Below, in pieces: positions 1 to 64,000 of a stretch of DNA of 64,000 nt. The position numbers were made by a program, and so were the translations under genes. Origin of the DNA: Ophelia neglecta (Eukaryota); NCBI GenBank assembly GCA_965285935.1, contig OZ260667.1, positions 33,480,001-33,544,000 of the forward strand, written 5' to 3'. The notes under the pieces are model-generated. The model was not told where the DNA came from, did no database searches, and saw only the letters and a program-made list of their open reading frames with translations. How positions within the stretch are numbered: position 1 is the first letter of the stretch; every line of letters begins with the position of its first letter.

Positions 1-2354
1 GAAACGTTTCCTCTGTGTCATATTGACTGCAATTATTTTTGCCAAAACATCTCTGATAAAATTTGTTGTCCAGTAGTCACCTATGAGTGATCTTCCACAA
101 AGGGCACGCCTGATAATTTTTGGATAGGAGCATGAACAGACAAAGCCAGTTCAAAAATCTCAAAACACAAAGTGGATGCGCGCAAGACTAACCACAATCA
201 ATCAGGAACATCCCATAAATCTGCCCGAATTCTGTAGGAACCGTCAGCTGTAGGTCTCCCTCCGAATCAATCTACGTTTCCTGAATATAATCGTAATTAA
301 GAATAAGAAAAATTGATATCATTTTTAATGAGTAGAAGTCAGAGCTTTTCCGTGATGTTATTTCACATAAGAAACAATGAGTCAGGTTTGATGGTAGGAC
401 AGATATTGATTATGTTCACTTAGTGGTCACATGTTATAGAACTCCTCACAATATAACAACGAACCAGTTATGGACAATTTGTATTTTAGTATGCATTCAA
501 CAAGGACCATTTTGTCCGGTTGATTAGTGACGTACCTTTTTCAACGGTGAATGGAAGTAAGCTTTTTGCCTTCTCGGGGTGCATTGGTGTTAAAGAATGC
601 CATGTCTACCTCCCTGCTATCATTCACCCAAAGGCATGTGTTATATTCAAATAAATTGGTGGAATTTTTATATGTGCATTCGGAAAATTCCGAATTTACC
701 TGCAGAATACATAACCCTGGGTCATTATTTTTGACACCAGGGCAATGTAGCTTTTGTTACAGTCAAATAGAAAAACACACGATCTTTCACAGCTCCCATA
801 TGCTGGGGAAATCGGAGATAATAATGAATAATATTCCTTGTCATAAGGCCGTGAACTTGAAAGATATTTCACCTTAAAGAAATATACCCACATTAGTTCA
901 AAAAGAAGGTCTTCCGGTGTTATCTTTCTATTTTACAATTAGTGGGTAAAAGTCACTAACAGGTGTCTGAAGTAATATATTTGTTATTGAACGAAAATAA
1001 ATTCTCTTTATACCTAGATGCCAAAGAAAATTTCCTGCCCGGGTGCAATGGATAGATGCACATACATGTATGCGACCAAACGACCGCAGTTTCACTTTGT
1101 CCCCTGTTTGACGAAAAGTGTTTGTGTGTTATTTTAGCGACAACTTTAAATAGGCACGTTGAAAACCAGAAGCCTATGCAGCGTCAAGCGGTCGCAGGAT
1201 AAACACAAACCGATATTCGGTTAGACAGAGACCTTCATGATTTTGCACCAGGCCTTAACGATGTTACTTGTATTTATTATTTTAGACAGATAAAGATACA
1301 TATGTATTAAAGAAAAAGTGAAATAAGTTTCAGAACGCAATATGTAATAAAATAATTGTTACAAAAGAAGGGGATAGATACATGGCAGACTTAACTGGAC
1401 TTGATCATACTTACAATAAAAAAGTAGTCAACAGTTATCTGTGATGTTAGCCAGCGAGCCAAAGTTCAATGTGCTGCAGTAAAAACCTACACTACTGTCA
1501 TTTGGTGAGTGCATGATTTGATTCATATAACCAAAACAAATACGTTTTCTTAGTTCAATTAAATATCTAGTCACGTATGAATAAAAAAACATTAAATAAT
1601 TGTACTAGCGACTTTCGTGGTAATCTAATTGTGAAAGAACAATATAAGCAGGTCAAACGATATTTGCTATATCAAGACGCGCATTGTATTCACGATATAC
1701 AAGAAGAACATGATGTTCGACAGATAATGAGTCTCTGCTTAAGCGGAGATATGTATGTGTCGACTCATCACAAACACGAAATAACATTGTATGTTAAATC
1801 TATAAACATTATTTTAATGAGGAGAAGTTGAAAGGCAATTTCAAATGAAGAGGAAAAAGTATCCAAAATTGTCTATGCGAGTCTCTGGCTCCTCGATAAA
1901 AAATGTACTCATTGTGCAATCTCGTCACTCAAAAGTAACCCATGAGAGACTATAGTGATGAAAGCTTAGTGTTTATCATTACCCTGAATTTGCAATGAAT
2001 GAATATCGTGTAGCCAGCCTCTCGTTATTCCCGTTCTGGCATTTCAATTTTCACCCTTCATTTTTCATTCCATTCGTTACAACCTCGATGAGTTCTACGT
2101 GCTGGGTTTGATAGCACCAGGAAGGACTTGTACCATCCATGGTTGCTCAAATTGCCACATTTGCATTGAATGAGAGCGTATTGACTTCAAAGTAGACATT
2201 GTTCCCCGCATTGCTGATCGGTTACAAGTGAATTTACATTAGAATGAACCAGCCATGGTTCATTGCCATATTAAAAGCATATGATGCTTAGGCTATAACA
2301 GGGTTCTTTGTCTTTTTGTTTGTAGTTGACTTTGTTATGGCTTTAGATCTGCTT

Positions 2355-2549
2355 ATAGGTGGTATTCTGTTAACAACACATTAGGTATGATTCGGTACAA
2401 ATAATCACACTAATTGATCATTGGCCAGAAACCTTAGCACTGATCGGCCATAGGTGGTATTCTCTAAACAACACGTAAGGTTTGGTTCGAAACGAATAAT
2501 AATCACACCAACTGCTCATTGATCAGAAACCTTAGCACTAGTCCGCCAA
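2355..2549 (+). repeat. Diverged tandem duplication of a ~95-bp unit (2 copies)
   Basis: ATAGGTGGTATTCT...AATAATCACAC...CAGAAACCTTAGCACT occurs starting at 2355 and again at 2450. Confidence 0.85.
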
Positions 2550-5500
2550 ATATTCATCATTTGCAAGAACCCCCCCCCCCCCTCCCCCAACCCCCCAAAC
2601 TTGTTCAATATGGGAAATGGGGCTTTCTCTACTTATAGTGGGGGAATTGGTGTTCGTGGGCCAGCAGCTGACGGTTCCTGGTTATACCGATTGATATAAT
2701 ATACTATTCATGATAGATGATTTCGCTTATTATGTCATGGATCCAATGTGTTTCATCAGTTTTGTGCAGAAAATATCTGAATGTAAATAATTTTGCGAAG
2801 TATCCCGGTGCCTTCCATTATTTTGTCAACTCCCATTACACAATTTGGTATTCTGTAATGATAAGACAAATATTTGCTAGACACTTCAACGAATTACAAC
2901 TTGTGAGGTTTGTTTGTGAAAAATGCGAGCTCGAGTATAATGCTATTTGGATGACAGTAGTGCACCTGAAAAGTGTTGTAGTACACACCAATCTGACTTG
3001 GAGTGTGGATATAAACACCTCATACTGTGCCCCTCTTATTTCATAAGGTATCAGGAAAAACACAAGCTGACGGAAAATCTCGATTGCCGATTCAAGCCGG
3101 ATCCGTACTAGAATGGTGTGCACTTAGGACGGTATTGACTGTGAGGGTGTATAGATTCCTTTATCAGATCATTAATGTAATCATTCAATCGTCCAGTTAG
3201 GTAAATTATTTAATAAACAATATAGAATTTACTTACTAAAGGCTATTTTCTATGGTATATGTTGGTAAGGGTTGACTTGATGGTTTCTTATGCATGGACT
3301 CCATCATAGCAAGCTTTCTCTCATAGAACACACTGGAAAGCTTAATTCTATATTTATGAATTGCAGTTGCATTTTAGGCCTTAAGATTACCTCCGAAAAC
3401 GTCAACCATAATCCCCTAAGTCTGTCCATTTTGTTTATCGGGACACATTCTTTATTTGATTGGTGCGATTTATATAAAGGTGCAAAAACACTCTTTTTCA
3501 TATTTCAAATTGATTGCTTAAAGAGAAATAATGCCCCTATTTGTCAAAACTACCATTACATTCATCTGTTATCTCTTCAGCAGACATTTTACTAACCGAG
3601 TCTGTCAAATTTGACTTCCTGTTGCGTGAGTGATGGATAAACTCTTAGAGGGAGAGAGTCAAATTAATTACTGTTCTCAAATAAAGACTTGAACGACATA
3701 TTTGCTACTACAAGGACAAATCATGCATTTTATAATTACCAACTGCTACTGTTTTATTGAGCTCTTCTAGTATTATGTCACCCTGCACCTGTGACATGCG
3801 GTATAGTGCACACTTCACATATTTGTCGGTGCTTTTCTTATGCTTTCGCAACCTTTAATTGTGCAACACGTGCAAGTTGTTGCTTATGCCCCTTTGGGTA
3901 TATGATTGCTTTCAAGGTGCGTGCATATGGTCATATTGCATTAAGAACAAATATAAATCTTCATTATTCTTAAGGAAGGGATTCATTTGCTTAAGATATT
4001 CATAGCTTAGTTGTGCTTATGGGATGGTTCATGCTTGTAGCTTTTATCGATTTGTAATGATCATGAAGGTTGATAAATAATATTCATGGGTTATTGGGGT
4101 TGACAGCTAAAACTTCAAGCAAAAAGTCTGAGGCATCAGACTGATGTCAGTCATGACACAGGACTATCGCTTTTTATATTTTCAGCTAAGAATGTATCTC
4201 GCCGAAAGCTTATCGCTTCTTTGTCCGTTTAAGGATAATCTAGCTTTAGTACGTATGGTTCTGTTTAGAAGCGTTCAAATCACACTTTGATAGGTCGTCG
4301 TGAATAACTTCAGATTATATAGGTCAGGCAAACGCGGGCCAACTGTTCCTCTCTCGTGACCTCCATAGTCCAAATGTCTGACTGCTAGCTGTGGACAAGA
4401 AAACATTGCTTAATCAGATGGCTGACAAGAGCGAGAAAGGCATATTTAATGCATGCCGCCTAAGATCAATATCTTAGGCAGGATTTGGTTGCATTTTCAG
4501 ACGATTGGTTAGATCCTTTTGCCGATATTAGGAGAAAACGACTCTGGTGAACAAGACTTGAACACAGTCTATAACTGGCTCCTTTTCGGTTACTGGGGTT
4601 CTTCTTGAATAATGTCAGGCGAAGAGAAGGGGAAGCTTCATTTAAATCTACCTAAAAAACAGTCACCTTTATTCACATTATTTTTGTGTATGCAGTAGTC
4701 TACTTGTAGTACTAATGAATTCAGTGATAATTGTATATCATAACGTTTTCCAATTATAGTTTGTTTACTTGAATGAATTTGTGTAAATTGATTTTAATTC
4801 AGATATTCAGTGGATGCTCTCTTTAGTTTCATTTCTGCTTAAATTGCGAATGAAAGATTTCCAAAGGTTAAGTGTACAAACTCTTTGGCGTACTTATATG
4901 ATGGGGATATTTTCAAGATATGCTTGATACTTCTATATTGTCAGTGGAAGCAGGCATGTATAGAGAATTAGAGCTGCTAGATGTCACTTTTGTTGATTGA
5001 TAGTAACTACCAAGGCCCTTTGTACATTCGCGTCTAAGGATTTTTCCATCCATTTACTGTCTTCCATGTCTTTGAAATTCTCGGTTCACATGATACAATT
5101 TGTCTCTTTGAGATTTTCTACATCTATGACAAATTGGTCGGCATGAAGACCAGTGACTCTCTGCTCAGGCGGCTGTCACACTATTTTTGCCATCCCTAAT
5201 GAGCACGCAATGAATCACAACGACCAAACGAGCAGCCAACCAAAGGAAGTAATAAGGATTTATTTATTCAACATTCCTGATGAATATGGCTTTAGAATGA
5301 TTGAGATTATAGAGGATATGTACTAGATACCTAGCAGGTATGCTTGTCTAATTTTCTGGACAATTGAAGACTTTGATTTTTTCTTGTCTGTTTATGAGAC
5401 AAAAGCTTGTTATGCATGCATTTTATGAATAGATTCATAGCGTCTGGTTTCATTACTCAAAACTATTGAACACTGGCCTAGGTGTCGATGACTTATTTGA

Positions 5501-8500
5501 CCAAAGGCGTTCACTCGGACAAACGCGAGCAAAGGTTACTAAATGAAATGACCTTGCTCTATATTTCCCAAAATATCCGAACTTCCCATTTTGAAAATGA
5601 ACTTTACTCAACATAATAAAGAATTCTGCCATTTGAGCTCATTGGCAGGGAACAGCTGCAATTTCTGTCTGCAACGAAAGATCAATTGACTTTGTATTAG
5701 TCGATAGTTGACTAAATCGGTCAACTGTAAGCCCTGGGTTTCATTTGGCTTGCTCCGAGGGATGCTGCAGTTTTCCCCTTGATGCCAAGAGTACATTAGT
5801 TTTAATCAGCTATCTCTGGTCCTACTGTTTCCTGCCCAGACTTTGAACAGGCCTCTCTGTTTCCTTCGACAGACGCCAAATGACCCGCGAGGTGGCCATA
5901 CTATGTCACTTATTTATTGTTCCAATCACATCCACTACCAAGCGATTCAAGGAGTGAAAACGTGAAAACTGTTTCCAATGTGCACGTATCCAATTACGGA
6001 TAGAGAGGGTTAAGAAATTATAGTCTGACTGTTCGCATCATTTCATCAAGGGTCGATCAATAACCAACAGTGTAAGGATTCATTAGAGTGATGACATGTG
6101 CTGATGTATATTAAATGTGTTATAGAAGATTCTCCTGTCGATGACCTCATGGACACAGTTTGATATTGCATTTTGAAATACTCCACATAATATGGAATCA
6201 TAATCAGTTAATGATACCCCCCCCCCCTCCCAGTGCTGTGTTTTAATGGCAAATAATCGATGTTTCATTTCAGATACATAGCACTATATTCTGGAAGGTT
6301 GTATATCATACATTTGAATAAAGAACAAAATACACATAATCATAAGATATGCTTTTTTTAATCTTTACATTTATAACTTTTGCGGTATATCGGTCGTTTC
6401 CTAACACGCTCGGTTTTGTGCCATGGATAACACATTAGTATGAACTTTCCGTTGGTAGATTCTGAGGGATCAAATCTTCGCCAGAGGCAATATTGAATAC
6501 ATGGTCTTTCTGAGTAGACAGTCTCTTGTCTCGTGATCTTGGTGAATTGTGGTGTGAGGTTAGTTAACAATGATTTTTTACGACAGGGAATAATAACTCG
6601 TAGCCTCTTGGCGGTAGGGTAGTATTAGATTTTCACGATAGAGTTCACTGGTATAGGCTTTCTGTCTAGACACTTTGATCAGAAAGCAGGGTTAATATAA
6701 ATATGTCTGCCCCTTGGGCCTGAGGCCTTCATTTATTTGGATTCAGTGGAGAATGGTACAGAAAAGAAATTGGTCCGAATTGCTGCGTTAGAATCAACAG
6801 TGTTATATATGTGTGTGATATGATTCCTATAGATAAATATTAACGATACCAAGAGTACTGTGCGTTTGCATCTGTCTGACCTATTGGTTACCTATTAAAA
6901 ACCTTGTTCTCTAGTTGTAATCAATCTTATGAGATTGAATGTTGAGTTCTGAAAGACTTCTTGGAGTTGAGTCATTAGAATTGAACCCTGGTTCCTTCTG
7001 TTGATCCAGGCTTCACTGAAGGCTTAAAGCATGATCAAAAAATGAGTGCTCATTGTCCGAAACATTTATTGAGCTTGCCCATTAAGTAACCTCGTTTCTA
7101 AATAATTGATTTCAAGTCAGCTGCAATTAATTTGCTGCACTTTACCCATCGCCTTAGGCGCTGAGGATCACACGTTGGCCATTTTATTTTATTACACCAT
7201 AGTAACTGTTTGACTTTGAGTCCGACATACGAAGGGGTGGTGGATGGGCAGGTCTTATTGAAAGCTGATGCTTTTGTTTCACCCCTTCATTGATATCGGA
7301 CACTTGGTATTCAGTGACTGTCAATCGTCCATCGAGATGTGACATGGTAAAATAATCATATTCATATCAATCATTGTTTCGGTCGCATCATGAATACACG
7401 ATATGCCGAAATGATCGTTATAACGGCTTTACAACAGAGGTGCATTACATTGTCATTTTCTTGGTGCAACTGCCACATCCTGTTATTCTCATAAGAGTAT
7501 GACCGATTGCTGGCGAAAAAATCATCCGAAAACGATTAGATTTCTTGGCATGTTCTACCCGGGAAACCTCGCCCATCTCCGAATAATGACATCATCGACC
7601 CACTCGCGCTCTTCGCCACCATTTTTTAACCATTGAATCTGCTTATAGGAAGAGTTGATTGGTCCATAAAAACCTGGTTTCGGTGGTATGGAAACTTCAA
7701 TACCAAAGCGGGTTTTATAGTGCATTCGTTGATGTAAGGAGCCCATCGGGCTTTCATCCTTTCAAGCAAAATCGACACAGTCCCTGTGGAATCTTTCAGG
7801 TCTTCTTTAAAGTCCCACTTCGGCTTTTGTCGTAATTTTGACAGTTTAGAATGCACAAGGGTAACCGTAAGCACTTTATCCTGTAGCGTAGGGAAGCCTT
7901 AGGAGAGACTGTTTTGTCGAACCGTCAAGTGATGTAATCAATGATTATTTGCCCGAGCGTAGAGATACATTCAAATGTAGGTAAACCAAATAAACAAAAT
8001 GCCGAACTAAAATTTAGCAGTTACTTTGGTTACATTATGAGTTTTCAGTATGGAATTTTTCTTTCCTAGTGCCGCTGTATATTTTACACAAAGAACTATT
8101 ACCAAACGCGTGGAATGACTGTAGCTATCGGCTGGTGCCTTACAGAAATTACCTCGTTTAAACCACATTGGCCACATCATCACATTATTTTACTAGGATA
8201 ATGAGACTTTACAAGCCCAAATGAAGCCAGGTCGCAAATATAGATTTGCTCCCTCTCTAGGGAGCTTTAGCCGTCTACATTAATGGCTATCGATTTCGAA
8301 GCCACCCCTCTTGGCTCGTGCTTGTTTTCGCTGAAATTAAATGAAATATCCAGCGCATAAATAACGATTTCGGTTAAGGACTAAGGTCCCTGATTACATC
8401 AAACAGAAGAAAAATTGTCTGCTCTGGTTTGAAGAAGTTTGTAACCATAATGATACAACAGGAATTTAATATTGGCGAAGATATGTTAAGACTTGCATTG

Positions 8501-11500
8501 CACAGCTGTGCAGATATTATAATTCGGACACATTTAGATATTTTCCTCGATTAATTTCCGTTATTAATATGCCTCCATGTAGGATCTTGGAGCGGAAAAT
8601 TGACAACATACTATGTTATTGGCTATGTTATGTATGATGCCCCATGAAGGTCGTGTCGCTTATTGGCCCCTCGTTACTGTATCTAGCTTTATCTCATTCC
8701 TAATCAGTAATCTCTCCTTTGACATTATAGTAGATTAAAGGGGTTAACCGACTATAGAAAACTGCACATTATGCTTACATTATAATGGATGTAAATAGAA
8801 AAGTGTTAAAACTATTGTGAGGTTGGACACAAACTGAAGTGGATACCCGGTAGTAACTCCGCAGGCTTAATCACTGAATCGCTCCGAATTAAACGGGCAC
8901 ATTCTGACAATTTATAATGATAGGATTAATGGTATTTATTTCTTGTGCATTTACCAACTGTTGATAGTCAGGGTGGCTTAGAAATAAAGAGACAAAATAC
9001 AACTTATTTGTAACATCATCAAGTTAAAGCTAAACAATAACGTTTTTATATTGGATCCGTATGTGTAGTGTCCACCTTTGAGAAAATTAGAAAAAAAATC
9101 AATGCAAAACTGATAATTTGAAATATGAAATAGAATCAACTTAAAGTCTAACTAAAAGCAATGACATCGTGAGTACACGTTGAGTTGTGGATAGGATGAA
9201 AAGGTGAAAATGGTATGAGAAGGAACGCAGGAAGGATGAATCTGGCCAAAGCTTGACTGTCTCGCGCTCTCCTGGTCCACATAAGGCTTGCCCTAGGCTG
9301 GCTTAACCTGGGTCTACCCTTGATCCCGCTCTGCTGGCTCTAGCTCACTATACTCATGATGGCCCTTGCTCGGATGGAAATGAATGAATTAAATATATTT
9401 CCCCCGGAGACACTCCAAAGGTTAGCGTGTTGGTGTCAATCCAAACGCAATTACTATCATAGTTTAATTATAATCGGCATTTATTTGGTTTAAATTGCAA
9501 ACAGAAGCCTAGTGATTATTTTTGACATAGATATAGCATTGAATTGGTAGGAAATGAAATCAATATTCTATTTTTCACTTACATGCTACATTAATTCGAA
9601 TGAAAACCTTGTTGGAATCCATAGGTGTGTATGTGAAAAGAAATATATTGCATTAATTGTATGTTGTGTGTGAAACAAAGCCCTTGGGCTAGCTAACCTG
9701 TGATCATCGATTTGAATCCTGACAGTTTTATAATATAAAAATTGTTAAGGTTATAGCGAATTAATCTTCATCTATACCCATGGAGTGAGTGGTCTTCGTG
9801 CATTATATTGGTTGAAGTGGAACCCTGTAATATAAAAAAGCACTGGTAGTTGTTTGGACCTCTTGTTTAATCAAGGATCAGTGTAATGATTAAGTCATCG
9901 CTTTTTGATTATGAAAACGGACGGTAGAGCATTCTATATGCATCTGTAAGTACCTTCCTGTTCGGTTCATTCTATTAGTTATATGCGTTCAGGCAAATGC
10001 AGCCTCATCATATGTATGACATTCCTGAAAAGGTCTCAGATGCGCGTTTATTCCTGCGAGGCTGAAATTTGATTACTGTAAAAATGCATGTGTTAGTGGG
10101 CGTTGAGAGGTGTATTGACCCAATGGTGGGTGGCAAGCATGCCAATTGGGCGAGACGTTTTGTTGTTCGATGGCCGGTATGATGTGAGATGAAGGCCGGG
10201 GTGACTGACGTTCACGCGCCTTTGATGCACCCCCGTCTCCGGTAACACGCTCCATCGATACCCGGCTAGTCAGTCAAATAACAGTCATCGGTATTAATAA
10301 TGGAGGCAGACAAGCGAATCGAGGGCCATTCCAGCTTGGACATTACTCCTAGATGACTGATAATATCTGTATACTAAGTAAGATACTCCTACACAATGTT
10401 CATAATTGATCGAATAAAATTCCTGCATATTGCCACAATGTGTTCTCATTTGCTTAAGTGTGTTCATGTAGACTTATCCTTTTCTTAACCAAAAGGAAAG
10501 CGACCAGAGTCTGGATACGAAGGTACGAGGCTGTGATGTTATGCTATTTTCAATTTAACCTGATTACATTTAGGGCTATGAAACGATCTTTCCTTAAGAT
10601 TAGGTAACAATATATATTCCAGCCCTAATTTCTTTTAGTACTACCTCAGGAAGTAACCACGGCCATATCATTCTTTGGCTGGCACATTTGTTTGTAAGGG
10701 CTACAAAACAAACAGTGGGATTCGCGTGTGTCAGGTCATATGGTAATAAAGGGCTTTTACTGTTAACACCAGATTTGAAAAACGATAAGTTAAGTGTCAA
10801 GTCACCGATGGCCTGTGTCTTTAAACTTCACCTTGTCAAGAAATAATTACTATTACCATAATACCAATAAATGAATGTTACTTTCGATCATAATATAAGG
10901 CATAGTGGATAACGTAACACATCTTTGTGATAGGGAGGTAATCCCCGCCCTCTTAGATGTGAAAGCTGAAAATCAGTTTAATGCAGGGAATGTTTAGCAG
11001 CTAAATGTAGGACACATCACACCAGTAGCAGTTTAGTAACCCTAGGAGCAAGGATATTGCATGACTAAGGCGCTGGACGAAATAACTAATGATTCTTCCT
11101 ATCATTTGTGACTGGGAGACATAAGTAAACTTGGCCTTGTCTGGGCCTATTACTACAGCTTCATACAAGCAGCAGGCTGGAGGGGTGAAATATTAAAACC
11201 GGCGGACGGATCGTTGTTTACAGCACATGTGTTTCCGGTGGCCATCCCTCTCTGCCATCCGTAGCATATATCATGTCTGCTTGGCCAGACATTTGCTGTG
11301 TCGTCTGCGACACTCCGATGGCGTTCTCTCTCCGGCAAGCAAGGTCAAGGTCACGGGTGATTATTTTGAAAAAAATCTCGCATCAGCCAGTCTGATAGTT
11401 ATCTGGAACATTCTTAATAGCCCCTTGTTAATGTATGGTCTGATTTCTCTTGTTGTTTCACGTGACTTGCAAGAGGACATTTCTGTAGCTCCAGTGATCC

Positions 11501-13878
11501 CGATGATCAATCAGCTTCACATGCTATCGGAGGATCCGTCAAGCACGTGAGCTAAGAAATAAATTGATTACTTTCAAACATAAAGGAAATGAATTGTTGT
11601 GTTAAAAACTGCTGTCTGCTCCATAAGCATCTGTTTTGGTTGAGTCAATTGATCAGACATACTGTTGTTTTGACATGGCTTCTATTTAAGCTTGAGCTAT
11701 TTATCAATCTAACATTTGAAGCCAATCATACAAATTTGTTTTCTTCATAATCATTCAAGATCGAAGAAAGACGTGTATACCAAATACATATTGAACAATC
11801 ATTATCCAACAATCAGAAGCATACTTTAAGATTCTTTGTTTGGTTTATGCTATCGCATCGGCATTGTATCCAACTCCTCAGGCGATGTATTGTTCCATAG
11901 ACTCGCTTACTTATTTCCTAGTTTAACTAATCATATCGTGGTATTTACCCGGCCTATAATTATGATCGCTGTCTATTGTTATATCAATTTCATATATAAA
12001 CATATAAACACAACGATTTCTTAGCCAATAAAAATGAAATGGTACAAAATAAGGTTACACGATTTAACTGACTCAAGAACCAAACAATCTACATTGAAGC
12101 AGGGAAGGCCTTGTATTCCCGAGTAAAGATATACATATTGGTGAAGCGAAAAACTTGAATACGCTGCAAGTATATGTTTCAATTGGTAATATTTCATATT
12201 TCAAGTTGAAACGGTAACAATTAAACCGGGTCTTGATAGATGAATATATTTGCAACAGAAGTAAGAAGTCGTTGGTATATAGAAAATAACCAATAAAATT
12301 GCTGTAATTGAGTAAAACACCCGAGAGTTCTGTTAGTACTATATAGAAGTAGAATCAGGCAGAGATGTTGACTGTCCGGTATAGGATCCTCGACCAGTTT
12401 AGGAGTTTAGGAATGAAAGAAAGGAGGACAGTTACTGTAGCAAACCATGTCGAATAAACACAAAAGTTATTTGCTATTTTTTACAATTATAAACAGAATA
12501 AGCCCATTTAAGATTCAAAGACTATACCCAACCATGCACAGTGTGTAATTTGTAAATGTTTGTATGCAACTCATACATTGGCTTGTGTGCTTGGTATCCA
12601 CGCAGGTTTTTTGTTGATAAGTTTATTAGGGCAAACACGGGAAGCCGTTCCGCCACAATACAGTCCGATATTCACAGGCTTCATGTCATCTTTCCCTACT
12701 TACGTGGAAACATAATCTATTATATATTTATATATCAACGTTGTCATTTCAAAACATCAAAGACATGTCCACATATTTAACATTTCAAGATTATTGATTA
12801 ACATTACTTAAAACCTTAATAACCATGATATATTTCCAAAACCAGGTTAACAAACAGGTTTTGACATTTAAATTTCGACTTGAACCTATGACAATTAACA
12901 GATTATACATCAATTCATACGTAATGCATATTTGAGGAATATGACTGACCATTTTTATGACAATGTACAGATAAGCGGTTCATAATAATTCCGTAAACAA
13001 TGCACATAGTACGTTTTAACATGACAACGAAGAGATGTATAGTTTCATATTATACTATGGGCTATAAAAAATAATACTGACCCAGGAAATAAATCTACTA
13101 TTAGAGTATGGTTGACTATACAATAATAACGACTGGTTTGAAGTGTGGTTTTCTTTTATGACCAAACCCTGTCTCCACCACCCGTTGTTTTTTCTCCAGG
13201 GTTGTATCGAACGACACCATTATTGGTCGCTGGCGATGTGATGATCTTTAATCAGTGTTTATGCCGTCAGTCCTCTTCGGAAATCCAATAAAGTCTCAAT
13301 TTCCCAGCATAGAAGTATTAGCACGATAAACCTAGTCCGCTGCCTGGCGGATCTAGTCTCGCCTCTTCTTATTATGGCCTGTATAATCTGGTCCACTGAG
13401 AATCAGTCTGCAGACAATTTGTAGGGAAAGGTGAGAGCTTTAAGTCGCAGGAGGGAATATAAGAGCCCGGTAACATATAGGGATAAAGCATTGCTTGGCA
13501 CATTACAGTAATCTCCTCGGCCTACCTGGGGCAAGAGCCACGCTTCACCCACTTTGGTCTGTCCTAAGTCTACTCGTTTTCATAAGTGCCCAGTGGTCAC
13601 CCTTTATCATCCCCTACAGGCAGACGTTAAATTATACAGTAAGGCTTCCCCTTAATAACAACGCTCAAATATTTCTGCAGTTATATTCATAATGACATTG
13701 AAAAATACAAATTAAAGGCATTGGGACAAGTAACCTCTTCCTAGAGCCCACTCCAGATCACTGTTAGTATATTCTTTATGGCATGGTATTTAACCAGCGA
13801 GTGTAAATGTGGATAGGTAGAGTTGCCATACCGAATTTCCATACAAGGAGATTTATTATAAAACTGTTCTTGCCTTCG

Positions 13879-13883
13879 GTTTA
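13879..13883 (+). repeat. Target-site duplication GTTTA (left copy; right copy at 22248-22252)
   Basis: The same 5-mer abuts both TIR ends: ttcg-GTTTA-[TACGG...CCGTA]-GTTTA-tgac. Confidence 0.85.
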
Positions 13884-14500
13884 TACGGTAGCCCATCGTG
13901 CGAAATTTGTAAGGGTAAAGCTCCAACAATTACGCGCGCCTCGTGGACGGCATCATTTTCCTTACACCCCAAGGTGAGTGAATCTGTTTTATCTACCAAT
14001 GTATTGCTTGGCAGTCTTTGTGTAATACATTAAACGAAAGTTAGGAAATTCGTTGTCAATCCTGTGTACTGGTTTGATTTATCGAGATAGCTATTTGTGA
14101 ACAATTCTCGAGCAACATCAAGCGTGGGCGATATTAGGAGAAATAACACCTTAAGTTCCCGTTGCTGTCGGCTTGGTGCACTTTTCGAACCTGAAACTTA
14201 ATTGACAGTAGCTACTGATAACTGTTAACATGTCCATGGTATCTGCTCAGTTTAGAATGATGCGGTTTTTTTATCCTAGCCGTTCAAATAAGTTTTCGAT
14301 GCGCGTGTGTGTAAGGGCACGGCGCGCGTGTAAGAAAGGGCACTAGCCGAGAAAAGGGCACGTAAAAGTAAGGCAACGCACTCTCTGTGATTGTTGCTGT
14401 TCAGTTCCTGGCTTAGAAAGTGGTTCTTTTGCAATCTTTTACGTACAAATGGTCGACCTTTGCCAAGAAGTCACTGATTTTAAGCCATGTTTTCCATAGA
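13884..14500 (+). repeat. Left terminal inverted repeat (~617 bp)
   Basis: Reverse-complement match to 21632-22247. By manual comparison the outer 392 bp (13884-14275) are identical, and the inner ~225 bp carry about 13 substitutions and 1 indel. Confidence 0.95.
13950..13980 (+). promoter_or_regulatory. TIR-embedded initiator-like motif and splice donor (putative non-coding first exon), mirrored at 22151-22181 on the - strand
   Basis: Inr-like TCATTT near 13953 followed by consensus donor AAG|GTGAGT (intron starts 13974; mirror copy 22157). Both internal genes have an acceptor 2-4 nt before the ATG. Confidence 0.55.
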
Positions 14501-14732
14501 CTCAAGTATTCTTTTTATAATGTTTAAATAGCGCAATACTATATTGAATGTTTAGCCTGTTTCATGGTTCTTTTATAAGACTTAGCCTATAATGCCATTT
14601 GCAAAGAGCGATATCTATATATGATCGGCCCATTTTATCTATTTCACAATGTTTTGTGAAATATATTTCACTGTATCTCTCAGCGTTAATTTTAATAAAC
14701 GATTTGTGCATGTTTTTTGGCATTTCAGAATC

Positions 14733-15371
14733 ATGGAATTCCTTGAAACAAGTGTCCACGAGGTGCATGGTGATGATGTATCGTATTCCTGCGATGAATG
14801 TGATTTTAAAACGCCCAAGTTGTCCAATCTGAAGAGACACTGCTGCCGCATGCACGGCGAGAAAGTACATGGTTGTACACAGTGTGACAAAAAGTTCGCT
14901 CTCAAATCAGATGCCATTTATCACAGTGCGGCACATACAAGAAGTTACCTCTGCAGTTCCTGTGGGAAAGGGTATGCTAGCAAACATGGTTTACAAGCCC
15001 ATATGGACACTGTACATTCATCTGCGGGTTTGAGGTGTAAACTATGTGATAAAACATTTGCGTTCCAGTGCCAACTAAAAGACCATATCAATGCTCACCA
15101 TGAAATACTCATGCACTCATGCCAATTTTGTAATAAAAAGTTTGCAACGAGGTCATCTGTGTGTAATCATCGGAAGATTTGCCACAAAAATCCAAAGAAA
15201 GAAATTCATCCTTGTTCCAAATGTGGGAAAAAGTTCAGTTCCAAGGAATATCTACGGAAGCATGACATTGGTAAACACAGCCTCAAACAGTTTCGCTGCC
15301 CATTTGAGGATTGTCAGGAAGTGTTCAACTGGCCACAAGGTCTCAAAAAACATAAAAAAAAACACACATAA
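14733..15371 (+). CDS. Seven-finger C2H2 zinc-finger protein (212 aa), element-encoded
   Basis: Seven Cx2-4C...Hx3-4H units: CDEC, CTQC, CSSC, CKLC, CQFC, CSKC and CPFEDC. The ORF track starts at 14649, but a splice acceptor (ttttttggcatttcag, ending 14728) lies just before the in-frame ATG at 14733 (MEFLETS), which I take as the true start. Confidence 0.9.
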   Translation: MEFLETSVHEVHGDDVSYSCDECDFKTPKLSNLKRHCCRMHGEKVHGCTQCDKKFALKSDAIYHSAAHTRSYLCSSCGKGYASKHGLQAHMDTVHSSAGLRCKLCDKTFAFQCQLKDHINAHHEILMHSCQFCNKKFATRSSVCNHRKICHKNPKKEIHPCSKCGKKFSSKEYLRKHDIGKHSLKQFRCPFEDCQEVFNWPQGLKKHKKKHT

Positions 15372-15820
15372 CATTGGACTGTATTTAAGTGTCATTACTA
15401 GGAACGAGAGTCATATATATTTATAGATAAATTCGTAGACGCATATACATAAAATGTTACCCTAATTGTTATGGCTGCTGTGCACTAAAAAGCGTGCCTG
15501 CAAGGTATCGGAAACCGGAGGCCCTATGATCAAGTTTTAAGTTTACAACGGCAGAATTGTCTATATTTTAAGTTGCGTTTCTCGTTTATTTTGACTTTAA
15601 ACTTTTTAATTCACAACTACATCTGTATTGTATTGTTCGATAGCTACTCTAGTAGAAGTTTAAGCCTTATACTTTTGTCTTATTGGTGATTAATCAAACC
15701 AAGGATGTCTGGTATACAGCATACCACGTCTTCGTGACATATTTTTGATCATTGAGTCAGTTTTTTTTACCTTAATTGAGTTATTTACTGATTGATGTGA
15801 TATGATGAAGGATAATATAC

Positions 15821-15829
15821 TTTATTAAA
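15821..15829. terminator. Candidate bidirectional polyadenylation signal TTTATTAAA
   Basis: Reads AATAAA on the - strand (15821-15826) and ATTAAA on the + strand (15824-15829), midway between the two convergent stop codons. Confidence 0.3.
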
Positions 15830-16287
15830 TGGTGCTTAAAATATTTAGAATCATTAGGTACAAGCTTTTTAAATGTATTATCAAATCACAGACCACTATC
15901 ACTGACCGGTGCAGTGTACTTCCCTTCGTAAAAACGCATATTGTGTTCACATTATAGAAGTTGAATGCACAAATACGAAGAAGACAGGTCATTTCGAGAA
16001 AGCATTTACTAGTACAATTGATTAACAAGACTTATATATAATCGACAGTATTAACATTAAAGTTTGTTCAGGAATCGATAATTCGAGCCATGTGCTTTTT
16101 TATGATGTTTTTTTTTTGACAATGTTCGTTCAGCAAAATAAAGTTTGTTCATAAGTTGTGTTATACAATAAAATGGAAAAATGTTCTACTTCTTCTCATA
16201 TTACATGTTAACAAATATGTATGTGCTATCAAGCCGGCGTATCTTCACAGAGAAAATCATATCCACCGGGTTTTCACTTGGACCCAC

Positions 16288-16444
16288 TCACACTCTTTGG
16301 TGAGACATAAGTTTCGACTCATCGGTCTTATAATACTGCCGGACTCCACGAGCGCCTCTAGACGGGGAGTCCGGCCCATGTATCCTGGAAGACTTTCGCT
16401 TCTGTTGACGCTGCGAGCGCTCCTTCTTGTCAAACATATGATCC
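16288..16444 (-). CDS. Transposase-exonuclease fusion, last coding exon (basic C-terminus)
   Basis: Strong acceptor tttcctttcttttaacag|G. The phase-2 join gives R-DHMFDKKERSQRQQKRK...YYKTDESKLMSHQRV*. The five exons total 4,674 nt, a multiple of 3, giving 1,557 aa. Confidence 0.65.
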
Positions 16445-16551
16445 CTGTTAAAAGAAAGGAAATCTAGTTCACTTGTTGGTAATGTACATTTCTGCATACA
16501 AATAAATTAAAAATTCATTTGAACAAAATGGAATTAAATTGGGATTAGCAC

Positions 16552-16689
16552 CTGACAGCAATTTGATTGATGCACAAGGGGTCAATTCTACCACACGCTT
16601 GCTCTTGGGATTGTGCCGTATCCATTGGACCTGTCAAAGTGTCGTGTTGTGGATAGACTCGCTTTTTTGAGGTCATCAAAGAAAATTTT
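16552..16689 (-). CDS. Transposase-exonuclease fusion, coding exon 4
   Basis: Branch-like CTAAT plus acceptor tttcattgcag|. The phase-2 join gives LDPNR-KFSLMTSKKRVYP. Donor AG|GTGCTA at 16551. Confidence 0.65.
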
Positions 16690-16775
16690 CTGCAATGAAA
16701 TACATTAGTAAATACGTTTTTTGTGTTAGAGCAACAGCACAAGTCAGTTAGTTAATCTCTGTACGAAAATAGTAC

Positions 16776-19593
16776 CTGTTTGGGTCCAAACGCATGTGTA
16801 TGATCTCACAAGCACTGCTGAGTGCTGGTTTAATCTCGTGTGGCTGAAGAACCCCAGAACCAGAGGCATGCAAATCCTGAAAGGTGCTAAAAAAGTGTTC
16901 GCCGTCAAGGCTACCTATAGCACGAGCATTGTACGACTGCTTGTCTAGCAAACCAAATAATTGTATGCGCCTTTCAATCCCAGTTAACAGACCCTCGTAT
17001 AACACCACTGGGATGTCCTTAACGTGACTGGTATTGGGGGGAAAGTGGCTGAAATCAACGTCTCGGAGAAGCCATGCTTTAAGATCCAGCAACCACTCTG
17101 TTCTCTGTGTGACTGAAATTCCGGGACTATCAACAGATGCATATGCATGCCTTATGAGGCGACAAAATTCTGCTTCCTCAAAATCACCATTACGTGACAT
17201 AGCCTCTTCCACTTCTTCAGTGAATAGGGCTGACGCGAATTCAGGAGATTGTTTGTCAACCGTGCAGTCTTCTACAATTGTCCTCTGGAGAATGTGTTTG
17301 GTTTCACTGCTTTCTGCCACCCTAAGCCATGCGGATTTGTATATGTTCGCCTTCTGCATTCCATTCTTGCAAATCTTTGATCTGAATCCAGTAAATTGGT
17401 GATAAAAATCTAAAATGAACAGGCTGTACTCAGCTATGGAGGGTATGTATTCCGGCCTAGAATACCAGTGAATGGGATTGTATTGAGAGTTTATTCCCTC
17501 GATGATGATGCCATCTTTGAAAGGAAGTGAGGCTTTCCAGTCCTGCAAGGTTTTGTGCCAAGTATACTCTGCCCAAACTGCACCAAGTTCGTCCTTCGGT
17601 AGTTTCTGCAACAAACTTTTTAGTACATCACATACTCTATGTTTTCTAATCTTATTTTCTGAGCTTTTCAATCTCGAAGAATCTCCGTATTGCAATGACA
17701 GGAAGTTACATATGCCTTTCTTGTCATTCTTTGATAGCTTGAAGCCATTTGCTCTAATTTCATCCAACACAGGATCAACTATCTTCTGTAGGTCATTCAA
17801 AGTGTACATTTCATTTATGCTTTCAGCTGTGCGTAAGGACATCTCAAACATGTCAAAACTGTCAGCCAGCACAAGTTTCTTCTCCAAGTTACGTTGCCGA
17901 CGACTAGGCTGTCTTGACTTAAAATCACCTGAGAACGAATTCCACATGCTTAAAAGATGTTTTTGTTGAAGATGAAAATGTTGCTCATCACTACCTTCTT
18001 GCTGGTTGGTGTTGTTACCTGTGACATCATCTATATTTTCTTCCACATTTGCCTGTTCAGCGTCTTCACAAATTCCTAGGCTATCGCCGAATGATGAACC
18101 TTCAGGGGCAGTATCCACCCAATTGGCAGTTGATACGGCTGAATATTGATCTTGATCTGTCTGCATCAAATAATCCACTAGATGATCATTTTCCACCAAT
18201 ACATCCCCAAGGTCTGTTTGTAGCTCATTCTCGGTTTCATGGTTGCTTGTCATGGTTGGTTCTAATGCTTTTTTTATACTAGACCCAAGCTTAATACGTT
18301 TCATCAACGACTGTACTGATGGTTCTTGCCAAAATGGAGAGGTGTCTCCATTTGCGGTCGGGATGGCGAGGATGCCGGAAGCCATGATCACTCGTGGTTG
18401 ATCACCAGACACCTCTGTCTTTAGATCAAATTGGTGTTTTGTCGCATGGGCTTGAAATATGTCCACAATGTTCAGAACTAATTTAGTCTTTTGCTGGGAT
18501 TTAACATCTTTGTAGTGATCTTTCTGTAATTGTAATATGGTCAAAGGCTGGTTTTGTGAGTCTCTCAGAGCAAGTTTTGCCCACTGACCATCTGAACAGC
18601 TGACTGGGACATAAATGCCTGCATGGTGCATTTTTTGCAGAATTTCATAGTGCATGGCTCTCATCTTATCCGCTGACAATGAATACCCTTTCAGTGCATA
18701 TCCCACAGGGAGTGCATGTGGTGCCTCAGGATTAAAATATCTATCCAAATCGCTTGCTACCCAAAGCAGAACCTCACTTGGTTTCTCCTTCGTTCGTAGG
18801 TATGCTTCTTTTACTATCATCAGACTATGCTCACAAAGCTGTCGCAACTTTACCAGTTGAAAGGTATCTTTGCGGTCTTGTTTATGACGTGAATGGTGCC
18901 AGATTTGGCCTGAAGATGTTGAATCATGTGCACAGGGAACTGCCTGAAGGGAAGGGACTTCACAAATAAATTTCACGTTTGTTTTCATAAAATGCTGACA
19001 TGCTCTCTTCAGTTCAACAGATGACGATGGGAACTTGGTTGGTCGTCTTGCTGATGGCGAACCATAAATATCAATGCCCAGTTGAATGATTTGCTTGGTC
19101 AATTCCTCATCGAAATGAATTTCCAGCACGGTTGATGACTCTTTGCTCCAGGAGACGTATAGTAGTTTTTTTGTGTCTGTTGCAGCCATTTCAAGCAGAA
19201 CTTGACAAACATACCTCTCCGGCAGCGTGTAATGGACGTCTGTCGTGAATCTTTTCCCAGGATAGGGACATTTTATTTCCACTGAAGTTGCTTCACATGT
19301 TATATCACTTGGTCTTATGTCACCATCTGGGCTCACAATGAGGAATGGAGCTTCATCTACTTCTGCAAGTATTGTACAACCCTTTTCAAAGAACACGCTT
19401 CCTGCTTGGAGCGAAGGTATTATTTTGCATGTCAAGGTCGCAACAGCATCTAACTCATGATGAGTTCCATAGTCAAGTAGCTTCTGAACATCTTCTGTAA
19501 ATGGGGCTTTTGGTTTGCCATGCATCACGCTGTCGAAGTGTTCCTTCATGTCGTTCAATTTCCCTAATCCAAGTGCCGAGTATGCAGTGCTGC
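16776..19593 (-). CDS. Transposase-exonuclease fusion, coding exon 3 (YqaJ core, second Asp, DxxH motif, catalytic Glu)
   Basis: Acceptor tctatttcag|GC gives ITG-STAYSALG in frame. YqaJ motifs: YGTHHE, SPDG, VEIKCPY, YVCQVLLEM. P-transposase-like motifs: LPVGY, VSCSDGQ (D at 18592-18590), ILDFYHQFTGFR (D at 17410-17408), DKQSPEFASALFTEEV, EAEFCRLI, SLDGEHFFSTF (E at 16900-16898). Probable donor AG|GTACTA. Confidence 0.88.
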
Positions 19594-19827
19594 CTGAAAT
19601 AGAAATACATTCACCTTTTCAATTATTTAAGAAAATTGATCACACTCATTTTTGGCTGTTCCTCCTGCTATTGACAATACGAGGGGCAACAGGGGGAACA
19701 GTGATTTGTCACTAACGGTGCCTCCTTGGTAAATATGACATCATATAAAGAAAACGAATGATTGGTCACTTTTATATAAGGGCAACAGTGACTACATACT
19801 GCAAAATCATACACTATGTTTTCTGAC

Positions 19828-20439
19828 CTGTAATTTTTGCTTTCTTTCGCAACTGGAACCAAGGTTGAGATCGTTGTTTTATGAGTTCAGGATCTGTCTG
19901 TGATTCGTCATTGGCAAGGCACACATAATTACCTTGGTGCAGCATACTGATAAAGCCCTTTCCTTCTTGGTAATTCTCATCATTTTGCATAATTGCTGCA
20001 GCATGCAAACACGTATCAATAGTGTCCATTGCTTGCTGCACACATGCATCTATTTGCGCAAGAGCTGTTCTCAAGGCGCTGATGATGTAACTGTATTTGG
20101 GGTTGTCTTTTTTACATTTCTCAGCTTCTGCCTTGTTCATGGACTCCCATTTGTCTAAGCACAAATTTTTTTTCACCTTAACCTCTCTCAGTTCCTTAAC
20201 TCGGACGCTTAATATATGGACAATTTGACGGCAGTCTTCAATCAATTTCTTGTTGTTGACTTCCTTAATGTCAATTCTTCCCATCTTGATTTCATAATCG
20301 CACTGTTCCATAACACATGATATCGATTTCGCTTCGATGTCTAGTCTTTCTTCTTTTTCTTGGAGAGTGGGCGGTCCTTCGTGGCCAAATAAATTTACCA
20401 CTGCATCTTTTCCTTTGGTGCAGGTATTTATTTTTTTAC
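19828..20439 (-). CDS. Transposase-exonuclease fusion, coding exon 2 (coiled-coil-like region and start of YqaJ domain)
   Basis: Acceptor acattttag|GT joins in frame to give LCFDG-KKINTCTKGKDAVVNLFGHE. It ends QRSQPWFQLRKKAKITG at donor G|GTCAGA (phase 1). Confidence 0.85.
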
Positions 20440-20537
20440 CTAAAATGTAATTGAATTATTATAAAATTAGATACTGATTGTTTAATAATACAATCATTAG
20501 GATGTCTACTATATTATATTATTTGTCGGGTACATAC

Positions 20538-21486
20538 CATCAAAGCAAAGTTTGTGAGGTTTGGTCTTGTCCAGTAATCGAGACATAGGCTCCATAAAAC
20601 CAGCTTCCATGTCTGCCATAAATGGTTCTTGTTCCAATACACCCTTGATGGGTACAGCAAAGTTTATTCGACTCTTTGAAGGGTCGAGGTGGTCTTCCGG
20701 TGAAGTGCCCTGACCAGTGTTTTTTTGACCACTCATAAAGAACAGGAATTTTCGTTTAAAAAGCTTGAAGCCTGCCCTCCAGAATGCCTTAACCTGTTCA
20801 TCGTATCTCATTTGTGAAGTTTTGTTCACACTAAAATAGTCAACAACATCCAAGAAAAGAAGGTAACTTATATTGTTCATCGGCAGCTTTCCTGAGGAAA
20901 CAAGGTAGAATAGTTTATTCCATCGCATCAATTGCCCATGCTCTTTAAGTTTGTGTAGAACGTCGGGTAATAAACTCTGCATGCGATTTTCAACTGATTC
21001 AAATTCTTCCATGTCGTCCACTTCAGGATAATATTCAGTGTTATCAATAGGTGAACTATGCCCTTTTAGCTCATCTTCATTTGTAATATTCAAAACCGAA
21101 AAGCTTGCTTCAAGACAATCTTTCTCTGCGCTGCTGAACAAAGCCCTCTTAGCACTTACTGATGAATTGTCACATTTGCCTTTTTTCTGTGCAGGGCTTT
21201 TAGATGGTGTTTGAACTGCCCTGAGCTGAATCTCGTCAGTAGAAATCACAATTTCATTGCCGCTTTGATGTTGGTGCAGAGGCACAATATTCGAACCGTT
21301 TACAGTTATAATTTTTGAAATCATGACACTCTGCCCCGTTTTAGGGTGAATCCCAAACTCGCGGATTTTCATGGGTTTTGTGCCATGACTCTCAATGAGA
21401 TGTGAAGCTAGATCTTTGAAGGTTGTTGGCCCATGTGGACAATAGCCACAATAGTAAGCCCTGTTCATGTCTGGCAAAGGGTCCAT
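20538..21486 (-). CDS. Transposase-exonuclease fusion, coding exon 1 (N-terminal C2H2-like finger to first catalytic Asp)
   Basis: ATG at 21486 follows acceptor ttcttatag|GT. It encodes YYCGYCPHGPTTFKDLASHLIESH and ends KLCFDG (Asp codon 20541-20539) at donor G|GTATGT (intron starts 20537, phase 1). Confidence 0.85.
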
Positions 21487-21631
21487 ACCTATAAGAATAT
21501 AAGTTTATTGTCAGAGTATTAGCAATATCTATAGGTAAATATATATATATATATATATATATAAAACGTAGTTTTTAAACTGAAATACAAGCAGTCATAC
21601 ATTTATCAATGAAAATGAGTTTTATTGTGAT

Positions 21632-22247
21632 TCTATGGAAACATGGCCTTAAATCAGTGACTTCTAGGCAAAGGTCGAACATTTGTACGTAAAAGATCGC
21701 AAAAGAACCACTTTCTAAGCCAGGAACTGAACAGCAACAATCACAGAAAGTGCGTTGCCTTACTTTTACGTTCCCTTTACTCGGCTAGTGCCCTTTATTA
21801 CACGCGCCCCGTGCCCTTACATACACGCGCATCGAAAACTTATTTGAACGGCCAAGATAAAAAAACCGCATCATTCTAAACTGAGCAGATACCATGGACA
21901 TGTTAACAGTTATCAGTAGCTACTGTCAATTAAGTTTCAGGTTCGAAAAGTGCACCAAGCCGACAGCAACGGGAACTTAAGGTGTTATTTCTCCTAATAT
22001 CGCCCACGCTTGATGTTGCTCGAGAATTGTTCACAAATAGCTATCTCGATAAATCAAACCAGTACACAGGATTGACAACGAATTTCCTAACTTTCGTTTA
22101 ATGTATTACACAAAGACTGCCAAGCAATACATTGGTAGATAAAACAGATTCACTCACCTTGGGGTGTAAGGAAAATGATGCCGTCCACGAGGCGCGCGTA
22201 ATTGTTGGAGCTTTACCCTTACAAATTTCGCACGATGGGCTACCGTA
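21632..22247 (-). repeat. Right terminal inverted repeat (~616 bp)
   Basis: Reverse complement of 13884-14500. Similarity ends at TCTATGG (21632). Confidence 0.95.
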
Positions 22248-23499
22248 GTTTATGACAAGCCCATTCTTCTTTTAATAAACAAGTATAAAAAAAACCATCT
22301 GCAAAATTCAAATACATGTACAATTATCAATCAAGCAGAGAGTATGAGCATGTGGTGAGTTTTCAACACTCGCATAATGATTGACGTACCGGATTTTGTA
22401 CATGTATTGAACAGATCGCAGTATACATAGGGCGTGATCTTTAACTCGTTGTTTGTAACGGGCGATGCTTCAAATTGGCTCAGGGCTAGGAGTAGTGCAT
22501 GTGAGGAAGCAATCTTATACATTTTTAATGTAGCCATTTGGTCTCGGAACAAGACAGTGTTTTATAGACAACTAAAATGTAAGAACGTTAATCGAGTTAT
22601 AATTAGATGTTGTGAAATCTTGTTTTGTGTTATCTAATCTCGAGCCTGGACTTACCTATTAAAGTGCAATTTTGAAGCGTCTTCTTTCGGCTAATACAAG
22701 CTCACCTTTCAAGGACGAATTATTTGCCCAGAAGCTGTGTCATGGTGGCATATTTGCATGCATGGAAAGGATTGGGTAAAGCTTGGCGTGACATCTCCCA
22801 TCGTGTCTATTTTAAAGATAAGTTGGTCGCTTTAATCACGAAAAGGAAATAGGCTATCCTTGCACGCAGAGTCGTGCTTTCGTTGAAAATACCTGATGAA
22901 CCAAGAGCCTCGATGAGGAGAGGGCATGGCGGGCCGTCTGGCAGAGAATCAACAGCGTCACATTGACCTGCCAAATTAGACACAGTATAAGATGGATGAG
23001 GACACGAGGAGGTTTGTTACCATGCAGACAGTAGATGTGACTGGTTGCTTGACACTTAGTTGGCAGTGAGAAAAACGCTCTTTGGGGCTGCTTCAAGGAG
23101 CAGCCTGCAAAAATAACATCGTAAACGAGCCAGGCATGGTAACCACCTGGAAACGGCAATAAAAAAAGCAAGAGGGAATAACAGCCCGGCTATACTGGTG
23201 GCTGTGGATGAGGGTATTGTATTGGTGTGTACACAAAACGACTGGAAGTGTTTGTGAGTGCTGTGCGTGTCGTAATATAAGGCAGAAGAACGCCACAGAT
23301 AACGGACATGACGACTAAACGTATGCATGCCAGATGCTGGCGGCTGCCTCGTGACTGATCTGTGTCGGTGTACTGTGTGGGTCTGGTCGGGGCTGCTGAA
23401 CCCCGGCCCACCGGGCCAATCTGGCCCTAGCAGACCCGACCCCAGTCTGTCGCCCATGACACCACACACCATCATCACCTGCACGGCTATCGATTTCTC

Positions 23500-26400
23500 C
23501 TCCAACGTACACTGGCGTGCCTTGCGAAACAATCAGCTAAAGCCAGGCGATCGAAAGTTTTATGCAATTGTACCCTTTAATAGCATTACAGCGGACGTAA
23601 TTGTTGAGAAATAACAGACTGTCGAAGATGTGGAAGCTGATTAGAATGTTCTCCCAGAATTTATTCGTTGCTTTCAGGAGACAGCCAGAGGATTATGAAA
23701 GCCAACATCAAATATTTTGGAATTTACTGCGTTTGCGCCGTTTATGAAGCCATCTTCCGTCAGAGCTACAAACATTAAATAATCACTTCTGTCAAAGGAT
23801 CACTTGAAATTCTAGATGGACAGAAAAAATAGCACCCCAAGGTAGTAAATCCAGCTGGGCATCACTAGCAGCATTAATTTATGGCTTGCCAGCAATGCTT
23901 CTTCAACGCCATCGCCCAGAGAGCTGGTTATGTATACCAAAATGCAATATGGACGTTGTACAAATGCCAGGCTCTGTCTCCAACATACACTTTTCTGAAT
24001 AAAGCAAACCGGAACCACTGCAACCCAGTATATCTGACTATTTCCGGCAGATCTGCAATTGCAAGGTCATTTGTTTTCTGGTGGAACTCGTTTAGACTTT
24101 AACCCAGCACTTTACCAAACGACAAGCCAAACAAACACAGAGAAGAAGACTTCCGTGTTTATTTACTCCCAAACGGATCAATACCACAGCAGAGCTTCTC
24201 TTCAACTCCTCTAATTGCGGATTAAAAAGCATAGTACTGACTGTTGAATGGTCTAGAATAAAGAGCACATTTAATCCGTTGACTATCCGTTGACCCGCCT
24301 TTACCCGGTCGTCTGCTTGAACAATGGCACCGCTCGTTTCTGACATTTTCCGGACCGGAAGTATACGTCGACTCAGCGTCCTGTGGTGAATACTCGCCAT
24401 CGGTGTGATGGTTCTGGGCACAGGTTGCTCTTACTATCTTGTAAACAGTATCATATTTCTTTGTACAGTCTGTCGATTAAAATTCTTTGTAAAATAGTCC
24501 GTACGGTAACAACGGTTTTAAATCGGTCAACCGACTGAATAAACCGACATTTGTATAAGCATACAGATCCATATCAACAGACAGGGGTTGCTACTACTGA
24601 TGCATGGAGTACGAAATTATGTTGATGGTCGGCGATATCTGTAATTGGAATTGTTCCCTCTCTGTGGGATTCAAATGACAGTGTGTTCTGTGGTGAACTT
24701 GCTATACTCGCTCATCCTCATTTGAATCAGCTTTATCTTCAGTAAACTCGCAGTATCGTTCGAGGTGATTACAAGGTGAATGTAAATACTGTTGTGTGTG
24801 CAGCGGCTGCAAGCCAACGACGAGAAGAACACCTGACCATTTGGGATCTTTGATCCTGGCTGTGATTTGTCACAATTAAAAATGTCGTTTGGCAGCAGAT
24901 TTTTAGGCTAGTTTTCTTTTAGAAGTGGTATCCATAGAACATGTACCTCGAAGCTGCTATTAGTAGATATTGTTGATCTTAAGCCTATAGCTTTGCATAA
25001 TGTGCTGACAGACTTGTCCCAGGCAACATAGCCATGGGCAGCGTGTCCATGTATGCAGCCCAATATATCATGTAGTTTGTGATACACAAAGATCCGCCTG
25101 TCAGCCACCAAGCACCAGCTGCAAGGAGACGAACACGCGTCGGACACTCATCGACGTTTAGCCACTACTGAGTGAACTTAATACCGGAAGTAGTCATTGG
25201 TATAGGCTGATCGCACGTGTGACTTCAGAAACAAGTATTTGGTCAAGTCTCAAAATCTGCCACCCTGAAAATCGTCAAAGTAGAACAATACGACCAATGA
25301 CGTGGATAGGAGCTCTTGAAATCCATCTCGGGAGTGCCATCTTCCCATAACGTACACTTTGTCGCCGTGCCTACACAGCCATACTCAACTCCGTGCTGGG
25401 CACTCGCCAAGATTTGTCCATTATCTGCTCTTGTGATATTACACTGGGGACATAACAATAATAACCCGGGTCGGTGAACACTACTTCTGTTGACTTGGAG
25501 TCCTATACACCCACACAGGCCATCACCATTAGTGCCAACACGGGTCACCCATATAGAACACATTGTTTTGAAGGGGCCGGAAATGCATTAATACCTAGTT
25601 TTAAATCTATGAACTGTTTGATTGGTGCCCGGGATCTACGGGCTGGCATGTTTTATCGCGAAGCATCCCGCAGAAATTTGTTAGGAAAAGGTCAATGACT
25701 TGTCCGATGAAGAGGCACTCCATTCTGACAATCTGTATTCATATATCGGATGGTCAGAAAACTCGGAGCTCTAACCACTCAAACAGGAGTCTGGGGCATC
25801 TATTGACACACCGGACTGGTCTCAGCAATGGCAACAATGCCGTTCCCAATTCCTCTGCTTTTTAGTTAAGAATGGCATTCATATGGAACTCAATTTTACA
25901 ACGCCAGAGAGTAAACAGCTGAGGCAAGAATGATGCAATGCTTCCAGCTCCCATTCCACGGTAAACAGAAGCGACGACAACATTCCGCCTATCCACTTTG
26001 AAGCGCACACATTCCCGCTTTTTGAGTGAGTTGGGATGGTAGGGTCGTGGTCGTGCTGCAGTCGCTGACGGATGTCGTTCACCACCCGCCGAGCAGCCTG
26101 TGTACACAGTTAATTGTTCAGAGACCGTACAGTATTGAAATACTAGTTTCCATAGCCCATTGACGCGTCTGCCGTAGATGTTCTGGGCTCCTGGGACATC
26201 ATCATTTGAAGGCTGCAGAGAGCTGGAAATGCTAACTGAATATCAGATAAAAGCCAGATCGTCGGATAATTGAAGCAAATTTGGCAGCATTGTTGTACTT
26301 CAATAGCTAGTAATCGCTGAAAATGGACATAGCTTACGGCGATGCCGATAACTTTGTGCCCAGCTCGATTCTATACGATATGAAACCGTAACAATTGTCC

Positions 26401-27150
26401 ACCCTCCCCCGACTTCTGCCTGGAGTATCCCTTACGAGTTGTTCTCGGACAACGCCAATTCAATTGCGGCAGTGCGATTAAGGAGCAATTGTCAGCCAAT
26501 TGTGCTATCTGATTGGAAGGGCAAATTAATTTTCTCGCAAGGAATTCGGCCTACGCGAGTTTGGTCAATTTCTTTATGTAATTGGGCGGTCACAACTTGC
26601 CAGAGACATTGCAGTAACATATGTGTAAGGAATCGGAGCGGCCTCCCCGAGGAATCAGACGTAAGACCATTAGACCCCGGCTAGGCTTGTACCACGGTGC
26701 GAAGACGCCACAGAAAAACACGCCCTAAATAAAACAGTAGTCTAGCGGGACCTTGTGATAGTTGGAAGAGACATCTGCCCTCGGCATAGCAGAGACGAGC
26801 CATCACCCCTGGGAGAAATCGCTCTCGTCTCTCATTTGCTCATGCTGAATTAATCAGGGGACGTATAATGCATAACCACTAGGTACATTGAAGATGGACA
26901 AATCAGAGATGACATTCTGGTAAAGAGACCCGGAGCCAGAAAGGGACCAATGTACCAACGGCAGGCACTCTTCCGATATGCCATGGAGCAGTATAGTTGA
27001 ATCTCTCATTAACGGCAATCACAACAGGGCAAACGATTTGGGAGTCTTTTAGAGGTATAAACTTGTGTTTCAAGTGGTCATTATGTGAGGTTCAAGATCG
27101 TGTAAACGAGAAACAGACGACACCCTTTATGGCTTTTTTCCTGTACAGGC
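23500..27150 (-). mobile_element. Heavily decayed DIRS-like (tyrosine-recombinase) retrotransposon relic; boundaries approximate
   Basis: Frameshifted motif remnants lie in the expected order on the - strand. RT-like: CLPL...LAPGLFTRM (~26968-26913; compare LPFGLxxAPxxFTK) and YLGRVF (~26732-26715). RNase H-like: VRFKVDRRNVVVASVYRGMGAGS..L..LW (25862-26107). Weak recombinase C-terminus-like HS..ASTS remnant near 23620-23650. Confidence 0.5.
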
Positions 27151-30100
27151 CATAACAATACCGGCGCGGTGGTGATATATGACCATCCTACTACGTGATG
27201 GGTTTAACAAACTTAAAAGGAGCGGTGCTTTGATTGTCTTCTCCCCTATCGTCTGCCAGCCTGACTCTTGATGGTCCTCTCACAGCGCGTATCGTAAATT
27301 AGGTCGTCTGACCAGGTTCCTTCGCTCATGCGACAATCCACTGATGTACACTCCCATTGGTATAACCGGCCTTTCTCGCGTTCGCTAGGCTCTCAAGCCT
27401 GACGTGGAGATAATCTTATGGCAGACGATTCGAAGAGAAATAGCTCCCCGAGTACTACATCGCTCATTAAAAGTACGGATTTCTGCTGTTCCCTATGCGC
27501 TGGACTGACCTATTTTCTTTGAGGAGGCTTGCTGCAGGCAGAGAAAGCAGACCAAAACGCGCTCTTGTGGATCGACCAAAGAGAAAATGGACACCTTAGA
27601 GAACACTACGTTTCATTTACAATTCAAACCGCCGCGTTAATGGTCAATATGCCTGTCACAGTTGATCGAATCAGGCCCCTTATCAAAGATCCCGTCACTC
27701 AAGCCAGTATGTAATCTCTGGCTGTGGACGAAGAATTATCCCGAGGAATTGGCAGCTCGCATTCTTAAGTGCGCTCACTTGTCGCGCCACTAGCTCCAGA
27801 AATACGGCCTAGTCCCTGGAGGTTATTTCGCGTGAATAACGCCGATCTCCCACTTGATGCTGCTTGGATAAAGACCCGGATTTAATTAAATTACTTCGAC
27901 TTATTCTAATACTATTTCAAAGCACCTTCGATAAGAAAAATCGCCGTGATCAATTTAGTGGTCTTCTCCGTGAAAGGGAGATGAGTTCTGAGATATTACA
28001 TTTCACGCTCGATTAACCATTGGTCCCTACATAAAAGAGTAATTCCCGAGTGAAATTGAAGCTGGAAAATCTGTATTAATTATCCTAAGTTTGAAAAACA
28101 AGTTGGTAGGGCAGTTGGCGAATATAGGAAGAGAGGCCACAAAATAAGGAATGACATGGACTTGGGCTCCTTTTTACACGTGTAGGTATCTCAGGTTATG
28201 CTTATATCGTCTGCTGTGCGGCATTTGATACTTTCCCATCAGACCTAATTCCGTTGCATCACAGGATATTGACGACGCAACTAGAACACGAATTATCGCC
28301 TGAGAAAATCGTATCAGAGCTATTTGAATGTCCGAACATCAATTTCACTGGCTACGCTAGTCCGGGTGTGATGAATGAGAGTGGGTGTAGCTTAGTGCCG
28401 CGATGACCTATTCCTTTCTGGCTTCTAATGGTCTGCTCTCTTGCTCTGCACAATGATGATGCGGCCTCTGGCAACGTTGAAAAAGCGAGCGATGGCAGTC
28501 TGCCCCATCAGAATCCTAAGCAGATCGTGACCGTCCCGATAATGATCAAGGTACGCCGCTGCAATCGCACACCGACATCCGAACAACGTGTGCTCGATGA
28601 ATTGCAAACTACAAACCAGCTTATAGGGGATCTGTCGCCGAAAGGACCCCTGGAAAGAACAAATCACTAGCAACAGTGCTACACGTACAAAGACAGTTCC
28701 ATAGTCCTCGGTCGGGCTTGTATCGAAGGGCTAAAGGAGATTTTCAGCTTATTCATACCTTGGCTCATTGTCTTGTGTTTTGAGAGCACTCTAAGCAAGG
28801 AGCAGAGACGGCTGCAGAGCTGATGCTGCTAGGATAGTAGGGATGCCATGTTGTCCACCTGCAATTCACTGTGAAAAGAGCTGGAGATGATATGCTGAAG
28901 TGGCTAGCTGCCATCGCTAGTTGTACGCACCACGCACTCTCTCCTCTATAGATTATCGACAACATGCACCGTGCTTCTTTCACTCATTCGTAGATTAGCG
29001 CTGCTCGTGATATGTTCAAGATATCGCCAGCGCGACTCGAGGAGCTGTCGTTGTCGGATAGCCGGGCCGAGCGTTCAGGAATGTTCATATATGGCCAACT
29101 TGGCTGGCACTTACCGGGACCCGTCTGATGGGTATTTCACATAGTGGCGGCTAATTATGGGATCAGTGCTGGGCAGCATGGCTTCCTGTCTGTCTTTCGC
29201 CATCCTACACGGCTCCCTCTTTGTCCACTGTCACTTGTGAGAACCGAGATAAACTCACGATGAGTTCACTAGACGAGGATGTCACCTGGTTCACGTACTT
29301 GTACAACGGCTGACAACGGATCTTCTACGGATGATTTACTTACACATTTTTCATAAGCATCATGCAGTCTTTAATGGGAGCCAACCCTTTCTACTTCTTG
29401 TGCTTCGCAAAATGTTCGCGTGACTTGGAGGAGCCTTTGGACATGCCGGTAAGTACCTAGTTGCCTTGTTGAGCATGCTACTCGGTTAGGTATTAAGATA
29501 CATTATATCGGTATTATATTCGCATAAAGGAACTGTCTCGTGGGTTTTCTAAATGTAGCGGTACACGCTATATTTTCATCCTAGCTATATTCATGACTGT
29601 CCGACTAATCCCCAACCGACTATACAGTAATGATTTGGCCGTTCTTTTTTGTTTGTTAAGAGCGCTGTTCATATGCGATGGTAGTCATTAAACTATTTGA
29701 CGTTTACCTTATCTTTAATACCTTTTTCGTAATGGACACTGGCCGCCCAGAAGCCAATATTTACCGTTTTATATCATTTGCGATAGACCTGATAATGCCA
29801 AGTAGAATCATTTAATCATAACGTTTGTAATAAAGATTATTTCTTTAAAATCATATAAACTCACAATTATAACGTGTGCCCTCAGTACGTCTGTACTTGG
29901 ATAGTTCTAGGCAGATCTACATGAGAGCGTGACTCTATATCCTCCCCCTGTTTGTAGGCATTCAGTGCCGTGGGCAGTAGCTGAATAAATATTTTATCAT
30001 TGTCAGTCGGGAGTTAACACCATATTCTAAGTCGTTATTACATGGTGATCGGAGCATTTAATGTGGCAAACAACAGAACGAACCATAAATCAGTGAAAAA

Positions 30101-30153
30101 TCAAAGTACGTGTCCATAAGGGCACTGTCAGTGTCAAAGATTACATTGTACTA

Positions 30154-31510
30154 AGATAGCCTACGACCAGTCTGCTAGCCTGGACTCAGATAGCCTACGA
30201 CCAGTCAGCTAGTCTGGACTCAGATAGCATACGACCAGTCAGCTAGTCTGGACTCAGATAGCCTACGACCAGTCCTGACTCAGATAGCCTACGACCAGTC
30301 AGCAAGTCTTGACTCAGATAGCTTACGACCAGTCGGCTAGTCTTGACCCAGATAGCCTACGACCAGTCAGCAAGTCTTGACTCAGATAGCCTACGACCAG
30401 TCACCCAGTCTTGACTCAGATAGCCTACGACCAGTCACCCAGTCTTGACTCCGATAGCCTACGACCAGTCAGCTAGTCTGGACTCATATAGCCTACGACC
30501 AGTCAGCTAGTCTGGACATAGATAGCCTAAGACCAGTCAGCTAGTCTGGACTCATATAGCCTACGACCAGTCACCTAGTCTTGACTCAGATAGCCTACGA
30601 CCAGTCGGCTAGTCTTGACCCAGATAGCCTACGACCAGTCAGCAAGTCTTGACTCAGATAGCCTACGACCAGTCACCCAGTCTTGACTCCGATAGCCTAC
30701 GACCAGTCAGCTAGTCTGGACTCATATAGCCTACGACCAGTCAGCTAGTCTGGACATAGATAGCCTAAGACCAGTCAGCTAGTCTGGACTCAGATAGCCT
30801 ACGACCAGTCTTGACTCAGATAGCCTACGACCAGTCAGCAAGTCTTGACTCAGATAGCCTACGACCAGTCGGCTAGTCTTGACCCAGATAGCCTACGACC
30901 AGTCAGCAAGTCTTGACTCAGATAGCCTACGACCAGTCACCCAGTCTTGACTCCGATAGCCTACGACCAGTCAGCTAGTCTGGACTCATATAGCCTACGA
31001 CCAGTCAGCTAGTCTGGACATAGATAGCCTAAGACCAGTCAGCTAGTCTGGACTCATATAGCCTACGACCAGTCACCTAGTCTTGACCCAGATAGCCTAC
31101 GACCATTCAGCAAGTTTTAACTTAGATAGCCTACGACCAGTCACCTAGTCTGGACTCAGATAGCCTACGACCAGTCAGCAAGTCTTGACTCAGATAGCCT
31201 TCGACCAGTCACCTTGTCTGGACCCAGAAAGCGTACGACCATTAAGCAAGTTTTGACTTAGATAGCCTAGAACCAGTCACCTAGTCTGGACTCAGATAGC
31301 CTACGACCAGTCAGCAAGTCTGACTCAGATAGCCTACGACCAGTCACCTTGTCTGGACCCAGAAAGCCTTCGACCAGTCACCTTGTCTGGACCCAGAAAG
31401 CCTTCGACCAGTCACCTTGTCTGGACCCAGAAAGCCTACGACCAGTCACTTTGTCTGGACTAAAATAGCCTACGACCAGTCCCCTAGTCTGGACTCAGAT
31501 AGACTACGAC
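30154..31510 (+). repeat. Minisatellite, 33-34-bp unit (consensus AGATAGCCTACGACCAGTCAGCTAGTCTGGACTC), about 40 copies
   Basis: Directly visible head-to-tail repeats with recurrent variant units and a few shortened units. Confidence 0.97.
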
Positions 31511-34500
31511 AGGTAATCTAGGCACCAGCAACACCGCTGGGAAAAGGTCCCAGTCAGGTACCAAGAAATTAAATTAAATTTGGCGAAAGTGACATTTACT
31601 TGTGGTTCGGGTATATTTTAAACGATTAATTATACCAGCGACATAAAGTCTGGAGACTAGAAAAAACTACTCGAAGTATCGAATATATAATCTAAGCATG
31701 TGTGACGAGCTCACATGGTGAACGCTGATTGGCCCAGAAGGCAAATGACGCTTGGCCTGCTTTCGTCGATGACGTCACCACCAGAAGGCGGAGGCACCCA
31801 GGGACACGGTGCTCTGGCAAAACGCGTCACTTGTCTTCGGGTTTAAATAGGTCAAACGTCATACATAGCAAACCAATTAGGGGCAGCATTTTTTTAAACA
31901 CACCGATTACACATAGACAATAAGTGCGTCACTGTTTTCTATCATCGTTTGATTTTAAACCATTTTTCTGAAAGTCTCCAGACTTTATGTGGCTGATATA
32001 AAGCATTAATGTTGAGAGGATGTGGCGACATTGCATACATCGCCCTCAGAATTATAGAGCCCAGGGTGACGTGTGGATTCTTTATCCTGTTCTGCGTGCG
32101 TTCTATCAACCTATATAATCTCAATTCGTAAAATGCTTTCTTTCCCTAAATACAGGCTTAATACGACAGCATTGCATTCAAGCAGGCTGTAGTTATACAA
32201 GGTCTAAGCATTGCGTCATTTCCTTAGCTTGTAGAGTCTAAGTTTTCTGGAGTTTTATCCCAGGGCACCAGATCGTAATCCATAAATCTCACTCCCCCTC
32301 ATCGCCGCTCGTATTCATCTGACTCAGATATGAGTTATGACTTTCCACGGTTCTCGTTCTCCTCCATGGAGTCTTTATGGCTTCTACAGGTTCGAGATAC
32401 AGTGCATGCAGGGTTTGCAGACAGCGTTCTCCCGGTAATAAGCCGCTATCGTTTGTATGACAACGTTTAATGATAACTGCTCATTAATCTCTTGGTGAGA
32501 GGGTTAACGAGGGAATTACCATTTGCCAGGCTTTGATACGTCATATGATATGGCGGGCTGTAGTTGCATGATCCACTGAGCATGCCGAGCGACTGTGTAA
32601 TTTTTTTTATGAGCTATTGTTGAGCATGACTTGTTTCGATGCCATTTGGAGCAGTACATTGTGCATCTAGGTCATTGTTTTACGAGCCTCTGTCCAGACG
32701 ATACAAGCCTTGAGGCGTGAAGAACTCTTGTACGAACATGGACGCTGGACTCTGGGGTGTTAGAGCCCGGCTGGCTAGTCACACCCTCCGGACAGGCCTA
32801 GCGGGATTAGGTGGCAAAACAACGCCCCCATGAAAATGTCAGCATATGTGTCCTATTTCTTCATTTTCTTCCCGACAAGTTCATTTTGCGCAAATATGGA
32901 ACATTTCAACTGGGCAAAGCATCTTATTCATCTATCAGTGAAAAAATAGAAATATACGCCATTGGTAGATCAGCTAAGATCCTTGCAGTAGATAACTATA
33001 CAGCCTTTCCTAACCACCCCAGAACATCCCAAGAGACTATTTGGAATGCCTATAGGAACCTTTTTGGACCTTTTATTGTGTGTACATGTTGACATGAACG
33101 ATGATTCATGTAATATTACAAAACTAGCCACAATTAGCAAATTCTCTCCAACTCCGACTGCAGCATTAAGAAGCTACAAAACCACGTGATGTATAAATGC
33201 GCCAAGACTTGTCTGAGCTTGAGTAAATTTGCTTTCTTATTTCTGTGTTGACATGCGAGCAACAATTGAAAGCAGGTGATATTTGAGCAGTGCCATGCCG
33301 AGAGCTACAGGGAGAGGCCTGTAGACCCGAGATGGAGAGTAATCGGGGAGTGTCGGGCTGGAGCTTCCCGTAATCAGGGATGTGTGTTATCAGTGGTTGA
33401 CCCGTTGACACGGGTGGCAATCAGAGTCTGAGGTTAGTCGACCCAATGATGATGTTTACATATACTCAGGTCTAGGACATGACCACGCATGGAAGCTGCA
33501 TCTAAGGAACTGGTTGTATCCCACAAATAACAAACAATTGATTTGAGTTGTCAGTATCTGTCGGTTTCTCCCAGTGCCAATGTCTTTAAAGTATGCAGTA
33601 ACTTAAAGACTCGGAAACTCTAAGGCCGTATATACAGCCATTGTCGTTCACAACCATCATGCTACGTAGATGTGATCGGTCGTCTGCCATCAGCAAGGCT
33701 CAACGCTCGAATACTAAATCTATATCAGGTCCAATTCTCGTTCAATTTTAACAAAAGCCAGAAACAATGCTGCTTTATAATAGGGAGCTCCGATACTGGC
33801 TGCTTTCGTGACCTGTCACATACAGTTATTTGCTGGAGAAACAATCACAGTGTTTGCTGACTGGCGTTGGAGACTAAATCGCCAAATTATCGCTCATACT
33901 CTTTATTTGAAAGCTGACTGGGAGTAAATGGGATTGAGTCACGTAGTTGGGATGAAATAAAAAATGTCAAAACCAGTCTATCCTCTCTCTGCTGGTAATT
34001 GTGTTAAAATCGGGAAGGAACACATTTACATATATGAATATATACAACGACAGTCACGATTTTAATTCCGAAAGAGTGCTGTTAACCCTCAAAATTTGTT
34101 GAACAGATAGGCGGCCCCTTGAAAGCAACTTTTCTAATTGTATCATTTTGGTGAGTATAGCCTGAGTGGCAGTGTTGTCAGTGTACACGCTACACTTCCT
34201 GAATTCGAGCAAACTAGTGAAGGGCATTGCAGGGCTACTACTGGGTATCTGATTAAATAAACAAGTATTTTATTCAAATTTATTTATATTTATTCAAATA
34301 CAGTCACAAATTCCTTATTAAGTATAAGCTGACGACAAGAACTTTTTGATTGAAAAATAAATATTTAGTTAGTCTCAAACCGGACAAATAGGGGCGAGAT
34401 GCCCCTTTATGTAAAATGCTTACATGCACATTTCTAAGAAATACCAGCTTTTAAAAGTACTTAACGACAAAGCGGCATTCTTATTAATTAATTAAGAATA

Positions 34501-35629
34501 AAATCCAGCATAAGAAGGAAGGAAAACTGGCCATTAGTGCATATGTGGGAGGTCAAAACAACGATGTATATGTTATTTGCAAATTAGCTAATTTCTTCAG
34601 GGAAATCTGAGCTCCAATCTCCGGCTAATCAAATATATGTTCACGAGACGCCTGTTTCCGGTCTAAAACATTGATCAAACATGAAAAACCAACCAATTCC
34701 AGCTATGGCGATATGCATGTTTGGTATATTCTAGAAAGATACCTGGAGCGATAGGTAAAAAACCTGCCGTTGTGTTTAAGCATTATGCTAATTTCCCTGC
34801 CTTTTGAAACAACAGCTTTATATAGACAGTGAGTGGTTTTTGTACGGCGGTGATAGGGCTAGGTCTGTCTGAGACCCAGATGAAAGCCGACACGTTCTCC
34901 CACAGCCTTCGGCGCAGTGGAGAATGTGAGTCCTTAATATAACATCATCTCTCCTAATATAAAATTACGTAACATGCAGTAGACAATCTAGGAGTTAAAT
35001 TTACCAACCGTGTGCAGTTTTATTCAAATGTAGGTGGTAAATTACAGAGCCGTAATTTGTATATATTTATATTAATCAGTAATAGTAGGCGAGCCAATTA
35101 GTACTCTTTCAAGGCTTCCTTTTATCAGGTATGTGTGAATTCCCCATTCCCTCAGGCAACACATCCAGGACATGTAAGGGTTCAGCACACCTGTTTGTCA
35201 ACCTATCTCCTCGGTAAGCTCTGCACAGATACACCTATAAATAGTGTTTGTGCTAGTTCTCAATATTCCCCCCGTACAGTCCATTACATTGTCATATAGA
35301 TGTAACTTGTCAAATGTACAGTTCGCCTTTTCAATAAAACTGCAATAATTTTGATAGGTTTCTCATTTTATTGGTCGCACATGAAGCGCACGAGTGTTCA
35401 TTGCAAAAACAAGAATAATACATAAAGCCTAAACCACAGGGCTATTCAGGTATGATTAATACAGGGTTGTACCTGCAAAAGAGCGATCCTGAATCCTAAA
35501 AGTTGACCGGAAAACTGCTGGTAGGGACACCGTGTGACGGAATCGATAAAACGGGCTGTAGGTGTGAACTGACGGGGGCATGCTCAGCGCTATAACTAAG
35601 GGTCGAAGAAATATATATATGCTATTATC

Positions 35630-35662
35630 TATAATATACTATATATATATATATATATATAT
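35630..35662. repeat. (TA)n microsatellite
   Basis: Visible dinucleotide run. Confidence 0.85.
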
Positions 35663-37548
35663 TTAGCCACAAGGCGGGATTTGTTGCTTGGTGAAAGTAT
35701 ATCAAATATATTACGGTGAATAAAAACTGGCCACCAGTTCGCTGTCTGGCCGTCATTTGGGTTATTTCGAACAGGATGTGAGGGACCATTAGAGCTTCCG
35801 GGCAGACGACAAACCCGGCACATAATGCCTACCAATTCTACCTGGGCTCCCGAGCCAGTCAAATAGGCTCAGCCGAAATGGGGTGTCGTCGCAATGTTTT
35901 CCTATATGCTCTATTTTATGCGTTTTATCCGATCTGTATGACTATCAATTGGCTATTATCTCCGCCTAGACCCAGCCTAGTAGAAGACATAAAGCAGCAG
36001 TTTATGAGCTGAGCATCTCGCCAAATTGTCTGGATATCGCGCCTTTGATCGGAGGAGGGCCGGGTCTTAAGGGGATTTCCCACAAGTCGGCGCTCTCTGC
36101 GCCCTCTGGAGCCAGATAGCAATCTTTCAATTATAACTGTATGTTTCGCTTCGTCGGCGGTCTCATCATCACAATTATATTGCTTACACGGATATAAATA
36201 TGCTTGACATGCCGGTCGTTTTCGTTTTATGACTATAATAAGTATCTTATCCATGAGTTGGACTTTGAACGTACATTAATTAAATTCGATACCTTCTCAA
36301 GTCGTGAACTTTATAAAGCCACACGGAAGAACAGGAACTTTCAAACCCATGGTTTTGAACTAAAAAACAAAATAATTGCCTCTTTATTTCAGTCAGACTT
36401 AAGAATGTTAAAAATATCTGATATAGGCCCTACTCGTATATATATGCATGTGCTTGTAATTGCAGGACTATTGTATATTCGCCTCTGTAAAGATTGACTG
36501 TTATACCCCTGTTTGTTAACGTCGTAAGCCGTCTCGCCATCTGTCGGCATACGTATTACGTCATATTATCGATCGCGATGGTAATTTCGGTCATCCGATC
36601 GATTGGTGACGAAATGCTATTTACTTCCTGTCCGATGAATCAGACAAACAATGCCGAAGTACCAAAGTAACTGGACATAAATAACTATTGAGTCATCGTA
36701 AACTGTAATGAGTAACGTATGAAACTCCTACGGAATGTAATCAATGGATTCCACCATATCCATACTGCTATTGGAAATTGACTTTGTATTTATTTCGCCA
36801 TTCAGTTATTGCTAGTAGAGAGAGCCTTGATTCAATCCTTTTCCATTAGCGGCAGCCAGCACCACTTGTAAGAATACCCAATGACTACCACGGTGCATTA
36901 GTATTCGAGCAATTAACCACTGTCTACATAATGGCTTTCTTTATCGTAATTGTTTTGCTTTCCTTGATTTTTCTTGGATTCTTTGGTTATATTTAGATCA
37001 TCTCGGGTAGACCGTCATTAGTTAAAAAGCTCAAAATAGATAGTTCTACGTGAGTATTATAGGTATAGAACCGGAATGAATATGGCTCTGCGAGCTGGTC
37101 TGGCCGTTTTAGGCGCTATGATATCTCCAATGATTCGGATTAGGAATGGTTGAAAAGAAGATCGCTCCTGAGCCGGAGTCCTAGCAGATATAGGCTAATT
37201 ACCTGGTTGTTCAGGGGCAGGGAAATTTGTCTGTCAATAACCAGTCAAATTGCGAGTTGCCACTGTAGGTCAGATCCAATGGAGACTGACGCGAATGTGT
37301 TTTCATCCTCTTCAACCACTGGAGACATGAGAAATTACCAAGGAACTCGGTGGTTAAGAGAGTCATTAACTTGTAATCTCTTTTTGAAGTGAGGCAGTTT
37401 TTCTAGTCTCCAGGAAGATGAAGGCAAGGCCCATTTAATGCTAGCGGCGTTAGAGAACCGTTACCCTATACAAGTCGGGGCACTATGCTGAATGTTACTC
37501 CTTGAAAGTAACTATCGACATAGCAAGGAACCAACCATACTAACGTGG

Positions 37549-37580
37549 AGAGAGATAGAGACAGAGACAGAGAGAGAGAC

Positions 37581-37613
<33 letters not shown>

Positions 37614-37663
37614 CAGAGACAGAGATGAGAGAGAGAGCGAGAAGGCGAGAGAGCGAGACAGAG
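37549..37663 (+). repeat. Compound (GA)n/(GAGACA)n microsatellite
   Basis: Visible run. It produces the spurious ERET/RDRD and LSLS ORFs. Confidence 0.95.
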
Positions 37664-40600
37664 ATCTGCTATGCATTGTTTTGACAATGACTATATCTTC
37701 TTTGTTGTAATAGCAGCTTCTAAATGCTGACTCCCATTACCCAAACCAGCTTCCTCTAGTTTCATAGCTAGGAGCAGTTTTTGTCTTATTTGCACACTCC
37801 TCGTAAAGGTCGGTCCCCCGCACACAATTAAATCTCGTCCGCAAATTGAAGGGCCAATATTAGCAAATATCAGTTCGAACTGCTTGGTAGAAAGACGATC
37901 TGCTGCTTCGTCATCAACAGCTAGCTTACTTATTGGCACGAGAAATATGGCCAACTGTGATCAATGACAGGCATTAGTCCACTGCCCAATAAGGTTCATT
38001 TCTTTGCTTGTTAAGACTTGTTTGTAAAAATCATTTTAGTCTAGCATGTCGACTTTTTTACTGGTAGTGTCCGCTAGCATTCTCTCCGTATGGCGTTTGG
38101 TTACATCAGTCGACAGATGGTTAGAATCGTTAGTTTTTTTTTACACAGCTTTGTGTTTTTATGAAGAAGAATGTGATCGATGAGAGTGGAGTAAGAACTG
38201 CAAAGATATTTATGGAAATCGTACACATATAAGAATGGCCGAGTCACTATCCTGTTTAATAAAACAGGAGAGAGGTCTGGGCCAGAATATGGAATGGGCG
38301 GGGGGGGGGGGGGGGGGTTACTGACACACGCGATCACCGCGTTGACCTGGGTGACCTTAGCAGTGCTTTGCTCCCACAGTTAGCCGAATTAGCTACAGTC
38401 GTGTCCAAGGTAAAACGTTAAACACATTTGGGACAAACCCAGCAGACCTCGGGTCATTATATATAGTGTAGATTTCATTTCGTTGATGCGAATTGGCTAT
38501 AGTATATTTGTGATTCATATGGTCCCTATAGTCATAATACAATATGGTCGGCTGGTGTACGTTGTACATGGCTGTATGTGTTCTCAACATTCCCATGGCC
38601 TTGCTACTTTTGGGTCTCACTCTTCATTCGGCATGACCGCAGGGAATGCCTTTATTGATGAGGGGAATGAACTCCTGTTGCTGTAGCCAGTCTCTTGTCC
38701 TTAAGCCGGTCGTAATTTATGTCTGATGGCACCCTGGGTACCTAACAGACAGGAAACACGAATACATTGAATTACCTTGATGACAGCGACCTACGGAGAA
38801 AAATTCAATATTCACACTAGCCGAGCCTAGATTATTAATTTTGGCTTGTCACTGAAAAATGAAAAATGGTTTCCTTTTTGTAAGTTCCGTGTGGTTGGTT
38901 TGCAGAGTCTATCAATCAAGGACCGTGGCTTGTACAGAAAGTCCCAGGTGGACCGGTGACACTTGTATTTCACCAGCTATTTATACTGCTTTTTCCAGTA
39001 AGTATACAATCTTGATGGTGCTTGTAAAGATCAGGGAGCCTGTGGTGTGATAGATGACCGCCATATACAAGTAGGCTCGCTACCCTAATCCACAGAAACA
39101 TCATTACAGGTTATTTCCTTATCATTATTATTAAGCAATAGCTATTCTCAACCTTATGTCTCCTATTCTCGTATCTTCCTAATTACGTTAGTTATCAGAA
39201 TTGTACAATAGCATAAAACACCCAAAAGCAAAGGAGATTGATTGTGCCTGCTATGTTGAATATAAGGTTAATGAGACAGAGCGATTACTACCCACATAAG
39301 AGGATCTTACAGTCATTATATATTTTTTATATTATATAAGAGATACGGCCTTGCTAAATGCATCATCAGTGTAACTTTTTTCTACATTTGACAGTGCTAA
39401 ACCAGCGTGTCTGTAGAAAGCATCTATGTACGTTTTTTCACTTCCGGGATTTAGGCCTATAGAATGAGGTTTAGCTGGAACATACTAGTGTCTGGTTTAT
39501 TTAAGCCAGTAAGTAATGACACCCATGGGGCGTAGCGTAAAACATATTGTTGCTCAGCAACACTGCAGCCTTCTGCAGTTATTGGTAAGATCTGGAATAA
39601 ATTTATGGCTGGTCAATTTGCACTGTTTGTTTTTCGTCTCCTACAGCCTCGAGGCTCATTTGGAACAGTTTGTAGGCTGATTTATGCTTTGCTAAACACT
39701 ATTGGATTTAGAAGCAACCCTCATGTGTAACAAATCTTTATTTTGTCATATTTGCTTCACTACCTCTATCGTTTGATCGGTTGTTGGTCGGTTGGAGGCT
39801 CCTCTGGCATCAGCACAACACTGAACGTCTGTAAATGTATTGAGAGTCCCGGGAGGTGAAAGTACCCTCTGCAATCATTTCTCTAACTCTTACCCAACAA
39901 TCCAACGGCATTCAAACACTGCTCTAGGTCTGCTAGTTCCTCCGGTCGGGAAATGCTGGGCATATAATTATGAACCCGTGGTCTAGGAATCCTGGATTAT
40001 TACATCTCCGGCCTTGATATAGTACTATATCTAGTTTATGGCGTCCAAGCCCTGCAGGTCTTCTGTGCATTATCAAACGACATTGTGTCCGGGATCTACC
40101 ATCCATGGGACCTCGTGTTTTGTACACCAGCATTCTGGTTGGTAGACATCTGTCACCTTCAAACAAGAAACGGGGGAGTCGATACTGCAAGGCCGGTTTG
40201 AGCATGGTGTGACCTATCAATAAAAGCCACGTGACTACGGTATTTGACTTTTTCGACTGGCGCTTTTTCCATTTGTTAATGCATTTCTTATCATTTCTCA
40301 GAAACCTTTTTACCGTGTTCTTTTCCGTGGGCTTATTGGTAGATAAGATTGGCAAGAGGAATACTGTTGTTCAGAGAGGATTAAAGATGGTATCTTATTA
40401 GTACCTCAAAGAATTACCGATATTCATAGGTTTAGCCAGGCGCTAAGATATCGCTAGAATGGTGTTTTATCGCTTGAAGGCCATACATGCCCGGCTTGGC
40501 CACTTATATCATGTCATAAAGGCTAGCCAACACCCCTGCCTGTCAGTGATCTCGGTATAACGGTGCACTGAGTAGCAAAGCACCTCTTCGCGTGTCACAT

Positions 40601-41950
40601 TGGCGTTTAACCCATCTGTCCTACACCGTCACGGATTACAATAGCTAAACATTGGTCCAACATCCAACATGATTTTTTCCTTTCAGTGCATACTTAAAAG
40701 ATGCTTACTGGAAATATTATCTCAATTGGTGATTTGTTTTAATAGATAGGCCCATTGAAGTTGTAATAGTAATCATAGTTCGGAAGTGAATACCATGCAG
40801 TGCAATTACCTGGGCATAAGAAGCAGGCGTCGGAACCGGCAAGTCACGCCACCGGTATCTGTCAAGCCTTCCAACCGCTTCCGTTAAGCCCTTTGTCACA
40901 GCACAATTGGAGTACGGTGACCTCCATATAAGGGTTAATTGAAGAGCATATTAAAACTACTCATCACTCAGTCTAAATCGAATTCCTCGTGGTCCACGCC
41001 ATCAAATAGATTTTTGTATTGGGTTATAAAAAGCGTATCTTTTCTTTAACGGCCTTCATTGGCCTGGGATGGCCCTGATTGGGTACGTGTAGTTGTGCCA
41101 TTAACTTTATACTTTAATTGATTTCCAGACCATTCATGCCCTTTGCCAATCTCATAACATTTTTTGTCCCTAGGGCTTCATACAAAAACTAGAACTACTT
41201 TTCTGCAATTTAGAACGAAGCTATAGTTTTAAAGGGGGCAGTTTCAGCCGGTCACTGCCAGTTAATGATGATCAACACGAAAGCTCTGTCAACTGATGGC
41301 CGGCGCAGTAATCCGATAAGACAGGTAAGCAAATCGGCGGTATTAGTCACTTCCGAATTTCACAATGCGTCTTCACAAATCTGCTTTGTCAGTGTTTGTT
41401 TGTTTCTATAATGAGCAGGCATGTGTTGATGAAGTATGGCTGTGTTAGATGAAAGATAATCCGTTATTTTGGGAGAGGATGTGGGTGATACGTTTTAGGA
41501 CCCCAGTATGATTGATGCCGATAGCAACCAAATGGTATCGGTGGCCATGTTTATATCCTTCCGCCATACCAATAACACCGGGGTAGCATCAATATCAATC
41601 TCCTGACAACTCCAAATCTAGTTTTGTCGGACGCTCGTCGTATTTCGTTCGGTCTTACCTTGTTGTGGACCCGTGACATATTAACGACGTGTCCCCACCG
41701 AATTCCTTCTTCGTGATTATAACAGTGCCCCTTGAATATTAAGTTCGTAGAGAAAGTTTATAGAGTATGTCTTTAAGATTTCAAATGTCATTGAAGTAAA
41801 ACTGATAAAGAACGCGTGCCTGGCTTACGCGGGAACATTCTTAATGAAATATTTGAGTCAATACAGATTTTTCTTTGTTTACATTTAATAATTGGGTTTC
41901 TTGGTGATGGTAAGAATGTCAGCACCAAGACACTCCAGACTTCATCTCCT

Positions 41951-42097
41951 GTCACCCCGTGTGACAGTTCAAACCTCATCACCGGTCAGTCACCGCCAGC
42001 GGTTTCTCCACCAATCACGAGCCTTTTGTTGAATGTCACCCCGCGTGAGAGTTCAGACCTCATTTTCTGTCAGTCAGAGGTTTCTCCACCAATCACG
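41951..42097 (+). repeat. Diverged direct repeat (~65-bp core, 84-bp period, 2 copies)
   Basis: GTCACCCCGYGTGASAGTTCA...GGTTTCTCCACCAATCACG at 41951 and 42035. Confidence 0.75.
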
Positions 42098-42559
42098 TGC
42101 CCAAGTTTGACTTTCAGCCCACGTTCTGAAGAGATTATAGCTCGAGCAGTCAAGAAATTGAAGGAAAAGTGTACCACGAAGCTTAATTTTTAAGCGTAGC
42201 ATGACATAAAACACCGCTTTTCCCAACATCGCAGCCGTCCCTCCACGGGCCTGTAAAGGTATTGTCCTACACACTAGATTTATCGCGATTGTTGGTGAAA
42301 AACTGCTATCCCGTTTGTGGTGATATTGCTCATGTCGGATGAAATGTTTGACCAAGGCGCTAAAATGAACTAATTGCTGTCAGAGTTTTATTTTTATTGA
42401 GAAATGCAATGACGGAGAAGCTGCGAAGCGAGATTATTTCAGTGAATTATATTTGCTATAATAATGTGGTTAGTTAAGCCTCCCTACCCCCATCCCCTTC
42501 CCCACCTCCACCATCTGTATCACCACTCATAGTATCTCCAATATTATCCTCCTTCCATG

Positions 42560-42731
42560 TACACATATAGTTATGTGAACCCACCGGAGCGTACCTACAT
42601 TGATTGAATCGCCGATGTAGGCATCGGTATTATTGTTGTATATAAATTTCACCCTCTACATAACTATGTTTGTTAACATTGTTTGAATTAATGTATTGAA
42701 TGTAATGCTCTCATTGAGTTGAGGATAATAA

Positions 42732-42773
<42 letters not shown>
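42560..42773 (+). mobile_element. 3' end of a non-LTR retroelement (LINE/SINE-type tail); 5' limit uncertain
   Basis: AT-rich UTR-like tract, then a short hairpin-forming motif (CTCTCATTGAGTTTGAG), AATAAA and an (AATC)~10 tail at 42734-42773. This layout is typical of CR1/L2-group 3' ends. Confidence 0.5.
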
Positions 42774-42774
<1 letters not shown>

Positions 42775-45700
42775 TGAAAGATTCGTGGAAAATACGGAAA
42801 CCTCTGAAGCATCAAGAACAAGTTCTACCGGTGTGATACTTGTTATATAACATGGTCTAGGCCTTAAACAATAATAAATAAATGATTGTATATATACATA
42901 TAATAGTCCATTATAAATGTATACCATACAAGTTAAGCCCGTGATTTGTCAGTCTGTATCTGCAATGAAACATGTTTTGAGGCTTTTAAAACGCTCATTA
43001 TTACAGCACTGATAGCCATATTAGTTTTATTTTTGTGGGGAGCCTATGCAGTCATGTCCTCTGCCATTCTGCCTGCGAGGAAGCTGCACGTTTGATGTTC
43101 AGTAAAGCTTGAAATTGGTGCAATTATGTCATCATTTAGGTCGTTGTACATTCGGCACTAATATGTTGGCATGATCAAATCAAATGGGACATGTCTTCAA
43201 GGACCTTGAGGCAATATAGTAGTGTTTACACTGGTACATGTTATTATAAGGACCCTTTTGCTTGGCAGACACCCTAGCGTTCTTTATATATAACGAAGCA
43301 TTGGCAGACGACCAGTCAGCCATCTGTCTCTGGTGTCACTGCCGGCAAATTACTCACTTTCTTCTGTCCCAACCAATTCCAGTTGATTTAATTTACTTGC
43401 CGGATGAAGGGTTTGTTTTAAACTGTACCCCGAATGTAATTGTGATCAGAAAATTCGCCCGGCAATTGTTTTTCTATCGGTACAAGCAGCCGCCTGCTGC
43501 CGTGCCGCCTTGGAAATCGGATTGCCTCAAGAGAAGAATCGGCCAGAGGGACTCCAAAAAAGGCACCTGAGTGGCTTGTTGTTTGGTTATATATCTTAAC
43601 GTAACTCGACTTTCATTCCGATGTATGTAGTGCTCCAGCTCTGCCAGTTATTCATGTATGCCATTACGTTTTTTTGAACAGATAATCCCCCGCGATATGC
43701 TAGAATCACATTTTCCCTTTTACACTGTTGACTCATCTGAGCTGTCGAATTCGTTGTCGGGAGTGGCGTATGAAGCAGAGCATAACAATAAGGCAGAGTC
43801 CCACCGTACTTATATTACCATCTCGATCTCCCACGCACTAATGCCAGTATAAAAAAAGAATTAATATGACAGGTTTGGAGAGAGGTTATTTTACTCACTC
43901 TACATGCAAATAGATCTAACGGATCTCAGAGTTTGTTGTGTACACTGACCCAAGGCTTGGATCAATATGCTCGATATTAGTATCAGGGAAATCGACGTGA
44001 AATCACACATATCATCTTCATGCGCATTCACTGTATATACTTGTGAACTTCTACTTAGGTTTTGAAGTGCAATGAAAAGAGTTCCTGTACAAAGTTTAGT
44101 GTTTACCAGCCTGCCGTTATTTATTACCCTACCGACCGATCACACACTATTTTTTCCGGTACGTATGGCGATGTCACCACTTGCCTAAATAGATTTGCGT
44201 GTAACAGAGACAATCCTTTACCCTGTTAAAGCCTGCTGCAAGAGAACACCGTTTTCAGACATGATCACCGAGCTTTTCTATGGTCAAGGCTGTGGAATAA
44301 TCCCGCGAGTGGAGCTCCTACCTCTGTCTTGTAGATAGACATACCACCGTACTCCACACATTCAGAGCAATACCATCGGAATTTAAACAACTGGAGTGAA
44401 TCCGCAACACGACTCACCCAAATCAAAGCCTGGCTATTCCTTTTTTACGGCAGAGAAATGCAAATTTATTTACCCAGCGAGAACCTCTTATACCGCCCTC
44501 CCTAAAGTTGCGATTCTTTATTGCATCCTTTTGCTTGGCGGCATGAGCTACATAAACCTATACATAACAGAGCGTGTGAAAAGTGGTTATATTGTTTTTT
44601 GAAGCAGCAGCAACAGGAATGCAGGGGACCATACTTTTGTCATAGATATTGCATGTTTACATACTGTTGTTGCACGGGTTGGTCTCTTACACCATCAGTG
44701 GCTTGTTCTTAGTTTATATAGTGTAATGGGCATATGGTTAAAGGATATTGATTGTAGTTTGATACGGCGGGGATTTGTGGGAGCTTGGCAGCGCTGTCCA
44801 GGGGAATTGTCGCTTTCTCTCTGCAGTAAATGACACCCTGCCCGCCCTATTGGCCATCTAGTCTGTTCTTCATTCCGCCTGCTTCCACATCACAGATTCC
44901 AATATTATGTTTTTTTTGCATTTTTCTAGGGGGGGGGGTGGGGGGGGGTTGCAAGGGGTGGGGGTTCGGGTTGCAGTGACAGGGTTCAATAATGTAATAT
45001 TAATGTGAGAAGAGTTGCTGTTGTTGTTGTTGTTGTTTGGGGTTTCACTTGTTTTTTTTTACGTTTTACTTGAGAAGAGTTGCTGTGTTAGAACTGCTTG
45101 TAAACCTTGCTTGGGTTTTTTTTTTGGTCACTTGTGGTTGCATATGATAATTAAGCACCTGACATTCGTACTTCCTGCCAACCTTGGACATGCAGATCAG
45201 AATTGAATGTCGCTGGCACATTAATTTGCTTTCTGATCCGTCGGCATTAGATTATATCAAGTGGGGATCTGGTGGAGAACAGGCCCCGGGGCTGGTCTTG
45301 GTAGACCTAGACTTTCACTCGCCGTCCGGTTCACCCTTCAATTAAACGTACTTGGACCAATTATTTGCCCTGAAGCGTATGCTCGTCTGGCGAATGACTC
45401 TCCTAGGGACGTGGACAAGAGGATTTTGTACTAAACGAGCAAAATTAACAAATAAATTCTATAAAAGTCAAACCATAAATGATCGTTTGTGGTGGAAATG
45501 CCTGACCACACTATACTGGTCTGTCTCTGTTGTGACTAATTTCATCACACTAGCATCGAAAAGTGACCACAAAAGTGACCACAAAAGCGACTGTCCATTA
45601 CTATTTGTGCGGTTTGTTATATTATAGACACAGGATTACTGCCGAATAAGCTTGTGTTAGTGAAGAGCCCAAATAAACCCGGTAATTGGTGACTAAACAA

Positions 45701-48700
45701 GATAAATTGAAGCTGAAGGAACCTTCATGGACTATCAACAGTGTTCAGCATAATGAGAAAAGGATCATCCATTATACACAAATTACCATGTTGTCTTGCT
45801 TCATTTACCGCGAATCATCATATTTTGGAAACCCAAAAATCCTAGTAATGTTCTTTCATTCAATGTCCGTTGTGGTTCTCATTTGCCCCATTCATCCACT
45901 GGCTCGACGCGCTGGTGTGACCACACCGGAAGTAGAAAAAGTGCGAGCAAGCTGGTAAAGGAAACGCATCAGTCGTCTAACGTTGTGGAGAATTCAAATC
46001 GAACAATCCCTTTAATGAAGGCGAACTTGTAGTGACAACATAGGACTCAACCTTGAATTAAATGCAATTCAGGACTCCAAACGATAAAAAATACCCATTT
46101 ACATCAATATTGCACACTGTGGTGAGCCATTGGGGTCCTTGAATTCCTTGGCGAGGAAGAGTATTGAGTAGAACTATATTTTCGTTGCTAAAAGTTGGTC
46201 TCTTTATCCCTTTGTTTTGTTTACAAGATGTCTTGTAGCTTTTATCTCGATGCTCTCTCAGATGCACCTCCACCCTGTCGTTTAGGGTTAAACTTTAATA
46301 CTGACAGTTGGTCTAATTTAAGACCCCTTATGTGTTTTTTTTTACATATTCATGCTTAGAAACTATTAACAAATTATTCAATTACAATAATAAGTTTATT
46401 ATTCAGGCAACGTAGTAGAATAGTTTGATTGAATCAAACGGGCTGAATTCCTACAACTTGGTTATGCTTATAAATCAAGAATTGTTTTTACCAAAGATGG
46501 CATATCATATGTGTTTTCATTGGAGTTGTAGGATCATATACAGATTCCATAGGAACAGGTATTTAGAAATGACTAAGTAACCTATCACTTACACTACACT
46601 GTGTTTTTTTTCAAGTGCACATGTCATTTATAATGATACAATTGTCATGTCAGGTTCTTAATACTACTATTGTTAGAAAAGAAGTTCTGTTATAAGCTCA
46701 CGGAAGCACCAAAAACTATTTTTCGATTTTCGAATAGTGAAATTCTCATTCGGCGAGCATGCTTTAAGATTAGTTTGTGTAAGACTATGCATGTGTAATT
46801 TCAAATTAAGGATATTTATACCGTCGAGGAGATTCATAATATGATTGATGACCCTTCTTTAGAAGCTCATGTGTATTTTCTAGTTGCAATTGCTGTAACA
46901 CATACCCAATTAGAGGCTGCAAGGGCTTTGAGTGATCAATTCCGCTCATCCTAGGGCTAGGGGCCCTGTGCATCTGCTTCATGCTGATATAACATCGTAT
47001 TATGCAGGTGCACATGTTTAATCACAATAAAAGCGTGACTGGTTCAATTTACATCTTACTGCACCATCAAAGAGATTTAATACTCTTTCCTCTTTAATGT
47101 GCAAGGACCTATTACATTATTCTCTTGTCTTTTGTTTATTAAAGTCTCGGTATCCGGGCTCTGCGCCGTCGACGCTGTGGGTGAAAAAAGAACACCACGA
47201 CACTGGCCCCGGTCGCTAGCCACTCTCAGTGAACGGTTCGGCCATTCATACGGCGTGCGTAGCACCGGATACAGGGAAACGTATTTAGAGACACTTTCAT
47301 ATATAGTCCGTGTATTTTGCGAGAGCTTAGACTATCATAGACTATCTAAGGGCATACTCCATCTTTATCCTAGGTTGACCACTGATTCGTTTGTTCTGTG
47401 TTAAGAAACGCATCATGGAAAATCTGTGACTACTTCTTATTGCAAGTGATATCAAGTGTTATTATGGACTCTTCTCGACTAGTTGTTTGGCTTTTATGAT
47501 TTAACTGAAACATTTTCCCAATATAATCCCTTCCATCCCATGATTCAGTTCTCTCATTCTCAATCCATGAACTTTTGACAGAGACATTGATTGTTATGAC
47601 TGCCAAGAAACCAAGAAATATGGAATAAGTAAATAGCATTAAAGGTTTTTTTTACTAGGAACATATCTTTTATAGCAGATTTGGCAGTTGTCTTTAAAGT
47701 GCGCAAACCATCTAGGTTGCTTTGGATTATATCTCTTTAAAATTCAGGATATACTACGATGTAGGATATCACAACCCTAGCCATATTTGCGGACAGACTT
47801 TGTGAATAGCTTCAGTATTTCGCCCGAAGATATCAGCGACATGGTCGAGGCCGCCGTTAGTGTTTGTGTCACAAATTTCACAGATAACTAATTGACGGCG
47901 CCCCTTTGTCCTGCGTTAGTGTACACGGGTATTTAGGACACATACTTGAATATGACTCTTCTTTATTTCATTGTTCCCCCCAAAGAACTATGCCTCGCCT
48001 TAGAAGGCATCTATTTGGAGGCTGCTCACCTGATATCGGGTGCAAGACCTCGGACTTTCGCATAAATTGGCTAAATGATGTCGGCTCAGGGAATCTCGAG
48101 TACCGTCGCAAAACTGCTAGGCTACTTAAATAACATGACATTGTCAACCACAATACCTTTTCTCGATTATATAGTTATATCCTAGCTAATGTTCCTCATC
48201 GATATGACACAAGAACCACATTTGAAAACTATTGGCGTCCTTTTTTTGTAGAATTTAACAATATAAAAATTTATTTTACAATAAATCAATTTCTCACTGG
48301 AACAAACTGCCTCTCGACACTCGCAGGTGCCACAACAAAAAACAATTCAGATTGTCTATACGACCGATTACTGGCCGACCTTCCAAGTAATATAACATGG
48401 GATCTCGCATTGCCCAACTATTTTAGCTCTATGCAGGCTGTCTTGTAGCTGTCTCAATTATAACTTATTCAACAATCACTGCGCACAGGCGCCCATTTGT
48501 GAATGCGTGATTGATAACGAGACCTCCTAGCATTTCCTCTTTGTTTGCAACCGTTTTTCTTCTAACCGTGGCCCATTAATCGATTTTTGTAATGCTCAAA
48601 TATTCAACTATAGGGATTTCACATGTCTCCCGAAAGTATAAATGATTTCGTCATTACGTCGAGGAGGTTCTCAGCCTAGATACCTCGGCTGTTTATTTTA

Positions 48701-49396
48701 CATCTAGCTTTCAAGTTTATTATCTTAACCTCTGATATAGTATAAGGTATTTCTAAAAATCTACACTATTTTGTTGTCGTAAAGTGTGTACGCGCATTAA
48801 TGATTTTTAAAGACAGCTGCTCACTTCACGCTAGGGTCAAATTGTGTTCATGGTTGCAAATGTTGTTTTCTGTAGTATTCAATGTTCTTCTGTTGTCTAT
48901 TGTCACAATTTGTTTTTGTAAGTCTCAATGTATGCTACCGATAGACAGTATAGAGCATTTTAGTAACTGTAAATTTGAACACACTTTTTACTGAGTTGTC
49001 AGCAAGAGCGAACGGATTATTCACGGTTCGACATCCTCGGTATCTATGTTGTGTTACCACTAGACTACGTTAATAATTTTATCTCTGATAATTTACTAGG
49101 AATCTACACTATTTCGTTGTTGTAAAACTGATGTGCATTAAACATTTTCTAGAAATCTAAACTTTTTATAGTCGAAAATCTGGGTAGGCCTACGCTTATT
49201 AATTGTTTTATTTATATGTGTTATAAGTGCTGTTCAATTTGTTTTAGGCTGAACTGTATAGGTGCCAATTATTTGTCTTATTTATTAGTGGCGCCTAGTT
49301 TTTTGTCAGGATTCTTCTGTGGTCATTTTAATATTTGCAGTATTTAAAAACCTAATAAATGCAGTTGCTCATTTACGTTACATTCAAGTGCACTTA

Positions 49397-49804
49397 GGGA
49401 GCGTTCATTATTTATGGCCGGGGGGGGGAGGGGGAGGGGGGGTGGTGGTAAATTTTTGAAATGAGTACGTCAAAAAAAATTGCCCCCCCCCCCCCCTGGA
49501 AATAGATGGGAAAAAAATTGCCCCCCCCCTCAGAAATAGGTGGAAAAAAATTGCCCCCCCCCCCCCATCAAGAACAGAATTTGTCTAAGTATGATCAGTT
49601 TCACTACACACTTTTGTACAATATATATTTCTAAAAAAAATTGCGCACCCTGTGAATAGACTAAAAAAAAACTGTCCCCCCCATGGAAATGGGTTGAAAA
49701 AAAACTGTCCCCCCCATGGAAATGGGTTGAAAAAAAACTGTCCCCCCCAAATTTACCACCCCACCCCACCCCCCCACCCCCGGCCATAAATAATGAACGC
49801 TCCC
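49397..49804. mobile_element. PIF/Harbinger (Tourist-like) MITE, 408 bp
   Basis: TIR GGGAGCGTTCATTATTTATGGCCGGGG / CCCCGGCCATAAATAATGAACGCTCCC with TTA on both sides (49394-49396, 49805-49807). Internal repeats of an A-run/C-run/TGGAAAT unit. Confidence 0.88.
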
Positions 49805-52800
49805 TTATGCTTGGTGCATTTCTCCGTCGTCGGGTTGTTTCAACTACATTTCATCAACCTATTTTTATTTGTTTTCTTTTTCATGATTGTAATTTTTAGA
49901 CAATTTTTTTTGACGGTTAATACTGTATTTTATAACTAATGACACGAGAGAAGAATGACCTTCTGCATCGAATGTTTTTCATAGCAACATATTTTGAAGG
50001 CAACACACTTTCATGTTGTCTGCCGTGGAAATATCTATCCATTTTATATGTGTGCCATTTAAAGGAGCTTCCATTTAATGACAGGCCAGCCGAAGATGCA
50101 TGGTTGCTTATGTATTTTATGTTTTACATATTTACATAACTCCAGTGTATCGGTATTCCGATGTTGTTTCCTTGCTCCGAAAAATTTTAGGCGTTTAAAC
50201 TGTTCGTTTGTATTTCAGTTCACCTTGCACTATTGCTCATAATATTGCAAACTGAAGAAAACTTTTGATGAGACACATGAAACATTGTATAAACACTTAA
50301 AATAAGATAAATACTAGCAATTCAAATATGAAAGTATTTAAGGCATACAGAGCTGTTGCATATCATTTTCATCCATGTTTCCAACCTACAGTTTCATTTC
50401 ATTCAATATAACGTCCTTTACTTTTTACCGTTCATAATAAGTCTTCTCGTAGAATAATATGGCAGGACTACAATTCTACATCGATATGGTAAGAAGTTTA
50501 CATATCCGTCAGCAAAGAATCATTTTTGTAACGATGAATTAGTTGTTGCTTCACTTCTAATTAATTTGTTTGCCCTTTGCGATAAATAATGATAGATCTA
50601 ATTAGTAGCAGTAAAGCGCATTTTCTACGTCGATATATCTAATTGGGCTTAACGATCCGAAATGAGGTAACTTGTATCAAACGCACAACTCCAATATCTG
50701 CGATAGTATCGTAAATTCTAGTATTTCCCTCGGCACACCCGGAAATTGAACAATGAAGCTTTCCTGCTCGATCGAACACGTATGTTTTTTGACAGTAAAA
50801 CACGGCACGATTCATATTGGTCCAGGATGTTCCTTGCGCAGTACAATACAGAAGTAATAACAAAATTATGGAGGACCATTTTCTAAAAAGCAAACTTCGA
50901 AAGAATTAATATTCACCATTTCCCCAAAAAATATCAGTGCCACTGATAATTAAATAAGAAGCAAATAAGACGAATGGTTTGATTTAGTTTGTCTTTAACC
51001 AATCCTTCCCCATTTATTTACTCTATGTCTTCTGATCATGATTGTGTGCTAATACCAAAGAATACCATGACAGAGACCCCCTGACCGTTTGTTTCCCAAC
51101 AGGAAGCTTTTTTTAAAGGAAACATTTTAGTCAGAAAAAAAAACATCTGACCAATTCACTTAGAAGATTTTTTTTATAAAATAGAGCTCAATAACCGCTT
51201 ACTTTTTCTATTATCCCCAAGTAAATAAAATTAGACAGTACAATAAATGATAAACTATACCCAACTTAAGACACTAAATGACCCACATGGTGTCTATGTG
51301 TCGTTAAGCCCCAAAAATCCAAAGCTAACAGGAAGCTTAACCATATAAAGAAAGTGTTTGACACTTCACAATATTGATTTTCTGCTTTTAATCGCCAACA
51401 TATTTTGCACGAATTATGTAAGACAGGTTGAGCCTTTTCTTTGAGACTAGCGCATATTGTATCATTGACCAACATTGACTACTGGCTCGTTTTTTTTTGT
51501 GCTGTGACTCGCATCATGGAAAAATTGAAACTTCGTCTGTTCAATTTCGATGTTTTCGATGTTTTGGTTTGTGAACTTACAGCTAACGACTCTTGACAGT
51601 ATAATCAGCTATTCTTGAGCAATGACTTTGTCTTGTTCTCGGTAATTCACTCCCTTTTAAATCTAATTTGATCACTGCTAATACCAAAAAAACCTTATTT
51701 TAAGATGCTCCAGATCTTTGTTAACACACGACGGGCATATGTTTTCATATGTTTTCATGTGTACGAGGACAGAGGTACGTCCGCGAATTCAGACGTCAGT
51801 TTCCATTGGATGCCGCCATACCAGTATCCTTATGACAGCAGCATAATAGAGGAGTCGCCACCTATCCAAGCGTTTATTCTTCTGGGCTGGCTTTATTTAC
51901 GAGGCACATATTGCTTTGCTGTGAACATCGTTAATCTAAAAAAACCATGAGCTACGCCGGTTAAACTGAACACCAGGAACTACAAATCAACAAACAGTTT
52001 ATTTGTATTCAAACGTAGCCCACAGCTCGCAAACAAATTGGACACTGTACTAAATTGATATCGCTACATTAAAAAGTCACTATCGGCAGTTTATTATCGC
52101 TTGATTTTCAAATTTTCTATTTCACCTTTGACCTTGCGTATGCCTCGCAATAAGGGCTGTACCGTTTCCAACGTTTCATATTTGATACTTATGTTCAGTC
52201 CGCTTTGTGAATCCCAACGCGCTTGGGTTATCGTATCAGTAATAGAATGCGTACCTTGTTGTTTAACGATCATAATGGAATGACTTGAACATTAGCCAAT
52301 TTACCTTCAAAGACATTTTGGTAAATTTGTTTGAGCAAATATTTGAACAAGTAACCAAGAACTTTTATACAATCAGTGTGTTTTGTATTATTGGAATATG
52401 TACAGTTGTCTATGATTAGTAGTGTTTCTTTGTCTTTGTATATTTTAGAGCACCCTTGTATTTTCATTGGAGCTTTGCCTCACGTCGAGTAAAACCAATG
52501 ATTCCTCGGTAGAAGTACTTCAGCATAAAGTTTGAATGTTTTGATGGTGCAACTTTATTCGCAGTTGGTCCAGGTTGAGCTTGGTATCAGACAGCTCATT
52601 TAAAGTTTCGGGTCACTGGTAGATTCGGCCAATTATCTTTTCATCGTTTTTTGATTGTCAAGTCATCGTAGTTAGAATTAGTTTTGGCCTAGTGTCTATG
52701 TAAGTCTATTAATGAAAAATATTAACAATTTGGTCATGCAACGTCACTTTACGATCTCTTTGTGAAAACAGAAAACTAACATTTGCACTAGTTTCTTATT

Positions 52801-54138
52801 TCCGATTCCTTTCTTAGGACTAAAGAATGTTGAGTTTTGCAAAGTTGAAAGGAATGAGACTAAAACACACAGTTACCTTAACTGAAATTCACTCATTCCA
52901 TGTCATATCATATTCCAATATTAATTTGATTTATTTTCGTTTCAAGCTTACTTATATGTAATACTATCTTTTATCACCTTACATATATATTATACTATAT
53001 TAGCATAAATTCATATGACGTATATCCTTGATGAATGGAATATGCAATTGATTATGATACACGACAACCAACCGTTCCTGAGGATTCCAGATCGATATTA
53101 TTGGAATATTCTTGATGATGAAAGATGTTGATTTGTAAGCCGCGTATCCACTCCCGTTTTAAAGAATATACATTATTATTATTATAAACATGATCATATC
53201 GCCAGCCAAATTATGAATTAGAAATTGAATATTTCTTGTGAAAGTGACGGGAATGTGTCAGCTGCATATAAATGTACTTATTACAAGTCGACCTATGGCT
53301 AACCCACAAGGTTTATACTACATTGATGTCATAAATGAAATTAGTCACTTGTACATCTAATCACTTGCCAGGAAAGGTCGTGGTCAAGTCTGTTGATTTC
53401 TAAAACACCCATGTGCATTGTAGTGGATATTATCATGGAATTGATTTTCTCCGATCGAGTTTTATTCTGGTTTCTAAATATCTATCAGAAAGAAGGAACA
53501 AATTGGTATTGAAACTATCCGTATTCGAACATGCCTGGAAGAAAGACTATACTCTTGACTTCATCCAAAAACCTGCTTTATCATTGGTTGCCGAGAGCTG
53601 AATGCGTGCTCATGATCATAGGAAATAAACTAAGCAATGAATGATATCTAAACGGCAACGACATTTAAAAAAAGAATCATTGTTTTTTATGGTAATATAT
53701 ATTTTTCTTCTGAGATATGCATGACCATGAGCCCCGAAAGCATTCCCTTCTAACAAACTCCAGACAAAATGTAAAACGTAGTTTATAATGCAAATCTTGT
53801 CCTGTTCTAGTTCGTCACTTCTGTCTGGTTTATTTCACATCTGATGAATCACGCTACATCAAGAACAGGGATATTTTGTATTTGTAATGCAACAACCCTC
53901 ATGATTGAAATGGGTTTGCATAGTGTTGCTGAACGGTAAACATTGGACGGTATAGAGTTCATGTCCTTTATATTTTATTAGGTTTTGCCAGGCATATTTG
54001 GATGTGTATTTTACCTTGCGGTCACTTGTAATGCAGGTTGCTTGGAACTTAGAAACAGATTCAAAAGAGAGAGAGAGAGAGAGAAAAAAGCAACACAAAA
54101 AATCTGTGTGTGACGGTTAAAACGATCTAAGACTGTTA

Positions 54139-55300
54139 TGCTACAGTCACACGGCCACTTACGGATGTTACGGATGCTTACGGATAAAAATCCGTAAACA
54201 TCCGCAAGGATCCGTATCATGCGTAAGCATCCGTATTCATCCGTAACCCAATGCGCAGGATCCGCAGACATACGCAGATCCGCAGCAGGAATTTTGAAAA
54301 TCTCAAAACTATGCTGCGGATGAAATATACGTAAGCATCCGCAGAATATACGTTAGCCATACGTAAAATACGTTAGCCATACGTAAAATACGTAACCCAT
54401 ACGTAAGATACGTAAACTCATCCGTAGGATACGTAAGATACGTAACTGATCCGTATCACTGTCTTCATGGGAACCTGGAAAGAAACAGATGACAAAGTTT
54501 TAAACAATATTGGATAAAGCAGCAAGTATTAACCTAATAGGGAAATTATTTATTATAACCTGACACATAGTGAAAATGTGACAACTAATAAATGCTGCCA
54601 TCAGCCTGGGAATATGAGACCCACCCCCACCCCCGGCCAAACCCAAAAAATCCCCAACCCCCAGGCCAACCCCATAGTTTTTTATTTATTGGATTTTTTA
54701 TCAATTTTAAGAGCCAAGCAAAGTTGAGAAAACTTTAAATCCGTTGTATTTATTTAACTCCAAAAATCACCATTTTCAAATTTGCACTAAGTGGCACAAA
54801 AAAGTGGCACTAAAGAAAAGAGATGTTTTTTCTTACCTCTACGCTTCCTCTTGACCCTTGCCTTGCCCTTTTGTCCATGTCCCTTGCCACGGCCATCTTT
54901 GGGGGTGGGGGTACTTCATGAAATTCGACTGAAGAAAGCCCCGATCCGCGTGGGTTTATATGCGGATGGTGCGGAAGCCAGTGGAAGCCGACGTGCACAG
55001 ACACGAGCGTAACTCATCTGTATCGTCCGTAAGTCATCCGTAAAATCCGTAAGTCATCCGTAAAATCCGTAAGTCATGCGTAAGTCGTCCGTGACATGTG
55101 TCAGCGGATGGGATAATCCGCAGGTTTTACCCGTAACATCCGTAAGTCATACGTAACATACGCAACTAGTCCGTATCGTCCGCAGATTATAAGTAACTTT
55201 TGCTCAACTTTCCGTTATTTTGGGTAAAAATTACGCATTTTCATTATTTAAATATACGCAGGCATCCGCAGGTCCGTAACATGGCCGTGTGACTGTAGCA
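54139..55300. mobile_element. Non-autonomous TIR DNA transposon (~1.16 kb) with subterminal repeat arrays
   Basis: TIR TGCTACAGTCACACGGCCA / TGGCCGTGTGACTGTAGCA flanked by TA on both sides (context TTA left, TAA right). Dense ATCCGTAA/ATACGTAA/TCCGCA repeats at ~54160-54455 and ~55020-55280. No coding capacity. Confidence 0.85.
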
Positions 55301-58120
55301 TAATACAAGAGCCACTGTCTGTGTTTGTGAAGACACATTAGCTTTGGTAATCTCATAATTTTGGAATATAATCCATGGGTAGCTGTGACTTGCTTCTTTA
55401 CAGTTTTTGCATTCCTTGTTACAAGAAAATGTATGCCTATTGCGTGACTGTGTTCATTATTGTACACTGTAGTCTGAGAGGAGTGAACACACAGCATCGC
55501 CTGGTGCTAATTTTTAACATTTTTTATTTTCAAACGACTATTTTAACCCTATCTCCTAAGAACACATTGAAAACACTATTTAATAGTAAAGTTCCCTTTT
55601 TTGCTGTCATCAGGTGAGAAAACTTACGCATTGGATACTAAAAAAAAGGTCAATTCATTTGTTTGTTCATACTCTAATTGCTCCTAAGTCTTATAACAAA
55701 TCGCCCTTGTTTGATAACCTTTTATGTTCATTAATGACATTTGAAATGATCGAGAAATACTGTAAAATTAAAACTTAATGACCTTTATATCTCGCACAAA
55801 CGCATTTTAAACGCGGAAACAATCAATGTCATTGTGTGATTCCGATACGCCGCAACAATGTGAAATATCGACCCCTTATTGAAAGCAATGGGGTGCATTG
55901 CAGCAAGTAGGTGTCGACGGCGCTTCGTGAACACAGGAACGAAACCCTGAAACCGCACTGAGCAGACGTATACACCGGTCGGTACACCAAACAGCTTTAC
56001 GCCAATCTTCTATATACTCCCTTGTTTATATTCAAACCATGTCATAACCCTGTCAAGTGTCCAGGTGCCAAAATAAATAAATTAATTGGATTATGGGTTT
56101 GATATCAGTCAATTTCCAATTCGCTGTTAAGCAAAAAGAGGCCAGTGTTATGCCTGTGTCCGTAAGTTGTGTTTTCAACAAAATCGAAAGTAGTTATATA
56201 TATAGATTTGCGGAATATACAGCTTTCGTCTCTCGGAATGTTGCTCGCACATACTATGTGGTCATCATTAGCACATGGCATTTTCCGTTTCAAAACTAGT
56301 TTTTTTTTCACTACATGCATTACTCTTATTGGCCTTGTGCTAGTAAAAATAACCTTACTTCTGCACATGTCAATATACATATTTTTATTGTCTTAAGTAA
56401 AGCATTAAGGTTGATCAAGCTCGGAAAAGGCTTCTTTCTAGTTTTATGTGTGGCATGCGCATTCTTAAATTACGATGAAACGTCCGGTTCCGCTGTTTTA
56501 AACAAACAGCTCACGTGATAGTCTGCCAATCACGTGTCTCGCATTTTGAATTCGCTTGATTTGTAACATAAGGACGAGGGAGTTGTGTTTCTACTCGAAA
56601 ATCCTTTCAGACATGTTAGGGCCCCATATCTGCCCTTGGAGGCGGCTTAAATGAGTGGCAGTAACTGGCAGGTCTCTCATGAGACGGGAGAGAAAAAGCA
56701 TTTTTGCTTCATATCAATTCTACAGACAAAATTGCATCTGAAATGTCAATCATAGCCAATATTGCCGTATTGCTTTATTTACATGGAATAAAACATTAAC
56801 TCATGCCTGCATAACATTGAATGAAATAAAGTTACAAACCCGGTTGTGCTTATAGATACCGTCAATTGTCTGCTAGAATGATCGGTAAACTGTCAAAGTC
56901 AGCAATTAAAGTCTTCTCCTGCCATTTCGGAATTGAAATGAATTCCACTATATGATGGTGATAGCCTTTTCGTCCCAAGTATAAGAATGGATTCAGATTA
57001 AATTAGGAAGGATAAGTTAAGATGAGAAGTCATGTATCCTCAATGCGACACAATGGTTGGAACAAGTGCAGTAAACAAAGTTTTGTTACACACTGGATCA
57101 CGAGATAATTCACGAAATGTATGTTGTCACAGGCAGAAGTGAATTTTGACGTTCAGTATAGCCCAAACATGATGATATAAGTAACCTTATTTGGATTTGA
57201 ACGATAGTTAAGCCAGTTTGTGGTTGCTATTTATATTATGTAGGTCCCTGAATATTTGTCCTTAATCGGGTTAAGCGTTTATGCCAGAGTTCACCCCGCC
57301 TCTTGTCATTTACTCCTTCTTAAAAATATGAACAATATTGAGTCAAATACAAGGTACGCAAAACAAATTCTATGAACAGTTTTTCAATAGTTATATTATG
57401 GGTTTTCCAAAAAAATAAAACCACGCGAATTATCATCAGAAGACATGACTGTTTGGTGCAGATGAGTAGTGAAGTAGACCATTTTCTGGTGATTCATATC
57501 ATGTGTCACAATGAGTCCAACCGTTTTCATTAGACAACACCTGGCAGTGATTCATAACCTTCACAAACGCACCCTTCAACCAAAAATCCGTGACACTTTT
57601 TTCATTTTCACCGTCTCATATGAGTAAGACCTGCGGTAGGCGAAACATGCATTCTAAGCCTCTTTTATTCCTCGTATTGATCTGTTATTTTTTGAGTCTC
57701 CATACCGACTCAACCTTGTTTGACAGTGCCATCAGCAACAGGAGGTCAGTGTTTGAGAAATTAGGACTAGCCAAATATTGGCTCCATATGTGACCAGCGT
57801 CTACCGAAGGATCTATAAATCAGATATTGTGGGTTAAGGAGTGTGTGTGTGTGTTTGTCGGTGTGTATGTTTGCAAAATCCTTTTGTACAGCGTCAACTT
57901 ACAAATTGTTCTATTCTATATGAAATAAGGCGAAATTTATAGTATGTTCTAGAACATACTTATATGAAGTCCTGAAGAATTAAATTTGATTATTTCCCGG
58001 TGTTTTTTCAAACATTATAAGACAAATATTAAAAGTCGAGTCTTAATATATTTTTAGGGATGGTAATCACATCGAATCGGCTTCTTACGTAAACATATGT
58101 TCAGCGCATCGCATGGGGTC

Positions 58121-58294
58121 NNNNNNNNNNNNNNNNNNNNNNNNNNNNNNNNNNNNNNNNNNNNNNNNNNNNNNNNNNNNNNNNNNNNNNNNNNNNNNNN
58201 NNNNNNNNNNNNNNNNNNNNNNNNNNNNNNNNNNNNNNNNNNNNNNNNNNNNNNNNNNNNNNNNNNNNNNNNNNNNNNNNNNNNNNNNNNNNNN
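58121..58294. other. Assembly gap or masked run (N)
   Basis: 174 N. Confidence 0.99.
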
Positions 58295-58332
58295 ATCTTG
58301 ATATCTCTCGATCTTGATATCTCTCGATCCCT

Positions 58333-58476
58333 NNNNNNNNNNNNNNNNNNNNNNNNNNNNNNNNNNNNNNNNNNNNNNNNNNNNNNNNNNNNNNNNNNNN
58401 NNNNNNNNNNNNNNNNNNNNNNNNNNNNNNNNNNNNNNNNNNNNNNNNNNNNNNNNNNNNNNNNNNNNNNNNNNNN
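58333..58476. other. Assembly gap or masked run (N)
   Basis: 144 N. The 38 bp between the two gaps is a 16-bp tandem unit, (ATCTTGATATCTCTCG)x2. Confidence 0.99.
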
Positions 58477-60439
58477 AAGGGGTGAGATAATTATTGTCAG
58501 TAGAGTTGTATATGGGGTTAATCCATCCTATACCAGACCATTCCGACTCGTAAAGTGTCAGCCGGTTTCCCTATGCAAAACACCGAATGATTTTAGTTGA
58601 TTGCCATGTGTAGGATTACGAGTATACATGAAACCAGTTATTAGTGATAAATGATGCTATCTTCACTGTCTTTATTGTATAAATTACCGAGGTCATTAGG
58701 GTCTATTTCGACTTCGCACTTCACCGGTACCGTTATTCTTCACAGGATTCATTCGGCGAATATGGCTATCAACTTGTTTGGTTGCCGAGTAGTTGGTAAG
58801 AGTTCTAGTCGGCTGAACCAAATTCCAATGAATTGATGGATTATACAGCTCTCCGTTTTGCATGCTACAATAACTCAACGTTGAGGAGATTGCCTTTTCT
58901 ATTTAAGGCTAATCATTTTGCTCTCGATGCTTTGAGAGACTTGGTGCTCCCATCAGGCCTTGTATGAGAAGAAGTCCTTCATCATGAATGTAACAGAGGA
59001 CCAGTCATTTTAAAATCTAAAAGGGAACTTAAGAGGGATAAGCGAATATATCACGAAAGATCCCCTGTTGAAATTATGAAGTTATAACTTAAAACTTATA
59101 CACATTGAGTCTCAAATTCTCGCAAACAGCTAAACGTGTCATGTCCCATCAAAATATTACATCCCCTTTTCGACTTTTTCGGCTTGATATTTTGATTTAT
59201 CACTGTTCTGGGTCCGTTTAACCTTTCGTGGGATCTATAATCGAGCGTCTCTATTAGGACCTAAATTTATCACAACGCTTCAATGTAATAACCCTGTACT
59301 GAAAATAGGACGACCAAGCTCGATGGTTACAGACATTCCATGGCGTGGACTTGCTTCACAACAATTAGCCGCATGTAAGCACGAATAGCCATCACTAATG
59401 GAAAATGGCGATTTGTCTATCTTAGGTTCAGTTCCATTGAATGGCTGTTCAGAGCAAACATCAAGTTGAGCGTCGATCTGTACCAGACAGACAAAGGTCT
59501 GAGTTGAACCCGAACAGCCATAAAAGACAGTTCTAAAGGAAGAGCCAATTTTGTTGATCGCCTCAAAATAGACACTGGTCAACCGATATCGACGTTTGTA
59601 GCAGTATTGATTCAATTCCATGTACTGAAAGATAATCCTGTAGAAAAATCACAGAATTGGGCTTTGCAATTCGTCCACTCTATATCTATTGATGTAAGTT
59701 GAGTTCCTACGACTGAACCACCCAATTCTATCTGCTTATTAGTATACACTGCTTAGCGTCGCACAAACTGTTTGGAACCAACGAGTGGATAATGTTAAAG
59801 TTACTGATGAACTTGGCCTGAATATATGGAATTCTTCTAGATCATCGGACGAGATATTGTTCGCGAGATATTGAATTTTTTGTTCTCAAGAAGTGTATAC
59901 CAATGAACTTCCCGAATTGGTATCACTGGTTATTTGTTTCCTTTATGTTTTTATGACCAGCTTATTATTAGGAGCCCTGGGCCTCTTCCCGCGTTATTTG
60001 GCAATAACGGGATGGTCATTGTATGACAATGTATGTGACACTAGCGCGCTGTGTGTCCAGTGCTTATAGAAAGATCCAGATCACGTCTTGACCTTCTTAT
60101 ACGCTCATCCCATCCAGAGTTCACTGAAGGTGATAACTGAGAATGTCTAAGCTGCTTCGCACAATGTTCCCTCCTCCAAAGTTCAACCTTTCGGTCATTT
60201 CCTTACCCGAGGTGCCTCGCGGTAACCAGGTGCGGCCCCTTCCGGTAGCAGATTAAACAGCACTCTGGAGGTGATAAGGTCGGTAAAATGACCTTTCACG
60301 CTGCTTTTATTTTAGACACTAAAATGTGGACGACCGCTGACAATGTCAGCTTCCTTCCGTTGCTTAGAACGCTCTGCAGGAGTCTGATTATTACGAAAGG
60401 CTTTCAAGGATCTCATCAAATGCTTAATCAGATCCACAA

Positions 60440-61276
60440 TTGCTACTCCGAATTCTGTCCAGCCGAACTCGACCAAGGTTAGCAGCTCTAGTTTACAGAG
60501 AAATGCTCAGTGAAGGTGATGACGCGTGGTGTGTCGCTGTACGTGACACTCTGTATGACTTGAATTTACACAGTTACTGGAATAGTCAAGCTGTTTATAA
60601 TAAACGATCTTTTATGAGCAGGGTGAAGAACTGTTTGATTGACTCGTATTCCCGGATAAATCGTCAGAAGTGCCTGGACTCCAGTAAATGCTATCTGTAC
60701 AAGCATCTGATTACTCCACTGGAATATAAAAAGCCGGCTTGGTATTTACAAGCTGTCGACCAAAGAAATGTGAAGACAATTGCCCGTTTGAGGATGAGAA
60801 CGCACAGATTAAATTGTGAAACAGGTGATTGGTATGAAGTGGACTGGGAACTAAGGAGGTGTACAACTTGTGATTTGATCGAAACCGAGGCGCATGTCTT
60901 GATGTCTTGTGTACGTTACTCACACATCCGCGAGAAGTATATTCCACGAGAGGTTAGAGCAATGGACCTAACCGAAAATGAAAAGCTCGTCTATCTATTA
61001 CTGAGTGACAATCGTAAATGGTTGGATAATTTGGCTCTCGCTTTTTCACGGATAACAAAACTACATTCGGAGTATGCCGAATACTATGTGCCAATACCTT
61101 TAAATGACTTTGAAGATTAACTGTGACTTTTAACGATTTCTGTGACAAAGAATAATTATGAGTAATTTTGTTTTTCCTTGGATCACGCATGCATAATTTT
61201 TTCTATAATGTATATATTATTATTGCAGGTTATAAGCTTGTTGTATGGCTTGAAGACCTAATAAATACTACTACTA
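60440..61276 (+). mobile_element. 5'-truncated non-LTR retrotransposon (CR1/L2-group-like): ORF2 C-terminus, 3' UTR and tail
   Basis: ORF 60440-61120 contains IARLRMRTHRLNCETG...RRCTTCDLIETEAHVLMSCVRYSHIR, the CCHC-type C-terminal motif of LINE ORF2. It is followed by an AT-rich UTR, AATAAA (~61260) and a (TAC)n tail. No RT core upstream. Confidence 0.85.
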
Positions 61277-64000
61277 TTCGTAAAGCACTAAAAGCCGCTT
61301 TGCTAACTAAATTAACACCGTGCCAAGAATGGTGACGAGAAGCAAGACTTAAACCCTTTTCCCACTTGGACAAAAGTATTTAAACTTTCTATTTCCAAGA
61401 ACGTGTATTACTCTGCATCATTCATTAAGCCATCATTTAATTATTTTAATTTCAAAACAAAACATTTTACAAATCCAATTTAAAGCAAATAAAAAAAAAA
61501 GTCAAATAAAACATATTGGGTCGGCAATGCCAAAGAGCGGGTTGGCATTGCCCATGAAGATCCCCCCCCCCCCCCCCACTCCCCTAATTTGCCCCATTGA
61601 CAGAGCAAGCATCCAAACAGTTTATCTACTCTGATCATTTTTACCCAAAAGTCGTGTCGCACGTCTAGTGTGCTTTTCAATCAATCAGCCGGAGACTGTT
61701 TGAAATGCTATTTGACCTCAGTGTTCACATTTGTTTTTGTTCGTATGTTTGTTTGTCCTTGCCGGGAGATAGCTACTAATGTTTTAAGTAATAAATCAGC
61801 CTTCGCTAGAGGGTACCCTATTAGCTTGAGGGTACATTTTCGTTTTAGTTCGCTGGAAAAAAGACAACAGGGGACCATCGAGCATTGCGCCAGGCGGCCA
61901 TTATTAGCAAAACAGAAAGGAATGCGTTCGTAATGCAAGTGTGGAAAACCCTTGTTGCTATCGAACACGCACGTCAGCCTATATTTCAGTGAACTAACTC
62001 TCATTCCCCGTAAAACTACAGTATGTACAGAATCATTTAAAATATTTCTTTAAGCGAGCAGCAATAAGCTGAATTTTGATTTATACTTGCAGGACAAAAG
62101 CACTCCAATTCCCTTAGTACCAGTTAAGTCAATGCGCAACTCTTCCCCAATAAAAATATTTCACTCTGTAGGCTTTTGCTTAAATACCACTTTTCTATTT
62201 TTAAAATGTAAAAAATGACCGTTATTATTTGGGCGATAGCTATGATTGAAGCTTCTGTTACAGAAGTCCATTGCCTGTTGTTGAACTGGTCCCGATTGTT
62301 TTGCTAGAGGCCCTTCCACACAATATCTATACAGGTTTTTTTGCCTCGATGATAATTGCGAAGACATGTTTCTTGTAAAAACACCATGAGCAGTACGGCC
62401 GATTGCGGAAGGCTGTCATAGGCTCAGTGTTCGCTGATATCGGCTGGTGAGCATTGAGAGGGGTTATCATATCTAATATAACACTCACAAAGTCATCACG
62501 CCTGAAAGCTTAACTGCTTGCTTTGTCATTGGCACATTCAAGACAAATCCAATATTATAAAAGCGTTTTTCTAAGAATGAGATATCTCACCATTTTATGT
62601 CAATAAGAGCATTTTTCGGCCTTCCGAAAGACGTGCCGGTGTAAACAGAGGGTGGCAACAATTTTCCTTGCTTTTCCGAGAGCCCGCTGAGTCAGTGACA
62701 TGCGAGCCCTATGGTGAATCAGTTCACACCGGAATCAATTCCAACATCTTTAGCCGACCTTTTACGGTTTAAAAGCAGTACTTTGCCGGATCGATGCTGT
62801 GGCGTCTAGGAATTGAATTCTCATTTCTCGTAGCACACAGAACATCTCCGGAATGCCAATTGAGCATGCGCAGACGCGACGATTGTCGCGCGTCCAGTGT
62901 ATACCTTTCACCTCTGCCTACCTTAATCACAATTTAGAATAGACAATTTAGTCCAGTCCCGAGGGTTTGTCTTGTATTATATTGTATTTCTGAGCCCCCT
63001 TGGCCAATCAAGTAGTTCTGCTTCGCCAAAAAGTAGCCCACAAGTGCAGTAATCATATTTCTATGTGTGCTATAAATCTTAGGGATTCCCCGCTGAAAAA
63101 AAACAACGTCGTAAACTGTTATCTCTATATCTCCCTCCAAGTGGCCGCATGTGATTTATTTTTTAAGGGATAGCATGTCAACGGCATGTCGTGTAGCAAA
63201 TAGAGTTGACCAAAATATTGATTGTTGTTGCGAGCGTCGTACACATTCTTTGCAGTATGGTTGATCATCCTGGAAATATATTTTATGACGTTCAGTAAAT
63301 CAACAGCCTTAATGATAACAACATTGCCTTGTTATTTCATAAACTGGTCCTTATATCGGCATGCCAAAGCGTGTCCTCTAACGAGCTTCAATAAAATTTA
63401 ACAACCCGAAATGACCCATAAAATGAACACGTTCTTTAATATAAATTATGTAAATATATTGGGGTGAAAGTCGATTTATACACCGATTTTGTTGACTTGG
63501 TTTTATAGCATGTAAACCTCCCCTAGACAGTTATCTGAGTACTAGGATTTGAGATAGAGCTTGTTATAGGGCAATCCTCATACTCAGCCCCCTACTCCCG
63601 GGAGGCCGATACTTTATTGCCCTCCTATTCAGTCGCTCATCACCAGCGTGCTGTTCATCATCCAGCACGGACCTTTGCTCATCCTTTGAGGGTCTCACTT
63701 CATATTTCCGACATTACCAATCCTATCTTCCAACCACAAATAGGATATAAAAATAATGGATTTATGGAATGCCTAGCTCAACGTGTTGCATGGAATCATT
63801 TCATCGGGCAATCGGGATATACTTCTAGGCTCGGCACACAAAGAAACAGCTGGACTGGAGAATGATAAATCGAGTAATTAGTAATTTTTGAAGAGTCGTT
63901 GTCGCTTCAACGGCTTCATTAAGCTGCAGCTTTAATGTAAAGGAACTTTTGAGCTTTGATTTGAGCTTCATGGACAATTACATAATTCTAATCAGTCTTT

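What the first reader, a model, noticed from the sequence alone, without database searches (positions are those of the whole stretch)
13884..14733. Both convergent genes appear to share one promoter and first exon duplicated in the TIRs
Seen: each TIR has an Inr-like TCATTT about 70 bp from the end and a consensus donor AAG|GTGAGT exactly 90 bp from the end (13974 on +, 22157 on -). Independently, in unique sequence, each gene has a splice acceptor just before its ATG: catttcag|aatcATG (14728/14733) and ttcttatag|gtATG (21489/21486). Inference: inward transcription from both ends gives the two mRNAs an identical short non-coding leader exon, with the rest of the TIR as intron 1. That would co-regulate the transposase and the zinc-finger protein. 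It resembles the TIR promoters of maize MuDR (mudrA/mudrB) and would explain why the TIRs are so long.
Basis: partly seen in the sequence, partly recalled or inferred. Interest (0 to 1): 0.75.

Follow-up and report, generated by a model that had tools for sequence, protein, structure and literature searches.

The report
Transposon ends carrying promoter and leader exon
Sequence comparison suggests that both genes of this young jumping gene begin with the same short exon inside its two mirrored ends, but no RNA data were available to confirm it.

Summary
These are the 609-nt TIRs, the perfect donor AAG|GTGAGT 90 nt from each end, and acceptors 4 and 2 nt before the two ATGs.

The donor 9-mer occurs only twice in the 64-kb window, at these two sites. 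TCATTT is a common word and carries no weight.

RNA could not be tested. The only public runs holding the element behaved as genomic DNA: no joints, and contigs crossing introns.

Comparative evidence supports the idea. Five diverged sister families in the same genome (23-30% protein identity in alignment A1) have unrelated end sequences. They share the layout:
- a 5-bp target duplication;
- convergent zinc-finger and nuclease-transposase genes;
- the best inward donor 66-155 nt from each end;
- an acceptor 0-4 nt before the ATG.

In family C neither gene body has its own start codon. The only in-frame ATG lies in the TIR exon.

TIR length is better explained by terminal plus subterminal repeated motifs than by the exon. 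Two families with 66- and 112-nt TIRs have their best donor beyond the TIR.

Verdict: a plausible animal analogue of MuDR TIR promoters, not yet shown. Earlier scan notes cover this element but not this feature.

The parts
13879..13883 (.). Left copy of the 5-bp target-site duplication, GTTTA.
   Evidence: The flanks of both ends were read. A 5-bp duplication is seen in 4 of 4 full-length copies.
13884..14492 (+). Left terminal inverted repeat, 609 nt.
   Evidence: 98% complementary to 21639-22247. One search found at least 40 matches in the genome.
13884..13973 (+). Outer 90 nt: proposed promoter plus non-coding leader exon of the zinc-finger gene. It contains no ATG, is 51% G+C and has CpG observed/expected 1.38.
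   Evidence: The outer 60 nt are the least variable part of the TIR among 29 distinct TIR copies.
13953..13958 (+). TCATTT, the Inr-like word. The match is weak and of chance level.
   Evidence: It is changed in 1 of 31 ends.
13971..13979 (+). Consensus 5' splice site AAG|GTGAGT; the exon ends at 13973.
   Evidence: The core GGTGAGT is intact in 31 of 31 ends.
13974..14728 (+). Proposed intron 1 of the zinc-finger gene (755 nt): the inner TIR plus 236 nt of unique DNA. It holds 15 ATGs and the repeated motifs TGTAAGGG and AAGGGCAC at 14310-14361.
13908..13915 (+). Terminal copy of the motif TGTAAGGG. The motif recurs at TIR position +427.
14729..15371 (+). Body exon of the zinc-finger gene, with the acceptor ending at 14728. 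The CDS is 14733-15371: 212 aa with seven C2H2 fingers.
   Evidence: One further in-frame ATG lies upstream at 14649, inside the proposed intron.
16748..19593 (-). Last coding exon of the transposase gene. It holds the main part of the YqaJ nuclease domain.
19828..20439 (-). Middle coding exon of the transposase gene.
   Evidence: GT/AG boundaries were read.
20538..21488 (-). First coding exon of the transposase gene. The acceptor ends at 21489 and the ATG is at 21486.
21489..22157 (-). Proposed intron 1 of the transposase gene (669 nt): the inner TIR plus 150 nt of unique DNA that includes a (TA)n run. It holds 11 ATGs.
22158..22247 (-). Outer 90 nt of the right TIR: proposed promoter plus leader exon of the transposase gene. 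It is identical to the left copy.
21639..22247 (-). Right terminal inverted repeat, 609 nt.
22248..22252 (.). Right copy of the 5-bp target-site duplication, GTTTA.

Best explanation
The element is a young 8.4-kb cut-and-paste transposon with two convergent genes: a C2H2 zinc-finger protein and a large transposase containing a YqaJ nuclease domain.

The proposed mechanism has four steps:
1. Each gene is transcribed inward from a promoter in the outermost 70-90 nt or so of its TIR.
2. The primary transcript starts with a short, ATG-free leader exon that ends at the AAG|GTGAGT donor at +90.
3. The rest of the TIR and the unique subterminal DNA are removed as a 5'-UTR intron (755 nt and 669 nt). 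That region carries 11-15 ATGs and the repeated putative protein-binding motifs.
4. The leader is joined to an acceptor 4 or 2 nt before the start codon.

Both mRNAs would therefore share promoter and leader.

Shown: the sequence features, their rarity, and their recurrence in sister families.

Inferred: that transcription starts there, that the sites are used, and that the two genes are co-regulated.
For: (1) The perfect donor 9-mer occurs only at these two sites in 64 kb. None of 528 background windows reaches its score. It is the best donor upstream of both acceptors by 5 score units.

(2) Both ATGs sit 2-4 nt after a YAG acceptor.

(3) Five sister families in the same genome repeat the layout. 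Their protein identity to this transposase is 23-30% in alignment A1. Their ends do not align beyond the terminal CACGGTG-like word. They share a 5-bp TSD and convergent zinc-finger and transposase genes. The best inward donor within the first 200 nt lies at +66, +97, +103, +113, +146, +155 and +155. Fisher-combined p is 5e-5 over 8 independent ends, and 1.3e-3 without this family.

(4) A YAG lies 0-4 nt before the ATG at 7 of 7 gene starts examined, against 12.8% of 2130 background ATGs. Under the stricter rule 'first ATG of the open frame' the count is 5 of 7.

(5) In family C both body exons begin at an acceptor with no ATG before the first conserved zinc finger. The only ATG-plus-donor combination upstream that is in frame with both is the TIR exon, with ATG at +48 and donor at +66. 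The N-terminal finger is conserved in 171 database proteins.

(6) There is no ATG in the outer 90 nt, but 11 and 15 ATGs lie in the would-be introns.

(7) In all 8 independent ends the segment from terminus to donor is richer in G+C (0.46-0.55) and in CpG (observed/expected 1.08-2.07) than the whole element (CpG 0.38-0.79).
Against: No RNA evidence of any kind is available. No listed run is recorded as RNA. The three runs laid show no joints and cross the introns and the intergenic DNA, so they are DNA.

The transcription start is unknown. TCATTT is a chance-level word. If it were used, the first exon would be only about 19 nt long.

The donors of families C, D, F and of the zinc-finger end of E are not above background on the weight matrix (p 0.12-0.38). 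In C and D an outward-strand site scores slightly higher. The matrix itself uses recalled frequencies.

I chose the gene starts in the sister families by eye. In 2 of 7 an in-frame ATG lies further upstream.

Exon-1 models for the transposase side of family B and the zinc-finger side of family E could not be made to fit.

High conservation of the outer 60-90 nt among copies is equally expected for transposase binding.
Confidence: 0.6

Rival explanations
1. Each gene has its own proximal promoter in the AT-rich unique DNA just upstream of its ATG. The acceptor-like and donor-like sequences are then unused or chance matches.
For: TATA-like runs lie upstream of both ATGs. A (TA)n run sits about 50-75 nt before the transposase ATG, and TATATAT about 115 nt before the zinc-finger ATG. 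The zinc-finger frame is open back to an in-frame ATG at 14649.
Against: The acceptor-before-ATG pattern recurs at 7 of 7 gene starts (5 of 7 under the strict rule) in four families whose sequences are unrelated. Family C genes have no start codon of their own. The perfect donor is unique in 64 kb.
Confidence: 0.15
2. The acceptors in front of both ATGs mainly serve to capture transcription from host genes. When the element sits in a host intron, host exons splice onto the transposon genes. The terminal donor plays no part in the element's own mRNAs.
For: Acceptors immediately upstream of transposase ORFs are reported as a general feature of vertebrate DNA transposons. In that preprint, 8 of 9 examined cases used such a site for host-transposase fusion (bioRxiv 10.1101/2020.05.07.082677; I read passages). 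Inward-facing acceptors at both ends would work in either orientation.
Against: This does not explain a consensus donor at a similar distance from every end. It does not explain the ATG-free leader. It does not explain the in-frame TIR start codon of family C. An autonomous element that depended on host promoters would be silent at most insertion sites.
Confidence: 0.12
3. The terminal GT-containing words are parts of transposase or zinc-finger binding sites, or chance. Their conservation reflects transposition requirements only.
For: The outer 60 nt are the most conserved part of the TIR among 29 distinct copies, non-autonomous ones included. GTAAG-containing motifs are repeated in the TIR.
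Against: The repeated motifs are different words from the +90 donor. The sister families keep a donor, not a shared sequence, at the equivalent place.
Confidence: 0.1

Closest known systems
Maize MuDR (mudrA/mudrB)
   Same: [quoted passage not shown] The TIRs also hold transposase-binding sites (PMC3310237; abstract and introduction passages read).
   Different: MuDR is a plant Mutator element. The element here has a 5-bp TSD and no MULE domain in Pfam. The proposal here adds a shared spliced leader exon, with the inner TIR acting as a 5'-UTR intron. In family C it adds a shared start codon. I did not see such a leader described for MuDR in the passages I read.
Splice acceptors immediately upstream of transposase ORFs in vertebrate DNA transposons (Cosby et al. 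preprint)
   Same: An acceptor sits directly before the transposase start codon and is carried by the ancestral transposon (bioRxiv 10.1101/2020.05.07.082677; passages read).
   Different: In those cases the acceptor was studied as the route to host-transposase fusion genes. Here a matching donor lies inside the element's own ends, and both genes of a two-gene element have the arrangement.
Galileo (P superfamily, Drosophila)
   Same: Unusually long TIRs with multiple binding sites for the transposase DNA-binding domain (PMC3688188; title and abstract start in the listing). Here terminal plus subterminal repeated motifs occupy the TIRs of families A, C and D. Two sister transposase ORFs give weak matches, below the curated cut-off, to the P/THAP9-type RNase H domain PF21787.
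   Different: Galileo has one gene. No THAP domain was found here. The TSD here is 5 bp, whereas P-type elements are recalled as 7-8 bp.
RAG-like / Transib transposons
   Same: A 5-bp TSD and ends resembling the CACAGTG heptamer: exact in family C, CACGGTG in family E. The RAGL transposon is described as having convergently oriented RAG1L and RAG2L genes (PMC7204232; abstract start in the listing).
   Different: No RAG1/Transib domain was detected by Pfam or PDB searches. The partner gene is a C2H2 zinc-finger protein, not RAG2-like. This element's own end is TACGGTAG.
Maize En/Spm leader exon (recalled, not read here)
   Same: A short first exon near the element's end, followed by a long first intron, before the coding exons.
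   Different: En/Spm has one promoter at one end and produces its proteins by alternative splicing. It does not have two mirrored promoters for two convergent genes.

Membership tests
MuDR-type TIR promoters (works-like test) | Two convergent genes between TIRs. | tested here: met
   The zinc-finger gene is on + (14733-15371) and the transposase gene on - (21486-16748).
MuDR-type TIR promoters (works-like test) | Transcription starts inside each TIR. | not testable with these tools
   No RNA run was found. The runs laid are DNA.
Mutator superfamily (membership) | MULE-type transposase and a TSD of about 9 bp (the TSD length is recalled). | tested here: not met
   No MULE domain in Pfam at E up to 10. 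A 5-bp TSD in 4 of 4 full-length copies.
P superfamily | P/THAP9-type RNase H catalytic domain. | tested here: inconclusive
   PF21787 matches 2 of 7 sister-family ORFs at E 0.0076 and 0.01, below the curated cut-off. There is no match in this element's own exons and none to PDB sequences. The structure model was too poor to use (mean pLDDT 43.9).
P superfamily | THAP DNA-binding domain and a 7-8-bp TSD (recalled). | tested here: not met
   No THAP match. The TSD is 5 bp.
Transib/RAG-like | A 5-bp TSD and CAC-heptamer-like termini. | tested here: met
   A 5-bp TSD in all six families. The ends are CACAGTG (C), CACGGTG (E), CACGCTG (B), CACGCCT (F), CAGGGTG (D) and TACGGTA (this element).
Transib/RAG-like | RAG1-core-like transposase. 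| tested here: inconclusive
   No Pfam or PDB sequence match. No usable fold.
Spliced 5' leader (5'-UTR intron) gene structure | Canonical donor and acceptor in the right order and strand, with no competing better site. | tested here: met
Spliced 5' leader (5'-UTR intron) gene structure | Junction observed in RNA. | not testable with these tools

The most novel reading that the evidence does not exclude
A whole group of animal DNA transposons, so far not described in the papers I could search, builds both of its genes as split genes. Their common first exon lies in the inverted ends. The promoter and leader are written once and used twice. In some families (C, probably B and E) the start codon and first codons are shared in the same way. 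The first intron doubles as the platform of repeated protein-binding motifs. Transcription, splicing and transposase binding would then be physically coupled at each end.
Probability: 0.35. Interest if true: 0.7.

Novelty: new variant of a known kind. Interest (0 to 1): 0.55.

Why it matters
If confirmed, this would be an animal counterpart of the MuDR solution to co-expressing two transposon genes from mirrored ends. It would add two twists: a spliced leader, and in one family a start codon that two different proteins share because it is encoded in the inverted repeat.

It would give a simple reason why the start codons sit directly behind acceptors. The ATG-rich, motif-rich end is removed from the mRNA.

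It would also make the outer 100 bp or so a candidate compact promoter for mollusc or annelid work.

It bears on how DNA transposons supply ready-made splice sites to host genes.

Tried and rejected
RNA test. The look-up of sequencing runs listed 3 runs of one sample, none recorded as RNA. Read laying on 13870-19869 showed contigs running through the 19594-19827 intron and the intergenic DNA, several different flanks at 13879-13884 and no joints. The runs are therefore DNA and cannot test the claim.

Transposase class. PDB sequence and profile searches gave nothing. AlphaFold with a 6-row alignment gave mean pLDDT 43.9, so I ran no fold search.

N-termini of homologues. The representative search with family C's first body exon found 171 proteins at E up to 0.001. 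Of the 18 I fetched, none begins like the TIR-exon peptide. Many are ORF-style calls that start at the nearest upstream M, so this neither supports nor refutes.

Family G (C1:28.28 Mb). No TIR was found in 13.4 kb, so I dropped it from all counts.

Exon-1 frame models. Those for the transposase side of family B and the zinc-finger side of family E did not fit. An earlier apparent fit for B came from my own off-by-one donor coordinate and was withdrawn.

Alignment of the ends. One row (the B transposase end) was given with wrong coordinates. I used only the terminal words read.

Selection on the zinc-finger gene in deletion derivatives. Most copies are decayed, so they say nothing about function.

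Findings search. Searches by words gave nothing on TIR promoters.

Literature. Two full-text searches (listings only) showed no paper describing a TIR-embedded shared leader exon in an animal DNA transposon. That is not proof of absence, and no supplements were opened.

Full report
**What is there**

The window holds an 8,364-bp element at 13884-22247. Its TIRs are 609 nt long and 98% complementary. It is flanked by a 5-bp duplication, GTTTA.

It carries two convergent genes:
- On the + strand, a 212-aa protein with seven C2H2 fingers (14733-15371).
- On the - strand, a gene of three coding exons (21486-20538, 20439-19828, 19593-16748). I read its GT/AG boundaries directly. It contains a YqaJ nuclease domain (PF09588, E 4e-6).

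The genome (762 Mb) has 4 full-length copies and many 2.2-3.2-kb deletion derivatives. One search gave at least 40 TIR matches. All 4 full-length copies show a 5-bp TSD.

**The observation**

The donor is exceptional:
- MAGGTRAGT occurs only at these two sites in the window.
- The chance of one in a given 850-nt stretch is about 0.014.
- 0 of 528 background windows reach its score on a weight matrix built from recalled frequencies.
- It outscores every other GT upstream of both acceptors, 12.3 against 7.3.

The outer 90 nt contain no ATG. The two would-be introns contain 15 and 11.

TCATTT is a common hexamer, with about a 7% chance in 90 nt. It is not evidence for a start site.

Among 31 element ends, the core GGTGAGT is intact in 31 and TCATTT in 30. 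The copies are only 0-7% diverged. The outer 60 nt are the most conserved part in all copies, non-autonomous ones included. This conservation therefore cannot separate promoter function from transposase binding.

**The RNA test failed for lack of data**

The run search returned three runs of one sample, none recorded as RNA.

Laid on 13870-19869, their contigs run without a break through the 19594-19827 intron and the 15372-16747 intergenic DNA. They show several different flanks at 13879-13884 and give no joints. They are genomic DNA. Nothing can be said about expression.

**Comparative test inside the same genome**

A six-frame search with the last transposase exon found diverged relatives. 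I could delimit five further families by their TIRs and TSDs:

| Family | Length (bp) | TIR (nt) | TSD |
|---|---|---|---|
| B | 8200 | about 66 | TGAGT |
| C | 8149 | 247 | CAGAA |
| D | 7600 | 472 | GAAAT |
| E | 9868 | 112 | CTATT |
| F | 7045 | 183 | TAAAT |

Protein identity to this element's transposase is 23-30% in alignment A1. All five have a C2H2 gene convergent with the transposase gene. Their ends share only a terminal CACGGTG-like word.

Donors. The best inward donor in the first 200 nt of each end lies at:
- +66 in C
- +97 in D
- +103 and +146 in B
- +113 in F
- +155 and +155 in E
- +90 in this element

Taken singly, only B and one end of E are clearly above background. C, D, F and the other end of E are not (p 0.12-0.38). 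In C and D an outward-strand site scores slightly higher. Combined over 8 independent ends, p is 5e-5. Without this element's family it is 1.3e-3.

Acceptors. At 7 of 7 gene starts that I could place (this element twice, D twice, F twice, and the B zinc-finger gene), a YAG lies 0-4 nt before the ATG. The background is 12.8% of 2130 ATGs. I chose these ATGs by eye. Under the rule 'first ATG of the open frame', 5 of 7 qualify. That is still about p 6e-4 by my own arithmetic.

**Family C gives the strongest argument**

Both of its body exons begin at an acceptor. Neither contains an ATG before the first conserved zinc finger. That N-terminal finger is conserved in 171 database proteins.

Upstream, the only ATG followed by a donor that is in frame with both bodies is in the TIR. 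The ATG is at +48 and the donor after +66. That leaves six codons plus one base. So in family C the TIR must supply the start codon of both genes. Transcription must begin within the outer 47 nt.

In family B the zinc-finger gene's exon-1 ATG is likewise in frame across two introns. The second exon of that gene aligns at the DNA level with this element's ATG region.

Models for the B transposase side and the E zinc-finger side did not fit.

I searched spliced models exon by exon only. No joined model went to any search or fold tool. Frames across junctions were checked inside scripts.

**Why the TIRs are long**

The leader explains 90 of 609 nt at most. In families B and E the best donor lies beyond their 66- and 112-nt TIRs.

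In A, C and D a motif occurs once near the tip and again two or three times further in. All copies have the same orientation. In C and D the motif occurs nowhere else in the element; for A only the TIR was searched.

| Family | Tip copy | Subterminal copies |
|---|---|---|
| A | +25 | +427 to +471 |
| C | +16 | +224 to +279 |
| D | +40 | +420, +447 |

In A and D the TIR covers the whole cluster. In C only the first subterminal copy (+224) lies inside the 247-nt TIR. This is the pattern of terminal and subterminal binding sites, as reported for Galileo's long TIRs (PMC3688188, listing abstract). These sites would lie in the proposed intron.

**Comparison with known systems**

MuDR is the closest functional analogue. 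It has two convergent genes transcribed from promoters within the TIRs (PMC3310237, passages). This element is not a Mutator element.

Acceptors directly before transposase ORFs are a recognised feature of vertebrate DNA transposons (bioRxiv 10.1101/2020.05.07.082677, passages). That also supplies a rival reading, capture of host transcription.

The superfamily remains open:
- An earlier scan note calls the transposase P-type.
- I saw only two PF21787 matches, both below the curated cut-off, in sister ORFs.
- The 5-bp TSD and the CACAGTG-like ends are Transib/RAG-like hallmarks.

**Verdict**

The Inr call and the explanation for TIR length are the weak parts.

Noticed in passing
L067:2403-2420 (family C end); L069:1646-1660 (family E end); window 13884-13894: All six families make 5-bp target duplications. 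Their ends read CACAGTG (C), CACGGTG (E), CACGCTG (B), CACGCCT (F), CAGGGTG (D) and TACGGTA (this element). That is the Transib/RAG hallmark. Yet the only domain hint is a weak P/THAP9-type RNase H match in two sister ORFs. The superfamily assignment deserves a proper fold-level test.
   Followed up: partly
window 14638-16095: In the DNA contigs the zinc-finger region is about 4 times deeper than the transposase region (311.8 against 70.3 in X1). There is a loose end at 16095. This fits abundant deletion derivatives of about 3.2 kb that keep the left TIR and the zinc-finger gene. Among the five derivative copies that cover the whole ORF, four carry indels, two of those also with stop codons; one is intact, with 13 aa changes.
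   Followed up: yes
L002 (G000 C5:72620880-72624488): One of the 4 full-length copies has a disrupted zinc-finger frame (3 stops in the expected frame at 99.6% DNA identity). The ORF is uninterrupted in this window's copy and in the C7 and C2 copies.
   Followed up: partly
L069:1673-1723 (family E TIR, +28 to +77): There are three tandem units of about 20 nt, each holding CTCAG[GA][AT]TTCG, inside the 112-nt TIR. The motif occurs only at the two ends of the element.
   Followed up: partly
ends of families B, C, E (L062, L067, L069, L070): Four of 8 independent ends carry ATGGC[GT] in a Kozak-like context inside the proposed first exon, at +48, +79, +88 and +100. It may be a start codon. From memory it also resembles a YY1-type site. 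Not tested.
   Followed up: no
window 21540-21565 (- strand view): A (TA)n microsatellite lies in the unique subterminal DNA 50-75 nt upstream of the transposase ATG, inside the proposed intron.
   Followed up: no
G000 C7:110057335-110207784: At least four copies of family E-like transposase ORFs lie within 150 kb on contig 7, on both strands. This may be a local cluster or a segmental duplication.
   Followed up: no
L039:1804-1806 (family D) and L063/L057 (family F zinc-finger gene): The family D transposase frame has a single in-frame TAG. The family F zinc-finger gene changes frame at an A-run between its first two fingers. So these particular copies are not fully intact, or the assembly erred in a homopolymer.
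   Followed up: no

What the first reader, a model, noticed from the sequence alone, without database searches (positions are those of the whole stretch)
16288..21486. P-element-like DDE transposase with a complete lambda-exonuclease (YqaJ) domain inserted inside its catalytic fold
Seen: three ORFs listed separately, plus two small exons, splice with GT-AG and consistent phases into one ~1,557-aa frame. Established knowledge: P/THAP9 transposases show the ordered motifs hhFDEM(D1), G.VD.G, A...hVFh, QPhGY, G..V....CD(D2), DxxH...hRN, KM.V..A..hFS..V, TA.Fh, and QD.hE.hFS(E). The same series appears here as KLCFDGKKI, VVNLFG, SEVLLWV, LPVGY, GIYVPVSCSDG, LDFYHQFTGFR, DKQSPEFASALFTEEV, EAEFC, and SLDGEHFFS. 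Between D1 and D2 lies a ~500-aa insert with all YqaJ/lambda-exonuclease motifs (QRSxxWxxxR...ITGS, YGxxxE, SPDG, EIKCP, YxxQ). Both catalytic sets look intact. I know of lambda-exonuclease-like domains in other eukaryotic DNA transposon groups (the ISL2EU accessory ORF, some Kolobok lineages), but not nested within a P-type RNase H fold. Inference: a dual-nuclease transposase defining a possibly undescribed lineage.
Basis: partly seen in the sequence, partly recalled or inferred. Interest (0 to 1): 0.95.

Follow-up and report, generated by a model that had tools for sequence, protein, structure and literature searches.

The report
P-type transposase with built-in exonuclease
A young, apparently still mobile 8.4-kb DNA transposon encodes a P-element-type cutting enzyme with a complete second nuclease, of the phage lambda exonuclease kind, inserted inside its catalytic domain; the family is widespread in molluscs and annelids, and I found no published description of it.

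Summary
The observation and the interpretation both hold. Five minus-strand exons (21486-16288) have GT-AG introns and compatible phases, giving 1,557 codons. No RNA data exist. The model rests on two intronless paralogs in this genome that encode the same order of parts in one ORF, and on an Owenia protein that matches the two small 3' exons.

The gene lies in an 8,364-bp element (13884-22247) with 609-nt TIRs and a 5-bp TSD. Three other copies are about 99.5% identical, and all five exons are open in every copy.

AlphaFold models match Drosophila P transposase: Z 27.3 for the full-length paralog and Z 22.3 for the window's exon 3. Both also match lambda exonuclease (Z 13-14). With the insert removed, the family profile aligns to canonical P/THAP9-like transposases (E 2e-9) and pairs D1, D2 and E. 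The catalytic residues of both nucleases are near-invariant across 50 homologs.

The family differs from canonical P: the TSD is 5 bp rather than 7-8 bp, there is no THAP domain, and there is a second large insert. It also fails the Kolobok criteria. KolobokE and ISL2EU carry lambda-exo-like nucleases, but not nested in the fold.

What the exonuclease does is inferred, not shown. The scan reached the same reading earlier on other DNA of this genome (s1-734102).

The parts
13879..13883 (.). Left copy of the 5-bp target-site duplication (GTTTA)
   Evidence: The same 5 bases flank the right end. Three other copies have their own 5-bp duplications: TTAAC, TATAT and ATTTA.
13884..14492 (+). Left terminal inverted repeat, 609 nt, terminus TACGGTAGCCC
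   Evidence: the repeat finder reports a 609-nt pair that is 98% complementary. The copy boundaries fall here in all copies.
14649..15371 (+). Second gene: stand-alone multi-C2H2 zinc-finger ORF (240 aa), convergent with the transposase gene
   Evidence: Pfam zf-C2H2 matches at E 3.5e-19. The divergent paralog element L018 has an equivalent convergent C2H2 ORF, E 1.9e-28. It is identical or nearly identical in the other copies.
16288..16444 (-). Exon 5: C-terminal tail ending at TGA, with the conserved PSRG..VRQY..DESK motif
   Evidence: The frame is open and it is homologous to the C-terminus of Owenia P0003.
16552..16689 (-). Exon 4: short C-terminal exon (..KKRVYPQH..)
   Evidence: The borders are GT-AG and the frame is open. 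It matches Owenia P0003 (..KRPVYPQH..).
16776..19593 (-). Exon 3. It holds most of the YqaJ/lambda-exo domain (D 19327, E 19279, K 19273) and the stalk return helix. It then holds RNase H strands beta3-beta4 with D2 (18592-18590), a variable disordered insert, beta5 with DxxH (D 17410, H 17401), a GBD-like helical domain and the catalytic E (16900-16898).
   Evidence: Pfam YqaJ matches. The AlphaFold model has pLDDT 80 and matches 6p5a_A at Z 22.3 over residues 265..938 and lambda exonuclease at Z 13.2 over residues 1..182. All near-invariant family residues are kept.
19828..20439 (-). Exon 2: RNase H beta2 region (..VNLFGHE..), long coiled-coil stalk helices, and the N-terminal motif of the YqaJ domain (KQRSQPW..LR..ITG)
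   Evidence: It is collinear with residues 264-444 of the intronless paralog. The paralog model has helices at 95-217. W and R align with lambda exonuclease W24 and R28.
20538..21486 (-). Exon 1: ATG, a C2H2-like motif, an HTH-like region, and RNase H beta1 ending in D1 (20541-20539)
   Evidence: It is collinear with paralog residues 74-250, ending ..DG. hhalign pairs the family D1 with the canonical P-like D of the DE.KI motif. Pfam finds no THAP domain.
21639..22247 (-). Right terminal inverted repeat, 609 nt
22248..22252 (.). Right copy of the 5-bp target-site duplication (GTTTA)

Best explanation
Window 13884-22247 is an autonomous, recently active cut-and-paste DNA transposon. Its five-exon gene (21486-16288, minus strand) encodes a ~1,557-aa transposase whose catalytic core is of the P-element/THAP9 type. 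That core comprises an HTH region, an RNase H fold with D, D and E, the DxxH signature and a GBD-like insertion domain.

The RNase H fold is interrupted between its first hairpin (which carries D1) and strand beta3. The insert is about 450 aa: a helical stalk carrying a complete lambda-exonuclease/YqaJ (PD-(D/E)XK) nuclease domain. A second, variable and mostly disordered insert lies between D2 and beta5. These points are shown.

The mechanism is inferred. The DDE site probably nicks the transposon ends and carries out strand transfer, giving 5-bp target duplications. DDE hydrolysis leaves 5'-phosphate ends. The exonuclease domain keeps the counterpart of lambda exonuclease's 5'-phosphate-binding Arg28 as well as the D/E/K catalytic set. 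It would then remove or resect the 5' (non-transferred) strand at the cleaved ends and expose the 3' single-stranded transposon ends. Canonical P transposase obtains such ends by its 17-nt staggered cut. This would make the domain functionally comparable to a built-in TnsA-like second-strand nuclease.
For: Mobility:
- The element has 609-nt TIRs and a 5-bp TSD, and there are four copies on four chromosomes about 99.5% identical to each other.
- All five exons are open in all four copies.

One protein rather than several:
- Intronless paralog ORFs of 1,394 and 1,142 aa carry the same order of parts.

P-type core:
- VIA-align gives Z 27.3 to P transposase 6p5a_A (rmsd 3.0 A, 312 residues, spanning the insert). 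The next transposases score far lower: Transib 12.0, RAG1 about 10, Hermes 8.4.
- The window's exon 3 model gives Z 22.3.
- PF21787 TNP-like_RNaseH_N matches 14 of 36 family members, best E 1.4e-5.
- hhalign of the family against canonical P-like transposases gives E 1.6e-5 for the DxxH-to-E half. With the insert removed it gives E 3.8e-6 for the N-terminal plus middle blocks and E 2.3e-9 for all three blocks. D1, D2 and E pair with the invariant P-like D414, D516 and E768.
- The HTH region is collinear at E 3e-4.

Exonuclease domain:
- Pfam YqaJ matches.
- The family profile hits lambda exonuclease 1avq at E 7e-4 with the W..R, SPDG and E.KCP motifs aligned.
- The fold match is Z 14.

Conservation: D1, D2, E, DxxH and the YqaJ Q/W/R/D/E/K/Q residues are at least 90% conserved in 50 sequences averaging 23% identity. 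All are kept in the window copy.
Against: - There is no transcript evidence for the splice junctions, because no RNA run holds the sequence.
- Model coordinates were not readable, so the D-D-E geometry and the distance between the two active sites are inferred.
- The role of the exonuclease in transposition is untested. It could act on the donor gap instead, or be regulatory.
- Lambda exonuclease works as a trimeric ring. Whether a domain tethered on a stalk behaves as an exonuclease or as an endonuclease is unknown.
- Pfam's P-specific GBD and RNaseH_C models (PF21788, PF21789) did not match any family member at E<=1. That half rests on hhalign and on fold.
Confidence: 0.85

Rival explanations
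1. The exonuclease domain does not take part in the transposition chemistry. It resects the double-strand gap left at the donor site, or host DNA ends, to steer repair towards homologous recombination from the sister chromatid. This would restore the element and make transposition effectively replicative.
For: The domain has the lambda-exonuclease fold and catalytic residues, and that family's classical role is 5'-3' resection for recombination. It sits on a long helical stalk away from the RNase H core. ISL2EU elements carry the same kind of nuclease as a separate protein (PMC4482050).
Against: The insertion point inside the catalytic fold is strictly conserved over deep divergence. This argues for tight coupling to the transposase active site. 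A diffusible repair helper could equally be a separate ORF, as in ISL2EU. No direct evidence exists for either reading.
Confidence: 0.25
2. The element is a member of the known KolobokE lineage, that is, Kolobok transposons with a lambda-exonuclease-like nuclease.
For: KolobokE is reported to encode a PD-(D/E)XK lambda-exonuclease-like nuclease together with a DDE transposase. Kolobok shares the C/DxxH signature with P, and Kolobok occurs in molluscs and annelids (PMC9587614).
Against: - Kolobok makes TTAA 4-bp TSDs and has 5'-RR...YY-3' termini. This family makes 5-bp non-TTAA TSDs in 8 insertions of 3 lineages, and its termini are TAC or CAC.
- Nearly all Kolobok transposases have a zinc finger after C/DxxH, and KolobokE has a second CCHC after D1. 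Here the only conserved Cys or His columns are H299, C391 and H947.
- In KolobokE the nuclease is downstream of the transposase domain, not nested in it.
- The core matches P-specific Pfam PF21787 and the P transposase structure including its insertion domain.
- No Kolobok sequence was available for a direct comparison.
Confidence: 0.05
3. The architecture is an artefact. A separate YqaJ-carrying element or gene inserted into a P-like transposase gene, and the single frame is a coincidence of the reader's splice choices.
For: No RNA evidence supports the junctions. Database gene models for homologs are often fragments.
Against: - Two divergent paralogs carry the whole arrangement in uninterrupted ORFs.
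- Dozens of 1,200-1,700-aa homologs from other species cover the full length in one stretch.
- The insertion point and both catalytic sets are conserved.
- AlphaFold folds the chain as one P-like domain plus an inserted domain, with pLDDT 85.
Confidence: 0.03
4. It is a domesticated host gene derived from a transposase, no longer a mobile element.
For: The reading frame is long and intact, and the protein is conserved across phyla.
Against: The element has intact long TIRs and TSDs. Four near-identical copies lie at unrelated chromosomal sites, each with its own TSD. Several divergent lineages, each with TIRs and TSDs, coexist in the same genome.
Confidence: 0.02

Closest known systems
P-element / THAP9 transposases (P superfamily; Drosophila P transposase structure 6p5a/6pe2)
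   Same: The family shares the catalytic RNase H fold with D, D and E, the DxxH signature after beta5, and a helical insertion domain in the position of the GTP-binding domain. It also shares the upstream HTH region and the same motif order. The fold match is Z 27.3 and the profile match is E 2e-9 with the catalytic residues paired. PF21787 matches 14 of 36 members.
   Different: - A stalk plus lambda-exonuclease insert of about 450 aa lies between beta2 and beta3. The D1-D2 spacing is 539 aa, against 102 aa in a canonical P-like ORF of the same genome.
- A second variable insert lies between D2 and beta5.
- No THAP domain is detected.
- The TSD is 5 bp, whereas a canonical P-like element in this same genome makes 7-bp TSDs.
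- The element carries a second gene, a C2H2 zinc-finger protein.
- GTP binding was not tested, and PF21788 does not match.
KolobokE lineage of Kolobok transposons (Kojima and Bao 2022, PMC9587614)
   Same: It is a eukaryotic DDE transposon that combines the transposase with a PD-(D/E)XK lambda-exonuclease-like nuclease. It occurs in marine invertebrates and has the C/DxxH signature.
   Different: In KolobokE the nuclease lies downstream of the transposase domain. Kolobok makes TTAA TSDs, has RR/YY termini, and has zinc fingers after D1 and after C/DxxH. None of these features is found here.
ISL2EU elements (PHIS superfamily)
   Same: They carry a YqaJ exonuclease-domain protein alongside a DDE transposase (PMC4482050).
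   Different: In ISL2EU the YqaJ protein is a separate ORF. The transposase is of the Harbinger/IS5 type, not the P type. The TSD is 2 bp.
Lambda exonuclease / YqaJ / LHK-Exo (PD-(D/E)XK 5'-3' exonucleases)
   Same: The fold matches at Z 13-15. The catalytic D, E and K and the W..R motif, which includes the counterpart of the 5'-phosphate-binding Arg28, are aligned and near-invariant.
   Different: Here the domain is inserted in another enzyme on a helical stalk. Trimeric ring formation is unknown and seems unlikely in this context.
Tn7 TnsA/TnsB
   Same: This is a functional analogy only. In Tn7 a restriction-endonuclease-fold nuclease deals with the 5' strand while a DDE enzyme handles the 3' ends, which gives cut-and-paste transposition.
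   Different: Tn7 uses two separate bacterial proteins, and they are not homologous to the P-type core. The analogy is an inference, not a tested result.

Membership tests
P superfamily (P element/THAP9-like transposons) | RNase H-fold DDE core homologous to P transposase, with the catalytic D, D and E | tested here: met
   VIA Z is 27.3 (paralog) and 22.3 (window exon 3) to 6p5a_A. hhalign gives E 2.3e-9 with D, D and E paired to the invariant P-like residues. PF21787 matches 14 of 36 members.
P superfamily (P element/THAP9-like transposons) | Insertion domain (GTP-binding domain) between beta5/DxxH and the catalytic E | tested here: inconclusive
   hhalign aligns this whole region to the P-like GBD (E 1.6e-5), and the structural match runs through chain residues 196..566. 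However, Pfam PF21788 matches no member, and the GTP-contacting residues were not examined.
P superfamily (P element/THAP9-like transposons) | N-terminal THAP DNA-binding domain | tested here: not met
   Pfam finds no THAP domain in window exon 1 or in 36 family members. The window protein starts with a C2H2-like motif instead.
P superfamily (P element/THAP9-like transposons) | 7-8 bp target-site duplication | tested here: not met
   The TSD is 5 bp in 8 insertions from 3 lineages. A canonical P-like element in the same genome makes 7-bp TSDs.
Kolobok superfamily (KolobokE) | TTAA 4-bp TSD and 5'-RR...YY-3' termini | tested here: not met
   The TSDs are GTTTA, TTAAC, TATAT, ATTTA, TGAGT, TAGAT, ATGTT and CAGAA. 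The termini are TAC.., CAC.. and CAC... The criteria come from PMC9587614.
Kolobok superfamily (KolobokE) | Zinc finger downstream of C/DxxH, plus a CCHC finger after D1 in KolobokE | tested here: not met
   Only three Cys/His columns are conserved in the 50-sequence alignment (H299, C391, H947), and none forms a finger.
Kolobok superfamily (KolobokE) | Lambda-exo-like nuclease located downstream of the transposase domain | tested here: not met
   The nuclease lies between D1 and D2, inside the RNase H fold.
YqaJ / lambda exonuclease family (PF09588) | PD-(D/E)XK fold with the catalytic D...E.K, and an N-terminal W..R 5'-phosphate pocket | tested here: met
   Pfam matches at E 4e-6 in the window ORF and in 21 of 36 members. 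The profile hits 1avq at E 7e-4 with the motifs aligned. The fold match is Z 13-15. The residues are at least 90% conserved.
ISL2EU | Harbinger/IS5-type DDE transposase, YqaJ protein as a separate ORF, 2-bp TSD | tested here: not met
   The core is P-type, the nuclease is fused and nested, and the TSD is 5 bp. The criteria come from PMC4482050.
Transib / RAG-like | Transib/RAG1-type core (considered because of the 5-bp TSD and CAC termini) | tested here: not met
   The fold match to HzTransib is Z 12.0 and to RAG1 about 10, far below P at 27.3. No Transib or RAG Pfam match was found.

The most novel reading that the evidence does not exclude
This is an undescribed, superfamily-level branch of P-related cut-and-paste transposons, widespread in lophotrochozoans. 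In it a lambda-exonuclease-type nuclease built into the RNase H fold has taken over processing of the non-transferred strand. It would be a single-chain equivalent of a two-nuclease transposase, with a changed target stagger of 5 bp.
Probability: 0.35. Interest if true: 0.8.

Novelty: new variant of a known kind. Interest (0 to 1): 0.7.

Why it matters
How the second DNA strand is cut is one of the main features that separate DDE transposon families. Some form hairpins, some use a second nuclease, and some rely on repeated hydrolysis. A P-type enzyme carrying its own conserved 5'-3' exonuclease would be a new solution in eukaryotes, and the young intact copies found here make it testable.

The family is large. 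A search of cluster representatives found 1,755 related proteins, and the named members are labelled only 'YqaJ viral recombinase domain-containing' or 'unnamed'. Recognising them as transposases corrects gene annotation in mollusc and annelid genomes.

The family also shows that the RNase H fold tolerates a ~450-aa domain between beta2 and beta3. An active large-cargo element with a defined 5-bp stagger could interest people who develop transposon tools.

Tried and rejected
- Pfam on the three window ORFs found only YqaJ, and no P-element model reached E<=1 on the window protein itself.
- phmmer and profile hmmsearch against PDB sequences found lambda exonuclease but not P transposase. The P relationship needed per-member Pfam scans, hhalign and fold comparison.
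- The first hhalign, profile against a single P-like sequence, was weak (probability 6%). It improved once a 24-sequence P-like profile was used.
- RNA evidence: no RNA run holds the region. The three holders are DNA contigs without splice joints.
- ESM Atlas feature search returned only an unnamed YqaJ cluster without taxa.
- The look-up of encoding contigs for two distant homologs gave short contigs without recognisable TIRs.
- The bacterial promoter scan of the 5' region is not meaningful for a eukaryote.
- Literature searches for YqaJ+Kolobok, YqaJ+THAP9 and P element transposase+lambda exonuclease returned nothing.
- The joined (spliced) protein was deliberately not built, searched or folded. 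Full-length tests used an intronless paralog by reference instead.

Full report
**Observation**

The minus strand of window 16288-21486 carries three long ORFs: 20509-21486, 19814-20401 and 16748-19558. Every exon is open in its own frame. The split codons fit, so the count is 316+1+203+1+938+1+45+1+51 = 1,557 codons ending at TGA 16288. I did not build, search or fold the joined protein.

**Is it one gene?**

No RNA run holds this sequence. The three runs that do hold it are DNA contigs that run through the introns. Splicing therefore has no direct support. The comparative support is strong.
- The same genome holds divergent paralogs (30-39% identity) in which the whole arrangement is one uninterrupted ORF: L018:3550-7734:- (1,394 aa) and L017:2991-6419:+ (1,142 aa).
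- The L018 ORF is collinear with exon 1 (ending in the same ..DG motif), exon 2 and exon 3.
- The two small 3' exons match the C-terminus of an Owenia fusiformis protein, at the ..KRPVYPQH.. and ..PSRG..VRQY..DESK.. motifs.

**The element**

The gene lies in an 8,364-bp transposon at 13884-22247.
- It has 609-nt TIRs that are 98% complementary, with terminus TACGGTAGCCC.
- It is flanked by a 5-bp duplication, GTTTA.
- Three further copies on other chromosomes are about 99.5% identical. Each has its own 5-bp TSD: TTAAC, TATAT and ATTTA.
- All five exons are free of stops and indels in all four copies.
- A second gene, a stand-alone C2H2 zinc-finger ORF (14649-15371, plus strand), is convergent with the transposase gene. 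An equivalent ORF sits at the same place in the divergent L018 element.
- The paralog lineages also make 5-bp TSDs. L018 and its two sister copies have TGAGT, TAGAT and ATGTT with TIRs starting CACGCTGGG. L017 has CAGAA with TIRs starting CACAGTGTAG.

**The family**

phmmer with the 1,142-aa paralog against 1.84 billion cluster representatives gave 1,755 proteins at E<=0.001 and 331 at E<=1e-30. Many are 1,200-1,700 aa long and match over the full length. Named members come from Mytilus edulis, Dreissena polymorpha, Batillaria attramentaria and Owenia fusiformis. They are labelled only 'YqaJ viral recombinase domain-containing protein' or 'unnamed'.

In a 50-sequence alignment with 23% mean column identity, the following residues are at least 90% conserved (L017 numbering):
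- D69 and K71 (D1 motif)
- Q265, W270, R274, G281, S282, G322, E326, D373, G374, E388, K390, C391 and Q413 (YqaJ)
- D618, G619 and Q620 (D2)
- D944, H947 and R953 (DxxH)
- E1114

All of them are kept in the window copy. D1 is at 20541-20539, D2 at 18592-18590 and E at 16900-16898. The YqaJ D, E and K are at 19327, 19279 and 19273.

**The exonuclease domain**

- Pfam YqaJ matches the window ORF (E 4e-6) and 21 of 36 family members.
- The family profile finds lambda exonuclease 1avq in the PDB at E 7e-4. The W..R, SPDG and E.KCP motifs are aligned.
- From my own knowledge of lambda exonuclease, these correspond to W24 and R28 (the 5'-phosphate pocket) and to D119, E129 and K131.
- The fold matches lambda exonuclease and LHK-Exo at Z 14.3-14.7 in the paralog model (residues ~250-465), and lambda exonuclease at Z 13.2 in the window exon 3 model (residues 1..182 against chain residues 35..214). 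The missing first helices are encoded by exon 2.

**The P-type core**

No Pfam P-element model hits the window protein itself, but several other lines agree.
- PF21787 (TNP-like RNase H N-terminal domain) recurs in 14 of 36 members, best E 1.4e-5. It always matches the D2 region, whereas other sub-threshold families are singletons.
- I built a profile of canonical P/THAP9-like transposases, seeded from an 833-aa ORF of the same genome (L026:364-2865:+) that carries PF21787, PF21788 and PF21789.
- hhalign aligns the family's DxxH-to-E half to the P-like ..SDvPHL.KT.RN ... QDpLEq.F.. region (probability 79%, E 1.6e-5, 210 columns).
- With the insert columns removed, the N-terminal and middle blocks align at E 3.8e-6, and all three blocks together at E 2.3e-9 (probability 96%). 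The family D1, D2 and E pair with the invariant P-like D414, D516 and E768.
- The HTH region upstream is also collinear (E 3e-4).

**Structure**

AlphaFold2 of the 1,142-aa paralog with the family alignment gave pLDDT 85.3 and pTM 0.75.
- Foldseek's top PDB hits are lambda exonuclease and Drosophila P transposase.
- VIA-align gives Z 27.3 for 6p5a_A, with rmsd 3.0 A over 312 residues. The match covers model residues 35..1139 against chain residues 196..566. The segments before and after the insert therefore assemble into one P-like domain that includes the insertion domain.
- The next transposases score far lower: Transib 12.0, RAG1 about 10 and Hermes 8.4.
- The window's own exon 3 (pLDDT 80.1) gives Z 22.3 to 6p5a_A over residues 265..938 against chain residues 246..569.

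From the secondary-structure order and the hhalign pairs, the layout of the paralog is as follows.

| Residues (L017 numbering) | Element |
|---|---|
| 63-72 | beta1, with D1 |
| after beta1 | short beta2 |
| 95-217 | three long stalk helices |
| ~231-500 | YqaJ domain |
| 529-550 | return helix |
| 556-564 and 577-585 | beta3 |
| 591-607 | alpha1 |
| 611-617 | beta4, followed by D2 |
| ~300 aa after D2 | partly disordered second insert |
| 937-943 | beta5, followed by DxxH |
| after beta5 | GBD-like helices |
| around 1114 | helix carrying E1114 |

I could not read model coordinates. That D, D and E meet in one site is therefore inferred from the rigid superposition plus profile equivalence.

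**Classification**

The core is P-type, but the family fails three features usual for P.
- No THAP domain is detected.
- The TSD is 5 bp, while a canonical P-like element in the same genome makes 7-bp TSDs: ATAGTAC and TTTAGAC.
- Pfam's GBD model does not match.

It also fails the Kolobok criteria given by Kojima and Bao (PMC9587614). These are TTAA TSDs, RR/YY termini, zinc fingers after D1 and after C/DxxH, and, for KolobokE, the nuclease lying downstream of the transposase.

ISL2EU carries YqaJ as a separate ORF beside a Harbinger-type transposase (PMC4482050).

Full-text searches for YqaJ with Kolobok, for YqaJ with THAP9, and for P element transposase with lambda exonuclease found nothing. 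Repbase and Dfam could not be searched. I file it as a new variant of a known kind: a P-related lineage with a nested second nuclease.

**Mechanism (inferred)**

DDE hydrolysis leaves 3'-OH and 5'-phosphate ends. The inserted domain keeps both the lambda-exonuclease catalytic triad and the 5'-phosphate-pocket residues. Its position inside the catalytic fold is conserved across phyla. I therefore think it most likely acts on the cleaved ends within the transpososome. It would remove or resect the 5' non-transferred strand and expose 3' single-stranded transposon ends. Canonical P transposase makes such ends by its 17-nt stagger, and Tn7 handles the 5' strand with TnsA. The main rival is resection of the donor gap to favour homologous repair. 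Neither was tested.

**Earlier notes of this scan**

Other notes describe the same 8.4-kb element, its C2H2 gene and the stalk. A follow-up on another piece of this genome (s1-734102) reached the same reading.

Noticed in passing
window 13884-13891 and 22240-22247; L017:1403-1412; L018:590-598: The termini of three divergent lineages share YACRSTR (TACGGTA, CACAGTG, CACGCTG), and all make 5-bp TSDs. CACAGTG with a 5-bp TSD is the Transib/RAG signal-heptamer pattern, yet the protein is clearly P-type (Z 27 against 12).
   Followed up: partly
window 14649-15371 (+); L018:1360-2109 (+): A stand-alone multi-C2H2 zinc-finger ORF lies convergent to the transposase gene. It is conserved in position in two lineages that share only about 35% transposase identity. 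It may be an accessory TIR-binding protein.
   Followed up: partly
window exon 3 residues ~386-537 (about 17980-18435): A second large insert lies between D2 and the DxxH strand. It is acidic, predicted disordered, and not alignable between lineages. It is followed by conserved helices of unknown role.
   Followed up: no
window 20921-20959: DNA contigs of three runs from one sample carry a form that skips 37 nt inside exon 1. At least one copy in that individual therefore has a frameshifting deletion.
   Followed up: no
G000:C7:110057335-110207784 and C1:146281931-146284469: At least five related copies (694-aa open frames) cluster within about 150 kb on one chromosome. Many further degraded relatives lie elsewhere, so several lineages of this family coexist in the genome.
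   Followed up: no
L031:1532-8558 and L032:1416-8349: A canonical P/THAP9-like element of about 7 kb, with TIRs starting CTGGGA and 7-bp TSDs, is present in two copies 98-99% identical. It served as an internal contrast.
   Followed up: yes
window 21526-21563: A (TA)n tract lies between the inner edge of the right TIR and the transposase ATG. I did not examine this.
   Followed up: no
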